In this document: piece by piece, positions 1 to 64,000 of the stretch | Position numbering within the stretch: the first letter of the stretch is position 1 | How the letters are laid out: each line of letters starts with the position of its first letter | Assembly: GCA_034530615.2 (NCBI GenBank) | Contig: JAVRCV020000065.1 | Span: forward strand, 64,001 to 128,000 | DNA from: Aulosira sp. ZfuVER01 | GTDB lineage: Bacteria > Cyanobacteriota > Cyanobacteriia > Cyanobacteriales > Nostocaceae | Length of the DNA stretch: 64,000 nucleotides | Direction: 5' to 3' | Made by a program: the position numbers and the translations under genes | The notes under the pieces: model-generated | Told to the model about the DNA's origin: nothing | What the model saw: the letters and a program-made list of their open reading frames with translations, nothing else | Database searches by the model: none

Positions 1-2
1 TG

Positions 3-656
3 TTTTGTGGACCTCCTGGAACTGGAAAAACAACAGTAGCTCGTCTAATGGGCGAAATCTACAAAGAACTGGGGATACTTTCTAAAGGTCATCTGGTCGA
101 AACTGATCGATCTGGATTAGTAGCAGGTTATATTGGGCAAACTGCTATTAAAGTTGATGCAATTATTGAATCAGCATTAGACGGCGTGCTGTTTATTGAT
201 GAAGCCTATGCATTAAAGCCAGAAAATTCACGCAATGATTTCGGACAAGAAGCTATAGATACTCTTTTGAAAAGAATGGAGGATTATAGAGACAGGCTAG
301 TAGTGATAGTGGCTGGTTATAATGAAGAAATGTCTAGATTTATAGATGCTAATCCTGGATTGCAGTCAAGATTTAACAAATATTTTTATTTTGAAGATTA
401 TCAGCCTAACGACTTACTAAACATTTTTGAAAACATTTGTGAGCAACATCATTTCCATCTTACTGAGCAATCACAAAAAGCATTACTGCATAAATTAAAT
501 GATTTATATGTAAGCCGAGATAAAAAGTTTGGTAATGGAAGGCTTGTGAGAAATATATTTGAAAAAACTATTGAGAAGCAAGCAAACAGACTTGTCACAA
601 TTCCTGGAGTCAGCAAGGAAATGATGATGCAAATTATGCCCGAAGATATAGCTTGA
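3..656 (+). CDS. AAA+ ATPase, CbbX/SpoVK family (5'-truncated by window edge)
   Basis: Frame is open from base 3: FCGPPGTGKTTVARLM (Walker A), VLFIDEAY (Walker B), NPGLQSRF and FGNGRLVRN motifs typical of CbbX/SpoVK AAA domains. Confidence 0.85.
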   Translation, partial: FCGPPGTGKTTVARLMGEIYKELGILSKGHLVETDRSGLVAGYIGQTAIKVDAIIESALDGVLFIDEAYALKPENSRNDFGQEAIDTLLKRMEDYRDRLVVIVAGYNEEMSRFIDANPGLQSRFNKYFYFEDYQPNDLLNIFENICEQHHFHLTEQSQKALLHKLNDLYVSRDKKFGNGRLVRNIFEKTIEKQANRLVTIPGVSKEMMMQIMPEDIA

Positions 657-820
657 ACATAATAGGCTTGTCAGACAGATTTTTCTCTGCTGTGGCTTAT
701 TTCCTAATAATAAAAGTCTAGGAACAATTAAGCGAGTGAGTGCATCTTTTCTCATGCCAAAACGCAAAGACACTCAGAATAAACTTTGCGTCTTTGCGTG
801 AGATTGTAATTCTAAATTCT

Positions 821-2593
821 TTACGATGCTACCTGAGCAGCAGTCCTAGGCCGCCGTCTTCTACCATCGCTGACTTTTACAGGTGGCTCATCAGGAATCT
901 GCATTAACAATGTCACAGTAGGTTGACATTGCAGTTCCCGACGGATAGAGCGTTGCAATTCTCTTTCTAACATTCCTTGCAATCCACCCCAATCTACCTC
1001 GAATTGCTCACCTTCACGCGGTTGGGCAAATTCTAACCAGCGAACGCTCAATATTTCTTCAATTCGCTGTTGTACCCATTTTTGGAGGAGCGATCGCTCT
1101 ATACTTGTGACTACACCCCGCAGGTGAATTTCTGGCTTGGCTAATAATTTCCCACTCCAATCAATGGCGGCGGCGATGGTAACAATACCTTCGGAAGCCA
1201 TGCGTTGGCGTTCTTGCAGTACTTTGGCACTAACCATACCAGAACTAGTTGTATCCACCAGTTCAATGCCAGATGGCACTTTACCAGCAACGCGGATGGC
1301 ATCTTCTGTCAATTCCACGATATCGCCATTCTGGATAATAATCATGTTTTCTGGAGGAATGCCCATACTCTGCGCTGTTTGGGCGTGCTTCACCAGCATT
1401 CGATGCTCGCCGTGAAAGGGCACAAAAAACTTTGGTCGAGTTAAGGCAATCATCAGTTTTTGGTCTTCTTGACAACCGTGACCAGAAACGTGAATTCCTT
1501 TATCTCGACCATAGACTACGTTTGCCCCTTGGAGCATCAATTTATCTATCGTATTAACAACCGCGATCGTATTGCCAGGAATCGGGTTAGCGGAGAAGAC
1601 TACTGTATCTCCTTGACGAATTTTAATGTGGGGGTGTTCTTTGTTAGCAATTCTTGTCATTGCTGCCATCGTCTCACCCTGAGAACCAGTTGTGAGAATC
1701 AGCACGTTCTCATCTGGTAAACTGCGAACAGTGTGCAACGGTTGCAGAAGATGATCTGGACACTTGATGTAACCTAGATTGCGAGCATGGGCAATCAAAT
1801 TTAGCATCGAACGCCCGACAACTGTCACTGTGCGGTTGTGCTTCTGCGCCAAATCCAAAATCATGTTGATGCGATGGACGCTAGAAGCAAAAGTAGTGAC
1901 AAATAATCTCCCGGTAGCTTGAGAAAATACTCGATCGAGATTGGGATACACGGAACGTTCAGAAGGGGTGAATCCTGGTACTTCTGAGTTAGTTGAATCA
2001 CTCAACAAACAAAGCACGCCTTTTTCACCGTGTTCTGCTAACCGTTGTAAGTCAAATCTTTCACCATCCACTGGGGTGTGGTCAATTTTAAAGTCTCCTG
2101 TATGGATGACTATACCTAGGGGTGTATGAATAGCAACGGTAAAGCTATCAGCAATGGAGTGGGTATTGCGAATGTATTCAACAAAGAAGGATTTGCCAAT
2201 TCTGACTACATCCCGAGGAAGAACCGATCTTAATTCTGTGCGATCGCGTACTCCTGCTTCTTCTAATTTACCCTCTAGCATCGCCATTGCTAGTCTCGGT
2301 CCATAAATTACGGGTATGTCAAATTGCTTGAGGTGAAATGCAATCCCGCCGATATGGTCTTCATGACCGTGGGTGACAATCATCCCTTTAATTTTATGGC
2401 GATTTTCCCGTAGATATGTGGTATCTGGCAGGACAATATTTACACCATGCATTGCCTCAGTAGGAAAGGCTAAACCTGCATCTAATAAGATAATTTCATC
2501 GTCATACTCGAAAACACAAGTATTTTTACCAATTTCATGTAAACCGCCCAAAGGAATAATTTTGAGGGCGGAGTTAGCTTCGTTTTTAGCCAT
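821..2593 (-). CDS. rnj: Ribonuclease J
   Basis: IPLGGLHEIGKN, THGHEDHIG metallo-beta-lactamase motif, HVSGH; conserved position downstream of dapA. Confidence 0.95.
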   Translation of the reverse strand: MAKNEANSALKIIPLGGLHEIGKNTCVFEYDDEIILLDAGLAFPTEAMHGVNIVLPDTTYLRENRHKIKGMIVTHGHEDHIGGIAFHLKQFDIPVIYGPRLAMAMLEGKLEEAGVRDRTELRSVLPRDVVRIGKSFFVEYIRNTHSIADSFTVAIHTPLGIVIHTGDFKIDHTPVDGERFDLQRLAEHGEKGVLCLLSDSTNSEVPGFTPSERSVYPNLDRVFSQATGRLFVTTFASSVHRINMILDLAQKHNRTVTVVGRSMLNLIAHARNLGYIKCPDHLLQPLHTVRSLPDENVLILTTGSQGETMAAMTRIANKEHPHIKIRQGDTVVFSANPIPGNTIAVVNTIDKLMLQGANVVYGRDKGIHVSGHGCQEDQKLMIALTRPKFFVPFHGEHRMLVKHAQTAQSMGIPPENMIIIQNGDIVELTEDAIRVAGKVPSGIELVDTTSSGMVSAKVLQERQRMASEGIVTIAAAIDWSGKLLAKPEIHLRGVVTSIERSLLQKWVQQRIEEILSVRWLEFAQPREGEQFEVDWGGLQGMLERELQRSIRRELQCQPTVTLLMQIPDEPPVKVSDGRRRRPRTAAQVAS

Positions 2594-2880
2594 TTGCTCC
2601 TTGAATTGTTGTTTGTGGTTAATTTAAGTTAAAAAGTTAGCCTCTTGTATCAAAGACAACATTAGCTGTCTTATAAAGTCCTTCCCAAAGCAGCTTGTTT
2701 AAATCAGAATCTTCTATTGTTTGTTCAATAAAAATGGATTTTACGCTGAAGGATTCATAGTATAACTATTCAGTCGTAGCACAGGAGTTTCAAGTGCAAC
2801 CTGGTAAAAATTATGTATTTTCCTTATTTATTATGTATCTTTGGAAACTCATAACTTGCTAGTAATCAACAAGTTGGTAC

Positions 2881-3765
2881 TTAGATTAAATTAAGTTCTT
2901 TTAGCACCACCTCTAACTTATGACTGACTTCTGGATCGGCTTCGCATAGTGGCGGACGAGTTGAACCTACCTCCCAACCTTGAAGTTTTAGTGCTTTTTT
3001 AACTGGAATGGGATTTGTAGTTAAAAATAAAGCTTTAAACAGCGGAAAAAGTTGAAGATGAATTTGAGTCGCGACTTGGGTTTTACCCGCATTAAAAGCT
3101 TGGATCATCTGCTGTAGTTGATTTCCTACCAGATGAGAAGCTACGCTTACCACACCCTTTGCTCCGATCGCTAACAAAGGCAGGGTTAAAGAATCATCTC
3201 CAGCGTAAATCTGAAATTCTTGTGGTGTCAAGCGGCGAATTTCACTTGCCTGATCTAAACTTCCACTAGCTTCTTTTATCCCAACAATATTATTAATCTC
3301 CGCTAACCGGGCAACTGTTTCGGAACTGAGGTTTTGACCGGTACGACCAGGAATGTTGTACAACAACACAGGTAGGTCGGGACAGGCTTGTGCTACCGCC
3401 TGAAAGTGCTGGTAAAGTCCTGCTTGTGGCGGTTTATTGTAATAAGGAACAACTTGTAAAGATCCATGTACTCCTATTTTAGCTGCCTTTTGGGTGGCGG
3501 CGATCGCTTCTTTTGTGGAGTTGGAACCACACCCTGCTATCACCTTGGCTTTTCCAGCTACAGCCTGCAACACCTCAACAAACAACTGGTATTCCTCCTC
3601 CCAAGTCAAGGTAGGGGATTCCCCTGTTGTACCACACACTACTAATGTATCTGTACCGTTGTTAGCTAGATGTGCTGCTAGTTCTGCCGCTACATCATAG
3701 TTGACACTACCGTCTTCTTTAAACGGCGTAATCATAGCGGTTAAAACTCTGCCAAAATCTCCCAC
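2881..3765 (-). CDS. dapA: 4-hydroxy-tetrahydrodipicolinate synthase
   Basis: [28 protein letters not shown] motifs; GTG start. Confidence 0.95.
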
Positions 3766-3927
3766 CCTCTTTTCACTCCTGATTACCTTTTTTGTTTTTT
3801 TGTAGCTTGGTGGTTTTCTATTTTAATAACCTATTTGCAAATTACTTTCAAGCTCTATCCGCACATTTGCTAGGATTTTTCTCTATCTTTATTGAGGCTA
3901 AATAGCCGCAATTTTATTTGCTATTTT

Positions 3928-4971
3928 TTAACTCATAGCCTTTGCCACTTCAGGCTTTAGTAGATTTTTTTCTACTAATAACTCGGCAATTTGTACTGCA
4001 TTTAAAGCTGCGCCTTTACGGATTTGGTCACCACATAACCATAGTTCCAAGCCGCACGGATGAGAAATGTCTTGACGAATTCTTCCTACTAAAACTTCAT
4101 CTTTCCCAGTAGCTTCAATTGGCATAGGAAAATAATTTGCTCTCCAATCTTCTACTAATTTCACCCCAGGAGAGTGACTCAATATTTCTCTAGCTTCATC
4201 TGGACTAAAAGGCGTCTCAAATTCTATGTTAACTGCTTCTGAGTGGGCACGGAGTACGGGAACCCGCACACAAGTGGCGGTAATTCTCATTTGCTGTGCG
4301 CCAAAAATTTTGCGAGTTTCGTTGACCATTTTCATTTCTTCCTCGCAGTATCCCCAATCGTTGAGTGGGGAATTATGGGGAAATAAATTAAATGCCAAGG
4401 GGTAAGGCAAAACTTCTGCAACTGGTGTTTTTCCTTCTAAGATGGTGCTGGCCTGAGTTTTCACTTCTGCCATTGCTTTAGCACCAGCACCACTAGCAGA
4501 TTGATAGGTTGCAATCACCAGCCGTTGGATTGGTCTGATTTTGTGTAGAGGCCATAATGCCACTGCCAGTAAAATTGTTGTGCAGTTGGGATTAGCAATA
4601 ATGCCTTGATGATGAGCCGCTGCTTGGGGATTTACCTCTGGTACTACCAAAGGCACTTCCTCGTTCATGCGAAAGGCACTGGAGTTATCAATTACGACTG
4701 CGCCTTTATCTACCGCTTTTGCTGCCCAAGTTTTGGATGTAGAACCACCTGCACTTGCTAATACTATATCTATGCCCTCAAAGGCGCGATCGCTTACTGC
4801 CTCTATTGGCAAATTTTCTCCTTTAAAAGGCAGCGTTCGCCCTACGCTCCTCTCTGATGCCAACAACTTTAAATTGGATAGCGGAAAATTCCGACTCTCC
4901 AATAATTCCAGCAACTCAGTACCAACAGCACCAGTTGCGCCCAAAATAGCTACACTATAGGATTTAGACAA
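3928..4971 (-). CDS. asd: Aspartate-semialdehyde dehydrogenase
   Basis: GATGAVG, IDNSSAFRM, ANPNCTT, TYQSASGAG, DQIRKGAA. Confidence 0.95.
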   Translation of the reverse strand: MSKSYSVAILGATGAVGTELLELLESRNFPLSNLKLLASERSVGRTLPFKGENLPIEAVSDRAFEGIDIVLASAGGSTSKTWAAKAVDKGAVVIDNSSAFRMNEEVPLVVPEVNPQAAAHHQGIIANPNCTTILLAVALWPLHKIRPIQRLVIATYQSASGAGAKAMAEVKTQASTILEGKTPVAEVLPYPLAFNLFPHNSPLNDWGYCEEEMKMVNETRKIFGAQQMRITATCVRVPVLRAHSEAVNIEFETPFSPDEAREILSHSPGVKLVEDWRANYFPMPIEATGKDEVLVGRIRQDISHPCGLELWLCGDQIRKGAALNAVQIAELLVEKNLLKPEVAKAMS

Positions 4972-5659
4972 CCTTACTTCCTCCTTTAAGAGGTTATTTA
5001 TGATTTATTGAACCAATGCAAAACTTATTTCACTAGTTAAATTGCAGTTGTATACATTAAATAAATTTTTCTTTACTGGAAATTTCTTATTTATTACACT
5101 ATTTAAGTTTTCTTGATTTAATAAATTAATTAACTTTTCAGTTTTTCCTAATTTCCTTTGCTTTCCTGACATTCATATTTTGTTACTTTTATTTAAATTA
5201 TTGTAATTATACAACGAATTTATCAGCAGCGAAAGAATTAAAATTCTGTACTTACACATTGTTGAAGTTTCAGAGTTTGCCAGCTAATTCAACAATTTTG
5301 CCTGTTCATTTGTGCTGCAAAGATGATGGATGTACTATGATCCAAGTGAAACAAACAATCAAACAAAAGCCTGACCTATGCAGCAATGCTGTCAGTCCCA
5401 ATAAATCCAAACTGGCAATTCAAATTCCTACTTGAAGACCAGGATATCACGCTGTTAGCCCTCTGAATCATAAATCCACTTTTGTGTCTGGATATGGAGT
5501 GCGCAACCCCCATATATCAGCACATAACCTGTGGTGGTTGATTCCGGGAGCAATGATTGGGACGGGAGCATGAATGACTGTATTGTAATCGACATTTTGG
5601 AGATGCGATCGGTAAACTTATTGCGCTAAAGTGTTCAGTCTTTTGCCATTAGCAGTACA

Positions 5660-5736
5660 CTGGATAACTGCTGAAGCGCAAAGTCTGAGCGGAGGTTGCC
5701 TCCGATCAGAACTTTGTAAGAAGGGCAGTTATCCAG
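5660..5736. repeat. Long hairpin: 12-bp inverted repeat enclosing a small dispersed repeat
   Basis: CTGGATAACTGC (5660-71) / GCAGTTATCCAG (5725-36) flank GCGCAAAGTCTGAGCGGAGGTTGCCTCCGATCAGAACTTTGTAAGA, which recurs (interrupted) at 9893-10026. Confidence 0.75.
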
Positions 5737-5861
5737 ATTTGGATTCTCATTATGCCTTGTGGGCATTTGCCATCCCAGCGAAGAGACATCAACGAACAGA
5801 AGCGATCAATCGCGTTTTGTCTGTACTCGGAGTCAAAAATACCAGAAAACAGAGACGAAGC

Positions 5862-7310
5862 ATGAAAGTCACCCAGGAAAAACTTCCCGCCAGTCAAATA
5901 GGATTGGAAATAGAGATTACGCCAGAAATTACCAAGCAAACTTACGAACAGGTAATTAAAAACCTAGCTAGTACTGCCAATATTCCTGGGTTTCGCAAAG
6001 GCAAAGTGCCTCGGCAGATATTGCTACAGCGCCTAGGCACAACTCGCATCAAAGCAGCAGCCCTGGAAGAACTAATTCAAGATGGTATCGAAAAAGCTGT
6101 CAAACAAGAAGAAATTCCAGCAATTGGGCAACCGCAGTTACGCTCTTCCTTTGATGAATTGATTAATAATTATCAACCAGGGCAACCGCTGATCTTTTCT
6201 GCTGCTGTCGATGTGGAGCCAGAAATCCAGATAGCGCAGTATACAGGTTTAGCAGCCAAAGCGGAGGAAGTCAAATATGACCCAGCTCGCGTTGATGAGG
6301 TTCTGGATAAAGAACGCCAAGAACTGGGAACTTTGATTCCGGTGGAAGGGCGTGCTGCTCAAATTGGCGATGTCGCAGTCTTAGACTTTAAAGGCGTATT
6401 GGCAAAAGCTGAAGGTGAAGACGAATCCGCAGAACCAACCCCCATTCCCGGCGGAGAAGCCAGCGATTTTCAAGTGGAATTATACGAAGATCGATTTATT
6501 CCCGGATTTGTATCTGGCATAGTCGGAATGAATCCAGGGGAAACCAAAGAAATTTCGGCTCAGTTCCCAGATCCTTATGCTAACGAAGAGTTAGCAGGCA
6601 AACCTGCTGTGTTTACAGTGACGTTGAATGAACTCAAAGAAAAAGAGTTACCTGAATTGGATGATGATTTTGCTAAGGAAGTCAGCGACTTTGACACATT
6701 AGCGGAATTGCGCGCCTCTTTAGAAGAGAAATATCAAAAAGAAGCGGAACAAAAAACCAAAGCCAATAAACAAGAAGCCTTATTGGCGGAACTGCTCAAG
6801 CAAGTAGAAGTTGACTTACCAGCCACTTTAATTGAGCAAGAAGTAGATGCGATGCTGACGCAAACAGCAATTCGGCTGTCGCAGCAGGGACTAGATGTGC
6901 GGAAATTATTTACCCAAGATATTATTCCGCAGTTACGGGCGCGATCGCGCGATGAAGCCATTGAACGCCTGAAACGCTCCCTCGCTTTGCGCGAAGTCAG
7001 TAAACGTGAATCTATCCAGGTGACAGATCAAGAAATTCAAGCTAGAGTCACAGAACTGTTACAGCAGTACTCACAAGAAGAGGTGGACGAAGATAGACTG
7101 CGTTCCGTAGTAGAAAATGAACTGTCAACCGAAAAAATCGTCGATTGGCTGTTAGAACACTCATCAGTTGAACTTGTCCCCGAAGGCTCTTTGAGTACCC
7201 CAGAAGCAACCGAAACTTTAGATACAGAATCAGAGGCTGTCTCTGCATCTGTAGTAGAGGGAGAAATTGGCGAAGCTGCTACTAGCGAAGAGTCCACCAA
7301 TCCTGAGTAA
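5862..7310 (+). CDS. tig: Trigger factor
   Basis: MKVTQEKLP start, IPGFRKGKVP ribosome-binding signature, FKBP domain FIPGF; start moved to ATG 5862. Confidence 0.95.
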   Translation: MKVTQEKLPASQIGLEIEITPEITKQTYEQVIKNLASTANIPGFRKGKVPRQILLQRLGTTRIKAAALEELIQDGIEKAVKQEEIPAIGQPQLRSSFDELINNYQPGQPLIFSAAVDVEPEIQIAQYTGLAAKAEEVKYDPARVDEVLDKERQELGTLIPVEGRAAQIGDVAVLDFKGVLAKAEGEDESAEPTPIPGGEASDFQVELYEDRFIPGFVSGIVGMNPGETKEISAQFPDPYANEELAGKPAVFTVTLNELKEKELPELDDDFAKEVSDFDTLAELRASLEEKYQKEAEQKTKANKQEALLAELLKQVEVDLPATLIEQEVDAMLTQTAIRLSQQGLDVRKLFTQDIIPQLRARSRDEAIERLKRSLALREVSKRESIQVTDQEIQARVTELLQQYSQEEVDEDRLRSVVENELSTEKIVDWLLEHSSVELVPEGSLSTPEATETLDTESEAVSASVVEGEIGEAATSEESTNPE

Positions 7311-7766
7311 GTTCCTCGTCAGGACTTTAGTATTGGATTTTTAAACGCTAAAGTCCTCACCCTCCTCTGTAGAATAGACTTCTGCCGTGCTGTACTTGTG
7401 CAACATGGCAGAAATAACAATCTACTTGCAAAAAGTGGAAAAGTCTGTAAAATAAGCTTTCTTAACCCTTGGACTTTTTGCAGTCACTTATCGGGAGCCA
7501 GTTCGTTTCGGGGTAAAAGACGGACTCAGCACTTTTTCAAGTTAACTACGCGGCTAGCTCCTTAAAACCTAAAACTTAATACAATGGTTAAGAAATTTTA
7601 AAGAAAATACCATCCCTAGTGCTGCCGTGGCTAGATACTGTGTTACACGAGAAATTTTAGATGAGGCATAATGGTTAACACATAGCTCAAATAACAATCT
7701 AAATTAGTGAAAGAGGCAGCACTTGCTGCTTTGGTCTTTGTCCCACTTAGTTGTCAAATGTTTTTT

Positions 7767-8465
7767 ATGCTTGTATCGCAGTCGGGAAATTACCCAATTA
7801 GCAGCTTAAGTCGAATAAATATTAATTCCCACTTGAGCGGCCCCAACAACATCGTACCGATGGTGGTAGAACAATCCGGTATGGGAGAAAGGGCATTCGA
7901 CATCTACTCCCGCCTACTGCGAGAGCGGATTATCTTTTTGGGAACGCCCATAGACGATGCTGTTGCCAATTCGATTGTTGCCCAATTATTGTTCCTGGAT
8001 GCCGAAGACTCAGAAAAGGACATTCAGCTATACATTAACTCTCCTGGTGGCTCGGTCTACGCAGGCATGGCAATCTATGATACAATACAACAAATCCGTC
8101 CCGATGTTGTTACCATCTGTTTTGGATTAGCCGCAAGCATGGGGGCATTTTTGTTAACAGCAGGGACTAAAGGTAAGCGCATGTCTCTACCTGACTCCCG
8201 GATTATGATTCACCAACCACTTGGGGGCGCTCAAGGGCAGGCAATTGACATTGAAATTCAAGCTAGAGAAATTCTTTACATTAAGGGTAAGTTGAATCAG
8301 TTAATGTCTGAGCATACTGGTCAACCCCTAGAAAGAATTGAAGCAGATACGGAACGCGACTTTTTCATGTCGGCAGAAGAAGCGAAAACCTACGGTTTGA
8401 TCGACCAAGTTATTTCCAGACAAAATATTCCCACACCAGGGGAAAACGTCACCATTCTGAAATAA
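7767..8465 (+). CDS. clpP: ATP-dependent Clp protease proteolytic subunit
   Basis: [37 protein letters not shown]; exact start uncertain (7758 or 7767). Confidence 0.95.
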
Positions 8466-8474
8466 GAGGCTGGT

Positions 8475-9818
8475 ATGTCTAAGTACGACTCCCATTTAAA
8501 ATGTTCGTTTTGTGGCAAGTCTCAAGAGCAGGTGCGTAAGTTGATCGCAGGGCCGGGAGTCTACATCTGCGATGAATGCGTTGACTTGTGTAATGAAATA
8601 CTAGACGAAGAGTTACTCGACACTAATGGTGCCGCAGCATCCCAACCAACACCAAAGTCCGAGCCTCCTCAGAAACGCCGTACCCGCTCTTCCAGTCTCT
8701 CCTTTAACCAAATACCCAAGCCCAGAGAGATTAAAAAGTATCTAGACGAACACGTCATTGGTCAAGACGAAGCGAAGAAAGTACTGTCAGTCGCGGTCTA
8801 CAATCACTATAAGCGTCTGGCAATAGTTCAATCTAAAGCCAGTGGTAAAGCTGGGACAGAAGATGCCGTAGAACTGCAAAAGTCCAATATTTTGTTGATT
8901 GGCCCCACTGGTTGCGGCAAAACCCTCCTGGCGCAAACGCTAGCGAAAATTTTAGATGTACCCTTCGCCGTTGCCGATGCCACAACTCTGACGGAAGCGG
9001 GTTATGTGGGCGAAGATGTGGAAAACATCTTGCTGCGGCTGTTGCAAGTGGCAGACTTGGATGTAGAGGAAGCGCAGCGGGGGATTATCTACATCGATGA
9101 AATTGACAAAATTGCTCGCAAGAGTGAAAATCCCTCAATTACACGCGATGTTTCTGGCGAAGGCGTACAGCAAGCGTTGCTGAAAATGTTGGAAGGAACG
9201 ATCGCTAACGTACCACCCCAAGGAGGACGGAAGCATCCCTATCAAGACTGTATCCAAATTGATACCAGCAATATCCTGTTTATCTGTGGTGGAGCCTTCG
9301 TTGGTTTAGAGAAGGTAGTAGATCAGAGAGTGGGTAAAAAGTCAATAGGCTTTGTGCAACCTGGAGAAGGGCAAACAAAAGAAAAACGTGCAGCAGATAC
9401 GCTTCGCTATCTAGAACCGGATGACTTAGTAAAATTTGGTATGATTCCCGAATTTATCGGGCGGATACCAATGGTAGCCGTAGTAGATCCGCTAGATGAA
9501 GAAGCTTTAATGGCAATTCTCACTCAACCACGCAGTGCTTTAGTCAAGCAGTACCAAAAACTGCTGAAGATGGACAATGTTCAATTAGACTTTAAACCAG
9601 AAGCCTTGCGAGCGATCGCTCAAGAAGCCTACCGTCGCAAAACTGGAGCTAGAGCATTACGGGGCATTGTCGAAGAACTCATGTTGGATGTGATGTATGA
9701 ATTACCATCTCGCAAGGATGTAACTCGCTGTACAGTCACGCGGGAAATGGTTGAGAAGCGTTCAACTGCTGAACTCTTAGTACATCCCTCTTCCCTACCC
9801 AAGCCAGAATCAGCATAA
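8475..9818 (+). CDS. clpX: ATP-dependent Clp protease ATP-binding subunit
   Basis: C4 zinc finger [27 protein letters not shown] loop. Confidence 0.97.
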
Positions 9819-9820
9819 TA

Positions 9821-10041
9821 GTCAAGAGTCAAGAGTCATTAGTCATTAGTACAAAAAATAATCAATAATAAAGACAAATGACAAATGACAAAGCGCAAAG
9901 TTTAGCCACTGCGTTCCTGAGCCACCCGTGCGGGGGTTCCCCCCGTTGAGGTGAGTGGCGTGTAGCCCTGCGTCGGAAAGCAAGTGGCGTTGAGCGGAGG
10001 TTTCCTCCGAGCAGAACTTTGTAAGATAGGACAAATGACAA
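9821..10041. repeat. STRR heptamer runs interrupted by nested small dispersed repeats
   Basis: GTCAAGA/GTCATTA and GACAAAT tandem heptamers flank a GC-rich composite palindromic element at 9893-10026. Confidence 0.8.
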
Positions 10042-10959
10042 ATGCCTTACATTAATGTTCGTGGCGTTGAGCATTACTACGAGTGGATGAAGAAACCATC
10101 TAATTCTTTGGTAAAGCCAGTGATGGTTTTCATCCACGGTTGGGCTGGCTCGGCTAGGTACTGGCAAAGTACTGCTAATGCTTTATTAGACCAATTTGAT
10201 TGTTTACTTTATGATTTGCGGGGCTTTGGGCGCTCCCGTGGCAAGCCAACCATAGTCCAAGCAAGTGAATCTGTTGCAAAATCGCAATCTCTCCAAGAAG
10301 AAGCGGCAGCAATTCAAGAATTAACTTATGAATTAGAAGAATACGCTGATGATTTGGCAGCGTTGCTAGATAAGTTGCAGCTTCAGCGTGTCTATATCAA
10401 TGCTCACTCAATGGGCGCATCCATTGCAGCGTTGTTTTTTAACCGCTATCCCCAAAAAGTCGAACGGGGAATTTTAACTTGTAGCGGTATTTTTGAGTAC
10501 GACGAAAAAGCCTTTGCCGCTTTTCATAAATTTGGTGGCTACGTAGTCAAATTTCGTCCTAAGTGGTTAGGAAAAATACCATTTGTTGACCGGATGTTTA
10601 TGGCGAGATTTCTATATCGCTCCATACCGAAATCTGAGCGTCAGGCTTTTTTACAAGATTTTTTAGAAGCTGATTATGATGCTGCTTTAGGTACAATTTT
10701 TACTTCAGTGAGTAAAGCACAATCTGAACTGATGCCCCAGGAGTTCGCCAAGCTAACTGTGCCTACATTGCTGGTAGCGGGGGAATATGACAAGATTATT
10801 CCTGCTGAAATGGGGCGTCAAGCCGCAGCCATGAATGAAAAGGTTGAGTTTGCCATGCTTCCTAAGACAGCACATTTTCCAATGTTAGAAGATGCCTCAA
10901 ATTACCTGCGGCGAGTGCGAGAGTTTTTGCAAATTCCCACAGCAGACAAGGCTGATTAA
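10042..10959 (+). CDS. Alpha/beta fold hydrolase
   Basis: FIHGW, YDLRGFGRS, AHSMG nucleophile elbow, AHFPMLE. Confidence 0.9.
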   Translation: MPYINVRGVEHYYEWMKKPSNSLVKPVMVFIHGWAGSARYWQSTANALLDQFDCLLYDLRGFGRSRGKPTIVQASESVAKSQSLQEEAAAIQELTYELEEYADDLAALLDKLQLQRVYINAHSMGASIAALFFNRYPQKVERGILTCSGIFEYDEKAFAAFHKFGGYVVKFRPKWLGKIPFVDRMFMARFLYRSIPKSERQAFLQDFLEADYDAALGTIFTSVSKAQSELMPQEFAKLTVPTLLVAGEYDKIIPAEMGRQAAAMNEKVEFAMLPKTAHFPMLEDASNYLRRVREFLQIPTADKAD

Positions 10960-11111
10960 AGATATGAGTGCGATAAAGTATTAATAAATTTAGCACGATT
11001 TATTTTAGCAATTTCTGCTGCGGCAATTCGCATTTCCTGAACGGATTTTTCAGGCTTTTGGCGAAGTTCTGAAAATCATGTTTTTGGTGATTGAATTGGT
11101 ACTGTTTGCAT
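10956..11111 (-). pseudogene. UPF0175-family (putative antitoxin) pseudogene
   Basis: Manual translation MQTVPIQSPKT*FSELRQKPEKSVQEMRIAAAEIAKINRAKFINTLS: RBS GAGAGGA, in-frame TGA at codon 12, apparent internal deletion relative to the UPF0175 pattern. Confidence 0.65.
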
Positions 11112-11138
11112 AAATTTATCCTCTCAATTCCTCAATCC

Positions 11139-11912
11139 CTACTCTTTTAAAACTGCTTCTAACCAAGCTAAATTTTCTGCTGACATCGCAGGTATAGGTT
11201 CTTGAGTATAGTCAATTACTAAATCATAGTTACCTTCATCATAGAGTTCACTAATTAATGTTTGTATATCTAGTAATGGCTCTGTATCGCCTTCACGTAA
11301 AGGTAAAGGAAAAGAAGGTATCGGATTTGGTAAATTAAATGGGTATAAATCAGCTTTAGGACGTTTGCAGGCGCGGCTGACTAAAATTCTATAGTCAGTT
11401 TGCAGGTTATTTTGTAGTTGCTGTATTGGCTTACCATCTCGCAGCAAATCAATTTCAACTAAATTTGTATAACTTCCTAAAACCTGTAACCGCTTTTTTT
11501 TATATGCATTTCTTCCTTCTCCCGGACGTTTATTTTTTGGAGAGAGGATTTCAATTGTAGTTACGACTTCTTGTGTCGCTACATCTCGCACTTCTAAGTA
11601 GGTCTCTTTGACAGTTTCCGGCATAATCAGATCGACTGTCACAGCTTCAACTGATGAGGAGGCAACAGCGATAGTAGCTGGTGCTGGTGATAATTCTTTG
11701 TGGGTACTCTGCACCGCGACATCAGCAACACCCACTAGTAGCGAATCTTCATCAATTGTTTGATATACTCGCTTTTCAATGGCAACTTTATATTTAGGGC
11801 GCAATTGAGGATTCAATTTCCGGAAAATAGCCGCTATGAGCAGATTGTGAATTTCTGACCAAAATAGCGGATTTTCTAAATACGGGTTCATCCCCGGAAA
11901 TGGTGAAGCCAT
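11139..11912 (-). CDS. DUF4058 family protein (PD-(D/E)xK-like)
   Basis: MASPFPGMNPYLE N-terminus, IEILSPKNK, LVEIDLLR. Confidence 0.85.
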   Translation of the reverse strand: MASPFPGMNPYLENPLFWSEIHNLLIAAIFRKLNPQLRPKYKVAIEKRVYQTIDEDSLLVGVADVAVQSTHKELSPAPATIAVASSSVEAVTVDLIMPETVKETYLEVRDVATQEVVTTIEILSPKNKRPGEGRNAYKKKRLQVLGSYTNLVEIDLLRDGKPIQQLQNNLQTDYRILVSRACKRPKADLYPFNLPNPIPSFPLPLREGDTEPLLDIQTLISELYDEGNYDLVIDYTQEPIPAMSAENLAWLEAVLKE

Positions 11913-12049
11913 CGCCACACTTCCAAATAGTTAATAATTTAATTCTCACAACCGCTGCGGTCATAGCGATCGCTTTCCCGATCGATCTCTCCTCTCTGCG
12001 ACTCTGCGTGAGACACAACCACAAAGTCACAAAGACACAGAGATGGAAA

Positions 12050-13039
12050 TTAACCCAAACCCAATTCTCGTTTCAATAAATTAATCGACTTAGTACCAAT
12101 ATAATTATCAACCTTAATCAATTTGGGTGGACGAATAATATCTTCAGATGCGGCTTGCACTGCGGCTTGTACTGCGGCATAACTTGCTTGATCGCTGATG
12201 ATAACTTCAGCCCGCTTGACGATCGCCTGAAGTTTATAAGCGTCTTTTGGTTGGGTAGTCATTACCAGAAGTTCATCTCCCCGTAAACCATGAAGAATGA
12301 CTTCGGCGGCGCGAGCTATTCCCGAACTCAGGCTAACTATGCCCACACAGTTCTCTTTAGGCAAGGTTTTCAGTAGATTGAGTTCTTTGGAATAGTCGTA
12401 GATATCTAAAGGAATCACCCGTACAGCTTTTGGGGCGGCAATTTCTTCGACATCTCCAATAAAATAGCGACTAGTCACGACTGTGGCAGAGGAAGTTTTA
12501 TCTAGTACCGCCGTTAATTCTTCCATTGGTACTAACTGTATTGGTATATGCAGCGCTTTTTCTAATTCATATACCATCAACTCGCCTGCACCAATATCGT
12601 AAGAAGGAACTGCCACTAGTACCTGAGCACTGCAACGCAAGCGCCAATCCATTTCCGCTAAAAATAGCTCTCTCGCCTCCGATAGCGAACAGCCTTGAGA
12701 AAGTAGCTCATCAAGTGCTTGCTGCACAATTTTATCGGCATCGGGATGTTGCTTGAGAGTTGGTGATTGCAGCTTGCTACCACCTTCATGTCCTTGAGCG
12801 CGTACATAAATTCCTGAACCAGCTAGGCTTTCGACAAATCCGTCTTCTTCTAGCTGACGGTAAACCTTGCTGATTGTATTGCGGTGTAAACCTGTTTGCA
12901 TTGCCAGCGCCCGTGTACTCGGCAATTTGTACCCAGGTGGATATTGCCGGGAAGCGATCGCAAACCGGATTTGATTAAACAGCTGGGTTGATGCGGGAAT
13001 TTCACTGTCTGGTTGAATGCGGAATTGAATCATCACCAA
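12050..13039 (-). CDS. plmA: Cyanobacterial GntR-family regulator PlmA
   Basis: IQFRIQPDSEIPAS, LPSTRALAMQTGLHRNTISKVY GntR HTH plus long C-terminal domain; divergent from dienelactone hydrolase. Confidence 0.85.
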   Translation of the reverse strand: MVMIQFRIQPDSEIPASTQLFNQIRFAIASRQYPPGYKLPSTRALAMQTGLHRNTISKVYRQLEEDGFVESLAGSGIYVRAQGHEGGSKLQSPTLKQHPDADKIVQQALDELLSQGCSLSEARELFLAEMDWRLRCSAQVLVAVPSYDIGAGELMVYELEKALHIPIQLVPMEELTAVLDKTSSATVVTSRYFIGDVEEIAAPKAVRVIPLDIYDYSKELNLLKTLPKENCVGIVSLSSGIARAAEVILHGLRGDELLVMTTQPKDAYKLQAIVKRAEVIISDQASYAAVQAAVQAASEDIIRPPKLIKVDNYIGTKSINLLKRELGLG

Positions 13040-13232
13040 ACCTCCTAGGTGCTAGTAGCGGCATGTGACCAGCTGCATCTGCTACTTGTTAAATATTTTA
13101 TTTATACATTGAATTTCTCTAGAGGAAATTTCTAGTGTACTGACTTTTGTTAATTGATAATCTGATGGCAGAAAGCTTTGAGATACTGGCATAGTTATAT
13201 CAAACAATCACGCAACCCTGGTAAAAATTATT

Positions 13233-13973
13233 ATGACAGAGCGAGCAATCGATACCAAAACGGTTCAAATTTCGCAAGATAATTTTTCAATATTAGCTTA
13301 CTTAGCACAACCACAAGAATCAGGCTCTTACCCTGCAATTGTGGTGTTGCAGGAGATTTTTGGTGTCAACGCTCATATTCGAGATGTCACAGAACGGATC
13401 GCTCGGTTGGGGTATGTAGCGATCGCCCTGGCACTTTTTCAACGCCAAGCACCGGGCTTTGAAACTGGCTACACTCCAGAAGATATCGAAATTGGCAGAG
13501 GCTATGCTATGCAAACTAAAGCTTCAGAATTATTGGGCGATATTCAAGCTGCGATCGATTACCTGAAAACCCTCCCCAATGTCAAAAAAGATAGCTTCGG
13601 CTGTATCGGCTTCTGCTTTGGTGGTCATGTAGCATATCTTGCTGCCACCCTACCAGATATCAAAGCTACTGCTTCCTTCTATGGTGCGGGAATTACTACC
13701 CGTACACCAGGGGGTGGAGACCCCACTGTTACTAGAACTAGCGAGATTAAAGGTACGCTTTACGCCTTATTTGGCATGGAAGATGCCAGCATTCCCGTTG
13801 AACAAGTAAATGAAATTGAAGCAGCGTTAGAAAAATACAAAATTCCGCACCGTGTCTTTCGCTACGATGGAGCTGACCACGGATTTTTCTGCGATCGTCG
13901 CGCCAGCTATAATCCTACAGTTGCCGCCGATGCTTGGGAGCAGGTGAAACAACTCTTTGGTCAACTGGCCTAA
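13233..13973 (+). CDS. Dienelactone hydrolase family protein
   Basis: QEIFGVN, GFCFGG, HGF motifs. Confidence 0.9.
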   Translation: MTERAIDTKTVQISQDNFSILAYLAQPQESGSYPAIVVLQEIFGVNAHIRDVTERIARLGYVAIALALFQRQAPGFETGYTPEDIEIGRGYAMQTKASELLGDIQAAIDYLKTLPNVKKDSFGCIGFCFGGHVAYLAATLPDIKATASFYGAGITTRTPGGGDPTVTRTSEIKGTLYALFGMEDASIPVEQVNEIEAALEKYKIPHRVFRYDGADHGFFCDRRASYNPTVAADAWEQVKQLFGQLA

Positions 13974-14049
13974 AAACCTACGCCGTCAGTAGGGATTTAG
14001 TATTGCTAAAACCCTACAACTGACTACTAATAATTTATCTTCAAACGTC

Positions 14050-14952
14050 ATGAATTCCGAATCGAAACGTTCTCAAACAGCCAATTCGCCATTTACAATG
14101 GACGATTTTGCCAAAGCGCTGGAAAAACACGACTACCAGTTTCAAAAAGGACAGGTAGTGCATGGTAAAGTGTTTCAACTTGACCATGATGGGGCTTATG
14201 TTGATATTGGTGGCAAATCGTCGGCTTTTATTCCCCGTGATGAGGCTTCTTTGAGAGCAGTTACCGATTTGTCTGAGGTGCTACCACTGCAAGAGGAACT
14301 AGAGTTTTTAATTATCCGGGAGCAGGATGCAGAAGGTCAAGTAACCCTTTCTCGCAAACAATTAGAAATTCAGCATATCTGGGAACGGCTGGCAGAAATG
14401 CAAGAAAATTCCCAAACTGTACCAGTGCGGGTTACAGGGGTAAATAAAGGTGGTGTCACCGTTGAACTGCAATCTTTGCGGGGATTTATTCCGCGATCGC
14501 ACTTGATTGAGCGTGATAATTTAGAAGCACTCAAAGGTCAAACTCTCACTGTCGGCTTTTTGGAAGTAGACCGCAATAACAAAAAGCTGATCCTTTCCCA
14601 GCGTTTAGCAACTCGTTCGAGTAACTTTAGCTTGTTAGAACTAGGTCAATTAGTGGAAGGTAAAGTCACTGGCATTAAACCTTTTGGTGTATTTGTAGAT
14701 GTAGATGGGATGAGTGCTTTACTTCACATCAAGCAAGTCAGCCAAAAATTTATTGAGTCTCTGGATAAAGTCTTTCAAATTGGTCAGCCGATTAAAGCTG
14801 TGATTATTGACTTAGATGAAGGTAAAGGCCGCGTTGCACTTTCCACCAGAGTTTTAGAAAATTTCCCCGGTGAAGTTTTAGAGAATATGGATGAAGTCAT
14901 GGCTTCTGCGGAGGCTCGTGCTAATCGCGCTAGTCAAAAATCTGCGGAATAG
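14050..14952 (+). CDS. S1 RNA-binding domain protein (ribosomal protein S1 homologue B)
   Basis: Three S1 repeats (GAYVDIGGK, LRGFIPRSH, FGVFVD..LLHI). Confidence 0.88.
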   Translation: MNSESKRSQTANSPFTMDDFAKALEKHDYQFQKGQVVHGKVFQLDHDGAYVDIGGKSSAFIPRDEASLRAVTDLSEVLPLQEELEFLIIREQDAEGQVTLSRKQLEIQHIWERLAEMQENSQTVPVRVTGVNKGGVTVELQSLRGFIPRSHLIERDNLEALKGQTLTVGFLEVDRNNKKLILSQRLATRSSNFSLLELGQLVEGKVTGIKPFGVFVDVDGMSALLHIKQVSQKFIESLDKVFQIGQPIKAVIIDLDEGKGRVALSTRVLENFPGEVLENMDEVMASAEARANRASQKSAE

Positions 14953-14976
14953 CGGCTTTCATTGATTGCACTCATG

Positions 14977-15021
14977 AGACGCTTTCCTTACTAATCTCTT
15001 TTGCGGTAAGAAAGCGTCTTT
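14977..15021 (+). terminator. Hairpin, probable terminator between convergent genes
   Basis: AGACGCTTTCCTTAC...GTAAGAAAGCGTCT followed by TTT. Confidence 0.6.
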
Positions 15022-15066
15022 GTATTAACGCACTATAAATGGCAATAGCATAGACATAGCACCATA

Positions 15067-15630
15067 CTAACTACCCATTTTTAACCAACCAAAAACTTGT
15101 TCGACAGTTAGTGCAAGTTCAATTTCTGGTAAGACTGGTAAAGAATCTTTTCCCTGGAGCAGTAATGGCTGTTGCTCTGGTAAAAATACTAAAATACTGA
15201 AGTCATCAGGGTCAAGAAACCATCCCAAGCGGCTACCATACTTCAGACAGTGCAGAATATTACCAATTACTTTATTAGGTTTTTGTTCTGGAGAGAGAAT
15301 TTCAATTGTCCAGTCTGGGGGAAGTTCAAAGTTATCAGGAACTTCTTCATCAACGGTGAATGGTATGCGAATCCACTGAAATACAGCCACATCGGGTACG
15401 ATGGAGCGTGAGCCAAAGCTACACCGTAATTCCGGAAACGCATAGGCAATTTTGCGATCCTCTGCAACTTGATTGACCGCAGCGCAGAGTTTACCTTGCA
15501 AGCGGCTGTGTCTCCCTTTGGGCATTGGCTTTTGAACGATCTCACCGTTAATATATTCGCTAGCAGGCTTGGTTTCTGGGATCTGAAGAAATTCTTCTAG
15601 AGTAAGGGGTTGGGCAGTTGTGGCGCTCAT
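15067..15630 (-). CDS. Uma2 (DUF820) family endonuclease-like protein
   Basis: TLEEFL, EYINGEIVQKPMP, VPDVAV, PDWTIEILSP. Confidence 0.9.
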   Translation of the reverse strand: MSATTAQPLTLEEFLQIPETKPASEYINGEIVQKPMPKGRHSRLQGKLCAAVNQVAEDRKIAYAFPELRCSFGSRSIVPDVAVFQWIRIPFTVDEEVPDNFELPPDWTIEILSPEQKPNKVIGNILHCLKYGSRLGWFLDPDDFSILVFLPEQQPLLLQGKDSLPVLPEIELALTVEQVFGWLKMGS

Positions 15631-15912
15631 AGCTCCAAAAATCCTGCGTGACGAGATGTATTTTTAGTCTAGCAACCCGAAGGCAAGCCACTTGATTGGA
15701 GAGCGATCGCATTTTTGATGAAAATAGAAAGGGCTATGCCTATGGTGGGCTGCACCTAAGCACTTCATGCTACTTTTCCGATATTTTTTACGGTTGATTT
15801 AGCCAAAATTGGATCGATATCTTGGCTTTTGCCGTGATTGCATCGGGTGACAATACCATTGCGTCACTGTAAATATTTTTGTTCAACTACTTATGCAAAA
15901 ACTCTCAGTGTT

Positions 15913-16401
15913 TTAGCTACTCAAAAGTAATCTTTCTTGGTGATAGCTATTTCGGAGTTCCTCTAACTTTTCTGGATTAAAAGCAAATTGAATTAACTCA
16001 ACTAGTTGTTCCCAACTATGTAATATATCTTCGGAGTGAGCTTGCCAGAATTCATTGGCGAAAAATTCCGCCCACCATTGGGGTGCTTGCTTATTTTGCT
16101 GAGGTTCATTTTGCTTACGCCAGCGTCTACGCCATTTCACAAAGTCTGATTTATTAGGCGGCTCTACACCCAGAATTGGCGGAAAATCAGCATAGCTGAC
16201 AAACTTACTCACGCCTTTAGCGTGGACATAAACCATGTAACGCCAGCATTCGACTGTATATATATCTTCAAAATTGATTTGGCATATTAAGCAAATTGCC
16301 TCTTCTGTGACAAATCGCGCTAGTGGGTGAACAATTGCTGATTTGTGAACTATTTTCGATTCACGGATGACAAGCGCTTTTGGCTTGAGTGATGATAACA
16401 T
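15913..16401 (-). CDS. Hypothetical protein
   Basis: 162-aa ATG-started ORF with a Trp-rich C-terminal half, divergent from an XRE HTH gene. Confidence 0.7.
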   Translation of the reverse strand: MLSSLKPKALVIRESKIVHKSAIVHPLARFVTEEAICLICQINFEDIYTVECWRYMVYVHAKGVSKFVSYADFPPILGVEPPNKSDFVKWRRRWRKQNEPQQNKQAPQWWAEFFANEFWQAHSEDILHSWEQLVELIQFAFNPEKLEELRNSYHQERLLLSS

Positions 16402-16563
16402 AAAGTTAAATTTCTGTTTAAAAGGAATGCCTTCCGTTTAAATGGAATGCTTACCGTTGAAAGAGACCACATCTCCTTTAACGGGATATGTGTAAAAAAA
16501 ACAAATGCAGTCGCCCTTTAGTTTTCCAGGCCAGAGGGCGATTGTTATTATTAGAATATAATA

Positions 16564-16593
16564 ATTAAACGACTCATATAAGTCATTTGTCAA
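16564..16593 (-). promoter_or_regulatory. Putative sigma70 promoter with palindromic operator in the spacer
   Basis: Minus-strand TTGACA (16588-93); imperfect palindrome GACTCATATAAGTC (16571-84); weak -10 TTTAAT. Confidence 0.45.
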
Positions 16594-16600
16594 GCAAATT

Positions 16601-16813
16601 ATGGGAATGGTTAGGCTCAAGATTCGAGAATTTGCTGCTGAGAAGGGCTGGACGCTGAAAGAGGTATCTGACCGTTCTGGTGTAGTTTATAGTACTCTCA
16701 GAACCTATGCGCGATCGCCTGGGCTAGCAACTGTAGATTTTACCGCAATTCAGAAGTTAGCACGAACTTTTGATGTGATGATTGAGGAATTGGTGGAAGT
16801 CGTGCAGGAATAA
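16601..16813 (+). CDS. XRE/Cro-like helix-turn-helix transcriptional regulator
   Basis: RLKIREFAAEKGWTLKEVSDRSGVVYSTL...KLARTFDVMIEELV, a typical small XRE fold. Confidence 0.85.
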   Translation: MGMVRLKIREFAAEKGWTLKEVSDRSGVVYSTLRTYARSPGLATVDFTAIQKLARTFDVMIEELVEVVQE

Positions 16814-16830
16814 TCTATGTTTGTATGAGT

Positions 16831-16865
16831 GCGATGTCTAACTACAAGACGCGAAGCGTCCACGC
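16831..16865. repeat. Small dispersed repeat inserted into a HIP1 site
   Basis: GCGAT + 27-nt insert (with GACGCGAAGCGTC hairpin) + CGC; removing the insert restores GCGATCGC. Confidence 0.6.
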
Positions 16866-16871
16866 TTTATA

Positions 16872-17321
16872 TTAAGGCAACGGTGGAACCGCAAAGTCAT
16901 TAAAAGAGCAAACATCGTAAGAAGAATTGGCTAATGCCCTTACCAGCTTACCGTCAAGAGTGAGCAAAGTAGCGCTTACCTGTTGCGAAAGTGCAACATA
17001 AGAAGCATCGTAGGCGGAGATTCCATAAGTTAAGGCAATAGTAACCGCATCTACCATCAAGTCCGCTGTAGAGACAACATGTAATTGTAAACTCTTGAGA
17101 GTAGCTAAATCTGCTGTAACTTTGGCTGTAGGATAAAGACCAGCACGGATGTATTTCCACAAAACGTTAGCACTTTCAATGTAAAACAAATCAGGAACAA
17201 AGAATTGATTTTGAGAATTGGCAACGTGAGACAACAGTTGATCAACTTTAGAAGATATTGGATCTGGGACAAAGTGCTTGATACACACACTGACATCTAA
17301 GACACATCTAAGAGTAGTCAT
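16872..17321 (-). CDS. PIN-domain VapC-type toxin
   Basis: VLDVSV, VPDLFYIESANVLWK, SAYDASYVALS, LLTLDGKL acidic PIN residues. Confidence 0.88.
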   Translation of the reverse strand: MTTLRCVLDVSVCIKHFVPDPISSKVDQLLSHVANSQNQFFVPDLFYIESANVLWKYIRAGLYPTAKVTADLATLKSLQLHVVSTADLMVDAVTIALTYGISAYDASYVALSQQVSATLLTLDGKLVRALANSSYDVCSFNDFAVPPLP

Positions 17322-17584
17322 CTATCCCGGTCTTCTCGAAGCATAACAGTACTATCAGGCCATTCGATATCTTTAGGAAGCTTTTCACGACGCAGACGAC
17401 TTTCCTCTAAAAGCTTGAGTACATTCTTTCGCCTTTCGTCTTCCGTTTCCTGTGTCTTTGTTTCCAAGGCATTCTGCAATATTGTAATAACTTGAGCATC
17501 AACTGAGCTATTTTCAGCCTTAGCTAACTCTTGCAGTCGTTCGTATAATTCATCAGGTATATTTAGCGGATGAAGGGTAGCCAT
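17318..17584 (-). CDS. Ribbon-helix-helix (FitA/Arc-like) antitoxin
   Basis: MATLHPLNIPDELYERLQELAKAENSS; C-terminal DSTVMLREDRDR; GGAGG RBS before ATG 17584; 4-nt overlap with the PIN gene. Confidence 0.8.
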   Translation of the reverse strand: MATLHPLNIPDELYERLQELAKAENSSVDAQVITILQNALETKTQETEDERRKNVLKLLEESRLRREKLPKDIEWPDSTVMLREDRDR

Positions 17585-17698
17585 ATCTTGACCTCCCAAA
17601 AGAATTTATTGGTAATGGTAGCACGATACAAGCAAGGATAAGAAAGGAGAATAAAAGGCAATGGTTAGCAATAAGATAAGCCGCTTCTCAGCTTGCTA

Positions 17699-18730
17699 CT
17701 AAACATCCAAACTCAACGATGTTTCTATTAATGAAAATTGTTGTTTTTTTGGCTGCGTATCTTTTTTCTCTGGTAATAGCCCAGCAGCATACAGGATTGC
17801 AATTATAGACAACACTACCATTAGCACATATAAAATTATATTACTTGTAGATTCACCAGTTATTGGATATGGGTTTACAGGTGGTACTATCACTTGAGTA
17901 ATTGATGAATTAGATGCTGTTGAAAGTATATCTAAATCTCTTAGGATTTCTTCAACTGATTGATATCTTACCTGAGATTCGTAGCGAACCATTTTAGTCA
18001 AAATACTTGCTAACCAATCACTAACGTTTGCTTTATCTCGCCAGATAACCTCTCCTAAATTATCTATTGGCAAGGATTGGGGTTCTAAACCTGTGAGTGC
18101 TTCAATTACTGTCATTCCTAATGCATAAATATCACTGTTGGGTAGAGAATGTCCTCGCATTTGCTCTACTGGAGCATAACCCTGCGTATAAATTTGAGTT
18201 CCCGGTTGTTGTAGTCTAGTATTTTGAGCAATACCTTCTTTGACTGCACCAAAGTCAATTAGAAACAAATCATCATCCTTACTTAAAATGATATTATCTG
18301 GTTTGATATCACGATGGATAACATCATTTATATGTAAAAACGCAAGAATATTTATTAATTTATCTAATATTTTTATAACTTCAGGCTCTTCTAGCTTTTG
18401 CCGATATTTTATTTCTTGACTTAAAGTATTTCCCTGAATATATTGTTGAATAAAGTAAAACTCTTGATTTTCTTCCAGATATTCAAAAAACTTAGGAATA
18501 TGTGGATATCCATTTAACTTGTGGAGAACTGTTGCTTCGCGTTGGAATAGTTCTTGAGCTTTAGTAACCTCACTTTGATTATTACTAGAGAAAGTAAAAT
18601 GCTTAACTGCATACTGAACTCCAGACTGAAACAAGTCATTCGCTAGATAAGTTCTGCTAAAACCACCTTCCCCAAGCAATGCAACAATCTCGTAACGTCC
18701 GCTGATAATTTTTGATAGCCCTGTATTCAT
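17699..18730 (-). CDS. Hanks-type Ser/Thr protein kinase with C-terminal transmembrane helix
   Basis: LGEGGFSRTY, YAVK, HRDIKPDN, IDFG, GYAPVEQ, SDIYALG; hydrophobic IILYVLMVVLSIIAILYAAGLL near the C-terminus. Confidence 0.92.
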   Translation of the reverse strand: MNTGLSKIISGRYEIVALLGEGGFSRTYLANDLFQSGVQYAVKHFTFSSNNQSEVTKAQELFQREATVLHKLNGYPHIPKFFEYLEENQEFYFIQQYIQGNTLSQEIKYRQKLEEPEVIKILDKLINILAFLHINDVIHRDIKPDNIILSKDDDLFLIDFGAVKEGIAQNTRLQQPGTQIYTQGYAPVEQMRGHSLPNSDIYALGMTVIEALTGLEPQSLPIDNLGEVIWRDKANVSDWLASILTKMVRYESQVRYQSVEEILRDLDILSTASNSSITQVIVPPVNPYPITGESTSNIILYVLMVVLSIIAILYAAGLLPEKKDTQPKKQQFSLIETSLSLDV

Positions 18731-18924
18731 GTGACACCACCGTAGCAGAGATTGTCCCAAGCAATCTTTGTCAATTAGTAACCTAGGCTGAACTGAGAAG
18801 ATAATTGACTAATTGTATTTAACGTATTTTATACTACAACAAACATGGTATAGTTAATTTTACATACTTAGAAGTTTTATTACATATTTCTCATCTATTA
18901 ATAAATTTTTGAAGTTACCAAATT

Positions 18925-20337
18925 ATGAAACAACTTTCACTTCGTTATGGTGTATTTATAATTTGCTTTGCCTTATTCTTACTTTATTTAATTACACCAT
19001 CATTTATACCTTGGTTTCCTTTTTTAATAGTTCTAGCCTTTGTGGGATTAACTGTAAAATCTACTATTGACGGTATTAGGCTAAAGAAGGCTTTACTTCA
19101 ACAAATAGATATAATAGAGCAAAAAATTCAGACTGAACTTATTCAGAAAGTTAAAGGTATTAGTAAAAATCAATATGAGAAAATTAATAAAATAGCTTTA
19201 ATAGAAAAAAGATGTAGTGAAAATCAAGAATTAAAAATTTGGGAAAGACATAAGCGCTCTTATCAATTACTTCCCAACTCCCTGTTAGCTCTTGGCTTAC
19301 TGGGGACGTTCTTAGGTATTACAATGAATTTATTCTTAATAAGTAGAAATACTGGTGGTGAACTGCAATTACAAAAAGCCTTACCAGATATTATTGGTTC
19401 AATGGCGATCGCATTCGTCAGTAGCCTGGCTGCATTAGCGGGAAGTGTGTTTCTAACAAAGTTTCACCCTACTTATGATTTAGATTTAGAGAAGGATAAA
19501 CTGCTAATTTCGTTAGAAGATTACCTTGATAATGATTTTTTCCTCTCTCAGAACCAGCCAACTGTGGCAGAAAAAATTGATGTTCTGATCAAGTCTATAG
19601 ACAACTATTCTAAAAGCTTAAACACTTTTATTACAACTCTACCGAAAAATACTCAAGATTTTCAAAATGCTGTAACAGCAGCTTCTAATATATTAAATAC
19701 ATCTGCTAATAATTTTCAGGCTGTAGCAAATCAGTCTTCGCAGTCGATGCAGACAGGCGCTAATGTTTTAAGCAATGCTACTAACAACTTAGTCAGATTA
19801 ACAACAACTTTCTCTGATATCACATCTTCTCTGCGTGACTCGACAAAATCTTTCGACAAAGCGATAGATAAATTAGAAGACTATGCAGATAATCTGCAAG
19901 ATATTGGTAAGGCTTTGGTTAATAACTCTTCACAAATCCAGAGCTTAATTCAAAACAATCAACAAAACTTGAATCAAGTGAGCGATCGCCTGGTGCAAAA
20001 TGCTAATACACTGTCAGCAACTAGCCAATCTTTCAATAATCATGTATCGCAGCTAACAACATCTTTAAGTCAGCACACAGGACAAGTTGGCAACCACAAT
20101 AATAGATTGCAGAGTTTAGCTGGAGTCATTGAAAATACTACACAGTCTTCTAATACAAATATATCTCAAGTAGTATCAGTGTTAAATCAAAATGCGTCGC
20201 TAGTAAGCAACCAAATTAATCAATTACAAAATATAGCAGAGAACATTGATCGGAATGCTCAAACAATGAAGCAAATTCAGACTAATTTTTCTGATTTATT
20301 AAATGCATTAGTACAATTACAAAAAACTGGAGGATAG
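18925..20337 (+). CDS. ZorA-like / MotA-TolQ-ExbB-type membrane protein with long helical tail
   Basis: N-terminal TMs, LLALGLLGTFLGI and MAIAFVSSLAAL channel helices, then roughly 270 aa of N/Q/S/T-rich heptad tail. Confidence 0.75.
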   Translation: MKQLSLRYGVFIICFALFLLYLITPSFIPWFPFLIVLAFVGLTVKSTIDGIRLKKALLQQIDIIEQKIQTELIQKVKGISKNQYEKINKIALIEKRCSENQELKIWERHKRSYQLLPNSLLALGLLGTFLGITMNLFLISRNTGGELQLQKALPDIIGSMAIAFVSSLAALAGSVFLTKFHPTYDLDLEKDKLLISLEDYLDNDFFLSQNQPTVAEKIDVLIKSIDNYSKSLNTFITTLPKNTQDFQNAVTAASNILNTSANNFQAVANQSSQSMQTGANVLSNATNNLVRLTTTFSDITSSLRDSTKSFDKAIDKLEDYADNLQDIGKALVNNSSQIQSLIQNNQQNLNQVSDRLVQNANTLSATSQSFNNHVSQLTTSLSQHTGQVGNHNNRLQSLAGVIENTTQSSNTNISQVVSVLNQNASLVSNQINQLQNIAENIDRNAQTMKQIQTNFSDLLNALVQLQKTGG

Positions 20338-20358
20338 CCTCAATGGAGAAATCGCAAG

Positions 20359-21081
20359 ATGCGTAGAAGAACAAGAAGTTTACCGATGAATGATACTTTT
20401 AGCATCTGGACTTCTTTTACAGACTTAATGTCTAATGCTTTTATGATTATTACCTTGCTTTTATTATTAGTAATAGCTAGAAATTCCAAAAGTAATAATT
20501 CTCAGATATCAACTGGTGTAGATGATAAACCAACAATCATTGAATTGCCAGCAGAAAAATATAATTTTGATTCAGGTAGTGCAGTTTTACCGAATAATTT
20601 GAAAAATGATATTAGTCAGAATGGTAAAAATGGCATAATTTTAAAAGAAATTGAAAATAATATAAATAAAATTGAAAGTAGTAATAAAAAAGTTGATGTT
20701 ATAGAAGTTATTGGACATACCGACGGTGAAGAGGTTGGTTATTTAAAGTGTAGTAATCAAAGGGGTGGTAATTTAGATACAAAGCTAGAAGAAGTCGCTA
20801 CTCGTAATAAAGATGTTTCTATTCTTTGTCCAGGTTCTAATGCTGATTTAGGTTTAATGCGCGCCTTAGCAGTAGTTAAAGAACTGCAAAATGTGCAACG
20901 TCAAAAAAAATCAGGACTTTTCAAACGGCTAAAGTTTCGAGCCTATTCTGCGGCGCAACTACTTCTACCAGATGATCAAGGATTTGCGCCACCAAATAGA
21001 AGCAATAATCCCCAACGTCGGCGGATCGAAATTCGCTTCGCCCAACTGGGTCAGTATAAAACCCCAGGTAATAACCGCTAA
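20359..21081 (+). CDS. ZorB-like / MotB-OmpA-type protein
   Basis: WTSFTDLMS (conserved Asp) plus one TM, FDSGSA, IEVIGHTD, LGLMRALAV, RRRIEIRF OmpA-like motifs. Confidence 0.8.
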   Translation: MRRRTRSLPMNDTFSIWTSFTDLMSNAFMIITLLLLLVIARNSKSNNSQISTGVDDKPTIIELPAEKYNFDSGSAVLPNNLKNDISQNGKNGIILKEIENNINKIESSNKKVDVIEVIGHTDGEEVGYLKCSNQRGGNLDTKLEEVATRNKDVSILCPGSNADLGLMRALAVVKELQNVQRQKKSGLFKRLKFRAYSAAQLLLPDDQGFAPPNRSNNPQRRRIEIRFAQLGQYKTPGNNR

Positions 21082-21142
21082 TAATAATTAACCTTTGAAG
21101 CTACTTCAATTGGCTCCTGTAAAGTAAAAATATGAAATTATT

Positions 21143-21928
21143 TTACAACTGTTGTGATGTGTTAATAAAATATAATATTTCTTCTCGAGTGTAAGGAGGT
21201 TTACGCATATGAATCATAGCATGACAGTTAGGGCATACAGGACGTAAGTCTTTGATGGGATCAACTTCATATTCTTCTTTTATTTCTGATAGTGGCTTTA
21301 AGTGATGTATCTGTATAAAATCTTTACCGACATCACCATAAAATCTTGCAAAATTAAAGCCACAAATATAGCAACCTAAACCATGTGTAGCTAGGCATTT
21401 CTTACGTGCTTGAGAATTACGTTCATACGTATTAACCATAATTTGAGTAGTTGCACCCTCATAATATTTCTTTGGTTCAGTTACTTCTTCAGCAATCAAA
21501 AAAAGTTCTAACTTTCTTAAGTATCTAAAATTATTGAGAAACTGAGAGATATATTTTTTGGTTTTACCTTGACCGTACTTATATAAATAAAAACCCTCTT
21601 CTTTTTCTTTGATATGTAGCTTCCACTGATCACCATCAACAGTAGGGCAATCGCCCAACCAAAGTAATTCTTTAACAGGCAATACAAAAATTTTTTCGTC
21701 AGTGTCACAAATAAATAAAATAAATAAACCATCATCCTTAAACTTATCAAAATGTCCTTTGGTAATACCAAACCGAAATTCTTGCTTTGGCAAGCTCAAT
21801 TGTGAGTACCGAGGCATGACAAATTGATAATTCCATAACTTATAGATACTTCCACTTTCATGTTGATAATTCTGATCAAGCTCTCGTAAAACTTTTGTTT
21901 GATAGAATTCTGATCTTTCATTTCTCAT
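21143..21928 (-). CDS. HNH endonuclease, McrA-like
   Basis: YERNSQARKKCL, CYIC, IQIHHLKPLS, DLRPVCPNCHAMIH. Confidence 0.88.
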   Translation of the reverse strand: MRNERSEFYQTKVLRELDQNYQHESGSIYKLWNYQFVMPRYSQLSLPKQEFRFGITKGHFDKFKDDGLFILFICDTDEKIFVLPVKELLWLGDCPTVDGDQWKLHIKEKEEGFYLYKYGQGKTKKYISQFLNNFRYLRKLELFLIAEEVTEPKKYYEGATTQIMVNTYERNSQARKKCLATHGLGCYICGFNFARFYGDVGKDFIQIHHLKPLSEIKEEYEVDPIKDLRPVCPNCHAMIHMRKPPYTREEILYFINTSQQL

Positions 21929-22120
21929 ACATCAAGATGTGATATTAATTTTAGCTTTTATTGCATTATTATTGCAAATATAGCTCTATATAGCTACTGC
22001 TCATCTATCGCTCATTCTTAATTAAAATGATTCTCTGTATATGAGTATTACTGTTTTATAAATGATATTATAGGCAATTTATATGAAAGAAAAGGAAGTT
22101 AGTAATCAACTGGAAACAAA

Positions 22121-22156
22121 TTATTTAACTATTGTTTCTGTCCAGTAAACATTCAC
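22121..22156 (-). pseudogene. Truncated RelE/ParE-like toxin remnant
   Basis: GTG overlapping the upstream stop (GTGA) reads MNVYWTETIVK*, resembling a RelE/ParE N-terminus. Confidence 0.4.
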
Positions 22157-22344
22157 TCTGGTAGTCCAAATTTTTTCCGCACTTCTTGTACAGAAATTAC
22201 ATTACTAGCTTTGCTATCTTCAAACCCAGCTTCCACTGTTTGTCGTACATAAATTTGATACATCAAATCATCCCATGTGGAATTTTCTGGTAATCTGTCA
22301 ATTAATTTATGAGCTTCTTGTTTAATCTTGATATTTTTCATCAA
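22153..22344 (-). CDS. Small putative antitoxin (addiction-module type)
   Basis: KQEAHKLIDRLPENSTWDDLMYQIYVRQTVEAG..D...VISVQEVRKKF pattern of antitoxins that precede ParE/RelE toxins. Confidence 0.65.
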   Translation of the reverse strand: MMKNIKIKQEAHKLIDRLPENSTWDDLMYQIYVRQTVEAGFEDSKASNVISVQEVRKKFGLPE

Positions 22345-22473
22345 TAGTTAACCAAATACTATTCATACAGCTTTGGATATATTGTAGATGCAAAATAGAC
22401 GCGGCATTTCATCTCTACCTATCTTCTAGAAAGGAGGCTTCTGCACTTCTATTATTAACAAAAAATGATTCAA

Positions 22474-22558
22474 CGGAGAGGGGGAGATTCGAACTCCCGG
22501 AGGTTTTAGCCTCATCCGATTTCAAGTCGGACGCAATCGACCACTCTGCCACCTCTCC
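22474..22558 (-). tRNA. trnS-UGA: tRNA-Ser (anticodon UGA)
   Basis: Reverse complement GGAGAGGTGGCAGAGTGGTCGATTGCGTCCGAC-TTGAAA-TCGGATGAGGCTAAAACCTCCGGGAGTTCGAATCTCCCCCTCTCCG; long variable arm; no encoded CCA. Confidence 0.97.
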
Positions 22559-22647
22559 AGTAAACTGTCTAGCTTGTTGCTTACCTGCTAGGTAAACGCT
22601 TTCCTAAGTTAGCACAAAAGCAGACAGATAATACTATATCTCATCAT

Positions 22648-23577
22648 CTACGCAGATTGCACTACTGGACGCGATCGCTCGTAAAAAATTTCCTCTGATA
22701 CTATCTGGTAATCATTCCCTACCCAAACTAAAGAGACTTGTGACACCACACCCGCCTCTAGGGAGACTAGGGAAAAATTACGCTGCTTGTGACCGTGGGT
22801 TTCTACTATCCTGGGTACGCTAGCCGCATTCAAGTAAATTGTCCCTTCTGGGCTTTTCAGGACTGGCTTACGCAGCGTCTTCTTAGTATGTCGTAGGCTA
22901 TGGTGCATATGTCCAAATGTCACCAAAGGAATGGTTTTACCAGCGTTGAGAGCCTGGGAAATTGCTTCGCCAAAATCTGGATCGCCAAAATCGCCACCAA
23001 TGGGGAGCCAGTCTTTGCCACAAGGATCTTCTGGGCGATCGCCTAAGCCACTAGGCCCATTGTGCCCGAGAAAAATAATCGTGTCGTAGGCAGCACTTTT
23101 GACCGCAGCCATAATTCTATTTGCTGATTCTTCCAGATCCGTTACACCGTAACGTTCTTTGCAGATGTCAGCAAATCTCCATTCTGACCCGCCCCAACTA
23201 AAAGGACGACCGCCCACTACCGTTAAATTCCACTGGGGAAAATCTAGCTTGCTGTAACCAACATGGGCATCCCCCAATAAATCGAGTTGTTCCTGTACCC
23301 AGTCTTCCTTAGTGCGGTCGTAGGGACACTTTTTTCGTCCCCATTCTGTGGCAGTGTACCAGGCATCATGGTTGCCCATCACGGCTGCTTTGGGAATGTC
23401 AACAGAAGCGATCGCTCTTACCACTTCCACCGACTCATTGCCAAAATCCCCCACAAACAGGACTAAGTCCACACCCAAATGCTTGAGTGCAATACCATCT
23501 TCTTCTTCCCATTGGTCGTGAACATCGCCAACTACAGCTATTTTGAGGTTTGTTGATTGTGTTATCTCACTGGTCAT
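22648..23577 (-). CDS. devT: TIGR04168-type metallophosphoesterase (DevT-like)
   Basis: GDVHD, VGDFG, MGNHD, HNGP, GHMH metallophosphoesterase motifs; divergent from nadA. Confidence 0.75.
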   Translation of the reverse strand: MTSEITQSTNLKIAVVGDVHDQWEEEDGIALKHLGVDLVLFVGDFGNESVEVVRAIASVDIPKAAVMGNHDAWYTATEWGRKKCPYDRTKEDWVQEQLDLLGDAHVGYSKLDFPQWNLTVVGGRPFSWGGSEWRFADICKERYGVTDLEESANRIMAAVKSAAYDTIIFLGHNGPSGLGDRPEDPCGKDWLPIGGDFGDPDFGEAISQALNAGKTIPLVTFGHMHHSLRHTKKTLRKPVLKSPEGTIYLNAASVPRIVETHGHKQRNFSLVSLEAGVVSQVSLVWVGNDYQIVSEEIFYERSRPVVQSA

Positions 23578-23659
23578 GCCACTGTCCTTGCCGTCTACTC
23601 TTAGGATAGGCAACTCAGCAGGATTTGGACACAAATTGGCAACATCAAGCTTCTACGAT

Positions 23660-23703
23660 TTTTGGTAAAAACCACTATATTTTTTGGTAAAAACTACTAT
23701 AAT
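23660..23703 (+). promoter_or_regulatory. Two tandem NrtR-like operators overlapping a TATAAT -10 upstream of nadA
   Basis: TTTTGGTAAAAACCACTATA and TTTTGGTAAAAACTACTATA, 22 bp apart, both GT-N7-AC; TATAAT at 23698-23703. Confidence 0.7.
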
Positions 23704-23747
23704 TGAATCCACAGGTCAAATACTTGCAACCCTAAGCCACCCCTACT

Positions 23748-24722
23748 GTGTTTAACACTGCACTTGCTCAACGAGAAACCACTCATCCGAGTGTACTACC
23801 ACTGGATTTATTTGCCGCTATTGAGAGTCTCAAAAAAGAACTCAACGCGGTGATTTTAGCGCATTACTATCAAGAGCCAGATATCCAGGATATTGCAGAC
23901 TTTATTGGGGATTCATTACAACTAGCAAAAGCCGCAGCTAATACCAATGCAGATGCGATCGTCTTTGCTGGTGTTCACTTCATGGCAGAGACCGCAAAGA
24001 TACTCAATCCTGACAAATTGGTATTGTTACCAGATTTAAATGCTGGCTGTTCTTTAGCAGACAGTTGTCCGGCAGAGGCGTTTGCAGCCTTTAAAGCCGC
24101 CCATCCAGATCATCTCGTGGTTTCTTATATCAACTGCTCTGCCGATATTAAAGCCATGAGCGATATTATCTGCACCAGTTCCAATGCTGTGAAGATTGTG
24201 CAGCAAATACCAAAAGACCAGCCAATTATTTTTGCCCCCGATCGCAATTTGGGGCGCTACGTCATGGAACAAACCGGACGAGATTTGGTGCTGTGGGACG
24301 GTAGCTGCATTGTGCATGAAACCTTCTCGGAAAAGAAAATTGTCCTGTTAAAAATTGCCCATCCAGAAGCGGAGGCGATCGCCCACCCAGAATGCGAAAC
24401 TAGCATCTTGCGCCACGCTAACTATATCGGCTCTACAGCAGCTTTACTCACATATTGTCAAAACAGTTCTGCACAGGAATTTATTGTAGCTACAGAGCCA
24501 GGTATCATTCACCAAATGCAAAAACTAGCTCCCCACAAGCGGTTTATTCCTGCGCCACCAATCAATAATTGTAATTGCAATGAATGTCCCTTTATGCGGT
24601 TAAATACCTTAGAAAAAGTGTATTGGGCGATGAAAAATCGTACTCCTGAAATCACCATGTCTGAGGAGATACGGTTAGCTGCTTTGCGTCCAATGCAACG
24701 GATGTTGGAAATGAGCGTTTAG
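23748..24722 (+). CDS. nadA: Quinolinate synthase A
   Basis: [42 protein letters not shown]. Confidence 0.96.
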
Positions 24723-24736
24723 GTAAGTTTGATAGT

Positions 24737-24768
24737 TTGTAGAGACGCAAAAATTCGCGTCTCTACAA
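24737..24768. repeat. GTAG-type REP-like palindrome
   Basis: TTGTAGAGACGCAAAAATTCGCGTCTCTACAA; related copies at 29273-29300 and 61588-61613. Confidence 0.7.
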
Positions 24769-24888
24769 TTTAATCATCATTGTTTGAGTTTGCTTTATTT
24801 ACTTAGCTCAGTAAAATAGTAGTAGATTAAGTTGGTTTCTCAAAACAATATTTTTTAATCAAGTTAATCGTTAATGAGGGTAAAGTAA

Positions 24889-25305
24889 ATGATGGGCGCA
24901 GTGAGAGTGACAATCAGATTAAAAAATGCAGTTGATGAAGAATTAGTACGTCGCGGCTTACTAGCACCAAATTTACTCCGAGAATGTGAAGTTAAAGGAT
25001 TAGTAGATACAGGTGCAGTTTCTTTAGTAATTCCACTAGAGATGGTAGACCAACTGGGGGTAAGAATTTTAGGACAAAGAGTTGCGCAGTATGCAAATGG
25101 CAATCAAGAGAATATAGGTGTAACTGGCGCCATCATGATTGAATGTCAAGGACGTACAACAATTGATGAGGCGTTAGTTGTTGGTAATGAAGTATTAATT
25201 GGTCAGGTGATTTTAGAAAAATTGGATTTACTGGTGGATTGTAAAAATCAGATACTAATACCAAATCCGGCGAATCCTGATTATCCAGTAGCGATGATTA
25301 AATAA
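24889..25305 (+). CDS. Clan AA (retropepsin-like) aspartic protease
   Basis: GLVDTGA catalytic motif, YANG, VLIGQVILEKLDL. Confidence 0.85.
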   Translation: MMGAVRVTIRLKNAVDEELVRRGLLAPNLLRECEVKGLVDTGAVSLVIPLEMVDQLGVRILGQRVAQYANGNQENIGVTGAIMIECQGRTTIDEALVVGNEVLIGQVILEKLDLLVDCKNQILIPNPANPDYPVAMIK

Positions 25306-25308
25306 AGT

Positions 25309-25662
25309 TTAATCTAGGGTTTGTAGTAACTGCTTAATTTCTGCAAGTAATACAGTCGGTTCAAAAACTCGCTCTTTGGCTATTAAACTATCATAAATAT
25401 CTTCCCAAATTTCACCGTGTTCTTCCAAATCAAGTAAAACTGCGGTTTTTTTACCCTGTTCATCGATTAAAAATTGAACTGTCAACGGCATTTCTATCTC
25501 TTCTTCCACCGCTGTCCACAGTTCGCCATGTTCTTTTAAGTCAATTAATACAGCAGTATTGTTCCCAAGAAAATTCTTCAGAAATTGGACACCGGAAATT
25601 TGTGTTTCTAAGCCGGAAACTGCTTGATCCTGATTCTCGGTTAAATCCTGAGTAGGCTGCAT
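25309..25662 (-). CDS. Hypothetical protein with duplicated antitoxin-like module
   Basis: Two copies of VQFL.....G..TAVL.DL.EHGE.W. Confidence 0.7.
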   Translation of the reverse strand: MQPTQDLTENQDQAVSGLETQISGVQFLKNFLGNNTAVLIDLKEHGELWTAVEEEIEMPLTVQFLIDEQGKKTAVLLDLEEHGEIWEDIYDSLIAKERVFEPTVLLAEIKQLLQTLD

Positions 25663-25857
25663 ACTATCCTGCAAGTCAAAGATATTCTTAAAACCTATCG
25701 TATATCTGAAATTTGTTGCTTGATTCAGAAGAAAGCGATCGCCATTTTTTTTCTAATACTTTGTCCAGCTATAGCAATTTTCTCTGCGCTTTCTGCGCCT
25801 CTGTGGTTCGATTTTCATAGATGGGGAAATTTAATTCCCCATCTCTATATGATTCCA

Positions 25858-27063
25858 TTACTGACCCTTCTGAGCTTTTAATTTAGCCGCCTCACTAAAC
25901 TGCTTATATAGTTGAACACGGCTTTTCGCTTCTGGATAGCGGCTATGATTTGCTGGCACCTGACTCATTAAATCCGAAGCCTCTTGCCACTTAGCAGCTA
26001 AAGCCGACCATTGATCTGAAGTTGTGGCTGCTTTACCAGATACAGAACTTTGATTAGCAATCCGCACTGCGGCTGCAAATGGGTCATCCGCCAGGGTAGA
26101 AGTAGTTTTGGTTACAGGCGGTGGAGGAGATGCTTCTGGCTTGTTCGCTGCCGATTTAGAAGCTTCTGCATATTTTTTATAGAGTTGAATGCGGGTTTGA
26201 GCTTCTGGATAGCGGCTGTGGTTTGGTGATACCTTACTCATTAAATCGGAAGCTTGCTGCCATTTAGCCCCTAGTTCTAACCTCTGCTGTGAAGTTGTGG
26301 CTGTTTTACCCAATGCAGAAGCTTGATTAGCAATCCGCACTGCGGCTGCGAATGGGTCATTAGCTGTCTCTTCAATATTTTTATTAGCAGGAATTGAGGC
26401 TTGCAGTTTTACATCGGAAGATTTAAACGTTTCTGTGGAAATTGAGAGTTCCTGTTTACCATCTAACCATGTGTAAGCGCACCAAACCAGTAAAAGAAAG
26501 GGTAAGGATAAACCAGAGACTTTGAGCAGCCCGATTAGGAAGGAACGATTTGGTATATTTTTACTCAGCAGTCTATTTTGAATTTTGTTCCTATTTCTTC
26601 TTCTGAAAACTACAGCTCGCAAAGAATTAGGCTTAGGTAAGCTTACCTGAGCTAGTTCTGTCTTAGACTCTTTGAGCTTTTGAAAATCATCAATTAGTTG
26701 CTGAATAATACTCGGTTGAGGTAAGGTAATTTCCTCTGACCAAAGCAATTGATTATCGCGATCGCGGTAAATTTCCGTCAACCAAAGTAATTGTTGTTCG
26801 CGAACAATGCGACTGTTAATATTCACCCGTCGAATGTTCCGTGGTGCAATAGACTCCAGGATTTGCCTAATTTTTTGCACTATGGTAGATTGCTCTAGCT
26901 GCTCGACTGTAGGTGCCTCACAGAGAAGTTGTAGGACGCCATCAGAAAAAATCGCTCTGGTTCTAACACCAGATGCAACTAGTTTTTCGTTCAATATTTG
27001 AATGATCGCGGCAACGCTACCTTGGTGTGCTTGCCAAGCGATATCGTTTATTCGATCTGCCAT
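25858..27063 (-). CDS. Hypothetical single-pass membrane protein with two C-terminal helical repeats
   Basis: IAWQAHQGSVAAIIQILNEKL N-terminus, central TM, two DPFAAAVRIANQ..W..ASDLM repeats. Confidence 0.8.
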   Translation of the reverse strand: MADRINDIAWQAHQGSVAAIIQILNEKLVASGVRTRAIFSDGVLQLLCEAPTVEQLEQSTIVQKIRQILESIAPRNIRRVNINSRIVREQQLLWLTEIYRDRDNQLLWSEEITLPQPSIIQQLIDDFQKLKESKTELAQVSLPKPNSLRAVVFRRRNRNKIQNRLLSKNIPNRSFLIGLLKVSGLSLPFLLLVWCAYTWLDGKQELSISTETFKSSDVKLQASIPANKNIEETANDPFAAAVRIANQASALGKTATTSQQRLELGAKWQQASDLMSKVSPNHSRYPEAQTRIQLYKKYAEASKSAANKPEASPPPPVTKTTSTLADDPFAAAVRIANQSSVSGKAATTSDQWSALAAKWQEASDLMSQVPANHSRYPEAKSRVQLYKQFSEAAKLKAQKGQ

Positions 27064-27556
27064 TTGTAGTTTAGTGATAAATTTGCCACCCTGATTTGTT
27101 AACGTACTCATTATATTTATATAGGCTAGTATGTTTATGCCAAACTTCGCCTCGTTTTTGATTTTATGAGTAAAGCTACAAGGTTGACACATAAAATCTT
27201 AAAAATAAGGACGAAATTCTATCTTTAGACAGAAGTCTTAATCTGCATCAGTTAGTGTAGTCCTGATTTCAGGTAATTGTCCACTTGTTTATAATGGAAC
27301 ATTACCTGTTTGATTACATGATATTTGCTGCTTATCATACAGCGAAAAATTATTTTTTGGAGCGATCGCTATTTACGTAAATATACTATATTTTATGTTG
27401 TAAGTTAAATATTCTCAGAGTCAATACTGAGGGAGCGTAAATGTTCTTTCAATCGTTTTTTCTGTCCTCCGCTCCCTGTTTTCTACCGCTATAAATAAAT
27501 TCACAAATCCAATAGGAGTAGTGAAATTCCAAGGGTGGCAAACCCACCCCTAATAA

Positions 27557-28627
27557 CTACTTACGTTCTGGATGCCCTGTCTCTTCTACTGTATGAATAC
27601 CCATCTGGTTAATAGCAGCAATCATCTGATATAAGCGTCCTAAATCGCGTTGATTGAAGTACAAAACAAGACGGGGTAATCCAATTGTTTCATCTTGACC
27701 TTCTTGCGATAATGCCTGACTTTTTTCAATTTTTCCTTTAACAAGAATATCGCTAAAGTCAGCATTGAGTTTTTCTACCTCAGCAACAGATAAATCTGTC
27801 GTCAGGCGAATCACTAACTGATCGCCTACGTAGCGGCTAGAGTGATAAACCTGGTAAAACCGCGTGATAGCATTGCAAGCTACATCTAGATTATCTGTCA
27901 CTGTGTACAGGCTGGGGTCATCGGGGCTAACAAGACCTGTTTGCACTAGTTGCCGATCGATGTATGCACTCCAAGACCGCCAATAATCGCCACCAGGACG
28001 ATCGATTAAAACTAGAGGTACTGGGCCAAATTTACCAGTCTGACTCAATGTCATGCACTCAAAAGCTTCGTCTTGAGTGCCAAAACCGCCAGGAAACAAG
28101 GCTACCGCGTCACTTTCTTTTAAGAGAAATAGTTTGCGCGTGAAAAAATATTTGAAGTGAATCAGCTTAGAATCGCCCTCAATAAAAGGGTTCGCCTGTT
28201 GCTCAAATGGCAATTGGATGTTTAAGCCAAAAGAATTTTCTCTTCCCGCACCTTCGTGACCGGCTTGCATAATCCCACCACCGCCACCTGTCATCACCAT
28301 AAATCCCAACTGAGTAACGGCGCGAGCAAACTGCATTGCTATGTAATACTCTGGTGTTTCTGGCGCTAGGCGAGCCGAACCAAAAATAGTTACTTTCCGG
28401 ACGTGTCGGTAGGCATAAAAGAGTTGAAAACCCCGTTCCATATCTGCTAGAGCAGCCGACAATATCTTCCAATCGAGACGCTCGATGTCACTATCAGCTA
28501 GACGCACTATGGTAGCAAGTGCCTGTTTGATGTATTGCTGATTTTTTAACGTCGGTAAGCGATCGATTAATTCAGCGATATCCGCTTGTAGAGACTCTAA
28601 TGTATCAAACGACGCAGATGAAGTCAT
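27557..28627 (-). CDS. LOG family protein (Rossmann-like phosphoribohydrolase)
   Basis: VTIFGSAR, TGGGGGIM, FFTRK, PGGFGTQDE. Confidence 0.9.
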   Translation of the reverse strand: MTSSASFDTLESLQADIAELIDRLPTLKNQQYIKQALATIVRLADSDIERLDWKILSAALADMERGFQLFYAYRHVRKVTIFGSARLAPETPEYYIAMQFARAVTQLGFMVMTGGGGGIMQAGHEGAGRENSFGLNIQLPFEQQANPFIEGDSKLIHFKYFFTRKLFLLKESDAVALFPGGFGTQDEAFECMTLSQTGKFGPVPLVLIDRPGGDYWRSWSAYIDRQLVQTGLVSPDDPSLYTVTDNLDVACNAITRFYQVYHSSRYVGDQLVIRLTTDLSVAEVEKLNADFSDILVKGKIEKSQALSQEGQDETIGLPRLVLYFNQRDLGRLYQMIAAINQMGIHTVEETGHPERK

Positions 28628-28887
28628 GATAACTGCTGCCACAATGGCATTATATTTTATCTAATTTTGGGGTGCTATGTATCAACTGTTGCACCGTTAG
28701 TCAGTCGCTAACAGCTTTTCTATATTGACCGACTACGCGATCGCAATAAAAAGCACCTGTGGTTAATTATCAACCAAGGCGCTAGTACCGCTACTTACTT
28801 TAAGTAAAGACGTTTTACCTCTACGCGGAATGAGAAATTACCAAAGTTCCGACCAAAGCAAACCTCTACTCAGATTGCTCTCAAAAT

Positions 28888-29220
28888 TCAAAATTTAAAA
28901 AGCTTTTGTAGACTTGTAGCGGTGAAACAACACTGTTTTCGTAATGTCTGTGTCTGAATAACAAGAGTTTTTGTTAGTTCGTCCGCCAGACTTCTACTCT
29001 TTTGGAAAAGCCATAGGGTAGTTAGTGGTGTCGCCGCTGGTGACTGGTGTTGGTTTCTCTGCGGGCGATATTTAAAGACATTTCCCCATTCAGGTGACTG
29101 CAAACCTTTAGGGGATAGCAGAACCTGTTCGTCAGTCTTCAAAGGAAAATTCGCAGAGTTCGGGTATGAGACTTTATTTTTGCCAAGCTGTGTTAGGGAT
29201 GTCCCCAACAGATATAACAA
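28888..29220 (-). CDS. Possible small hypothetical protein between trxA and the LOG gene
   Basis: 110-codon ORF co-oriented with its neighbours and filling a long gap; TTG start, no recognised motif. Confidence 0.3.
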   Translation of the reverse strand: MLYLLGTSLTQLGKNKVSYPNSANFPLKTDEQVLLSPKGLQSPEWGNVFKYRPQRNQHQSPAATPLTTLWLFQKSRSLADELTKTLVIQTQTLRKQCCFTATSLQKLFKF

Positions 29221-29272
29221 AATTAATTTAGCAGCAGTAATCTAAAAAGATTTACCACTGTAAAAAGTTCTA

Positions 29273-29300
29273 TTGAGACGCGAAATTTCGCGCCTCTCAA
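29273..29300. repeat. REP-like palindrome
   Basis: TTGAGACGCGAAATTTCGCGCCTCTCAA, similar to 24737-24768. Confidence 0.6.
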
Positions 29301-29373
29301 ACTTGTTTACAAATATTGACCTAAAAACTAGAACAAATGGAAAAATCAGAAGGATCTGATTAGGGATTGAGAT

Positions 29374-29697
29374 TCAAAGATATTTTTCCAATGTGTTAGC
29401 TAATGTAGTTTTAGGCACGGCACCGACGACCATATCAACCTTTTGCCCACCTTTAAAAATCATTAATGTGGGAATACTGCGGATGCCGTACTGACTGGCA
29501 ACATTAGGATTCTCATCAGTGTTGACTTTAACAACTTTTAGCTGACCTTCGTACTGAGAAGCAATTTCATCCACAACTGGAGCTACCATGCGGCAAGGAC
29601 CACACCAAGGTGCCCAAAAGTCAACTAAAACAGGTACTTCACTGTCGAGTACTTCTTGCTTAAACGTAGAATCCGTAACTTGTGCGGCTGCTGACAT
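29374..29697 (-). CDS. trxA: Thioredoxin (m-type)
   Basis: [16 protein letters not shown]; guaB-Yfr1-trxA synteny. Confidence 0.95.
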
Positions 29698-29820
29698 GCC
29701 TAAAAACCTTTGCCAATTATATTTCTGAGTTTCGTGAAAATTCTACCATAGCAAAAACAGCTGCTTAGGAGTGAAGGATGTACATTTGCAAAGAACTCTA
29801 GAATTTATTTATATAAACAT

Positions 29821-29889
29821 AAGGAACCGCCCGAACATAGTCCGGGCGGAGTGTGGTGTGAGGAGTGAACGGAAACATGCGTCTCCGCT
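29821..29889 (-). ncRNA. yfr1: Yfr1 small RNA
   Basis: Invariant ACUCCUCACAC motif between two hairpins, located between guaB and trxA; TACAAT -10 at 29896-29901. Confidence 0.92.
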
Positions 29890-29994
29890 ATCTCTATTGT
29901 AGGCGACATATGTAATTTTTCCAGTAATTGTTTAAGAGCCTGGAAAAATTTCCTGAAGGATGGAAGTTGCTATTTCCTAAGGATTAGGTATTTG

Positions 29995-30200
29995 CTATTT
30001 GGGCATAGGACATGGGGCAAACAAGGAGTGTGGGAGATGTGGGAGGATGGGGAAGATGAGGAGAAGCTCAGAATATATGTGGTTCGTTTCTCTCCTGTCT
30101 CCCCTGTCTCCCCACACTTCCTCATCTTCCTCTGCTTCCCCCTGCTCCCTGCTCCCCTGCGTTTTCTCCCTTGTCTTCCTTGTCTTCCTTGTCCCCCTTC
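29995..30200. repeat. STRR / purine-pyrimidine tandem repeat cluster
   Basis: GGGCATA/GGGCATG heptamers, then GGGAGATG(T/A) and CCCCTGCT/CCTTGTCTT 8-9-mers in inverted arrangement. Confidence 0.7.
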
Positions 30201-30202
30201 CT

Positions 30203-31366
30203 TTATTTACCCATGCCTAATTGTTGAGCTTTCTGGTAGACTTTGCCTTCAGTTAGTAGAGAAGGAGCAATCACAACTTCAACTTGCTGCATCTCCTTGA
30301 TATTTTTGGCTCCTAAGGTGCCCATACTCGTCTTTAAGGCTCCTAAAAGATTATGGGTGCCATCATCTAGTCCTGCTGGGCCAATGAGTATTTGCTCTAG
30401 GCTCCCAGTGGTGGCAACGCGAATGCGGGTGCCACGAGGTAATACAGGGCTAGGAGTTGCCATGCCCCAATGATAACCACGTCCGGGAGCTTCAGCGGCT
30501 CTGGCAAAAGGAGAACCAATCATCACACCATCAGCACCGCAAGCAATGCACTTACAAATGTCACCACCAGTGATTAAACCACCATCAGCAATCACAGGAA
30601 TGTAGTTACCAGTTTCTCGATAGTAATCATCCCGTGCGGCGGCGCAATCTGCGATCGCAGTTGCTTGGGGTACGCCTACGCCCAACACACCACGGGAGGT
30701 ACAAGCAGCACCAGGGCCAATTCCTACCAATACCCCAGCAGCCCCAGCTTTTAACAGATTCAAAGTTACTTCGTAGGTTACGCAATTCCCCAAGATTACG
30801 GGAATCGGCATAGAACGGCAGAATTCTGCCAAATCTAATGGCACAACAGATTCAGGTGAGAGATGTGCAGTAGACACTACCGTAGCTTGTACAAAAAATA
30901 AATCCGCCCCAGCCTTAGCTACTACTTCGCCATATTTACTTGCGCCGGCTGGCGTAGCACTTACTGCTGCTATCCCACCTTGTTGCTTAATTTCCTGAAT
31001 ACGTTTTTCAATTAATTCTGGCTTTATTGGTTCGGCATAGAGTTCTTGCATCAGGGACACAAATTCATCTTTGCCTACAGCGGCGATCCGATCTAAAATC
31101 GGTTCTGGGTCGGCATAGCGAGTTTGGATTCCTTCTAAATTGAGGACTCCTAAGGCTCCTAACTGTGATAAACGTACAGCCATACGCACATCTACTACGC
31201 CATCCATCGCACTGGCAATGATTGGGATTTCTCGCTCAATATTGCCAATCCGCCACCTGGTATCTGCCAAACTCGGATCGAGTGTTCTGTTACCAGGTAC
31301 TAAAGCAATCTCATCAATTCCGTAAGCTCTCCGAGCCGTTTTTCCCCGCCCAAGTTGAATATCCAC
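30203..31366 (-). CDS. guaB: GuaB3-family IMP dehydrogenase-related protein
   Basis: [33 protein letters not shown]; no CBS domains. Confidence 0.9.
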
Positions 31367-31540
31367 GCTTAAACTTTTCTCAATTCTGTTTAAGCTAGGG
31401 TATCAAATTGTGGGTGAACTTGGTGCAATTTTTTCACAAGTAACTGTCAGAAAGTAGCTCTTAAGAGAGCCAAAAAAATTGCTACAGCAGTTACCATGTT
31501 GAAACTGACTGTTGTAAGTAACCATGCAAAATTAATTACA

Positions 31541-31616
31541 GTCATTTCGAGCGTTAGCTGAAAGCGTTCCCGTTCGGCGAAGCCGTTCTCGAAGAGTAGG
31601 GTAGCGAAGCAATTCC
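31541..31616. repeat. Composite small dispersed repeat
   Basis: GTCATTTCGAGCG...TAGCGAAGCAATTCC interrupted by GCGTTCCCGTTCGGCGAAGCCGTTCTCGAAGAGTAGGG mini-hairpins. Confidence 0.55.
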
Positions 31617-31619
31617 AGG

Positions 31620-31766
31620 TGTCATTTAATGTGGGGAGACTTAAGCGGTTATGTCTGGGGAAAAACTCACCAGGAAATCACAGATCCAGTCGTAAATGAG
31701 CGAGAAAAACAGACATATTACGGTGCTGTTGACTATCTAAAACGACAATTACTGCGGAAACCTTAG
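31620..31766 (+). mobile_element. IS630-family transposase fragment
   Basis: Manual translation CHLMWGDLSGYVWGKTHQEITDPVVNEREKQTYYGAVDYLKRQLLRKP* matches the segment after the first catalytic Asp (DECHL.WGD) of cyanobacterial IS630 transposases; no start, no IRs seen. Confidence 0.65.
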
Positions 31767-31832
31767 GTATAACTACAAGCTTTTCAGTATCTTCTTTGCT
31801 GATATCCAGAATTTTTCAACATAAAATCTAAA

Positions 31833-32888
31833 TTACTGTTGAGTTGCCAAATTCTCCTCATTCTCTAACAAATTATTAGTAGTATTCAGCACAATTTGGG
31901 CTGAACCTATGAAAAAATCGCGGTCAATTGTAGTTGGGATATCGCTAGGTTGGTGGTAGTGAGGAGTCCGCAGATTAGCAGTATCAGTTACTAAGACAGC
32001 ACCCACTCCTTGATACCAAAATGGTGCATGATCGCTACGTAAGGTATCTGGTGTCAATAAGCCTTTGAGAGGAATTGGCAGTGTAAGGACTGATGGTAAA
32101 TTTGAATCCTCTTTATTCCGGGCTGTTGGCGGCATTGTCTGGGAGTTTTGAAAGGCATTCAGCAAAGGTAAATGTTCCGTATCGCCAATTGCTACTAAGA
32201 AGTCACCCTGATCGCTGGGTGGGGTAACAGGTAAACCTGCTGGATACTCCTGACAGCCGGAAGTGTAGCAAGCATAACCTACCATATCCATAACGATCGC
32301 ACCACGCAAGTTTTTTAACCTTTCTGGTTTATTGACAAAAGCTTTACTACCTAAAAGTCCGGCTTCTTCTTGGTCAAAAAAAGCTAGCTGCAATGTGCGT
32401 GCTGTGGGACGCGAACCCAGAATTCTCGCAACTTCTAACATCACAGCTACACCACTGGCGTTATCATCGGCACCTGGAGAGTCAGCAACGGTGTCATAAT
32501 GGGCTGCAACTAGAATTGCGCCAGCTTTTTTGTGAGTTCCCTGGCGTTCGGCAAAGATGTTGACACCCTTAGAGAACTTTTCTAACTTAGGTGTCCAGCC
32601 TAATTTTCGCAGTTCAGTTGTAATATAAGTGCGAGTACGCGATCGCTCGGCGTTGGTATAACGCTGAAAATTCAACTTTTGAATATGGCTAAATAGCTTG
32701 TCAGCCGACACCTGCAAATCCCTAGATACTCGCATAGATTCCTGTGATGGAGTATCTTCATGGGGAAGGCTTTCAACAATTACTGGCGCAGGATGCTGCT
32801 CAAATAACCTATTGTTGGCAGTACCTCTACTACCCACAATTACAACCACTACTAGGAACAACAGCGCCAGCCAAATCCATTTTTTCAT
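31833..32888 (-). CDS. M28 family metallopeptidase, exported
   Basis: N-terminal hydrophobic segment, AHYDT, GADDNASG, EEAGLLGS, SDHAPF, YHQPSD. Confidence 0.9.
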   Translation of the reverse strand: MKKWIWLALLFLVVVVIVGSRGTANNRLFEQHPAPVIVESLPHEDTPSQESMRVSRDLQVSADKLFSHIQKLNFQRYTNAERSRTRTYITTELRKLGWTPKLEKFSKGVNIFAERQGTHKKAGAILVAAHYDTVADSPGADDNASGVAVMLEVARILGSRPTARTLQLAFFDQEEAGLLGSKAFVNKPERLKNLRGAIVMDMVGYACYTSGCQEYPAGLPVTPPSDQGDFLVAIGDTEHLPLLNAFQNSQTMPPTARNKEDSNLPSVLTLPIPLKGLLTPDTLRSDHAPFWYQGVGAVLVTDTANLRTPHYHQPSDIPTTIDRDFFIGSAQIVLNTTNNLLENEENLATQQ

Positions 32889-33087
32889 GCGATCGATCCC
32901 TGCTTCTCAGACTTAAGGTAGCGCAAACAGCAAGTTTGACAGCTCGTCTTTTGACAGAGTAAACAATTTCACCTAAAGTTCCCCAGTATAACAGTGCTGA
33001 GTACCGAGTGCTGAGAAAGCAGAGAAAATAATTTCTTCATCCTTCCACCCAAAACTCAGAACCGAAGACTCAGGAATTTATGGATTT

Positions 33088-34314
33088 ATGCTAGATTTAT
33101 CACTCATCACAATCCTGGGTTTTTTGGGGAGTTTTGGACATTGTTTTGGGATGTGTGGCCCTTTAACAATGGCATTTTCCTTATCGCATCAGCAGGAAAC
33201 TCCTGATTGGCGACAGCAATTGAAATTTCACATCTTGCTGAATCTAGGACGGATGTTGAGTTATACCCTAGTCGGTGCGGGGATTGGCGCGCTGGGTTCA
33301 GTATTAATAGAAGGTGGACAACTAGCAGGTATTGGCAGTGAATTACGTCGCTGGATTGCAATTATTACTGGCTTGATGCTGATCTGGTTTGGGTTGGGAC
33401 AACTTAAACCCGATCTGCTACCTCAGATTCCAGTTTTACACCCGCTATTACAAGGAAAATTACATAATCGTCTGAGTGCGGGAATGGTCAACCTTTCTTT
33501 GCAAACTAGATGGTGGACGCCAGCACTTTTGGGGATGACTTGGGGATTAATGCCTTGTGGCTTTTTGTATGCTGCCCAAATTAAAGCTGCTGAAACTGGT
33601 AATTTATGGATGGGTGCGGCAACTATGCTGGCTTTTAGCTTGGGAACCCTGCCGATGATGTTAGGTGCAGGCATTTCTGCTTCGTTGGTAAGTCAAGATA
33701 AGCGCAGTCAGTTGTTTCGTTTAGGCGGTTGGGTAACTCTTACCATTGGCACAATTACTTTGCTGCGAACTGGCGACACAATGGTCGATTACACCGGACA
33801 CGCCGCCTTAATTTGCTTGATTTTAGCGCTGATAGCTCGTCCGATTAGTGGCATCTGGGCTTCACCTTTGCGTTACCGCCGTGCTTTGGGAGTGGGAGCT
33901 TTTGTACTTTCTGTAGCTCACACTGTCCACATGATAGAACATTCACTGCAATGGAATTTTGTTGCCTTCTGGTTTTTACCACCAGACTTCCAGTGGGGCA
34001 TGGCTGCGGGTGTTGTAGCATTGGTATTAATGACTCCCGCTGCGTCCACAAGTTTTGACTTTTGGCAAAAATATTTAGGTAAGCGTTGGCGACAGATTCA
34101 TCTATTGAGTGTGCCAGCTTTACTGTTGAGTGTGATTCATGCGGTTTTGATTGGTTCCCATTACCTGGGTTCTTTACAATCAAATGGGGGGAATAAATTA
34201 GCAGCAGCGCTACTGGGTTTTTTTACCCTCTGTGTGTTGCTGGTGCGTTCGCGGTGTTTTTGGACAAGGTTATCGATAGCAAAATTTTATGTTCCCCCAA
34301 GTAAGTCACGCTAA
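33088..34314 (+). CDS. DsbD_2/TauE-SafE-like membrane protein fused to a ferric-reductase-like TM domain
   Basis: GHCFGMCGP and LMPCG motifs; C-terminal RRALG..H...H and WRQIHLL..H heme-type histidines. Confidence 0.75.
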   Translation: MLDLSLITILGFLGSFGHCFGMCGPLTMAFSLSHQQETPDWRQQLKFHILLNLGRMLSYTLVGAGIGALGSVLIEGGQLAGIGSELRRWIAIITGLMLIWFGLGQLKPDLLPQIPVLHPLLQGKLHNRLSAGMVNLSLQTRWWTPALLGMTWGLMPCGFLYAAQIKAAETGNLWMGAATMLAFSLGTLPMMLGAGISASLVSQDKRSQLFRLGGWVTLTIGTITLLRTGDTMVDYTGHAALICLILALIARPISGIWASPLRYRRALGVGAFVLSVAHTVHMIEHSLQWNFVAFWFLPPDFQWGMAAGVVALVLMTPAASTSFDFWQKYLGKRWRQIHLLSVPALLLSVIHAVLIGSHYLGSLQSNGGNKLAAALLGFFTLCVLLVRSRCFWTRLSIAKFYVPPSKSR

Positions 34315-34897
34315 ATTTTCTCTTCCTTTAGTTTTTTTATTATTCATCTCGGTCAATGAGCTTCATGCCGCCTCTGCCCATACAGTGAAAGTATCCGCAG
34401 ATGTTGGTGGTACTCTCCATATTGAACCGAATGATAATCCCCAAGCTGGGAACCCTACACAAGCTTGGTTTGCTCTAACCCGTAAAGGTGGAAAAGCGAT
34501 CGCCCTTAAAGAGTGTAATTGCCAGTTAGCTGTTTATGCCGAACCCCATACAGCAAAAGAACCGCCACTGTTAGAACCTCCTTTAAAACCTGTGTCAACT
34601 GAACGCTATCAAGCTACACCAGGTGCAGAAATCACATTTCCCAAATCAGGGAATTATTTACTAGCACTAAGTGGTAAACCAACGGCAGGGGCAAGTTTTA
34701 AACCTTTTGAGTTAAAGTTTGACGTGACTGTAGCATCAAGTTCGGCAAGCTTATCACAAGAATCGCAGAATGTCAATGTGAATACTGATGTAGTAGAGAC
34801 TCAATCTCAATCATTCTCATTGTGGGCGATCGCCGCCGTCGTATTTGCAACCGCAGGTGTTGTGTTAGCTGTTGTGCAGAAGCGGCGGAGATCTTGA
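34289..34897 (+). CDS. Exported hypothetical protein with C-terminal membrane anchor
   Basis: Signal-like N-terminus ending ASA-H, GGTLHIEPND, C-terminal TM followed by KRRRS; overlaps upstream gene. Confidence 0.7.
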   Translation: MFPQVSHAKFSLPLVFLLFISVNELHAASAHTVKVSADVGGTLHIEPNDNPQAGNPTQAWFALTRKGGKAIALKECNCQLAVYAEPHTAKEPPLLEPPLKPVSTERYQATPGAEITFPKSGNYLLALSGKPTAGASFKPFELKFDVTVASSSASLSQESQNVNVNTDVVETQSQSFSLWAIAAVVFATAGVVLAVVQKRRRS

Positions 34898-34988
34898 GCA
34901 GAGGAAGCAGGGGAGCAGAGGAGCAGAGGAGAAATAATTAATGACTATTGCTTTCTTGCCCAATGCTCAATGCCCCATGCTCAATTAA

Positions 34989-35987
34989 TTACTTATGCCG
35001 CTGTTGATGCCACTGCCATGCGTGTAGAACGATATCTTTGATGGCTGGGTATTGGGGTTGCCAGCCTAAGATTTTTCTGGCTTTATCGCTACTGCCGATT
35101 AAAGATGGGGGATCTCCGGGACGGCGATCGCATTCTTGCACGGGGATCGTTAATCCTGTCACCTCCTCCGACGCTGCAATTACTTCTTTAACAGAGAAAC
35201 CTAGACCATTGCCTAAATTGAAAACTTCGCTGTCGCCACCTTGCAATAAATATTCCAATCCTAAAATATGGGCGTCTGCTAAGTCGCTAACGTGAATGTA
35301 ATCTCTAATGCAGGTGCCATCGGGCGTAGGATAATCAGTACCAAAAATTGAAATAGATTCGCGTTTGCCTAAAGCTGTTAGTAGTATCAAGGGAATCAAA
35401 TGGGTTTCTGGGTTATGATCCTCACCTAGCAGTCCGTTGGGATCTGCACCTGCCGCATTGAAGTAGCGAAAACGTACTGATTTTAAACCATAGGCAACGT
35501 CAAAATCAGAGAGAATGCGCTCGACCATTAATTTAGTAGCGCCATAGGGATTAATCGGATTTTGAGGATGATTTTCGGGAATCGGGACAACTTCCGGCAC
35601 TCCATAAGTTGCACAAGTAGAAGAAAAGACAAATTTCTTAATAGATGCTGCCAACATTGCTTCCAACAGCACCAGAGTACCCAGAACGTTGTTGCGGTAG
35701 TACTTGGCAGGGTCTGTAACTGATTCTCCTACGTAGGCGTAGGCAGAAAAGTGCATGACCGCTTCAATATTGCGAGTTTGAAATAGTTGATCTAATAGAG
35801 CGCGATCGGATGTGTCACCCGCTACAAGCTCTACTTGCAGAACTTTCTCTACTAAGTCGCGATGCCCATACACCAGGTTATCAAGTATGACTACTTCATA
35901 GCCTGCTCGCTTAAGGGCAAGCACCGTATGGGAACCAATATATCCTGCTCCCCCCGTCACCAAAATTGTGGGCTTTCTAGGCGACAT
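34989..35987 (-). CDS. galE: UDP-glucose 4-epimerase
   Basis: TGGAGYIGSH, FSSTCATYG, YGATK, RYFNAAGAD, DGTCIRDYIHV. Confidence 0.93.
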   Translation of the reverse strand: MSPRKPTILVTGGAGYIGSHTVLALKRAGYEVVILDNLVYGHRDLVEKVLQVELVAGDTSDRALLDQLFQTRNIEAVMHFSAYAYVGESVTDPAKYYRNNVLGTLVLLEAMLAASIKKFVFSSTCATYGVPEVVPIPENHPQNPINPYGATKLMVERILSDFDVAYGLKSVRFRYFNAAGADPNGLLGEDHNPETHLIPLILLTALGKRESISIFGTDYPTPDGTCIRDYIHVSDLADAHILGLEYLLQGGDSEVFNLGNGLGFSVKEVIAASEEVTGLTIPVQECDRRPGDPPSLIGSSDKARKILGWQPQYPAIKDIVLHAWQWHQQRHK

Positions 35988-36228
35988 AGTTTTTCCTTTT
36001 GAGTTATAACTACTTAACTAATTTAAATTACTGGTGTCTCATTACTCATTTGCAAAATTCTAAATAATACACCCAGTGTCAAAAAATTGCACTAAAATCA
36101 CTACGACGGTAGTCTTTGGTTGTGAGGTTTGAGGTATTTTAAGTCAGGTAACAGTGCGATTACAATTTGACGAGAAAATAAATCCGCTGCCGGAAACCTT
36201 GAGGCTGACCCTTAAGGGTACGCCATTT

Positions 36229-36365
36229 GACGGCAGTTGCAACAATGGGAACTGCTCGCGGCAATGTGTTGGCTGGGAAAACCCGACAGACATTCGCTAC
36301 CTTGCGGGTACTTCTGCAAAGAACTCGTTCGGTACAGTAGTTCTACCCTCCGCAACAGACTGCCT
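36229..36365. repeat. Nested small dispersed repeat
   Basis: GACGGCAGTTGCAACAATGGG...CCCTCCGCAACAGACTGCCT outer arms resemble 54034-54147, with additional hairpins inside. Confidence 0.6.
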
Positions 36366-36414
36366 TAGCAAGGCAATGGTTCACCGCATCGGAAAATTTG
36401 AGAGTTAATTTATT

Positions 36415-37092
36415 ATGTTTCTACTTTTAAGCAGGGTACTCCTGTGGCTATTAATTGGCACTGTTGTATATTCTTTGTTCCAAAGATTCTATCCAACAGG
36501 TAATTTTGTCGGGCGATTAGTCATAGTTATTATGTTGATCGTCATAGCGCTGGCGTTCATTAACCCCAACGAACCAGCGGTGGCTTCTTTGTGGAGATTG
36601 ATATCATTCCCGCTTAAACCTTTGGGAGCATCGGTTTTGATGTTAATTTTTGCTTCCCAGAGAATCAAGGGAGGTGGAATAGATAAACCAGGAGGATACT
36701 TACTAGGTTGGGCGCTGACAATTTTACTGTTAGCAAGTACACCAGCTATTGCCTACTTTCTAGTTAGGGCACCAATAGCAACTGTAGGTAATCCTCAGTT
36801 GGCTACTGTGAGGCAAACTTTAGTGGCTTCGGTTCCAGATACAACAGCAAATATCTCTGATGTCATGGGGAATGGCATCTTACCTCAAAGTGAGATGGTG
36901 CAGTCAACCATCGCTTTGAATCCATTAGATATTAAAGTTCCACCTTACCTATTGCAGAATCCTCAGGACATCAGAACACGCGGGTTACGAATTGAAGATT
37001 TTGTACCTAGTGCAGAAACCCTGCAAGTAACAACCCAAGCCTGGGAAAGTTATCTTAACCAAATTTACTTTTTCTTGCGTGGTCGCAGATAA
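36415..37092 (+). CDS. Hypothetical membrane protein
   Basis: About four N-terminal TM segments and a soluble C-terminal half. Confidence 0.75.
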   Translation: MFLLLSRVLLWLLIGTVVYSLFQRFYPTGNFVGRLVIVIMLIVIALAFINPNEPAVASLWRLISFPLKPLGASVLMLIFASQRIKGGGIDKPGGYLLGWALTILLLASTPAIAYFLVRAPIATVGNPQLATVRQTLVASVPDTTANISDVMGNGILPQSEMVQSTIALNPLDIKVPPYLLQNPQDIRTRGLRIEDFVPSAETLQVTTQAWESYLNQIYFFLRGRR

Positions 37093-37283
37093 AGCTCGAA
37101 CCCTAGTAATAACAAGGCCAAAGCACTATGTCCTGGTGGCTGGCCTTTTTAATACTCTTATTTCTGCCAGAATAAAAGGATGTTCAGTAGATTTGCTGGC
37201 AAGAGTCATTGGTTATTTCTCCCTTGTCTCCTTTGTCTTCCTTGTCCCCTATCCTTTTCTCCTGCTCTCTGACTTTTTTCTGA

Positions 37284-39035
37284 ATGGAACAATCTCGAAG
37301 ACTGGCTAAACTTGGTGCTTACCTGCGTCCCCATTGGCGGGAGGCACTGTTGGGTATTTTGGCTTTGTTCACTGTCAATGGATTAGGCGTTTATATTCCT
37401 TGGTTAATCCGCGCTTGTGTTGACAGACTCTCAACAACTTTTAGCTGGTATGAAGTTTTAAATTATGTAGTCGTCATCGTCTTACTCAGTTCCGCAATGT
37501 TGTTAATCCGCATGGCTTCACGCATCTGGCTGTTTGGCGTGGGACGTGAGGTGGAATTTGACTTAAAACAGCGGATTTTTGAACACCTACTCAAGCTAGA
37601 GCCTTCTTACTTTGCCACTAATACTATTGGCGATTTAATTAGTAGGGCTACTAGTGATGTAGAGAATATTAAGCGCTTGTTGGGTTTTGCAGTCCTGAGT
37701 TTAGCAAATACAGTGTTTGCCTATGCTCTGACACTGCCAGTGATGTTGACAATTAGTGTCGATCTGACATTAGCTTCCCTGGCAGTATATCCCTTGATGT
37801 TCTTTTTGGTACATCTTTTTAGCGATCGCCTCCGCAAACAACAAACGGTTGTACAAGAACAACTCTCTGACATTAGCGAACTCATCCAAGAAGATATTAG
37901 TGGCATGGCCCTAATTAAAATCTACGCCCAAGAAGAAAATGAGCGTAGAGCTTTTGCCCAGAAAAATCAAGAGCTATTGACTGCTAATTTAGAACTAGCG
38001 AAAAGCCGCAATACACTGTTTCCGCTGATTGGTGGTTTAGCTAATATCAGTTCGCTAGTAATTATCTGGCTCGGTGCAACCCGGATCTCGGCTGGGACTC
38101 TTGCTGTTGGAGATTTCCTAGCACTACTAATTTATGTAGAACGTCTAGTATTTCCCACTGCTTTGTTAGGATTTACCATCACCGCCTACCAAAGAGGTGA
38201 GGTAAGTATCGATCGCTTAGAGTCGATTCTCTCAGTGACACCGAAGATTCAGGACACAACCGATGTCATCCATTTACCCAAAAGTGAAGTTCGAGGAAAA
38301 CTGACAGCTAAAAATTTCAGTTACACCTACCCAAGCGCTACTACTCCAGCTTTAGATAATGTCAACTTTACGATTAATCCTGGGGAAACGGTGGCAATTG
38401 TTGGGGCTATCGGTTCTGGGAAATCTACTTTAGCCAATGCTTTACCACGCTTATTGGAGATTGAATCAGGGCAGTTATTTTTGGATGGATTGGACATTAC
38501 AAAGATTGCATTAGCCGATTTACGAGGTGCGATCGCCTATGTTCCCCAAGATAGCTTTCTGTTCAGCACCACCATCAAAAATAATATCCGCTACGGCGAC
38601 CCAGTTAGGGAACAGCAAAATATAGAGATGGTAGCCCAACAGGCGCAAATTCACTCAGAAATTAGCAATTTTTCGCAGCAGTACGAAACTATAGTTGGTG
38701 AACGCGGAATTACGCTTTCTGGTGGACAGCGACAACGTACTGCTTTGGCTAGGGCAATGCTAGTTGATGCTCCAGTTTTAATATTGGATGATGCCCTTTC
38801 CAGCGTGGATAATCAAACAGCTACACAAATCCTGAACAACCTTTCTAGTGGTACTGATAGAAAAACAGTTGTTTTTATTACTCATCAACTGTCTGCTGCT
38901 GCCGCTGCCGATCGCATTTTTGTCATGGAGCAAGGCAAAATTGTCCAGATGGGTAAGCATTTAGAACTTGTCCAGCAACCAGGTTTGTACAGAAAGTTGT
39001 GGAGTCAGCATCAGATAGAAGAATTATTGCATTAG
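37284..39035 (+). CDS. ABC exporter, fused permease/ATP-binding (MsbA/MdlA-like)
   Basis: Six-TM domain, GAIGSGKST, LSGGQRQR, LILDDALSSVD. Confidence 0.93.
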   Translation: MEQSRRLAKLGAYLRPHWREALLGILALFTVNGLGVYIPWLIRACVDRLSTTFSWYEVLNYVVVIVLLSSAMLLIRMASRIWLFGVGREVEFDLKQRIFEHLLKLEPSYFATNTIGDLISRATSDVENIKRLLGFAVLSLANTVFAYALTLPVMLTISVDLTLASLAVYPLMFFLVHLFSDRLRKQQTVVQEQLSDISELIQEDISGMALIKIYAQEENERRAFAQKNQELLTANLELAKSRNTLFPLIGGLANISSLVIIWLGATRISAGTLAVGDFLALLIYVERLVFPTALLGFTITAYQRGEVSIDRLESILSVTPKIQDTTDVIHLPKSEVRGKLTAKNFSYTYPSATTPALDNVNFTINPGETVAIVGAIGSGKSTLANALPRLLEIESGQLFLDGLDITKIALADLRGAIAYVPQDSFLFSTTIKNNIRYGDPVREQQNIEMVAQQAQIHSEISNFSQQYETIVGERGITLSGGQRQRTALARAMLVDAPVLILDDALSSVDNQTATQILNNLSSGTDRKTVVFITHQLSAAAAADRIFVMEQGKIVQMGKHLELVQQPGLYRKLWSQHQIEELLH

Positions 39036-39122
39036 GGGTTTGCGTACTAGCGACAATTTCCTATAATGCGCGTATAATTTGTCAAGTCATTGGCTTGATA
39101 AATTATACAAAGTAAATACACT

Positions 39123-40391
39123 ATGTTGGGATTATTACAAAGTTTCTTTGTTGATGGCGGATTTATTCCGCATGGACACTGCTACCTCTGGAAACCAGGG
39201 TTAGTATTGCTACACATCCTCTCAGATTCTTTGATTGCCTTAGCCTATTTTTCAATCCCTGTTGCACTGGTGTACTTTGTTCGCAAACGAGAGGATTTGC
39301 CTTTCAAATCAATACTGCTATTATTTGGAGCTTTTATCATCTCCTGCGGTACAACACATTTAATGGAAATATGGACGCTTTGGCATCCAACTTATTGGCT
39401 TTCTGGTTTAATTAAAGCGATAACGGCTTTTATTTCAATTTATACAGCTATTGTATTATTGCCGATAATTCCTCAAGCTCTAGCTATGCCAAGTCCAGCG
39501 CAACTGGAAACAGCTAACAGTCAACTGAAGCTGACACTGCAAGAATTATCGAAAACGCAGGCACAACTAATTCATACAGAAAAAATGTCTTCTCTAGGGC
39601 AATTAGTTGGGGGTATTGTTCATGAAATTAACAACCCGATTAACTTTATTTATGGCAATAGTACAGCAGCTAATGAATATGCCGAAAACTTGCTTGATTT
39701 GGTTTCGCTTTACCAAGAATACTATCCAAATCCCCAAGCAGAAATTCAAGTTCATGTTGAAAAAATTGATCTCGATTTCATTAGAGAAGACTTACCTAAA
39801 ATCTTATCTTCTATGCAAATGGGAGCCGATCGCATCCTTAAGCTAATCTTAGGTTTGCGAAATTTCTCTCGATTGGATGAAGCAGATGTCAAGGAAGTTG
39901 ATATTCACGAAGGTATTAATAGTACCCTTCTAATTTTACAGAGCCGCTTAAAAGGCAAAGCAGATCGTGCCGATATCCAAGTTATTAAAGAGTATGGTCA
40001 ATTGCCTAAAGTTGAGTGTTATCCTGGACAATTAAATCAAGTATTTCTTAATATTCTGAATAATGCTATTGATACTTTGAAAGGCTCAAATGAGCAGCCT
40101 AAAATTATAATTCATACTGAGGTTTTAGATAGTAGCAATCAAGTGCAGATCCGGATGGCTAATAATGGCTGTGGGATGACAGAAGATTTACAAGAAAATC
40201 ATCTCTTTTTTACTAACAAATCTATTGGTACAGTTACAAATCTAGGGATGTCAATTAGCTACCAAATCGTAGCTCAACATGGTGGTCACTTGAAATGTAT
40301 ATCAGCCTCGTCTCAAGGAACGGAAATTCTGATTCAAATTCCCATACGGATGAAATCTGCGGAATTAGCGAAAATACTGCCCTCTGGTTAA
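39123..40391 (+). CDS. Histidine-kinase-like sensor with ETR1-type ethylene-binding domain
   Basis: SDSLIALAYFSIP and FIISCGTTHL (Asp/Tyr/Cys/His of the ETR1 binding domain); HEINNP H-box; degenerate G1/G2 boxes. Confidence 0.85.
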   Translation: MLGLLQSFFVDGGFIPHGHCYLWKPGLVLLHILSDSLIALAYFSIPVALVYFVRKREDLPFKSILLLFGAFIISCGTTHLMEIWTLWHPTYWLSGLIKAITAFISIYTAIVLLPIIPQALAMPSPAQLETANSQLKLTLQELSKTQAQLIHTEKMSSLGQLVGGIVHEINNPINFIYGNSTAANEYAENLLDLVSLYQEYYPNPQAEIQVHVEKIDLDFIREDLPKILSSMQMGADRILKLILGLRNFSRLDEADVKEVDIHEGINSTLLILQSRLKGKADRADIQVIKEYGQLPKVECYPGQLNQVFLNILNNAIDTLKGSNEQPKIIIHTEVLDSSNQVQIRMANNGCGMTEDLQENHLFFTNKSIGTVTNLGMSISYQIVAQHGGHLKCISASSQGTEILIQIPIRMKSAELAKILPSG

Positions 40392-40530
40392 ATTATCAAT
40401 TAGAAATTCTCTAATAGTAGTAATTTTACATAAGTTTACGTATTTGCCGATATCTATAGTGAAGACTATGTTAGTTTTTCCGAGAACTTGGGTAATATAA
40501 ATTACCAAAAAAATAAATATTTGGTATAAA

Positions 40531-41169
40531 TTGATGTTAACAGTTGAGTTATCAACATCTGCTACTAGATTACAGCGTCGTCATGCTGGAGCGATCGCAG
40601 CTCTAGTTTTAATCAGCTTATTGAGTTCATTGAGTGGCTTTCACGTTCATGCGTCTATTTCTAATTCCTGGGAAGGTTTCCTTTGGGGAATCGCAGATCC
40701 AGTAATTAGCTTAGATCGTCTGGTTAGTCTTGTAGCCATCGGCTTACTCTCGGCGGGAATGGTTCGCGGTGCTTTGATTGCTGCGGCTTTTGTGTCAGCA
40801 GGAGTCTTTGGTACAGTAATTCATCTATGCCATGTGAATTTAGCAGGTGCAGAAATCGGGATTGCAACTTCCACGATTGCCATTGGCGCTATGCTAATGT
40901 TGTCAAAACAACCGAACTGGGTATTACTCTCATTGCTGGGAGCGATCGCAGGTTTATTTCACGGTTATGCTAGTACTGGATCTGCCATTGAAACGGGAAT
41001 GTTGCCTTTAGTTATTTATGTACTAGGCGTTACCTTAACTCAATGTGCTGTGGTGATGAGTGCTAGAGAAATTTACGCAATGTTACCAAATAGAATGCGC
41101 TTTGCTGGGTTAGCTTTTTTGGCGATCGGTATTGTATGTTTGCGCAACGCAATTAACTTAGTAATCTAA
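40531..41169 (+). CDS. HupE/UreJ family membrane protein (divergent)
   Basis: GFLWGIADPVISLDRL, AEIGIATS, GLFHGYA. Confidence 0.75.
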   Translation: MMLTVELSTSATRLQRRHAGAIAALVLISLLSSLSGFHVHASISNSWEGFLWGIADPVISLDRLVSLVAIGLLSAGMVRGALIAAAFVSAGVFGTVIHLCHVNLAGAEIGIATSTIAIGAMLMLSKQPNWVLLSLLGAIAGLFHGYASTGSAIETGMLPLVIYVLGVTLTQCAVVMSAREIYAMLPNRMRFAGLAFLAIGIVCLRNAINLVI

Positions 41170-41275
41170 ACAAATCAATTGTTGCTAATTTGAGTTGTGA
41201 AATGTTTTCTCAAGGCAGTCCTTCATCATTAGTGGTTGCTCATAAATGATTTAGGACTGCTATATATAGCTGTAA

Positions 41276-41953
41276 TTAGCAAGCTCCTGTTTTCTTGAAG
41301 ATTACATAAAAAGTTTTGCCAATTAACAACAAATCATAAAATATATGCCAATTTTGTTGATAGCGCAGATCTAGATCAACTATTTGTTCAAAATCTGTCA
41401 CCTGAGAACGACCATTAACTTGCCATTCGCCAGTTAAACCTGGTTTAACATTCAACCTTTGCCAGTGGCGCGGTGAATAATTAGCTACTTCATCAGCAGT
41501 AGGCGGACGTGTACCAACTAAGCTCATTTCACCTACTAAAACATTCCAAAACTGAGGTATTTCATCTAAGCTAGTACGTCGCAAAAATCGACCAACCTTA
41601 GTTATCCGAAAGTCATTTTGGTTTTTAAATATGAGTCCTTTAGCTTCATTCTCGACTAAAGACTTTAAATTTTCCGCATTGCTAACCATTGAACGGAATT
41701 TCCGAATCAGAAATGTTCTTCCTCGATATCCATATCTTTCTTGAGTAAAAAATATTGGTCCGGGACTATCGATTTTAATAGCGATCGCAATTGGCACAAA
41801 CACAATTGCTAAAATTAATAACCCTACTAAGCTACCTAAAATATCTAGACAACGTTTAAATTTGGATTTTAGCGAGGGGTGAGGAATAAATTTTAATTCC
41901 CAACCTGTAAAAGTTGCACTTTGAAAAACATTATGTAATTGTGTGGGGTACAT
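41276..41953 (-). CDS. Sugar transferase (polyprenyl-phosphate phosphoglycosyltransferase, Bac_transf)
   Basis: KRCLDI, KFRSM, RRTSLDEIPQFWNVLVGEMSLVGTRP, KPGLTGEWQV. Confidence 0.9.
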   Translation of the reverse strand: MYPTQLHNVFQSATFTGWELKFIPHPSLKSKFKRCLDILGSLVGLLILAIVFVPIAIAIKIDSPGPIFFTQERYGYRGRTFLIRKFRSMVSNAENLKSLVENEAKGLIFKNQNDFRITKVGRFLRRTSLDEIPQFWNVLVGEMSLVGTRPPTADEVANYSPRHWQRLNVKPGLTGEWQVNGRSQVTDFEQIVDLDLRYQQNWHIFYDLLLIGKTFYVIFKKTGAC

Positions 41954-42319
41954 CGTCCAAACTAAAATCAAGCGATAAAAGTAAAATTACTTAGCCTTGA
42001 TTTGAATATAAGCTTAAGAGTATTAAAAAGATTTTATTTTTTCCGTGTATTTACTTGATCTTTAACAAGGATGCTGAGATCGTGATTTTTTATATTTTTA
42101 GGATAAAGTTAATTAAACATCTCCGGACAAAGGCGACTAAACATTAGGAAAATTAGTCATCAAGTTCCTCTCGCTATAATTTGCTACGAATAAATACGTA
42201 AAAATTATCAATTACATTTTAAGAGTGGCGGTTTCATAGTGTTAATGCGTATATTAAATTATTCAATATCCGTAGCGATATTACTATGTTGATCTTTCAA
42301 AATTAGGGTGGTAAGGATC

Positions 42320-42625
42320 ATGATTTCAACAGGAGTCGAAGTTAAAATAGGTCGCTTGGAATCGATTGTTGAGCAAATCGGCGAAGCAGTACTTTCTACT
42401 ACGGAGACAATTGAGAGCCTCGCCCAAAGAATGGAGACTCTCAGCGTGCAAATGGAAGCCCAAGGAAAGCAGTTACAGCAGCAAGGTTATCAAATTTTCG
42501 CATTGTGTGACGCTGTACAAACCCTTGCTGAATCTCAGGATGATTCATTACAAAAACTCAGCCAACTCACCCAAACCTTAGATAAGCTGATGATACTGCT
42601 CCAAGGGTCAGATGAGGAGGAGTAG
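42320..42625 (+). CDS. Small coiled-coil hypothetical protein
   Basis: Heptad L/I/V pattern; AAGGA RBS before ATG 42320. Confidence 0.7.
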   Translation: MISTGVEVKIGRLESIVEQIGEAVLSTTETIESLAQRMETLSVQMEAQGKQLQQQGYQIFALCDAVQTLAESQDDSLQKLSQLTQTLDKLMILLQGSDEEE

Positions 42626-42626
42626 T

Positions 42627-42711
42627 AGGGAGACAAGAGAGTGTGGGGAGTGTGGGGAGTGTGGGGAGAAATAACTAATGACCATTGACTCTTGACTCTG
42701 GACTCTTGACT
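42627..42711. repeat. STRR cluster
   Basis: GAGTGTGGG x3 and GACTCTT heptamers. Confidence 0.7.
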
Positions 42712-43390
42712 ACACCCTTAATTTGGTAACAGCAATGTTACCCGAAAAACAGACATCCACATCGCTACCAGGAGTGCGATCGCGTTTTGCATATTCCCCT
42801 ACATAATAAAAATCATCGCCTTCTATTCGATAGTTAATTGGTAAGGCTTTGGTACAGGGTTGGCAAAACACCACTTCCGGGTATGGTTCTCCTGGTTGCA
42901 GATGTGGCAAATTCACATTCCAGAAGTGTCCTGGTTCTAGGGAACGCTGGAGTAAGTCAGCTAAAACTTCCGCTGTGAATTTAGCAGCAAGTTCCCAGTC
43001 ATAATCTTGCTTGGCTTTGCGATAGTGGGAAATAGCAATCCCTGGTATACCGTTCATTGCAGCTTCTCGTACCGCCGCCACAGTACCAGAAATATAGGCA
43101 TCTACGCCCAAGTTACCCCCAGCATTGATCCCCGACAACACAAATTTGATATCGTCACTAATTTGTGATATTGCAATTCTTACGCAATCAGCAGGAGTAC
43201 CGGCGATCGCATATTCAGTTTGCGATCGTCGCTGGAGAGTAATGGGGCGAGTAGTCGTAACTTGATGTCCACAGCCAGATTGATGATCTCTCGGCGCAGC
43301 GACAATTACATTTTTGTCCTTGACAGCATTGAGTAGCGCTTTAATTCCAGGCGCATCGATACCGTCGTCATTAGTGAGGATGATAGTCAT
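42710..43390 (-). CDS. surE: 5'/3'-nucleotidase SurE
   Basis: ILTNDDGIDAPG, GTPADCV, SGINAGGNLG, SGTVAA. Confidence 0.93.
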   Translation of the reverse strand: MTIILTNDDGIDAPGIKALLNAVKDKNVIVAAPRDHQSGCGHQVTTTRPITLQRRSQTEYAIAGTPADCVRIAISQISDDIKFVLSGINAGGNLGVDAYISGTVAAVREAAMNGIPGIAISHYRKAKQDYDWELAAKFTAEVLADLLQRSLEPGHFWNVNLPHLQPGEPYPEVVFCQPCTKALPINYRIEGDDFYYVGEYAKRDRTPGSDVDVCFSGNIAVTKLRV

Positions 43391-43441
43391 ATATTTATAC
43401 TGAGGAGCCAAGCATCCATTGCTGTAAATTGAGGAAAGCAA

Positions 43442-45181
43442 ATGGAATTTTATCGTCAACCGCCCTTAGAGTCTAACAATCTCCTGCAACAGCTAGCCCA
43501 GTTGAGTGATGAGCAACTGCAACGAGATTACCTCAATTACCTGCAATGGACAGAACTTATAGCGCAGATGTTAGCGCAGCTAGAGGATGAGGCTCAAGCG
43601 TTACGAGTTGTCAGGTTAGCCTTAGAGATAGATTTGCGATTAGGGGCAAAGTTAGCAGGAGCAGTAAAACCAGAGTTTCAAGTGCAAACTGTGGGTTTGG
43701 TAACTGCATTACAAGTCCCTGAAGTATTGAAAGTTCAACTTTTGGGGATTACACGTTCTGACTATGCCATTCCCTATCTGGTAGAAGCATTGAATGACGA
43801 GGAAAGCTGTATTCCTCGGACTGCTACATTTGCCTTTGGTGAAATTAAATCTGATGTGGCGGTGAGAGCATTGATTGAGGCATTAAACCATCAAAAATCA
43901 GATGTCTATTGGCCAGCTCCTTACATCTTGGGGCAAATTGGATCGCAGTTAGCTGAAGCAGGATTAATTCATGCTTTGAACCATGAAAATTCTTGGGTTC
44001 GTGGTAACGCTGCTGAAGCATTAGCAGAAATAGGTAGAGAAGAAATTGTATACTTATTGATTCCATCTTTGAGAGACAAAAATCCTTATGTTGTACAAAT
44101 GGCTGCGTCTACCTTAGGAAAAATTGGTTATGAGGTTTCTGTACCAGCATTAATTGAAGTTTTGCAGCATGAAAATCCTAAAGTTCGTATCCAGGCTGCT
44201 TCTGCTTTAGGGAAAATTAAATCTGAAGTAGCGATTCCTTCACTAATTAAAGCATTAAATGATGAATCTCCTTCAGTCAATTGGTATGTTGCTGATGCTT
44301 TGGGTAAAATTGGATCTGAAACAGCAGTTACAGCACTAATTCAAGCTTTGCAACATGAAAACTATCGAATTAGATATAGTGCTACTTCTGCTTTAGGAGA
44401 AATCAAATCTCTACAAGTAGAGGAAGCATTAATTCCATTACTTTTAGATGAAAACTGGATGGTTCAGGATCGTGCTGTTGCTGCATTGGGAAATATTGGC
44501 TCTGATACAGCACAAGCAACTTTAATAGAAGCTTTTCATAGCGGATATCTTTATCTCAATGCTATTCGTTCGTTAGGAATGACTGCGCCTCAATTGGCAG
44601 AGAGACTACTAATTCAGATGTTGAATAATCAATCTCATCAGATTGATGCTATCCGTGCTTTAGGGCAAATTGGTTCTCAGATTGCCATTCCGGTACTAAT
44701 TCAAGCTCTTAACAATGTAGATTTTAAAGTTAGCCAAGCCGCTGCTTTTGCTTTAGGTAACATTGGCTCTGATGTAGCTGTTCCATTTCTCATAGAAGCT
44801 ATGAACAATAAGAATGAATTTGTTCAGGAGAGTGCTGCGACGATTTTGGGAGAACTTGGCTCAGAAGCAGCAATTCCTGGACTAACTCATGCTTTAAATG
44901 ATGGCTGTCCTTTGATTAAATCAACAGCAGCGACAGCATTAGGAAAAATTAGTTCCCAAGCAGCTATAGCAGCATTGATAGAAGCTTTGAATAAATATGT
45001 AACTGATGATGATATTGATCATATTGCTATAACAGTTGCTGAAGCATTAGAAAAAAAAGGTACTACTGAAGCGCTACCTTATTTAGCAAAAATACTACTA
45101 AAACCAACTGGTTCCAAATCTACGTTTATCGAAACTGTATTTAATACGATCGCTGCGATTCAACATCGCTCTGGATACTAA
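43442..45181 (+). CDS. HEAT (PBS-lyase-like) repeat protein
   Basis: More than ten ~31-aa repeats of L..AL.....VR..AA.ALG.IG. Confidence 0.9.
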   Translation: MEFYRQPPLESNNLLQQLAQLSDEQLQRDYLNYLQWTELIAQMLAQLEDEAQALRVVRLALEIDLRLGAKLAGAVKPEFQVQTVGLVTALQVPEVLKVQLLGITRSDYAIPYLVEALNDEESCIPRTATFAFGEIKSDVAVRALIEALNHQKSDVYWPAPYILGQIGSQLAEAGLIHALNHENSWVRGNAAEALAEIGREEIVYLLIPSLRDKNPYVVQMAASTLGKIGYEVSVPALIEVLQHENPKVRIQAASALGKIKSEVAIPSLIKALNDESPSVNWYVADALGKIGSETAVTALIQALQHENYRIRYSATSALGEIKSLQVEEALIPLLLDENWMVQDRAVAALGNIGSDTAQATLIEAFHSGYLYLNAIRSLGMTAPQLAERLLIQMLNNQSHQIDAIRALGQIGSQIAIPVLIQALNNVDFKVSQAAAFALGNIGSDVAVPFLIEAMNNKNEFVQESAATILGELGSEAAIPGLTHALNDGCPLIKSTAATALGKISSQAAIAALIEALNKYVTDDDIDHIAITVAEALEKKGTTEALPYLAKILLKPTGSKSTFIETVFNTIAAIQHRSGY

Positions 45182-45217
45182 AACTATGCGATCGCTCATT
45201 CATAAAAATTTTCTAAG

Positions 45218-45781
45218 CTAAACTTGCAACTCAAATCCAGGTAATATATCTTCTCCAGAAAGAATCGCTGGCATTTGCACAATTTCTACAGCTTTGTTGT
45301 GTCGGTAAATTTCCACTGTTGCATCTTGAGGATTAATCAGCCAACCCAAACGCAAACCATTTTTTATATATTCCTGCATTTTCTCTTGCAGAGGTTGGAG
45401 CCTATCTGTTTCAGAACGCAGTTCAATGGCAAAATCAGGTACAAGTGGCGGAAATTTTTTTCGCTGTTCTGGTGTTAAAGCTTCCCACCGTTCCAACTTT
45501 ACCCAAGCCGCATCAGGGGAACGTTTTGCACCATTTGGCAGGATAAAAATAGTTGAAGAACTAAAAACTTTGCCTAATTTAGCTTGACGATTCCAAATTT
45601 CTAAATCAGCGATTAGTCCAGCTTCTTGATTTCCGCTTTCTCCTCCTACTGGCGGCACAATGATTAATTCTCCTGCTGCACTCATTTCCAGGCTTAAATC
45701 CTTATTAGCAATACACAATTGATAAAATTGCTCATCGGTTAAATGAGCGATCGGTTCGAGATTGAGAACAACAGTATTCAT
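45218..45781 (-). CDS. Uma2 (DUF820) family protein
   Basis: TDEQFYQLC, RSPDAAW, PDFAIELRS, LGWLINP. Confidence 0.9.
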   Translation of the reverse strand: MNTVVLNLEPIAHLTDEQFYQLCIANKDLSLEMSAAGELIIVPPVGGESGNQEAGLIADLEIWNRQAKLGKVFSSSTIFILPNGAKRSPDAAWVKLERWEALTPEQRKKFPPLVPDFAIELRSETDRLQPLQEKMQEYIKNGLRLGWLINPQDATVEIYRHNKAVEIVQMPAILSGEDILPGFELQV

Positions 45782-46241
45782 TGAACTTTTCCTCGTGCCT
45801 TTTTTGCTAACATTAATTGCCTTTAATTACAAGTTTAGCAGTGTAATTTAATCCTACTCCCCCATTACAAAGGTTTGCTACAGAGGGTACTCACCTCAAA
45901 TACAATCCAATTCACCATAAGGAAATCTACCTCCGCTTGAAAGTAGCGATCGCCTCTATTGCCCAAAATCGTTGGGAATAAGTTAAGTCAATCAGCAAAA
46001 AATCTTGAGCTATATGGTATAATCTGCCAATGGTTTGCAAAATCCGCCCAATTTAGATAAATTCCTAAATCGGGCGGTATTTCTTAGCGGTAGTTAGTCT
46101 GTACTGCAACCATCAAAATTGACAATAAAATCTATCTTTTGGGTATAGCGAAAACTTTCAGCTGTAAAAAGCTATAAACCAGGTGATTTTGACATTGGTT
46201 GTGTAGTATTTTTGGTGCAAGACTGTCTGCGAGTTTATCTA

Positions 46242-46985
46242 ATGAAACAGCTCCTCAACCAAGTAATTATCATCCCACAATACCTGATTAGGCTAATTCT
46301 GCCATTAGTAGCGATCGCTCTAGTTTCTTGCCTCGTTGTGCCATCGGCATTAGCTACTGGCGCATATCAAATACCCAACCTAGCTGTAGACAATAGCACC
46401 TGGGTTGTGGATCAAGCAGAGGCAATCAGCCGTGTAAATGAAGGTCAAATTAGCAGCAAGTTGGCAGATTTGGCTAAGAAAACTGGTTACGAAACCAGAA
46501 TTGTCACCATTCGCCGCCTTGACTATGGGGAAACACCAGAAAGTTTTGCCAAAGCGCTGTTTGAAAAATGGTTTCCCACAAAAGAAGCACAAGCCAATCA
46601 AACTCTATTGGTAATTGACACAGTTACCAATGGCACAGCCATCATCACTGGAGATAAAGTCAAGTCTTTGCTATCAGACTCTATTGCTGAGAGCGTAGCT
46701 TCAGAAACTGTCATGGCTCCATTGCGTAATGGTAATAAATATAACCAAGCATTCTTAGATGCGAGCGATCGCCTAGTCGCCGTTCTCTCTGGGCAAGCCG
46801 ATCCCGGCCCACCGAAAATCGTTGAGAATGTGCAGGTAGAAGGCACATTCAAGACAGCAGAAGAAACTGACAAAGATAAAGGTAATGCCACTGCTTGGGT
46901 GGTAGGGCTATTAATTGCGGCTACTATTATCCCAATGGCGACTTATTATCTTTACCAAGTTAATCAACCAACGAACAATGGCTAA
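46242..46985 (+). CDS. psb32: Photosystem II repair protein Psb32 (TPM domain)
   Basis: Signal ALA-TG, WVVDQAE, RRLDYGET, KYNQAFLDASDRL, C-terminal TM ATIIPMATYY. Confidence 0.85.
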   Translation: MKQLLNQVIIIPQYLIRLILPLVAIALVSCLVVPSALATGAYQIPNLAVDNSTWVVDQAEAISRVNEGQISSKLADLAKKTGYETRIVTIRRLDYGETPESFAKALFEKWFPTKEAQANQTLLVIDTVTNGTAIITGDKVKSLLSDSIAESVASETVMAPLRNGNKYNQAFLDASDRLVAVLSGQADPGPPKIVENVQVEGTFKTAEETDKDKGNATAWVVGLLIAATIIPMATYYLYQVNQPTNNG

Positions 46986-47041
46986 TAGCTGATAGCTGAC
47001 TGTTAACCGTTAACTGTCAACTGTCAACAATTAGCAGTTAA
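46985..47041. repeat. STRR heptamer run
   Basis: ATAGCTG x2 and ACTGTTA/ACTGTCA repeats. Confidence 0.65.
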
Positions 47042-47043
47042 AT

Positions 47044-47427
47044 TCAATCTTGAACGTACTCTTGCCCTGTCACTAAAGCCACCTCAGCCCGGACAAATTC
47101 TCTACCTAAATAGGCTGCATGGTCTAAAAGACTTACAGGACAGGGCTGAGTTTCTTCAAAGATTTTGATGCAAAGTTCCTTGGCTGTTCTCCCACTAAAT
47201 ACAGTTGTGTGAGTTCGTTCTACTTTTCCCCTAGCAGGAATCACCTTCCCCGTTTCTGGATCTACAGCTAAACCACGCTCATCAATTACATTTGTAAAAT
47301 GCTTGGCATAAATTAACTTTGCTTCCCGATCCAAGTAGATAATGAAATATCCGCTAGGGTCAAGTTCAATATGACGCCCAGAAAGCAGATCGTCAATTGC
47401 TGCCAAATCTTCTACCATCAAATTCAT
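47044..47427 (-). CDS. DUF4346 domain protein
   Basis: LDPSGYFII, GRTAKEL, LDHAAYLGRE, YVQD. Confidence 0.85.
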   Translation of the reverse strand: MNLMVEDLAAIDDLLSGRHIELDPSGYFIIYLDREAKLIYAKHFTNVIDERGLAVDPETGKVIPARGKVERTHTTVFSGRTAKELCIKIFEETQPCPVSLLDHAAYLGREFVRAEVALVTGQEYVQD

Positions 47428-47533
47428 AGTTATTCTTAAAATCAAATTTCCGCAAAAAAGTTTTTGCACTCTATTTCAAGTGTAATTCTTCCTTTCCTAT
47501 ATTCCCGTGTATTCTTAGTCTGTTTATAATTTA

Positions 47534-48721
47534 TTAGCTCTCAGCATCTTGTTTACTAAAAGGTAACTTCGCATTCATCGCCTCAATTTCCTGCTGTTCG
47601 AGTTGATTCACTTCTCTGATATAGGGCAGCAAAATTTGTGATAAACGACTGTTGTAAAATCTGTGCAAACTTTGATTGGGTTTAGCAGGAAAACCGCGCC
47701 GTTTTTTGTGGCGTCCACCAGCACCTGGATCAAACATTTGGATATCGTTAGCGATCGCCCATTGAATGGGTGCATAATAGCAAGCATCAAAATGTAAGCA
47801 ATCTATTTCTTGAAAACTTCCCCAATAGCGCCCATATAGTCTGTCACCTTTAAATAAACAAAAAGACATTCCTATGGGGTGTCGACTATCTTGTTCGCTG
47901 TATGCTGCAAAAAACAACACTCGATGGCGATAATTGCTGTGTAACTGTTCAAAAAACCGTTTTGTCAGGTATTTACTACCCCACCAGCCAAACTTGTCAC
48001 AAGTATCCGCATAGAACTGATACATCAAAGGAAACAAGGAATGAGGGATGTCATCACCAGTCAGTGGTTGTAATCGTAAACCCGCCTTTTCTACTGCTTT
48101 GCGTTCCCGCTTAATATTGCGGCGCTGATTGGCGTTGAACACAGCTAAGTAATCATCAAAATTTTTAAATCCTCCATTTTCCCAGATGTAGCTGTGATGC
48201 AACCAACTTGTAAAACCTTGCCTTTCCAGCACAGGACGCCATTGGGGATCGACATAAAGAAAATGACACCCAGAAATGCGCTGCTTAGTGCAGAAAGAGT
48301 CAATCTCATGCACCATCAAGCCTGTAATTTCATCCTCATCTTCTCCAGAGGCAATCAAGAAACGATAGCCTTCAGCAGGAGTAAACGGTGTCATTCCCAA
48401 CAATTTCGGGTAATAATCCACCCCAATACGTTCAGCTAAATTTGCCCACTGGTGATCGAAAACAAATTCACCAGCACTATGTCCTTTCAAGTACAGAGGG
48501 GCCGCAGCAATCAATTCTCTATCGCGCCATAGTGTTAAGTGATTTGGCAACCAACCAGTTCTGCGTGTTGCACTGTGGGATATCTCCAGATTGTTCAGCC
48601 ACTCCCACTCTAAAAAAGGAGTTTTGAGGGGTAATGCCAAAGCATCCCAAGCCTGTTGGGGTATTTCGGCAATTTTATCGATCCAAACGATAGAATAGCG
48701 AGGTTTTAGTTTTTCTATCAT
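47534..48721 (-). CDS. GNAT/FemAB-like protein (DUF482)
   Basis: LYLKGHSAGEFVFDH, PFTP, LYGRYWG, LHFDACYY; start moved to ATG 48721. Confidence 0.85.
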   Translation of the reverse strand: MIEKLKPRYSIVWIDKIAEIPQQAWDALALPLKTPFLEWEWLNNLEISHSATRRTGWLPNHLTLWRDRELIAAAPLYLKGHSAGEFVFDHQWANLAERIGVDYYPKLLGMTPFTPAEGYRFLIASGEDEDEITGLMVHEIDSFCTKQRISGCHFLYVDPQWRPVLERQGFTSWLHHSYIWENGGFKNFDDYLAVFNANQRRNIKRERKAVEKAGLRLQPLTGDDIPHSLFPLMYQFYADTCDKFGWWGSKYLTKRFFEQLHSNYRHRVLFFAAYSEQDSRHPIGMSFCLFKGDRLYGRYWGSFQEIDCLHFDACYYAPIQWAIANDIQMFDPGAGGRHKKRRGFPAKPNQSLHRFYNSRLSQILLPYIREVNQLEQQEIEAMNAKLPFSKQDAES

Positions 48722-48851
48722 CGTGTGGGTTTTTAGGTAACTAGGATGAGGGAGATGAAGGAGACAAGGGAGATATAGGAGTGTGGGAAGTGTGGGGAGT
48801 TTTCTTCCCCCTCTTTTCATCATGCCCCATGCCCAATTTCTATAGGGTAAT

Positions 48852-49544
48852 CTAATCTAGCGATCGTTGTAGCCGATAGTGCAAAAACACTTCCTGCTCA
48901 ACTTGATGAACTTCTAAAAGTTGGAGGCGGGGTGCCAAATTCGCCAGAAATCCTTCGCCAGATACTGGTGTGGGTGCATTAGCACCACCTAAAATCAAGG
49001 GACAGACCGTCAACCATAATTCATCTATTAAATCTAGTTCCAGCATTGACGCTACTAACTCCCCACCCCCCAATACTACTAAGCGTGTTATATGTAGAGA
49101 TACCAGGTGTTTTAGTGCGGCAGGAGTATCTATCTTGCCCTTTGGTGTTTCAAAAACCAGAATTTGATCGAATTCTGATTGTCCTTGCCAGGAAAGTGCG
49201 CCAACTGTAGTTGTAAGCAACCAGCGTTTAATTGGTTGTTGAAAAAAGTGAATTTCCGGATTGAGGTTAGCAGATTGTGTAATGACTATATGAACTGGCT
49301 GGGTAGATTTGCCCTCCTGTGTTCGACGTTGCAGCAGTGTAGGATGTGATACGGTTAGTGTAGTACCGTATGCACGAAGTGTACCAGCACCAAAGAGAAC
49401 GGCATCAGAGGCGGCGATTTGTTTTTCCAGGTGTGCTTTATCAGCCTTTGAGCCAAACCGAGCAGGCGATCGCCTAAAGTCGGCTATTTTGCCATCTGCA
49501 CTCATTGCCAAAACCACTGTGGTGTGAGGACGATGTTGCACCAT
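48852..49544 (-). CDS. RibD C-terminal (pyrimidine reductase/DHFR-like) family protein
   Basis: AMSADGKI, DAVLFGAGT, VLGGGEL, LIDELWLTVCPLILGG. Confidence 0.88.
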   Translation of the reverse strand: MVQHRPHTTVVLAMSADGKIADFRRSPARFGSKADKAHLEKQIAASDAVLFGAGTLRAYGTTLTVSHPTLLQRRTQEGKSTQPVHIVITQSANLNPEIHFFQQPIKRWLLTTTVGALSWQGQSEFDQILVFETPKGKIDTPAALKHLVSLHITRLVVLGGGELVASMLELDLIDELWLTVCPLILGGANAPTPVSGEGFLANLAPRLQLLEVHQVEQEVFLHYRLQRSLD

Positions 49545-49837
49545 TGAGTTACTTTGATAGTTTTAGTATTTTCCTTGCTGTGTGTAGATTTAACAAAAAT
49601 CCATATATGCAAGCTACTGTTTAGTGATTTCGCCAGTGTATAGATATGCAACACAAGCCTTTTTTACAGATAAGCTTCACGGGTTTTGGTATACCATGTT
49701 TCTTTTTGCAGATACAAACTTTGATATCTTTAACGTTTGCTAATAAAGTATTGATAACTTAACAAAATGTCTCATCTAGCTGGTCTAATTGCATATCTTT
49801 GGCTGTTGTGGTTTGCAGATGCGAAGTGAGACGTTCG

Positions 49838-51961
49838 ATGGATAAGTCCCGTCAATCATCCTTTCGGCGTATTTTATTAACAAGAATATTGCTGCTGTTT
49901 GTGCCAGTGTTATTAATAGGAGAGATTGTCGCCTTAAATAAGGCACGCACTAGCCTATTAAAAACGGCGCGACAGAACTTAACAGAAAGTGCCGTTATTA
50001 AAGGGGAGAAGATTGTAGATGCGATCGCAACCCTGAAAACTAGTTTGCTCATTATCAGTAAAACAAAAGTTATACAGTCTCGTTCACTCACTGAGGCGCA
50101 GGAATTTCTTAATCAAATAGCGCAACAACTGCCAACCAAAATTGAATGTCTTCAATTAAAGAATTTACAAACAGACAAAATAGTTGCCAGTACTTGTGAC
50201 GACAAACCGATTGAAGAACTGAGCCAATCTTTGCCTAGCCAAGGAGTTGATATTACAGCAATTTTACCTCCCAAGGCTGGAACAACTGGTTCTAGAGATC
50301 CACAAAACCAATTGCAAGTATTATTATCGGCTCCAGTCTATGATGATACAGGTAAATTGCTTTACAGCTTAAGTCTTCATTCAGCATTGTACCAACAAAC
50401 CACAAAACAGCCGGGATCGCTCACAGGCTCTCTACTAGTTATCTCTGAAGATGGCACAATTTTAGCGCACCCATTACCAGAAAGAGTGGGGAATAATATT
50501 CAACAGTATCCAGATGCTGCCAAACTTCAAAGTATTATTCAAAATGCGAATATAGGGCAAAAAGATTCTACAGATGTGTCTTTTAATCAGAAGCAAGAAT
50601 TAGTAGCCGGTTATACAGCAATTAAAGATCCCATTAAACAAAATTCACAGCAAAAATGGATTGTTTTAGCTGTTACCAGTGTAGAAAATGCTCTTTTTGG
50701 TTTGGAAGAAATAAAACTGATTCTCATTGTTTTAACAGTGGGTTTAATAGGTGCAAGTTTATTAGCATCTTTGTATTTAGCTCCTTACCTCGCAAGACCA
50801 GTAGAAGAATTGCGAGATTATGCTCTCAATATTGACAGCCATCACAACGCCCAACCAATTCCTCATCATTTTAAAATTCGGGAGTTTAATCAACTAGCAC
50901 AAGCCCTAGATCAAATGGTTGAAAGACTCAAAGCTTGGGCAGAAGAACTGGAAATAGCGTGGAAAGAAGCAAAAACTGCTAATCAAATTAAAAGTCAGTT
51001 TTTAGCTACAACTTCTCACGAATTGCGAAATCCACTAAATATTATTATTAACTGTGTTCGCCTAGTTCACGATGGCTTGTGTGATAACCGAGAAGAAGAA
51101 ATAGAATTCCTCAAGCGTGCCGATGAAACAGCGATTCATCTATTAGGAATTATTAATGATTTACTTGATATTTCTAAAATTGAAGCGGGCAAACTTTCAG
51201 TAGTCGCAGAACCTCTGGATCTGAGAAAATTACTGCTGGAAGTCATTAATTTACAGTCAGTGAATGTACAACAAAGAGGCTTGCAGTTGAAAACTGACCT
51301 GGGTAGCGAGCAAATTCCAGTGAAAGCAGATGCAGCAAAGCTCAAGCAAGTACTGATTAATGTAATTGGCAATGCTACTAAATTTACCGAAGAAGGAAGC
51401 ATTGCGATCGCTTGTGAAATCCACAAAAGTTACGAGCAATCCCAAGTATTGATTCATATCACAGATACAGGCATGGGGATCGATCCTGCCCAACAGCACA
51501 AACTATTTCGTCCCTTTGTGATGGTAGATGGTGCAAGTACACGCAAAATTGAGGGTACAGGATTAGGACTGGCGATTTCACGCAACTTAATCGAACTCAT
51601 GAAAGGCAGTATAACCCTCAAAAGTGCGGGGCTTCATCAAGGCACAACAGTCACTATCACTTTGCCTTTAATTGATATTTCCCTATTATCTCCCCCAGTA
51701 GAGGAAGGTAATTTTAAGGATATCGAAATCTCCGCCATAGATGAGGCAAACAGGGGAATGAACGGCTTTGCTCATCTTCAACCAGAACCGCTACTTGAGT
51801 CTACAGAAATCCCAGAATCTACAATAGCAAGGATAGATGAACCCAAAGACGAGTTGCCGCTTGTGGAAGATACTTGCGAAGTCAATCTTCTGAGTCCACA
51901 AACTGTTTTGTCTAGTCTAGCGACGGGAGAAGCTTGTGCTAACGGTACTTCGGAAAGGTAG
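49838..51961 (+). CDS. Membrane sensor histidine kinase (Cache-like, HAMP, HisKA, HATPase)
   Basis: Two TMs, DGTILAHP, SHELRNPL, NATKFT, DTGMG, GTGLGLAIS. Confidence 0.92.
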   Translation: MDKSRQSSFRRILLTRILLLFVPVLLIGEIVALNKARTSLLKTARQNLTESAVIKGEKIVDAIATLKTSLLIISKTKVIQSRSLTEAQEFLNQIAQQLPTKIECLQLKNLQTDKIVASTCDDKPIEELSQSLPSQGVDITAILPPKAGTTGSRDPQNQLQVLLSAPVYDDTGKLLYSLSLHSALYQQTTKQPGSLTGSLLVISEDGTILAHPLPERVGNNIQQYPDAAKLQSIIQNANIGQKDSTDVSFNQKQELVAGYTAIKDPIKQNSQQKWIVLAVTSVENALFGLEEIKLILIVLTVGLIGASLLASLYLAPYLARPVEELRDYALNIDSHHNAQPIPHHFKIREFNQLAQALDQMVERLKAWAEELEIAWKEAKTANQIKSQFLATTSHELRNPLNIIINCVRLVHDGLCDNREEEIEFLKRADETAIHLLGIINDLLDISKIEAGKLSVVAEPLDLRKLLLEVINLQSVNVQQRGLQLKTDLGSEQIPVKADAAKLKQVLINVIGNATKFTEEGSIAIACEIHKSYEQSQVLIHITDTGMGIDPAQQHKLFRPFVMVDGASTRKIEGTGLGLAISRNLIELMKGSITLKSAGLHQGTTVTITLPLIDISLLSPPVEEGNFKDIEISAIDEANRGMNGFAHLQPEPLLESTEIPESTIARIDEPKDELPLVEDTCEVNLLSPQTVLSSLATGEACANGTSER

Positions 51962-51975
51962 GGGTTTGGGCATAG

Positions 51976-53103
51976 TTATTTGTTTCCTCCCCTGCTTTTT
52001 CTTTCTTGTCCCCAATTCTCAGCTTTGAGAAACACAACTTCCCCACCTCGCTGGAGAGATATTGTCAGGGCGGCGAGAATTTGCACTAACTCTGCGCCTA
52101 CCCAACCAGATGAAACCACTGGGGGAGTATTTTTGAGGATACAAGAAATAAAGCGATCGCAAACCCGCTGCAATGGTTCGCCCTTTTCTACTTCTAATAC
52201 CTCATGGCTTTGATTTATGGGCAGAAATTGATTGTCCTGAAATTCAAACTCACCTTGCAATAGGGTTAAAGGCGATGAATGTGACATTTCATCGAAAATC
52301 AAGCTACCACGCTGACCGACAACCGCCAACCGTCTTTGTTTATCAGTATTCAGCCAGCAAAGATGAATATATGCTTGAAAGCCATCTGGATATGTCAGCG
52401 TCACCCATACTAAGTCAGCTAGCTCTTGGTCGTGGGATGAAGAAGATGCCGTGAAATTCTCCGCGTCTCCGCGTCCCCTTGTCTCCTTGTCCCTAACTCC
52501 CTGCAACCACACCGTACCCGTTGCTTGCACTTTCACTGGTAGCTGACCCAGCCAAGTGTTGAAGATGGCAATATCGTGAATCGCTAAGTCCCACAATGCG
52601 TCCACATCTTGTCGGACTGGACCTAAATGAGTGCGGGTGGCGTAGCCATAGCGTAAATCTCCTAACTTACCCGCCTGAATTACAGCTTGCCCTTTCTCAA
52701 CGGCGGGGTGAAATAAATATGTGTGATCTACCATCAGTATTAAATGCTGTCGCTCTGCTAACTGGCAAAGTTCACGACATTCTACTGGGTCTAGAGTTAA
52801 GGGCTTTTCTGCTAAAACATGGTATCCCTGCTTAAGAGCATCCTTAATCAGGTGATAATGAGTGGTAGCAGGAGTAGCGATCGCCACTGCATTCAAATCT
52901 GATACTTGCTTTACAGCCTGCCACTCAGTTGTTAATAATACATTTTCATTTAAATTAAATTGCCGTTTTACCGCAGCCAACCTTTCTGGATTGGGGTCTA
53001 CAACTGCACCAATACGCACTTGGGGATGTTCTAAAAAATTCCGTAGCAAATGCACGCCCCAACGCCCAACGCCCAGGACAGCAATTGTAATTTGGTTATT
53101 CAT
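51976..53103 (-). CDS. Gfo/Idh/MocA family oxidoreductase
   Basis: LGVGRWG, ATPATTH, EKPL, WDLAIHD. Confidence 0.9.
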   Translation of the reverse strand: MNNQITIAVLGVGRWGVHLLRNFLEHPQVRIGAVVDPNPERLAAVKRQFNLNENVLLTTEWQAVKQVSDLNAVAIATPATTHYHLIKDALKQGYHVLAEKPLTLDPVECRELCQLAERQHLILMVDHTYLFHPAVEKGQAVIQAGKLGDLRYGYATRTHLGPVRQDVDALWDLAIHDIAIFNTWLGQLPVKVQATGTVWLQGVRDKETRGRGDAENFTASSSSHDQELADLVWVTLTYPDGFQAYIHLCWLNTDKQRRLAVVGQRGSLIFDEMSHSSPLTLLQGEFEFQDNQFLPINQSHEVLEVEKGEPLQRVCDRFISCILKNTPPVVSSGWVGAELVQILAALTISLQRGGEVVFLKAENWGQERKSRGGNK

Positions 53104-53200
53104 TAGTTATTTGTCAAGATTCAAGAGTTAAATTTTTGACAGTGGAATTTAAGCTCTTGAGTAATAACTGAATTATCTTCGGATGAATAGCCTATTGGGT

Positions 53201-53920
53201 TCAGGGTTGTTCCGGATTACTAATAGATAAAAAAGCTACTTTAGCTGCGGCTTGTTCGGCAGCTTTAATAGAACGTCCCTTACCTTGACCTAATTGTTTG
53301 CCGTGCAACCACACTTCCGCAACGAAACGCTCTTGATTGCGATGGGGTTGAGTCACTTCTACAACCCGATACTCAGGTAAAACTTTAAATTGCGCCTGAG
53401 TCCATTCTTGCAGCGCAGCTTTGTAGTTCAACCTAGCTGGATCGAGACGAATTTCTGCAGCTAATTGTTTGAAGTGAGGATCTAGCCAAGGACGGATGAG
53501 ATCGAGATTGTTAGTGCTGAGGTACAACGCACCCAGAACAGCTTCAAAAGCATCCGCCAGCCGAGATTCTTGACCAACTTTATCAGCAGTAGCACTACCA
53601 GCGACTAATAGATATAGTTCTAAACCATATTCTCTGGCTAATTGAGCGAGAATGCGATCGCTCACTAATACAGAACGAATTGCCGCAAAATCCCCCACTG
53701 GACAATCTGGATAATGTTCCCACAACACCACCGCAGCTACTAAGCGCACCACAGCATCACCGACAAACTCTAGTTGCTCATAATTTGCGGACTCAGAGAC
53801 AGTAGGATGAGTCAGCGCTAAATCTAGCAGTTGCCACTGTATGGGTGCTTCTTTGAGTAGCCCTAATTTTTTAACTAAACTTTCAAGCTGCCGCTGACGG
53901 CGTGGATAAGCGAGGGACAT
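53201..53920 (-). CDS. rnc: Ribonuclease III
   Basis: EQLEFVGDAV signature, ADAFEAVLGA, dsRBD NYKAALQEWTQ..K.AEQAAA; downstream of rnpB. Confidence 0.93.
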   Translation of the reverse strand: MSLAYPRRQRQLESLVKKLGLLKEAPIQWQLLDLALTHPTVSESANYEQLEFVGDAVVRLVAAVVLWEHYPDCPVGDFAAIRSVLVSDRILAQLAREYGLELYLLVAGSATADKVGQESRLADAFEAVLGALYLSTNNLDLIRPWLDPHFKQLAAEIRLDPARLNYKAALQEWTQAQFKVLPEYRVVEVTQPHRNQERFVAEVWLHGKQLGQGKGRSIKAAEQAAAKVAFLSISNPEQP

Positions 53921-53929
53921 TCAATCAGA

Positions 53930-54181
53930 AGGGGAGAAGGGAGCAGGGGAGCAGGGAGCAGTGGAAGATGAGGGAGATGGAGGAGATAAGAACAAATGAC
54001 AAATGACTATTGCCTATTCCGTTCTTGCCCAATGACGGCAGTTGCTACAACGCGACGGCACTTCCTTCAAGTCGGCGTTCGCCCTTGGCGTTGCCGAAGG
54101 CTAGCCGCCCAACGGAGTGCCTTGGAAACCCGCGCAACGCACTACCTCCCCAAAGCCCGATGCCCAATGCCCAATGCTCAA
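53930..54181. repeat. STRR runs with nested dispersed repeats between rnpB and rnc
   Basis: GGGAGCAG 8-mers, ACAAATG, TGCCCAA heptamers interrupted by a composite element at 54034-54147. Confidence 0.75.
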
Positions 54182-54190
54182 TAATTAAAA

Positions 54191-54658
54191 AGGGAGAGAG
54201 CAGATCATAAGCCGGGTTCTGTTCTCTGATGTAGAGATGTTATTGTAACCTCCCTACAATGAGGGCAGTTATCTATCTGGGACGTTTGTTACCAAACGCC
54301 TCTAGCGGCTCTGTTTTTGCGGAACTGGTAAAAGACCAACCATAGTTCCTTTCGCCTTGCTCCCAACCGGGGTTTACCGAGCCAGCGCCTCTCGACGCTG
54401 CTGGTGCGCTCTTACCGCACCTTTGCACCCTTACCAAAACAAGTAAAAAGTAAAAAGTACAAAGGTAAAAGAAGATTTCTTTCTTTTTACTTTTAGCTTT
54501 TATCTTTTGACTTATTTTGGCGGTATCTTTCTGTGGCACTATCCTCACGATCGCTCGCACTGGACGTTATCCAGCAAGTTTGGTCTTTCGGGAGCCCGGA
54601 CTTTCCTCAAACCAGTTGTTCTAACCGATCTGCAACCGCCTGCGTCTACTCCCTCCCT
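54191..54658 (-). ncRNA. rnpB: RNase P RNA (type A) with STRR-expanded helix
   Basis: Minus-strand GAGGAAAGTCCGGGCTC, GGTAAACCCCGGTTGGGAGCAAGG and ACAGAACCCGGCTTAT universal motifs; terminal P1 pairing. Confidence 0.96.
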
Positions 54659-54701
54659 AGATCCAGTGTAATCTTGGATGGCATTGTGTGTCTGATTTGA
54701 A

Positions 54702-55412
54702 TTACTTCTTTTTATTCCAAGGTAGGGCGTAAGTCCAAGGCAGTTTCCTGATTGTGAAAGGACAATTAACAATGCACATTGGCGGGATATTCACACCAGG
54801 AGCCAGACCAACACGTACCTCAGAAATTCGCAGTACTAACTGTAGGGAAAAATCTAACTGTTTTGTTCTGTTAACAAAATCGTTGTACAACTTTCTTTGC
54901 GCCTTGACAGGACTTTTTTGTAAACCACTAATATCAATTAAGGCTTTTGTTGTTGAGTAAGTTCCTGTAGTTGCATCTCGGCTGAAAACATCTTCTGCTG
55001 TCACTGTTGCAGAAAGCGTTTTCTTGGGAGCGACAAGGCTGGGACTTTGCGGTACAGCCAAGTCGCGGGTCAAGTCTGGTGATTTGCGAATTACTCGGCG
55101 TGATTGCTTGTTGTGTTCAACTACTATCGAGCTATTGTCCCAATCAATATAGATAGCAAGATTATCAGATTTATTTTCAATGCTAACTGACAACTCTTTC
55201 AACTCGTCAAATGAGTATGAGGGGCTAAGTCTAAAAGAAATTCCTACTTGGTCTTGGAGATTTTGCTCTTTGAGTTGATCGTCAACAACTCCTTTTTGAT
55301 GTTCAAATTTGATTTTGTCATCGATCGACTCAATCATCAAATTAAAAATATAAGTGACGCCGATAATATAAAGCGTCAAAACCAGTAAATTTTGGTCGCC
55401 ATTTCCTCTCAT
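54702..55412 (-). CDS. Hypothetical protein with N-terminal TM
   Basis: 236-aa ORF, IDWDNSS..RVIR motif, co-oriented upstream of rnpB. Confidence 0.75.
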   Translation of the reverse strand: MRGNGDQNLLVLTLYIIGVTYIFNLMIESIDDKIKFEHQKGVVDDQLKEQNLQDQVGISFRLSPSYSFDELKELSVSIENKSDNLAIYIDWDNSSIVVEHNKQSRRVIRKSPDLTRDLAVPQSPSLVAPKKTLSATVTAEDVFSRDATTGTYSTTKALIDISGLQKSPVKAQRKLYNDFVNRTKQLDFSLQLVLRISEVRVGLAPGVNIPPMCIVNCPFTIRKLPWTYALPWNKKK

Positions 55413-55474
55413 AACTTAAAATATAGACTCCCTCTAATAATTTTGTATATTCGTTTCATAGCCATACCCTATAT

Positions 55475-56617
55475 TTAATCTTGCTTCATCGTTACAGACC
55501 GTTCTAGCCAGCCCCGCCGCCAAAAAAAGAATAATAATCCACCTGCGATCGCTGCCATAACTGCCAAGCACATCGGATATCCCCAATACCAATTCAGTTC
55601 AGGCATATTATAGGGGGATTTTTCGGTATTGAAGTTCATTCCATAAATTCCCGCTACAAAAGTTAAGGGAATAAAAATTGACGAAACCACCGTTAGTATC
55701 TTCATTATTTCATTCATTTTGTTACTAACTGCTGACAAATAAACATCCATCAATCCTGATGTCAGTTCGCGGTAAGTTTCTACCATATCAATTACTTGCA
55801 CTGCATGGTCATAACAATCTCTGAGATAGATTCGCACCTCATCACTTATAAGTTCACCGCTATCTCGCATCAAAGAACTAATTACATCCCGTTGCGGCCA
55901 AATGGCGCGACGTAGTTGCAGTAATTCTCGCTTAATTTGGTAAATCTTTTTGAGTGTTTTCTGGGTAGGTTTGACCATGACTTCCTCTTCTAAATCTTCA
56001 AGTTGCTCACCATAACTTTCTAACACAGGAAAAAAGCCATCAATAATTGCATCTAACAGGGCATAATTTAAATAATCTGCTCCTGATTTGCGAATAATAC
56101 CCTTAGATTTTTCAATCCGCGATCGCACTGCTTCAAAGCAATCATGTTCTGGTTCTTCTTGTACAGTCAGTAAATAATTTTTACCTAGTACAAAACTTAC
56201 TTGTTCGCTATAAAAGCCAAAAGCATTCTCCTTTGGGACTACCATCCGAGAAATTATTAATAATTGGTCTTCATAATCTTCTGTTTTCGGTCGCTCTGGC
56301 ACATTGACGATATCTTCTAAAACTAGAGGATGTAAATCAAATACTTGACCCACTCTTTGTAATATGTCTTGATTACCTAAACCCTGCACATCAACCCAAG
56401 TTACAGATGATCTATCTAAATAACTGATGCATTCCTCCGGAGTTTCTATTTGTTTGCTGATGTAATTATTTTGGTTATAATCAATCAAAATTATTTCCGG
56501 ATATTCCGCATTTTCATCAATGATCAGAGTTCCTGGTACATTTCCTGGTTGTTGATAAAAGTCTTTGATAAATAGATGATTGACGGCTTTATTTCGCCGA
56601 CGTATTTTTCTGACCAT
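55475..56617 (-). CDS. corA: Magnesium/cobalt transporter CorA
   Basis: LHPLVLEDI, YLRDCYDH, YGMNF signature, MPEL. Confidence 0.95.
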   Translation of the reverse strand: MVRKIRRRNKAVNHLFIKDFYQQPGNVPGTLIIDENAEYPEIILIDYNQNNYISKQIETPEECISYLDRSSVTWVDVQGLGNQDILQRVGQVFDLHPLVLEDIVNVPERPKTEDYEDQLLIISRMVVPKENAFGFYSEQVSFVLGKNYLLTVQEEPEHDCFEAVRSRIEKSKGIIRKSGADYLNYALLDAIIDGFFPVLESYGEQLEDLEEEVMVKPTQKTLKKIYQIKRELLQLRRAIWPQRDVISSLMRDSGELISDEVRIYLRDCYDHAVQVIDMVETYRELTSGLMDVYLSAVSNKMNEIMKILTVVSSIFIPLTFVAGIYGMNFNTEKSPYNMPELNWYWGYPMCLAVMAAIAGGLLFFFWRRGWLERSVTMKQD

Positions 56618-56909
56618 ATAGTTTTACCTTTAATAATTAATTATTAGTCATTTGTTAATTTTGAAAAATCCAAATATGAGATTTTTGATGAGGCTTGATA
56701 GCAAAATATAGTTTTCTTTGTGTCTCTGTGGTTCAAATATCTTCTCAGGGACTTCCAAATTAAAAATAACCCATCGCGCTAAATGTAAGCGATCGAGGAA
56801 AAGGGCTAAAGAATTAGAGACAAATCATTTGTATCAGGTAGTGAGTGAAATGGTATTAACTATTTAAGCCGATATGATATCATTCCCTCACCTCTAGGTC
56901 AGAAATGAT

Positions 56910-56948
56910 AAAAAAAAAAAACAGTTTGCCTTAGCTAAGACAAACTGC
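56910..56948 (-). terminator. Rho-independent terminator of groEL
   Basis: Minus strand CAGTTTGTCTTAGCTAAGGCAAACTG followed by a long T run. Confidence 0.8.
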
Positions 56949-56978
56949 TTAATAAATATTTATATGGGGCAGCAGAGA

Positions 56979-58661
<1,683 letters not shown>

Positions 58662-58690
58662 TCATTTCTCAAGCGCTTCCATTAGACAAT

Positions 58691-58717
58691 TTAGCACTCA
58701 CAGAGCAAGAGTGCTAA
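58691..58717. promoter_or_regulatory. CIRCE element (HrcA operator)
   Basis: Perfect TTAGCACTC-N9-GAGTGCTAA just upstream of groEL. Confidence 0.95.
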
Positions 58718-58875
58718 CTTCCAAGAGCGATCGCATAACAAAAGATTGGAGATTGGTGAGATGAGGGACAAGGGAGAAATAACTCTTGACTCTTGACCCT
58801 TGACTCTTAACACTTATTGATTAACATACAGTTGATGCTCATGTTGAATAGTAGCAGTAATGGTTGAATTGGGAG

Positions 58876-59967
58876 ATGAATCTAGACAACTCCCTTAAAT
58901 CCCTCGGTATTGCCGACCCTAGCGGCACCGGCTGGTTGGCTGTAGTATTTACGTTTCTCTTGGCTTGGCTAGTAACATGGCGGTTAATTCCCACAGTACG
59001 CAAATTTGCCTTGCGGGTAGGTTGGGCTGACCAACCAAACGCACGACGGCTTAACCGAGAACCTTTGCCCAATGCAGGGGGTCTGGCTATTTATACGGGC
59101 GTGATTGCGGCACTAGTATTAGCTACCCTTTTACGACCAATCGAATTACAAGGCGTATTGGCTCAAGTACTGACTATTCTTTTAGGAGGGACGATATTAG
59201 TTCTGGTTGGCTTTATTGATGACCAGTTTGGCTTACCTCCCTCAGTACGGATGTTTACTCAGGTTCTCACAGCCTTGTTGCTGGTTGCCAACGGTATTAG
59301 AATTGAAATCGCTTTTGGCACACCAATCGACTATTTTCTTTCTATATCGCTAACAGTATTTTGGGTAGTAGGAATTACTAATGCTATCAACTTGATGGAT
59401 GGTATGGATGGTTTAGCCGGAGGGGTAAGTTTTATTACTGCCATGAGTTTGTTGGCGGTTTCTGCCCAAATTTCCTATCGCGCAGCAGCGACCCTGGTAC
59501 TGGCTGCATTAGGGGGTGCAGCGCTGGGCTTTTTGCGCCATAACTTCCACCCCTCGCGGATCATTATGGGTGATGCCGGAGCCTACTTTTTTGGGTATGT
59601 GCTGGCCGCAACTAGTATTTTAGGGAAACTCCAGGTAAACACTGTATTTTCCCTAATTCCGACAGTTTTATTTTTGCTGTTGCCAGTGTTGGACACTACT
59701 CAAGTAATTGTGCGACGACTGATGGCAGGGAAAAATCCTATGAGTACTCCTGGCAAAGACCATCTGCACCATCGCTTGCTGGCTTGGGGATTTTCCCAAC
59801 GCCGTGCTGCGTATACTCTTTGGTCAATCACTTTGGTTTGTAATTTGTTGGCGATGAGAATGCAGAATTTGACCTTGGTACAAATGCTAGCTACAACAAT
59901 AAGTGTCATCTCCCTGATTTGCTTTACTATCTGGGGGAGAATACAGAAAACAGAATGTATTTCATGA
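58876..59967 (+). CDS. MraY/WecA-family glycosyltransferase (family 4)
   Basis: GFIDD, NAINLMDGMDGL, NFHPSRIIMGDAG, HLHHRL. Confidence 0.9.
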   Translation: MNLDNSLKSLGIADPSGTGWLAVVFTFLLAWLVTWRLIPTVRKFALRVGWADQPNARRLNREPLPNAGGLAIYTGVIAALVLATLLRPIELQGVLAQVLTILLGGTILVLVGFIDDQFGLPPSVRMFTQVLTALLLVANGIRIEIAFGTPIDYFLSISLTVFWVVGITNAINLMDGMDGLAGGVSFITAMSLLAVSAQISYRAAATLVLAALGGAALGFLRHNFHPSRIIMGDAGAYFFGYVLAATSILGKLQVNTVFSLIPTVLFLLLPVLDTTQVIVRRLMAGKNPMSTPGKDHLHHRLLAWGFSQRRAAYTLWSITLVCNLLAMRMQNLTLVQMLATTISVISLICFTIWGRIQKTECIS

Positions 59968-60097
59968 GTAACTTTTTGGTAACGAAAGTTGTAAATGTTA
60001 GCTAATGTTCTTGAAGCAATAAAAGTGGCGATCGCTCTTCCATTTGCGATCGCCATTTCTGTAAGTATCAAGGTTTTTTACACTGGTAACAGCCGAT

Positions 60098-60880
<783 letters not shown>

Positions 60881-61256
60881 TCACCGCGCTAATTATCTTA
60901 TGGTGATTTGAGTCATATTTTGTACTTGTTTGGTATGGGCATAGGGCATTTGTCATTGGTTATTTCTCCCTTATCCCATTTCTCCCAATGCTTCCCACGC
61001 TCCCTTGTCTCCCTGCTCCCCTGCTTTTTCTCCCTTGTCCCGTTTTCATGCATGGTGATGAAAATTTTTTCATTGGGACTGCCTTCTGATTACATTTCTA
61101 TAAACTCATCAAGTTTTGCAAATTCTCACTTTCAGCAGCTAAATTTTGATTACGAGGATAGTTAATTTTCACTTAATAAAAACAAAATGATGTTACACCC
61201 TTTTTTTTAGGCACGCATTACTATTGAAAGCAAACAACAGAAAATTTGTGTGTCAT

Positions 61257-61574
61257 ATGGCTACTAAAAAACAATTCAACAGCTTTGAAGAGATGTTGTC
61301 TAGTTCTGATGTACCTGTGTTGGTAGATTTTTATGCTGAGTGGTGCGGTCCTTGTCAAATGATGGTGCCAATTTTAGAGCAGGTAAATGCCCAACTTCAA
61401 GGTCGGTTACGTATTGTTAAAATCGATACGGAAAAATATACAGAGCTAGCAAGCCAGTATCAGATTTATGCCCTACCAACTTTGGTACTGTTTAAGCAAG
61501 GTCAACCAGTAGATCGGATTGAAGGAGTGATGCAAGCACAGCAGTTAGTGCAACATCTCCAAGGCGTCATTTAA
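61257..61574 (+). CDS. Thioredoxin (probably y-type)
   Basis: MATKKQFNSFEEML..VDFYAEWCGPCQMM. Confidence 0.88.
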   Translation: MATKKQFNSFEEMLSSSDVPVLVDFYAEWCGPCQMMVPILEQVNAQLQGRLRIVKIDTEKYTELASQYQIYALPTLVLFKQGQPVDRIEGVMQAQQLVQHLQGVI

Positions 61575-61587
61575 GATTGTTATGCAC

Positions 61588-61613
61588 AGAGGCGCGAACT
61601 TTCGCGTCTCTAC
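61588..61613. repeat. REP-like palindrome
   Basis: AGAGGCGCGAACTTTCGCGTCTCTAC. Confidence 0.6.
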
Positions 61614-61949
61614 CAGCCAAAAATATTTATAAAAATAATAAAATATTTAATCATTAGAAACCGTCTGATAGAAAAAAGGTAAAAAATTGAATAAATAAGC
61701 CTTTGCTATATGTTGATTTTAAAATTATATTTATTAATCACCGCCTGAAGAATTATGTTTTTAGCAAAAATCAAATTCGTTAATGGGAAGCTAACAGTTA
61801 AATTCTATAGAAGTAGAGCATAAAAATTTATGAACTACAGCTTTGTTATGTTCTGTAAGTAACCCATACAGCTTTATATTGTAACAAGTGGTAAATATTT
61901 CATAGACTAAGTATTTAAGATAACTGCTTGTTGTTTAATAAAGCCCAAT

Positions 61950-63170
61950 ATGCTCGAATTTTGGAATAATCTGTTTACTTTCGGCCCATTTATTCCTCAC
62001 GGCCACTGCTACCTCTGGAAGCCAAGTTTAGTATGGCTCCATTTCATGTCCGACTCGCTGATTGCTTTAGCCTATTACTCGATCCCCATCACACTGGTTT
62101 ATTTTGTACGTCAGCGGCAAGACTTACCCTTTGATTGGATATTTTTGCTGTTTAGTGCTTTCATTATTGCTTGTGGTACTACCCATGTGATGGAAGTGTG
62201 GACGCTGTGGTATCCAACTTATTGGATTTCAGGGTTACTGAAAGCCATAACAGCACTTGTTTCAGTGTACACAGCAATGGTACTAGTACCACTCGTACCC
62301 AAAGCGATCGCTCTACCCAGTCCAGCACAGTTGGAAGCTGCTAACCTAGAACTACGACAACAAATTACCCAGCGCCAGAAAGCAGAAAATGCCCTGCAAT
62401 TAGTGAACGAAGAGTTAGAAACCAGAGTCAAGAACCGAACTTTAGAACTAGCTCAGATTAATGAAGAATTGAAAACTGAAATTGCACAGCGGCTAAAAGC
62501 ACAAAAGCGACTGCAAACTCTATCTGGCAAGTTAATTGAAGCACAAGAAGCAGAACGGCGTCGCCTTGCACGGGAATTACATGATGAAATTGGTCAAGCA
62601 TTAACAGCAGTAAAAATCAATTTGCAAACCTTACAACATTTATCCCATCTCAATAAAACAGAATTGCCATTGCAGGACAGTATTGACATAGTTGAAGTTG
62701 CTCTGCAACAAGTACGCAGCTTATCACTTGATTTACGACCTTCATTATTAGATGATTTGGGGCTAGTGGTAGCACTACGGTGGTACATAGATCGTCAAAC
62801 TCAACGTGCTGGTATCATTGGAGAATTGGTAAGCCAGCCTTTAGAAACCAAGCTATCGCCAAACTTAGAAACAACCTGCTTTCGTATTGTCCAAGAAGCC
62901 CTCACCAATGTGGTGCGCCATGCTAAAGCACAACTGGTAACTGTTAAATTATGGCAACAGGAAACTCAGCTGCATCTAATAATTCGCGATGATGGTATTG
63001 GGTTTGATGTGAATTTAGCAAAGGAAAAAGCTACTAAGGGGGGAAGTTTAGGTTTGCTAGGAATGGAAGAGCGTGTTTTGCTAATTGGCGGTCAAATCGA
63101 GATTAAATCTGTTCCTGAACACGGCACTGAAATTCACGCTATTTTCCCACTTTCTGAAAATCAAACTTAG
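61950..63170 (+). CDS. HisKA_3 (NarX/UhpB-type) histidine kinase with ETR1-type ethylene-binding domain
   Basis: SDSLIALAYYSIP, FIIACGTTHV; ERRRLARELHDEIGQ; EALTNVVRHA, DDGIGF, GLLGMEER. Confidence 0.9.
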   Translation: MLEFWNNLFTFGPFIPHGHCYLWKPSLVWLHFMSDSLIALAYYSIPITLVYFVRQRQDLPFDWIFLLFSAFIIACGTTHVMEVWTLWYPTYWISGLLKAITALVSVYTAMVLVPLVPKAIALPSPAQLEAANLELRQQITQRQKAENALQLVNEELETRVKNRTLELAQINEELKTEIAQRLKAQKRLQTLSGKLIEAQEAERRRLARELHDEIGQALTAVKINLQTLQHLSHLNKTELPLQDSIDIVEVALQQVRSLSLDLRPSLLDDLGLVVALRWYIDRQTQRAGIIGELVSQPLETKLSPNLETTCFRIVQEALTNVVRHAKAQLVTVKLWQQETQLHLIIRDDGIGFDVNLAKEKATKGGSLGLLGMEERVLLIGGQIEIKSVPEHGTEIHAIFPLSENQT

Positions 63171-63305
63171 ATCGATTGATAGTTTGAGGGAAAAACAAGG
63201 GAAAATATGAACATAATGCTTGATTCCAAACTTATTTAGCCTTATTTTCACTAACCAATTCATACCTTTTTAGACAAAAACCGCTAGTTTCCGATAATCC
63301 GCTAA

Positions 63306-63971
63306 ATGACCGCAGCCCCACAATTGATTCGTGTTTTACTAGCAGACAATCATACTCTTGTCCGTGCTGGATTGCGTGCGCTCCTACACACTATCCAGGG
63401 TATACAAGTAATTGCAGAAGCAGGTGATGGGCGTGAGGCTCTACACTTGATTGCAAAACATCAACCTGATGTAGTGTTGATGGATATTGCCATGCCAGAA
63501 ATGAATGGCTTAGAAGCTGCGGCACATGTGGTTAAAGAATTTCCCCAGGTACGGGTAATTATGCTTTCTATGCACGCGAATGAGGAATACGTGTTGCAAG
63601 CATTACGTATAGGAGCAATGGGTTATTTACTCAAAGATGCTGGTATTAGTGAACTTGAACTAGCTATTAAAGCGATTTCTCAAGGTGAAACCTATCTTAG
63701 TCCAGCAGTTTCCAAGCATGTTGTTGCCAATTACTTACAGCGGGTAGGTAATGAGCCTAATTCTTTAGAACAATTAACATCACGCCAGCGCGAAATTTTG
63801 CAGTTAATTGCCGAAGGGCGAAGCACAAAAGAAATTGCGGAACTACTATATATCAGTGTCAAAACAGTAGAAACCCATCGAATGCAACTAATGAAGCGGC
63901 TAGATATTCATGATGTCGCTGGATTAGTGCGCTATGCCATTCGCATGGGACTGGTAATTTCAGATAGCTAA
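63306..63971 (+). CDS. NarL/LuxR-family response regulator
   Basis: Receiver VVLMDIAMP..GYLLKD plus LuxR HTH LTSRQREIL..SVKTVETHR. Confidence 0.94.
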   Translation: MTAAPQLIRVLLADNHTLVRAGLRALLHTIQGIQVIAEAGDGREALHLIAKHQPDVVLMDIAMPEMNGLEAAAHVVKEFPQVRVIMLSMHANEEYVLQALRIGAMGYLLKDAGISELELAIKAISQGETYLSPAVSKHVVANYLQRVGNEPNSLEQLTSRQREILQLIAEGRSTKEIAELLYISVKTVETHRMQLMKRLDIHDVAGLVRYAIRMGLVISDS

Positions 63972-64000
63972 TACAGGAAAAAATTTTTATCATTAATGTA

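Follow-up and report, generated by a model that had tools for sequence, protein, structure and literature searches.

A gene for a membrane Ser/Thr kinase lies head-to-head with a ZorA/ZorB-like motor gene pair in the window, the 64,000 nucleotide stretch of DNA analysed here, which poses the question of whether the three genes act together and in which direction a signal might pass between them. The kinase (343 aa, 17699..18730, reverse strand, Pfam Pkinase E 1e-36) consists of a kinase domain at about residues 11-272, a disordered linker, one transmembrane (TM) helix at about 298-316 and an outside tail of 26 residues, and its predicted model has a pLDDT of 79.6. The original prediction described a complete Hanks kinase with a single C-terminal TM and a short tail and this description holds in full, as the catalytic motifs (G20xG22, K43, E65, H139-R140-D141, K143, N146 and D159FG) cover the Gly loop, VAIK lysine, alphaC glutamate, HRD, DFG and APE elements by which Hanks kinases are recognised. 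Translation starts at an ATG at 18730 that is common to its relatives, 10 codons downstream of the TTG at 18760 used by the ORF caller, and with the ZorA-like gene starting at the ATG at 18925 the two genes are divergent and 194 bp apart, close to the 195 bp first estimated. A short outside tail (17-44 aa) is found in 36/37 motor-linked kinases, and 10 of the 37 carry HRDIN in place of HRDIK, a variant that may lower kinase activity. The PADLOC PD-T4-6 model PDLC04045 scores 395 bits on the window kinase, which ranks third among 52 matching kinases of the same genome; as it matches so many and two outscore the window kinase the model is generic and we dropped the label.

The ZorA/MotA-like rotor subunit (470 aa, 18925..20337, forward strand) matches PADLOC ZorA with an E of 3e-12, and its best PDB sequence matches are the ZorA chains of 8qyd and 8vvn (E 2e-11 and 4e-11). 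It has an N-terminal hydrophobic hairpin, TM segments at 115-140 and 152-180 with P117, T128 and S167, and a heptad-patterned tail of about 265 aa rich in S/T/N/Q, which a model of low confidence (pLDDT 64.5) shows as a helix. The ZorB/MotB-like stator subunit (240 aa, 20359..21081, forward strand; PADLOC ZorB E 2e-7, best PDB match 8vvn_B with E 2e-7) has a TM carrying D22 and an OmpA-like peptidoglycan-binding domain with N161, L164 and R168. All three genes are under purifying selection, with dN/dS values of 0.26 for the kinase (against 14 congeners) and 0.115 and 0.128 for the ZorA-like and ZorB-like genes. The kinase and ZorA-like genes had been described as similarly AT-rich and their GC contents are indeed 0.340 and 0.332 against a genome mean of 0.413, with 0.342 for the ZorB-like gene, which puts the trio among the 2-3% of the genome's 3908 long ORFs with the lowest GC and makes the kinase the most AT-rich of 42 kinase matches. 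This AT-richness is common to tubulin-linked motors (ZorA GC 0.328 vs 0.326).

Zorya types I-III share a ZorAB core (PMC11946911, PMC11890865, PMC8565338), and in common with them the window has a MotA/MotB-type pair, a long helical A tail and an OmpA-like B domain. By alignment and spacing the functional residues of E. coli ZorAB are conserved, with D22 corresponding to D26, P117/T128 to P136/T147 and S167 to S184, while the peptidoglycan-binding residues N161/L164/R168 correspond to N152/L155/R159 and are invariant and equally spaced, with S160 at the position of Y151. The calcium site of ZorA (E86, E89 and D217 in E. coli) is not evidently kept; E198/D202/N203 are conserved where the last TM helix ends, and E86/E89 lack a clear counterpart in the ZorA-like family, which has invariant N88 and A91 there instead. 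Further differences are the shorter ZorA tail, a partner gene that encodes a membrane kinase and lies on the other strand, a defensive role that is only putative for the module, and NCBIfam scores far below cut-off for the ZorA models (26.2, 23.8 and 17.5 bits against 250, 190 and 500), with no match of the ZorB-like protein to the NCBIfam ZorB models. The original prediction recognised none of ZorC/D/F/G here and our searches agree: neither PADLOC nor NCBIfam matched zorC or zorD (type I) among the neighbours, no zorE (type II) co-transcribed after zorB was found at the window locus, and zorF (DUF3348) and zorG (DUF2894) of type III were not found in the genome. The EH_Signature domain, which we take to be linked to ZorC, was likewise not found in the genome; these genome-wide Pfam searches covered ZorC-, ZorF- and ZorG-type domains, two of the three (EH_Signature and DUF3348) without a positive control, and ZorD was sought among neighbours only. 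On gene content and sequence scores the module is not a member of Zorya types I-III.

The motor is also not closest to Zorya proper, with which the original prediction compared it, but to the B7 and COG1360 motor of the cyanobacterial vWA-FtsZl1-B7-COG1360 operon, which that prediction does not mention and of which Ava_1847-1850 is an example in Makarova and Koonin 2010 (PMC2875224 and its supplement 5). The motor family is usually located in such vWA-FtsZl1 (tubulin-like) operons, a Tubulin_2 gene preceding the A and B genes in 64/144 classified motor loci with sizes as in that paper; B7 was recognised by gene order and gene sizes rather than by aligning Ava_1849. Motors of this operon are 23-33% (A) and 36-48% (B) identical to the window proteins, and the clade of the window differs in carrying a kinase and in having vWA and FtsZl1 neither at the locus nor mostly in the genome; in the window's own genome, which is 99.99% complete, Tubulin_2 and vWA genes of this kind are absent from locus and genome alike. 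The same paper counts kinases among the genes often found in FtsZl1 operons; none appears in the cyanobacterial rows of parts 1-2 of 4 of its supplement 5. An earlier published example of a motor pair that shares its locus with a Ser/Thr kinase is DR_0538-DR_0534 of Deinococcus radiodurans (FtsZl1, MotA/TolQ/ExbB, OmpA, LRR and Ser/Thr kinase), listed in supplement 5; compared by description only, it differs in that its genes form one operon read in a single direction, include a tubulin-like and an LRR gene, and encode a kinase of 700 aa.

In order to place the kinase-motor pairing we surveyed relatives of the motor, which occur in 124/301 genomes of the window's family and 154/401 sampled genomes of its order. 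The kinase is present at 37/38 loci of one motor clade, delimited by the ZorA and ZorB trees and forming a separate branch with a support of 100 on the former, and at 0/106 loci outside it; the original proposal, which was to fall if the kinase proved unlinked to ZorAB homologues elsewhere, therefore stands on this point and we regard the linkage itself as highly probable. The 37 motor-linked kinases group in a single clade with a support of 96 that excludes 41 own-genome paralogues, the trio is retained across 14 genera, and kinase distances correlate with those of ZorA (rho 0.80) and ZorB (rho 0.82) over 20 loci such that the trees mirror each other. This match is explained by shared descent, because the association arose once, and the only evidence independent of descent comes from moves between sites, one re-orientation and the genome G160. 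In the latter the kinase and ZorA both reject grouping with their own genus (AU p 5e-5 and 6e-39), an apparent joint transfer of kinase and motor in an assembly that is fragmented and possibly mis-binned.

A single origin, together with a head-to-head layout unchanged in 36/37 cases, would also fit a kinase gene that landed beside the motor once and has stayed there because the two share a divergent promoter, with no functional link, the more so as a chance kinase neighbour is easily acquired in a genome with more than 40 kinase paralogues and as either side can be lost (the motor stands without the kinase in G148, the kinase beside broken motor genes in G085, and G064 has also lost one side). 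We think this very improbable since all other neighbours have been swapped, giving at least 8 trio neighbourhoods without a common flank, as identity dropped to 38-47%, since G117 retained the kinase in convergent orientation behind zorB after the shared promoter was lost, and since the best 32 kinase matches falling in the clade all adjoin a motor. No further gene is common to the 38 clade loci and a tubulin-like gene is absent from 27/37 family genomes of the kinase clade, which leaves the kinase as the only candidate output of the motor. The ZorA clade has five deeper members (P0008, P0009, P0011, P0012 and P0013), whose gene context we sought more widely: strong matches in an order-wide search were restricted to the window's family (7/401), a scan of genomes with P0013 found nothing, and among the metagenome matches listed, which include none of the five, 0/70 loci carry this kinase. 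A plasmid search gave no match and a viral search gave one weak ZorB-like locus.

The genes around the module differ between genomes. An HNH nuclease gene absent from the original prediction (21143..21928, reverse strand; Pfam HNH, PADLOC mREase_IV and Csx26) lies 61 bp past zorB in convergent orientation, followed by a tRNA-Ser(TGA) gene found with ARAGORN (22473..22559, reverse strand) whose 3' end faces the module and which is probably an integration site and defence hotspot. The slot between zorB and the tRNA holds other genes in G006 and in 13 congeners, those with the tRNA inside the fetched stretch, with matches to DRT UG35, PD-T4-4-like, PDC-M09A, PDC-M34B and others, and it is empty in G010, G031 and G161, where the zorB end lies 26 bp (G031) or 32 bp (G161) from the tRNA. 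Within the genus the module adjoins a slot filled with defence genes; in other genera housekeeping genes flank most of its sites. As ZorAB is stated not to confer defence on its own (PMC8565338), the motor's effector might be encoded elsewhere or be the changing slot cargo, here HNH as a stand-in for ZorE, with the kinase a co-regulated accessory; several congener cargo genes encode nucleases or NTPases, and some of them are read in the same direction as zorB. We rejected the HNH gene as ZorE and treat it as strain-specific cargo rather than a module member, as it is convergent, has no ZorE match in PADLOC and occurs in 1/15 genomes of the genus, and with empty slots and the ZorC-, ZorF- and ZorG-type searches above returning nothing from the genome a separate effector seems improbable. 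Downstream of the kinase gene, an RHH antitoxin gene paired with a PIN toxin gene (16872..17599, reverse strand; Pfam PIN, FitA-like RHH) is a neighbour in most congeners, but most kinase-linked loci of other genera lack it; this pair and a 162-aa ORF were rejected as module members because neither occurs beyond a single chromosomal site.

The predicted Ser/Thr-rich tail of the ZorA-like protein proved to be a trait of the clade. The window tail has 21% Ser+Thr against a background of 12%, and kinase-clade tails have 22.8% (20.5-28.7, n=33) compared with 15.0% (12.1-20.4, n=60) in tubulin-linked motors, a comparison that amounts to a single phylogenetic contrast. Acidic residues are about half as frequent (6.7% vs 12.7%), and 15 tail S/T positions are retained in at least 80% of 23 rows. 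These figures feed the main rival to the explanation preferred below, in which the kinase acts upstream and phosphorylates the uncharged Ser/Thr-rich tail in order to switch, stiffen or disassemble the motor, the output being mechanical, through remodelling of the envelope or cytoskeleton like that suggested for FtsZl1 operons, and defence not being a necessary part of it. The frequency of kinases in FtsZl1 operons noted above suits such a role, as does the module's presence at a single site in 15/15 genomes of the genus, a more stable pattern than defence genes usually show. Yet the tails of kinase-less orphan motors reach 18.8% S+T (13-23%) and those of PhoH-linked motors 19.7%, and the motor would be left without an identified output and the sensor-less kinase without an input, so that we consider this order of events rather unlikely.

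Of the two mechanisms raised by the original prediction we tentatively prefer the one in which envelope damage is sensed by the motor and relayed through the kinase as output, so that the three genes would form a sensor-and-output module. Five ZorA-like and two ZorB-like copies would form an ion-driven rotary inner-membrane motor, anchored to peptidoglycan and extending a coiled tail some 40 nm long into the cytoplasm; by analogy, the 5:2 assembly, rotation and wall binding are carried over from what is described for E. coli ZorAB in PMC11946911. Damage to the envelope, for instance when a phage penetrates it, would engage the motor, as in Zorya, and the engaged motor would gather or release the kinase, which has no outside sensor domain and whose single TM would hold it in the membrane of the motor, leading to trans-autophosphorylation with T178/T182 as likely sites. 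Active kinase could then phosphorylate the tail and host targets, bringing about growth arrest or an envelope-stress response. We infer the kinase-motor contact, the direction of the signal, its trigger and the phenotype; a complex prediction with three ZorA(1-215) chains and the kinase scored 0.00 and speaks neither for nor against contact.

To our knowledge the outputs of Zorya are soluble nucleases. Kinase-based defences include Stk2, KKP (PMC11341870) and PD-T4-6, with which the module would share a Hanks kinase as a possible abortive output; none of these three is known to include a rotary motor. An anti-phage role of the module is possible, if somewhat less than evenly balanced. Doubtful, though conceivable, is a new anti-phage type in which the motor turns envelope penetration directly into membrane-kinase activation and cyanobacterial ZorAB-like motors more broadly serve as a sensing platform whose outputs can be swapped (tubulin-like GTPase with vWA, TerY phosphorylation triad, or lone kinase). 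Where the kinase is the only partner motor activity would gain a direct read-out, phosphorylation, which bears on tail signalling in Zorya, and an input would be found for one of the numerous cyanobacterial Ser/Thr kinases that are orphans. The survey also ties the sensor of Zorya to the uncharacterised FtsZl1 operon, a tie that, like the kinase-motor trio, was not found in a literature search largely outside subscription papers and bioRxiv supplements.

The divergent intergenic region (18731..18924, 194 bp, 29% GC) contains an AT-rich core near 18828-18860 that is partly conserved in an alignment of 13 loci and is a candidate shared promoter. Promoter function is only inferred because a consensus scan of the intergenic regions gave 18 sites against 21.7 in shuffles, which is chance level. 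The module of a relative (query L160) is present in four RNA runs of one study (share 0.21), in contigs that between them include all three genes; as the long contigs span both strands DNA carry-over is possible. In run X1 the contigs break inside the intergenic region, a weak hint only.

The kinase and motor genes lie in an 8.0-Mb, 41% GC genome whose near relatives are recorded as Nostoc, Calothrix, Tolypothrix and Aulosira. As originally predicted, a kinase with the full set of Hanks motifs, a single transmembrane (TM) segment and a 26-aa tail (17699-18730, minus strand) diverges from a ZorA-like gene (A; 18925-20337, plus strand), the starts being 194 bp apart, and a ZorB-like gene (B; 20359-21081, plus strand) is co-directional with A. 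The similar AT-richness predicted for the kinase and A was confirmed, each of the three genes having a GC content of 33-34% that places it in the bottom 2-3% of the genome's long ORFs, and the kinase has the lowest GC among the genome's 42 kinase matches. Against 14 congeners (other genomes of the genus), dN/dS values of 0.26 (kinase), 0.115 (A) and 0.128 (B) indicate purifying selection on all three. An RHH-PIN toxin-antitoxin pair (16872-17599, minus strand) adjoins the module, and a Uma2 endonuclease gene (15067-15630, minus strand) lies beside it. A 162-aa protein (15913-16401, minus strand; dN/dS 0.16), kept in 14/14 congeners and in genome G031, had zero Pfam, PADLOC and NCBIfam matches, and its Atlas neighbours are unnamed cyanobacterial clusters; a Cro-like HTH gene (16601-16813, plus strand) is divergent to it. 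Small unannotated ORFs occur at 24889-25305 and 25309-25674.

The motor pair matched the PADLOC models for ZorA (E 3e-12) and ZorB (E 2e-7), with NCBIfam scores far below cut-off, and in profile searches the top solved-structure matches were ZorA (8qyd, 8vvn) for the A family and 8vvn_B for the B family. Residues given as essential in PMC11946911 have equivalents here: D26 of ZorB corresponds to D22, P136/T147/S184 of ZorA to P117/T128/S167, and the peptidoglycan-binding N152/L155/R159 of ZorB to N161/L164/R168. The ZorB Y151 position is a serine in B, and no clear match to the ZorA calcium ligands E86/E89 was found in A. By homology, the motor would work like the Zorya sensor. Past residue ~205 the A tail has a heptad pattern, and a low-confidence model shows it as helical; assuming 0.15 nm per residue, we estimate its length at about 40 nm.

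The B gene was present in 35/61 relatives and 124/301 genomes of the family, and A-like genes in 154/401 genomes of the order. We classified 144 loci after removing ten duplicates. Tubulin_2 lay upstream of the motor pair in 64, mostly with a vWA-like gene ahead of it; this kinase was found within 1 kb in 36, a vWA/PP2C/kinase triad 3' of the motor in 4, phoH ahead of 5 and another vWA gene ahead of 3, leaving 32 orphans with none of these partners. In the 33 of 124 family genomes that contributed no fetched locus, coordinates place Tubulin_2 within about 6 kb of B in 30, and none appeared among the kinase-search matches. Nine fragmentary loci excluded from the count showed no kinase, although one of them, the clade-type G195, is cut off by the end of its contig and could not be judged. 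In gene order and gene sizes, the tubulin-linked form matches the vWA-FtsZl1-B7-COG1360 operon, proposed in PMC2875224 to remodel membranes. This operon (locus L040 and 63 further loci) is common and usually intact, and its A subunit matches PADLOC ZorA models (E 4e-16), which links the sensor of Zorya with a tubulin-like GTPase; no such link was found in print. Four distant motor pairs (L091, L092, L095, L096) are followed by a vWA/PP2C/kinase-GUN4 triad, which we take to be TerY-phosphorylation-like, and which is a second, independent coupling of the motor family to protein phosphorylation; upstream of it, L091 additionally has a Band_7-vWA gene encoding 1404 aa. In L089, L090 and L134 the pair comes after genes for a DnaJ-domain and a vWA_4 protein, and phoH lies directly upstream of short-tailed pairs in L046, L047, L050, L199 and L203.

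The kinase-motor trio is a real, conserved module. Using motor trees alone, without the kinase, we defined a motor clade of 38/144 loci (36/131 rows of the B tree, support 94; a long-stemmed branch of the A tree, support 100). The kinase sits beside the motor in 36 of the 38; in G160 it adjoins A and the contig stops before B, so that the predicted co-occurrence with ZorAB homologues elsewhere held in 37/38, and in G148 it is reduced to a 65-codon remnant. Outside the clade this kinase was within 1 kb of the motor in 0/106 loci; an unrelated kinase of 612 aa lies four genes from the motor in G171, and one neighbour in G198 is weakly kinase-like. A reverse search of 301 genomes gave 34 kinase matches at E <=1e-72, of which 32 lie beside a motor and two are unlinked sister proteins with longer tails; further unlinked copies may have been missed because scoring was limited to 7 candidates per genome. 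Together, the 37 linked kinases make up a single clade separate from 41 own-genome paralogues (FastTree, support 96). The trio occurs in 14 of the family's genus codes and also in a record labelled Microcystaceae (L176). Ten linked kinases (L070, L072, L074, L075, L076, L078, L079, L080, L082, L093) have HRDIN instead of HRDIK, and in nine of these ten an insertion follows DFG.

The association has a single origin, and the match between kinase and motor trees (rho 0.80-0.82, 20 loci) is therefore largely descent. Three observations go beyond this. Flanks of trio loci fall into at least 8 groups with nothing in common within 5 kb. In G117 the kinase is convergent, behind zorB, so adjacency has outlasted the putative shared promoter. 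In G160 the nearest matches of kinase, A and B are all outside its own genus, and grouping with the three other genomes of that genus was rejected (kinase p 5e-5, A p 6e-39), for a group picked post hoc from the tree and a fragmented assembly. The G148 remnant, an intact kinase beside broken A and B in G085, a split B in G185 and a stop codon ahead of the kinase TM in G064 speak against strict dependence of kinase and motor. In a Richelia intracellularis record (L177) A and B are in pieces and the kinase frame is open.

Tubulin_2 was absent from this genome, 12/14 congeners and 27/37 family genomes of the kinase clade. Kinase-clade and tubulin-clade motors co-occur in four genomes (G086, G122, G148, G157) and are therefore paralogous modules. 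The Ser/Thr-rich tail of the original prediction was borne out as composition, kinase-clade tails having 22.8% Ser/Thr (20.5-28.7, n=33) and fewer acidic residues, whereas tubulin-clade tails have 15.0% (12.1-20.4, n=60); orphan (18.8%) and phoH-linked (19.7%) tails are intermediate. The main rival, that the kinase controls the A tail, appears less likely than the reading preferred here. We tentatively favour signalling from the motor to the membrane kinase upon envelope damage, with putative contact and direction, because a sensor-less kinase must receive an input, a motor of Zorya-like type must act on some output and a fourth common gene is absent. The two could also be combined as a loop. 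Stk2 is a kinase-based defence system for comparison.

The module falls outside Zorya types I-III as defined in PMC8565338 and PMC11890865, and its motor is a derived offshoot of the one found in FtsZl1 operons. PMC2875224 describes kinases as frequent in FtsZl1-type operons, and its listing includes a Deinococcus locus where a motor and a kinase occur together; the motor-kinase theme thus has precedent. The module is unmentioned in the available text of PMC12505986, PMC7159879 and PMC12204202, and we did not find the trio described in the literature searched, although supplements of Zorya surveys might list it; it is the module that was not found described before, the theme itself being already known.

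In the window's genus the module adjoins tRNA-Ser(TGA), where a slot faces the tRNA 3' end (21082-22472). Across the 14 congeners (L021-L031, L056-L058) the cargo differs from nearly every genome to the next and is of about ten kinds, including DRT UG35 (L057), GmrSD-HNH (L021), NACHT (L025, L028), an IrrE-like and PIN-like pair (L026, L027), PDC-M09A (L029), AAA15 (L030) and DUF6884 (L024) pairs, HEPN_Swt1 (L056) and a PD-T4-4-like gene; it is empty in G010, G031 and G161. The slot is a probable defence hotspot and its unlabelled genes are defence candidates. The window's HNH gene was rejected as ZorE, being one passenger of this variable slot. The module itself is present in 15/15 genomes of the genus, which is steady for a defence gene. 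Its scattered distribution outside the genus, its repeated decay and its low GC are compatible with defence, short of proof, and tubulin-linked motors are equally AT-rich. Most remaining module sites have ordinary neighbours, several labels being read from the sequence. Downstream of the kinase, five genomes with three different genus codes (L032, L033, L071, L084, L085) carry a gene for a nuclease-helicase-like protein of 724 aa (UvrD_C_2; PADLOC Helicase, E 1e-83).

Follow-up and report, generated by a model that had tools for sequence, protein, structure and literature searches.

What does a stator-like gene pair do in a cyanobacterium without flagella? The window analysed here, a stretch of 64,000 nucleotides from Aulosira sp. 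ZfuVER01, contains a MotA-like gene followed by a MotB-like gene. The initial annotation described the pair as a ZorA/ZorB-like motor in a non-flagellated cyanobacterium, and proposed a Zorya-related defence or envelope-sensing complex. The host fits this description: the nearest named homologues are from Nostoc, Calothrix and Aulosira, and a search of the 99.99% complete genome gave no FliG_C (control positive in 4/14 genomes). The pair (A and B) belongs to a module with a third, divergently transcribed gene. The features of the locus are as follows.

17699..18730, minus strand: membrane Ser/Thr kinase of the Hanks type, 343 aa (Pkinase profile, E 1.2e-36)
18731..18924, no strand: divergent intergenic region of 194 bp, common to the kinase and A-B (12-locus alignment)
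18925..20337, plus strand: gene A, ZorA-like stator subunit, 470 aa (ORF, profiles, model, alignment)
19558..20334, plus strand: cytoplasmic tail of A, residues 212-470 (hydropathy, model, composition)
20359..21081, plus strand: gene B, ZorB-like subunit, 240 aa (ORF, profiles, model, alignment)
21143..21928, minus strand: HNH nuclease gene, convergent with B (HNH profile, E 1.1e-5)
22473..22559, minus strand: tRNA-Ser(TGA) bordering a variable slot (context only)

The motor pair and its relatives

Both open reading frames lie where they had been reported (18925-20337 and 20359-21081, separated by 21 bases) and contain the motifs attributed to them. Gene A consists of an N-terminal hydrophobic hairpin (hydrophobic stretch 2-46), cytoplasmic helices, a TM pair (115-133 and 152-180) and a coiled-coil tail of approximately 259 residues. 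The AlphaFold2 model (pLDDT 68, pTM 0.39) is helical throughout and the tail has a helical hydrophobic period of 3.54, in agreement with the MotA/ExbB-type helices and long tail described earlier. The TM pair includes the motifs GLLGTFLGI (residues 124-132) and AFVSSL (163-168) and holds P117, T128, S166 and S167. By alignment, P117, T128 and S167 correspond to the kink Pro P136 and the ring residues T147 and S184 of E. coli ZorA. None of the three varies among the 92 sequences counted (28 of the kinase type, 54 of the tubulin type and 10 pair-only; 97 were aligned in total).

Gene B has a single TM segment (19-43 by hydropathy, helix 16-45 in the AlphaFold2 model, pLDDT 83) followed by an OmpA-like domain. 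The essential Asp noted earlier is D22 of the WTSFTDLMS motif (codon 20422-20424), which is conserved in 31/31 kinase-type, 59/60 tubulin-type and 19/19 pair-only sequences. The motifs GHTD (119-122), RALAV (168-172) and RRRIEI (220-225) follow. In the kinase lineage only 43-55 residues separate D22 from the wall-binding core, so B lacks a long plug-linker of the MotB type. N161, L164 and R168 correspond to N152, L155 and R159 of E. coli ZorB by motif spacing only; the position of Y151 is occupied by Ser.

A PADLOC search, one of the checks proposed with the initial annotation, returned ZorA for A (E 2.9e-12) and ZorB1 for B (1.7e-7) as best matches. Among PDB sequence profiles, Shewanella ZorAB (8VVN) ranks first for both proteins (A 2.1e-18, B 4.6e-9), and the TM2-TM3 hairpin of A alone matches ZorA chains in five cases out of five. 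Of the 39 A members, as many as 28 are matched by NCBIfam ZorA models; models for MotA, ExbB and TolQ are not among the 21 NCBIfam families that A members match. B has 1827 homologues (1184 relatives in a representative search), and the PADLOC ZorB1 model matches 52 of 54 B members. The PADLOC and NCBIfam scores are all weak, and A stays far below the curated ZorA cut-offs (26.2 bits against 250 for NF033916, 23.8 against 190 for NF033914).

The fold comparison of A does not separate the classes (ZorA Z 10.8, TolQ/ExbB 10.4 and 9.9), and these Z values are below the level that is meaningful for helical bundles with this tool. Foldseek gave E values of 1.5e-3 at best, and TolQ and ExbB rank among the highest matches in the fold searches. 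Among the top structural matches of B, the ZorB chains align furthest, over the TM and wall-binding domain (8vvn_A 185, 8vvi_B 180 and 8qyd_F 186 residues). The periplasmic domains of MotB and PomB score slightly above ZorB (Z 11.3 and 10.4 versus 9.5) and a SiiA domain reaches 6.2.

The pair carries the residues of the 5:2 stator ion path, and in sequence profiles, those of solved structures included, it matches ZorA and ZorB best, not ExbBD, TolQR or MotAB. A housekeeping ExbBD or TolQR identity had been named as part of the outcome that would contradict the first reading; besides the profiles, three separate MotA_ExbB genes above the Pfam cut-off are present in the genome. ExbBD and TolQR share the three-helix core fold of the A subunit, but ExbD/TolR-type subunits have no OmpA-like domain (PMC12505986) and A has the 259-residue tail. 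MotAB and PomAB share the conserved Asp, the OmpA-like periplasmic domain and, in Na+-binding stators, a further polar residue within the final TM; they differ in the plug-linker, the C-terminal tail of A and the FliG_C-less host. We conclude with high confidence that A-B is a ZorAB-type motor pair. The ion may be Na+, since S166 of A occupies the site of a Thr in the Na+-binding Shewanella ZorA and of a Gly in E. coli.

With ZorAB (Shewanella type I 8VVN, E. coli type I 8QYD, Sulfuricurvum type II 8VVI; PMC11946911, PMC11890865, PMC8565338) the pair shares the gene order, the Pro/Thr/Ser ion ring, the essential Asp, an OmpA-like domain near the TM and a long helical A tail. Differences can be observed as well. 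The A tail is approximately half as long as in E. coli, where 507 residues span 70 nm (PMC11946911), and would by this scale measure about 36 nm. An extra N-terminal TM helix is predicted. The cytoplasmic part of the medium-confidence monomer model contains no β-strand at the site of the ZorA β-hairpin and Ca2+ site, and D202 of A aligns with D217 of E. coli ZorA. The membrane-proximal cytoplasmic segment has 27-29 residues in the kinase lineage and 30-38 in the others; loss of the hairpin as a trait of the kinase lineage was rejected, as the segment of most tubulin-type proteins is longer by a single residue only. The dedicated membrane kinase and the stable chromosomal inheritance also set the module apart.

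The pair is not a canonical Zorya system, as none of ZorC-G is linked to it and the HNH gene downstream, which is convergent, belongs to the cargo of a tRNA-Ser slot. Neither ZorC (EH signature) nor ZorD of type I recurs next to the pair, be it within the window or at the 79 + 73 related loci; PF15611 gave 0 matches genome-wide, with a control that was likewise silent. ZorF (DUF3348) and ZorG (DUF2894) of type III are not adjacent, and none was found genome-wide (one control silent, the other positive in 1/14).

The kinase gene and the tubulin-type operon

The earlier two-gene observation, which holds for the A-B pair, omitted both the divergent kinase and the usual operon of the family. The kinase is read from a conserved ATG (343 aa); the ORF finder's TTG start is at 18760. 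A kinase domain with the Gly loop, VAVK-type lysine, HRD and DFG motifs is followed by a linker, a single C-terminal TM (residues 292-322) and a short tail. The TM is followed by about 20 residues, which leaves hardly any outer sensor domain. The catalytic-loop Lys is replaced by Asn in 10 of the 33 linked kinases.

As the host genome has 63 kinase ORFs, a kinase could be a neighbour by chance once. The linked kinases form a single clade (33 sequences, support 99, set against the other 62 kinases in the genome), and the kinase is adjacent in 31 of the clade's 33 B rows. This kinase type was found in 27 of 201 genomes of the family, adjoining A/B in 26 and relocated in the 27th (G477), while none of the 174 sampled genomes without kinase-lineage A-B contains a top-tier kinase. 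The three genes moved jointly across many unrelated flanking contexts, and their linkage survived kinase inversion, as L019 and G457 have kept it with the kinase reversed, downstream and convergent. Mirror-tree correlations are high (kinase-A 0.88, kinase-B 0.86, A-B 0.86) but are no proof of coupling, because shared descent confounds them.

The kinase lineage differs from the tubulin type in the A tail, which is richer in Ser and Thr (23.4% versus 15.5%) and poorer in charged residues (12.1% versus 23.0%). As the lineage is a single clade, kinase linkage and tail composition represent one evolutionary event. The cysteine pair C131/C157 of B is likewise specific to the lineage (31/31 versus 0/60 tubulin-type sequences). 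Functional coupling of the kinase to A-B is likely. The intergenic region contains an AT-rich block conserved within the genus in the alignment of 12 loci and is a putative promoter region; a sigma-70 scan gave 11 sites versus 11.8 expected, and the promoter/terminator scan remained at chance level. NtcA control was rejected: a GTA-N8-TAC site lies 101 bases upstream of A but is present in 4/29 loci only.

The commonest arrangement of the B family is vWA - tubulin (FtsZl1) - A - B, and the ZfuVER01 copy falls within a separate, mostly Nostocales lineage (100/99 support). A and B each form one cluster across the kinase and tubulin architectures, and the trees likewise place them in the same families; this copy is accompanied by the kinase, and neither Tubulin_2 nor a matching vWA gene was found in the 99.99% complete genome (profile control positive in 3/14; tblastn 0 places). 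The phylum sample, with Tubulin_2 in 0/8 kinase-type genomes, had suggested that the two types exclude each other, which the family sample disproved, as G434, G461, G487 and G477 carry both A-B types. The vWA partner has no Pfam or PDB sequence match; its C-terminus looks FHA-like (score 0.82), which is a lead only.

A vWA - FtsZl1 - B7 - COG1360 operon, Ava_1847 to Ava_1850, was listed in 2010 by Makarova and Koonin (PMC2875224, supplements 5 and 6), before Zorya was described. B7 was called a 'membrane-associated protein' and membrane remodelling was proposed. In the same work, kinases recur in FtsZl1 operons, for example D. radiodurans DR_0534 downstream of a MotA/OmpA pair. Other tubulin/vWA operons were later classed as conflict systems (Kaur et al. 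2020). The matching gene order and sizes (381, 1085, 524 and 215 aa), rather than a direct alignment with the Ava proteins, suggest that the A and B families are B7 and COG1360. Genes of this B7/flagellar type are carried by almost half of the Nostocaceae genomes sampled; in non-flagellated organisms they still bear the annotation 'flagellar motor protein' or 'methyl-accepting chemotaxis protein'. In the literature within reach, which left out most subscription papers, we found no study of the A-B family as a ZorAB-like motor and no ZorAB-kinase pairing.

Distribution, selection and surroundings

The B family is present in 66 of 401 cyanobacterial genomes, and the locus is therefore not universal in the phylum. 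Within Nostocaceae the A-B family is patchy, with 91 of 201 genomes containing it. It was not found in the other 110, which in a heterocyst-forming family excludes a core developmental gene. Broken copies recur, and 11 A-B and 16 B-only loci of 71 have neither a kinase nor a tubulin partner. The module is mostly single-copy and chromosomal; it is found in 9/9 congeners and occupies one and the same site in the 11 close named loci. Purifying selection acts on all three of its genes (dN/dS 0.12-0.25; medians versus the 11 close loci 0.12 for A and 0.13 for B). The GC content of the module is within the lowest 2-3% of long ORFs, and is below that of the flanks in 19/19 kinase-type and 30/30 tubulin-type loci.

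The slot adjoining the module holds defence-type cargo in this genus. The HNH gene has no ZorE profile match and is unclustered among 79 other loci, and relatives have other cargo or none in its place. It is variable cargo of the tRNA-Ser slot, outside the module, and its identification as ZorE was rejected. In a scan of the 79 other loci, 11 likewise had this tRNA-Ser adjoining the module. Recent island insertion was also rejected, as a duplicate of the tRNA 3' end (14-mer, ≤1 mismatch) is absent on the window's contig and the module keeps its position in the close named loci. An uncontrolled count gave PADLOC matches for 15 of 79 flanking gene families; six of these are in the tRNA-Ser slot of the genus, and most others are generic ATPases, a methyltransferase and Uma2. 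Outside the genus, the neighbours are mostly ordinary genes and the module is mostly outside defence islands. Mobile carriage found no support: plasmids gave 19 weak alphaproteobacterial OmpA matches, none covering 80%, and 0/27 viral pattern matches were confirmed. Of the initial proposal of a Zorya-related defence or envelope-sensing complex, the ZorAB-type motor pair stands; no Zorya effector is linked to it, and no copy was located on plasmids or viral contigs.

A proposed role and its alternatives

The explanation we favour, with a probability of roughly 0.45, is that an envelope-anchored ZorAB-type motor signals through the kinase and converts a breach of the envelope, most probably caused by a phage or another invader, into protein phosphorylation. 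The kinase companion, in place of the DNA-cutting partners of Zorya, suggests that A-B probably turn envelope damage into such a signal. By analogy with the ZorAB structures, A and B would form an A5B2 complex. B dimers would bind peptidoglycan upon compression or puncture of the envelope, ions would flow through D22 and the T128/S167 ring, and the A ring with its tail would rotate. The kinase, held in the membrane by one helix, could be switched by the moving motor or could phosphorylate the Ser/Thr-rich tail, taking the place of the vWA/FHA-like and tubulin proteins of the commoner operon.

An anti-invader role is slightly favoured over a developmental one, by analogy with the tested ZorAB relatives, which are anti-phage (PMC11946911, PMC11890865). 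The patchy distribution, broken copies, low GC, slot cargo and the classing of other tubulin/vWA operons as conflict systems point in the same direction. Against defence stand the chromosomal location, stability across the genus, purifying selection, the position mostly outside defence islands and the lack of a linked nuclease or other recognisable effector. A more specific version, in which a Zorya-type rotary sensor with a receptor-like Ser/Thr kinase output, possibly Na+-driven, would let filamentous cyanobacteria report phage puncture and trigger a response of the cell or filament, is tentative.

The same motor and kinase could instead act in wall tension or envelope remodelling during growth, desiccation or the differentiation of hormogonia, heterocysts and akinetes. 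This is the strongest of the alternatives, although a doubtful one. It fits the membrane-remodelling role proposed for FtsZl1 operons, the mostly single-copy chromosomal module of all congeners with its purifying selection and ordinary neighbours, and a tubulin-type tree that groups by lineage, in line with the vertical inheritance of cyanobacterial FtsZl1 (PMC2875224). The recurrent broken copies, the persistently AT-rich coding sequence and the sparse conservation of the NtcA-like site speak against it.

It is rather unlikely that the motor itself is the effector and the kinase its gate, with tail phosphorylation opening or locking the ion path and uncontrolled flow depolarising or arresting the infected cell within a filament. 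No other effector is linked, the Ser/Thr-rich and weakly charged tail is confined to the kinase lineage, and the kinase is a high-scoring (395 bits) but putative match to PD-T4-6, a PADLOC model for a kinase acting as a single gene. ZorAB was initially proposed to act by depolarisation, as cited in PMC11946911. E. coli type I Zorya, however, defends directly and not abortively, and requires all soluble partners. The approximately 20 residues after the TM of the kinase suit a receiver more than a sensor.

We consider it improbable that A-B was left over as an orphan from the vWA-tubulin operon, decaying or with unlinked partners, beside a kinase without functional tie. Partnerless pairs are common in the family and the kinase has relocated in G477, but the joint movement of the trio, the restriction of top-tier kinases to genomes with kinase-lineage A-B, the selection on all three genes and the lineage-specific cysteine pair oppose this. 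A divergent canonical system, either type II Zorya with the HNH gene as ZorE or an ExbBD/TolQR- or SiiAB-like energiser, is largely refuted: the HNH gene after B, the TolQ/ExbB fold matches of A and the SiiA match of B are outweighed by the opposite strand and lack of conservation of the HNH gene, the separate MotA_ExbB genes, the OmpA-like domain of B and the absence of any recurrent secretion or TonB-type gene beside the pair among annotated families.

The ZorAB motors tested so far signal to partners that act on nucleic acids. Here the motor is accompanied by a membrane kinase, whereas the sister operons combine it with a vWA protein and a tubulin-like GTPase. Should the coupling prove real, the motor and its tail would be a reusable sensor, and the module a minimal three-gene system for studying how rotation of a ZorA tail is converted into a biochemical signal. 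It would be the first ion-driven motor wired straight to protein phosphorylation. Together with the tubulin-coupled sister operon, this would make ZorAB a general chassis for mechanosensing whose outputs can be exchanged, and the 'B7 + flagellar motor protein' genes, which have been on record since 2010, would gain a testable identity.

Anatomy and motor type of the A-B pair

The paired genes A (ZorA-like) and B (ZorB-like) had been described in the initial annotation as an ion-driven pair. Their coordinates are confirmed, with 21 bases between the two ORFs, and all the motifs named then are found in both proteins.

Genes at the locus (window coordinates)
17699-18730, minus strand: divergent membrane Ser/Thr kinase
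18925-20337, plus strand: gene A, 470 aa
20359-21081, plus strand: gene B, 240 aa
21143-21928, convergent with B: HNH gene, occupying the slot between B and tRNA-Ser(TGA)

B has the single TM claimed for it (residues 19-43). The N-terminus of A is a hydrophobic stretch, split into two helices in the predicted structure, and is followed by TM segments at residues 115-133 and 152-180. The long tail of A is indeed helical, comprising 259 residues with a hydrophobic period of 3.54. One copy of each gene is present in the window's genome. FliG_C was not found in a profile search of this genome. Three genes elsewhere exceed the Pfam cut-off for MotA_ExbB; A is not among them.

Sequence profiles point to a ZorAB-type pair, as originally suggested. 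The best PADLOC matches are ZorA for A (E 2.9e-12) and ZorB1 for B (E 1.7e-7). ZorA models recognise as many as 28 of the 39 A proteins, and the 21 families that A proteins match include no model for MotA, ExbB or TolQ. ZorB1 recognises 52 of 54 B members. In a PDB search with family profiles, Shewanella ZorAB (8VVN) is the top match for both proteins, and the TM hairpin of A without its tail matches ZorA chains exclusively (5/5). The profile scores are weak and far under the curated ZorA cut-offs.

Structural comparison gives a less clear answer. With A as query, chains of ZorA come first but are level with TolQ and ExbB (Z 10.8, 10.4 and 9.9), and the best Foldseek E-value is 1.5e-3. With B as query, the top Foldseek match is 8vvn_B (E 9.1e-5). 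Judged by Z, fragments of MotB and PomB score slightly above ZorB chains, which give the longest alignments (180-186 residues, spanning the TM and the domain).

Residues P117, T128 and S167 of A align with P136, T147 and S184 of E. coli ZorA and do not vary in any of the 92 sequences tallied. Of the 110 B sequences linked to A or a partner gene, 109 keep D22. Within its last TM, A (IAFVSSL) resembles Shewanella ZorA (IAFLTSV) in carrying an extra polar residue, unlike E. coli ZorA (YAFLGSA). The Shewanella complex binds Na+ (PMC11890865); the E. coli complex is thought to be H+-driven because the extra polar residue is absent (PMC11890865 and PMC11946911). As this position is Ser or Thr in 92/92 A sequences, we predict Na+ coupling of the A-B motor.

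Distribution and the tubulin-linked operon

B homologues are present in 66 of 401 cyanobacterial genomes, including 29 of 46 from the host's family, and in none of the 217 genomes of twelve pooled families. In a sample of the host's family they occur in 91 of 201 genomes, with 9/9 congeners positive. We fetched 73 stretches from the phylum sample, 71 of which contain B: a Tubulin_2 gene lies upstream in 37, a kinase is present in 7, A only in 11 and B only in 16.

The tubulin form has the order vWA - FtsZl1 - A - B. Neither Tubulin_2 nor the operon's vWA gene was found in the window's genome. In Makarova and Koonin 2010 (PMC2875224) the operon appears as Ava_1847-Ava_1850; A is entered there under family 'B7, membrane-associated protein', B under COG1360, and a role in membrane remodelling is proposed. 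We equated B7 and COG1360 with the A and B clusters by gene order and size. The operon has been on record since 2010, its motor unrecognised then, and the ZorAB motor type is itself already known. As a lead only, the C-terminus of the vWA protein looks FHA-like (L120:1841-2980, residues 268-380, after a TM; atlas score 0.82), a hint that the tubulin form, too, may be under phospho-control.

In a subset of tubulin-type operons, B is followed by an 840-860-aa protein (L051:8826-11339; similar in L068, L071, L114, L125 and L134-L136) with no Pfam or PADLOC match, possibly a fifth component or a fixed neighbour. The kinase-type module is followed, after about 5 kb, by the gene of a conserved protein that likewise lacks a Pfam match (window 25858-27192, minus strand). 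In Nostoc loci this protein recurs immediately after the tubulin-type operon (L047:8791-9744), reflecting either coincidence or a shared ancestral site. Partner-less A-B pairs (L046, L055, L080, L147 and L159) are a third sub-lineage, in which the TM of B is followed by a coiled-coil insert of 50-70 residues and the A tail is shorter.

The kinase lineage

The kinase gene lies upstream of A, separated by 194 bp, and its product has one C-terminal TM. The intergenic region contains an AT-rich block (18815-18890; TATTTTATACTACAA and flanks) conserved in 12 close loci, across which no regulator was identified. Immediately beyond the kinase, FitA-like ribbon-helix-helix and PIN-domain genes form a VapBC-type pair (16872-17599, minus strand), retained in most close relatives.

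B proteins found beside the kinase form one clade (33 rows, kinase in 31, support 99), as do the 33 linked kinases relative to the 62 other kinases of the window's genome. In a concatenated A-TM and B tree of 43 loci (47 picked, four without the anchor motif removed), the kinase lineage (100/99) sits on a long stem apart from the Nostocales tubulin type, with the root unresolved and a long-branch warning. A cysteine pair in B (C131 and C157) is present in 31/31 kinase-clade and 0/60 tubulin-type sequences. The trio is found amid many unrelated flanking contexts; in L019 the kinase is flipped and lies downstream of A-B.

A profile built from 20 linked kinases scores at least 389 bits in 27 genomes of the family sample, some of which also supplied sequences to the profile; this threshold was chosen after the gap was seen, with 10 candidates scored per genome. 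The next kinase scores 370.5 bits and has no A or B within the 9 kb fetched around it. In 25 of the 27 the kinase lies at most 4 kb from B; in G490 it is beside A at a contig break, and in G477, which still has a second, tubulin-free B, it is relocated. Across the family sample, 54 genomes have B near a tubulin and 25 have it near the kinase; both apply in 3 and neither in 15. This tally uses 62 of 101 tubulin matches; the ~910-aa subtype is omitted, as are fragments and some of the second copies, of which none lies near B by inspection.

The A tail contains 23.4% Ser/Thr in the kinase lineage versus 15.5% in the tubulin type, and 12.1% versus 23.0% charged residues, a shift that counts as one evolutionary event. 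This composition fits a phosphorylation target. HRDINP replaces HRDIKP, placing Asn at the catalytic-loop Lys, in 10 of 33 linked kinases (including L016, L017, L021, L023, L030, L031 and L033), so catalysis may be altered or weakened. No description of a ZorAB-kinase module was found in the titles and abstract starts searched; supplement 5 of PMC2875224 could list one.

Genomic setting and possible function

The A-B locus is not canonical Zorya. Zorya contains ZorC/D, ZorE or ZorF/G partner genes, whereas none of these recurs beside A-B in the window, the 79 named loci or the 73 handle loci. Three Pfam markers of such partners have no genome-wide match, with positive controls silent for two of them. 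The interval between B and tRNA-Ser(TGA) (window 21082-22472) is a hypervariable slot, with equivalents in L003, L005-L012 and L029. Nearly all close relatives differ in the defence-type cargo that it carries (HNH, GmrSD-HNH, UG35 reverse transcriptase, IrrE-type, HEPN/Swt1, PDC-M09A-like, ParE), and the slot is empty in L010. The HNH gene here is unclustered among the 79 other loci. The slot of L007 encodes a 997-aa reverse transcriptase (8300-11290) with a full-length PADLOC RT_UG35 match (1290 bits).

By analogy with the complexes described in PMC11946911 and PMC11890865, five A subunits would encircle two B. Upon envelope disturbance the B domains would bind peptidoglycan, ions would then move past D22, and the ring of A subunits would rotate together with its ~36-nm tail. 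The kinase, anchored in the same membrane, might be switched by the motor or phosphorylate the A tail, and would relay the signal onward. The anatomy and the gene linkage are observed directly; each later step is inferred from this analogy.

Such a module could act against invaders, or in development or wall sensing. The module is stable within the genus, evolves with dN/dS of 0.12-0.25 and was not found on the plasmids or viral contigs searched, which argues against defence. PADLOC matches occur in only 15 of 79 flanking families, 6 of them in the tRNA slot of this genus (80 families from 149 flanks, one removed as an antisense shadow of B; counted without a control set). On the other side, those ZorAB relatives that were tested act against phage, and Kaur et al. 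2020 count other tubulin/vWA operons among conflict systems. The GC content of A, B and the kinase falls in the lowest 2-3% of the 3507 long ORFs compared, and the A-B pair is AT-richer than its flanks in 19/19 kinase-type and 30/30 tubulin-type loci. The distribution is patchy and broken copies occur: A, B, tubulin or vWA is broken or interrupted in L030, L033, L042, L136, L141, L173 and L195, so both the kinase and the tubulin forms are dispensable. On balance, a role against invaders seems only marginally more likely than one in development or wall sensing.
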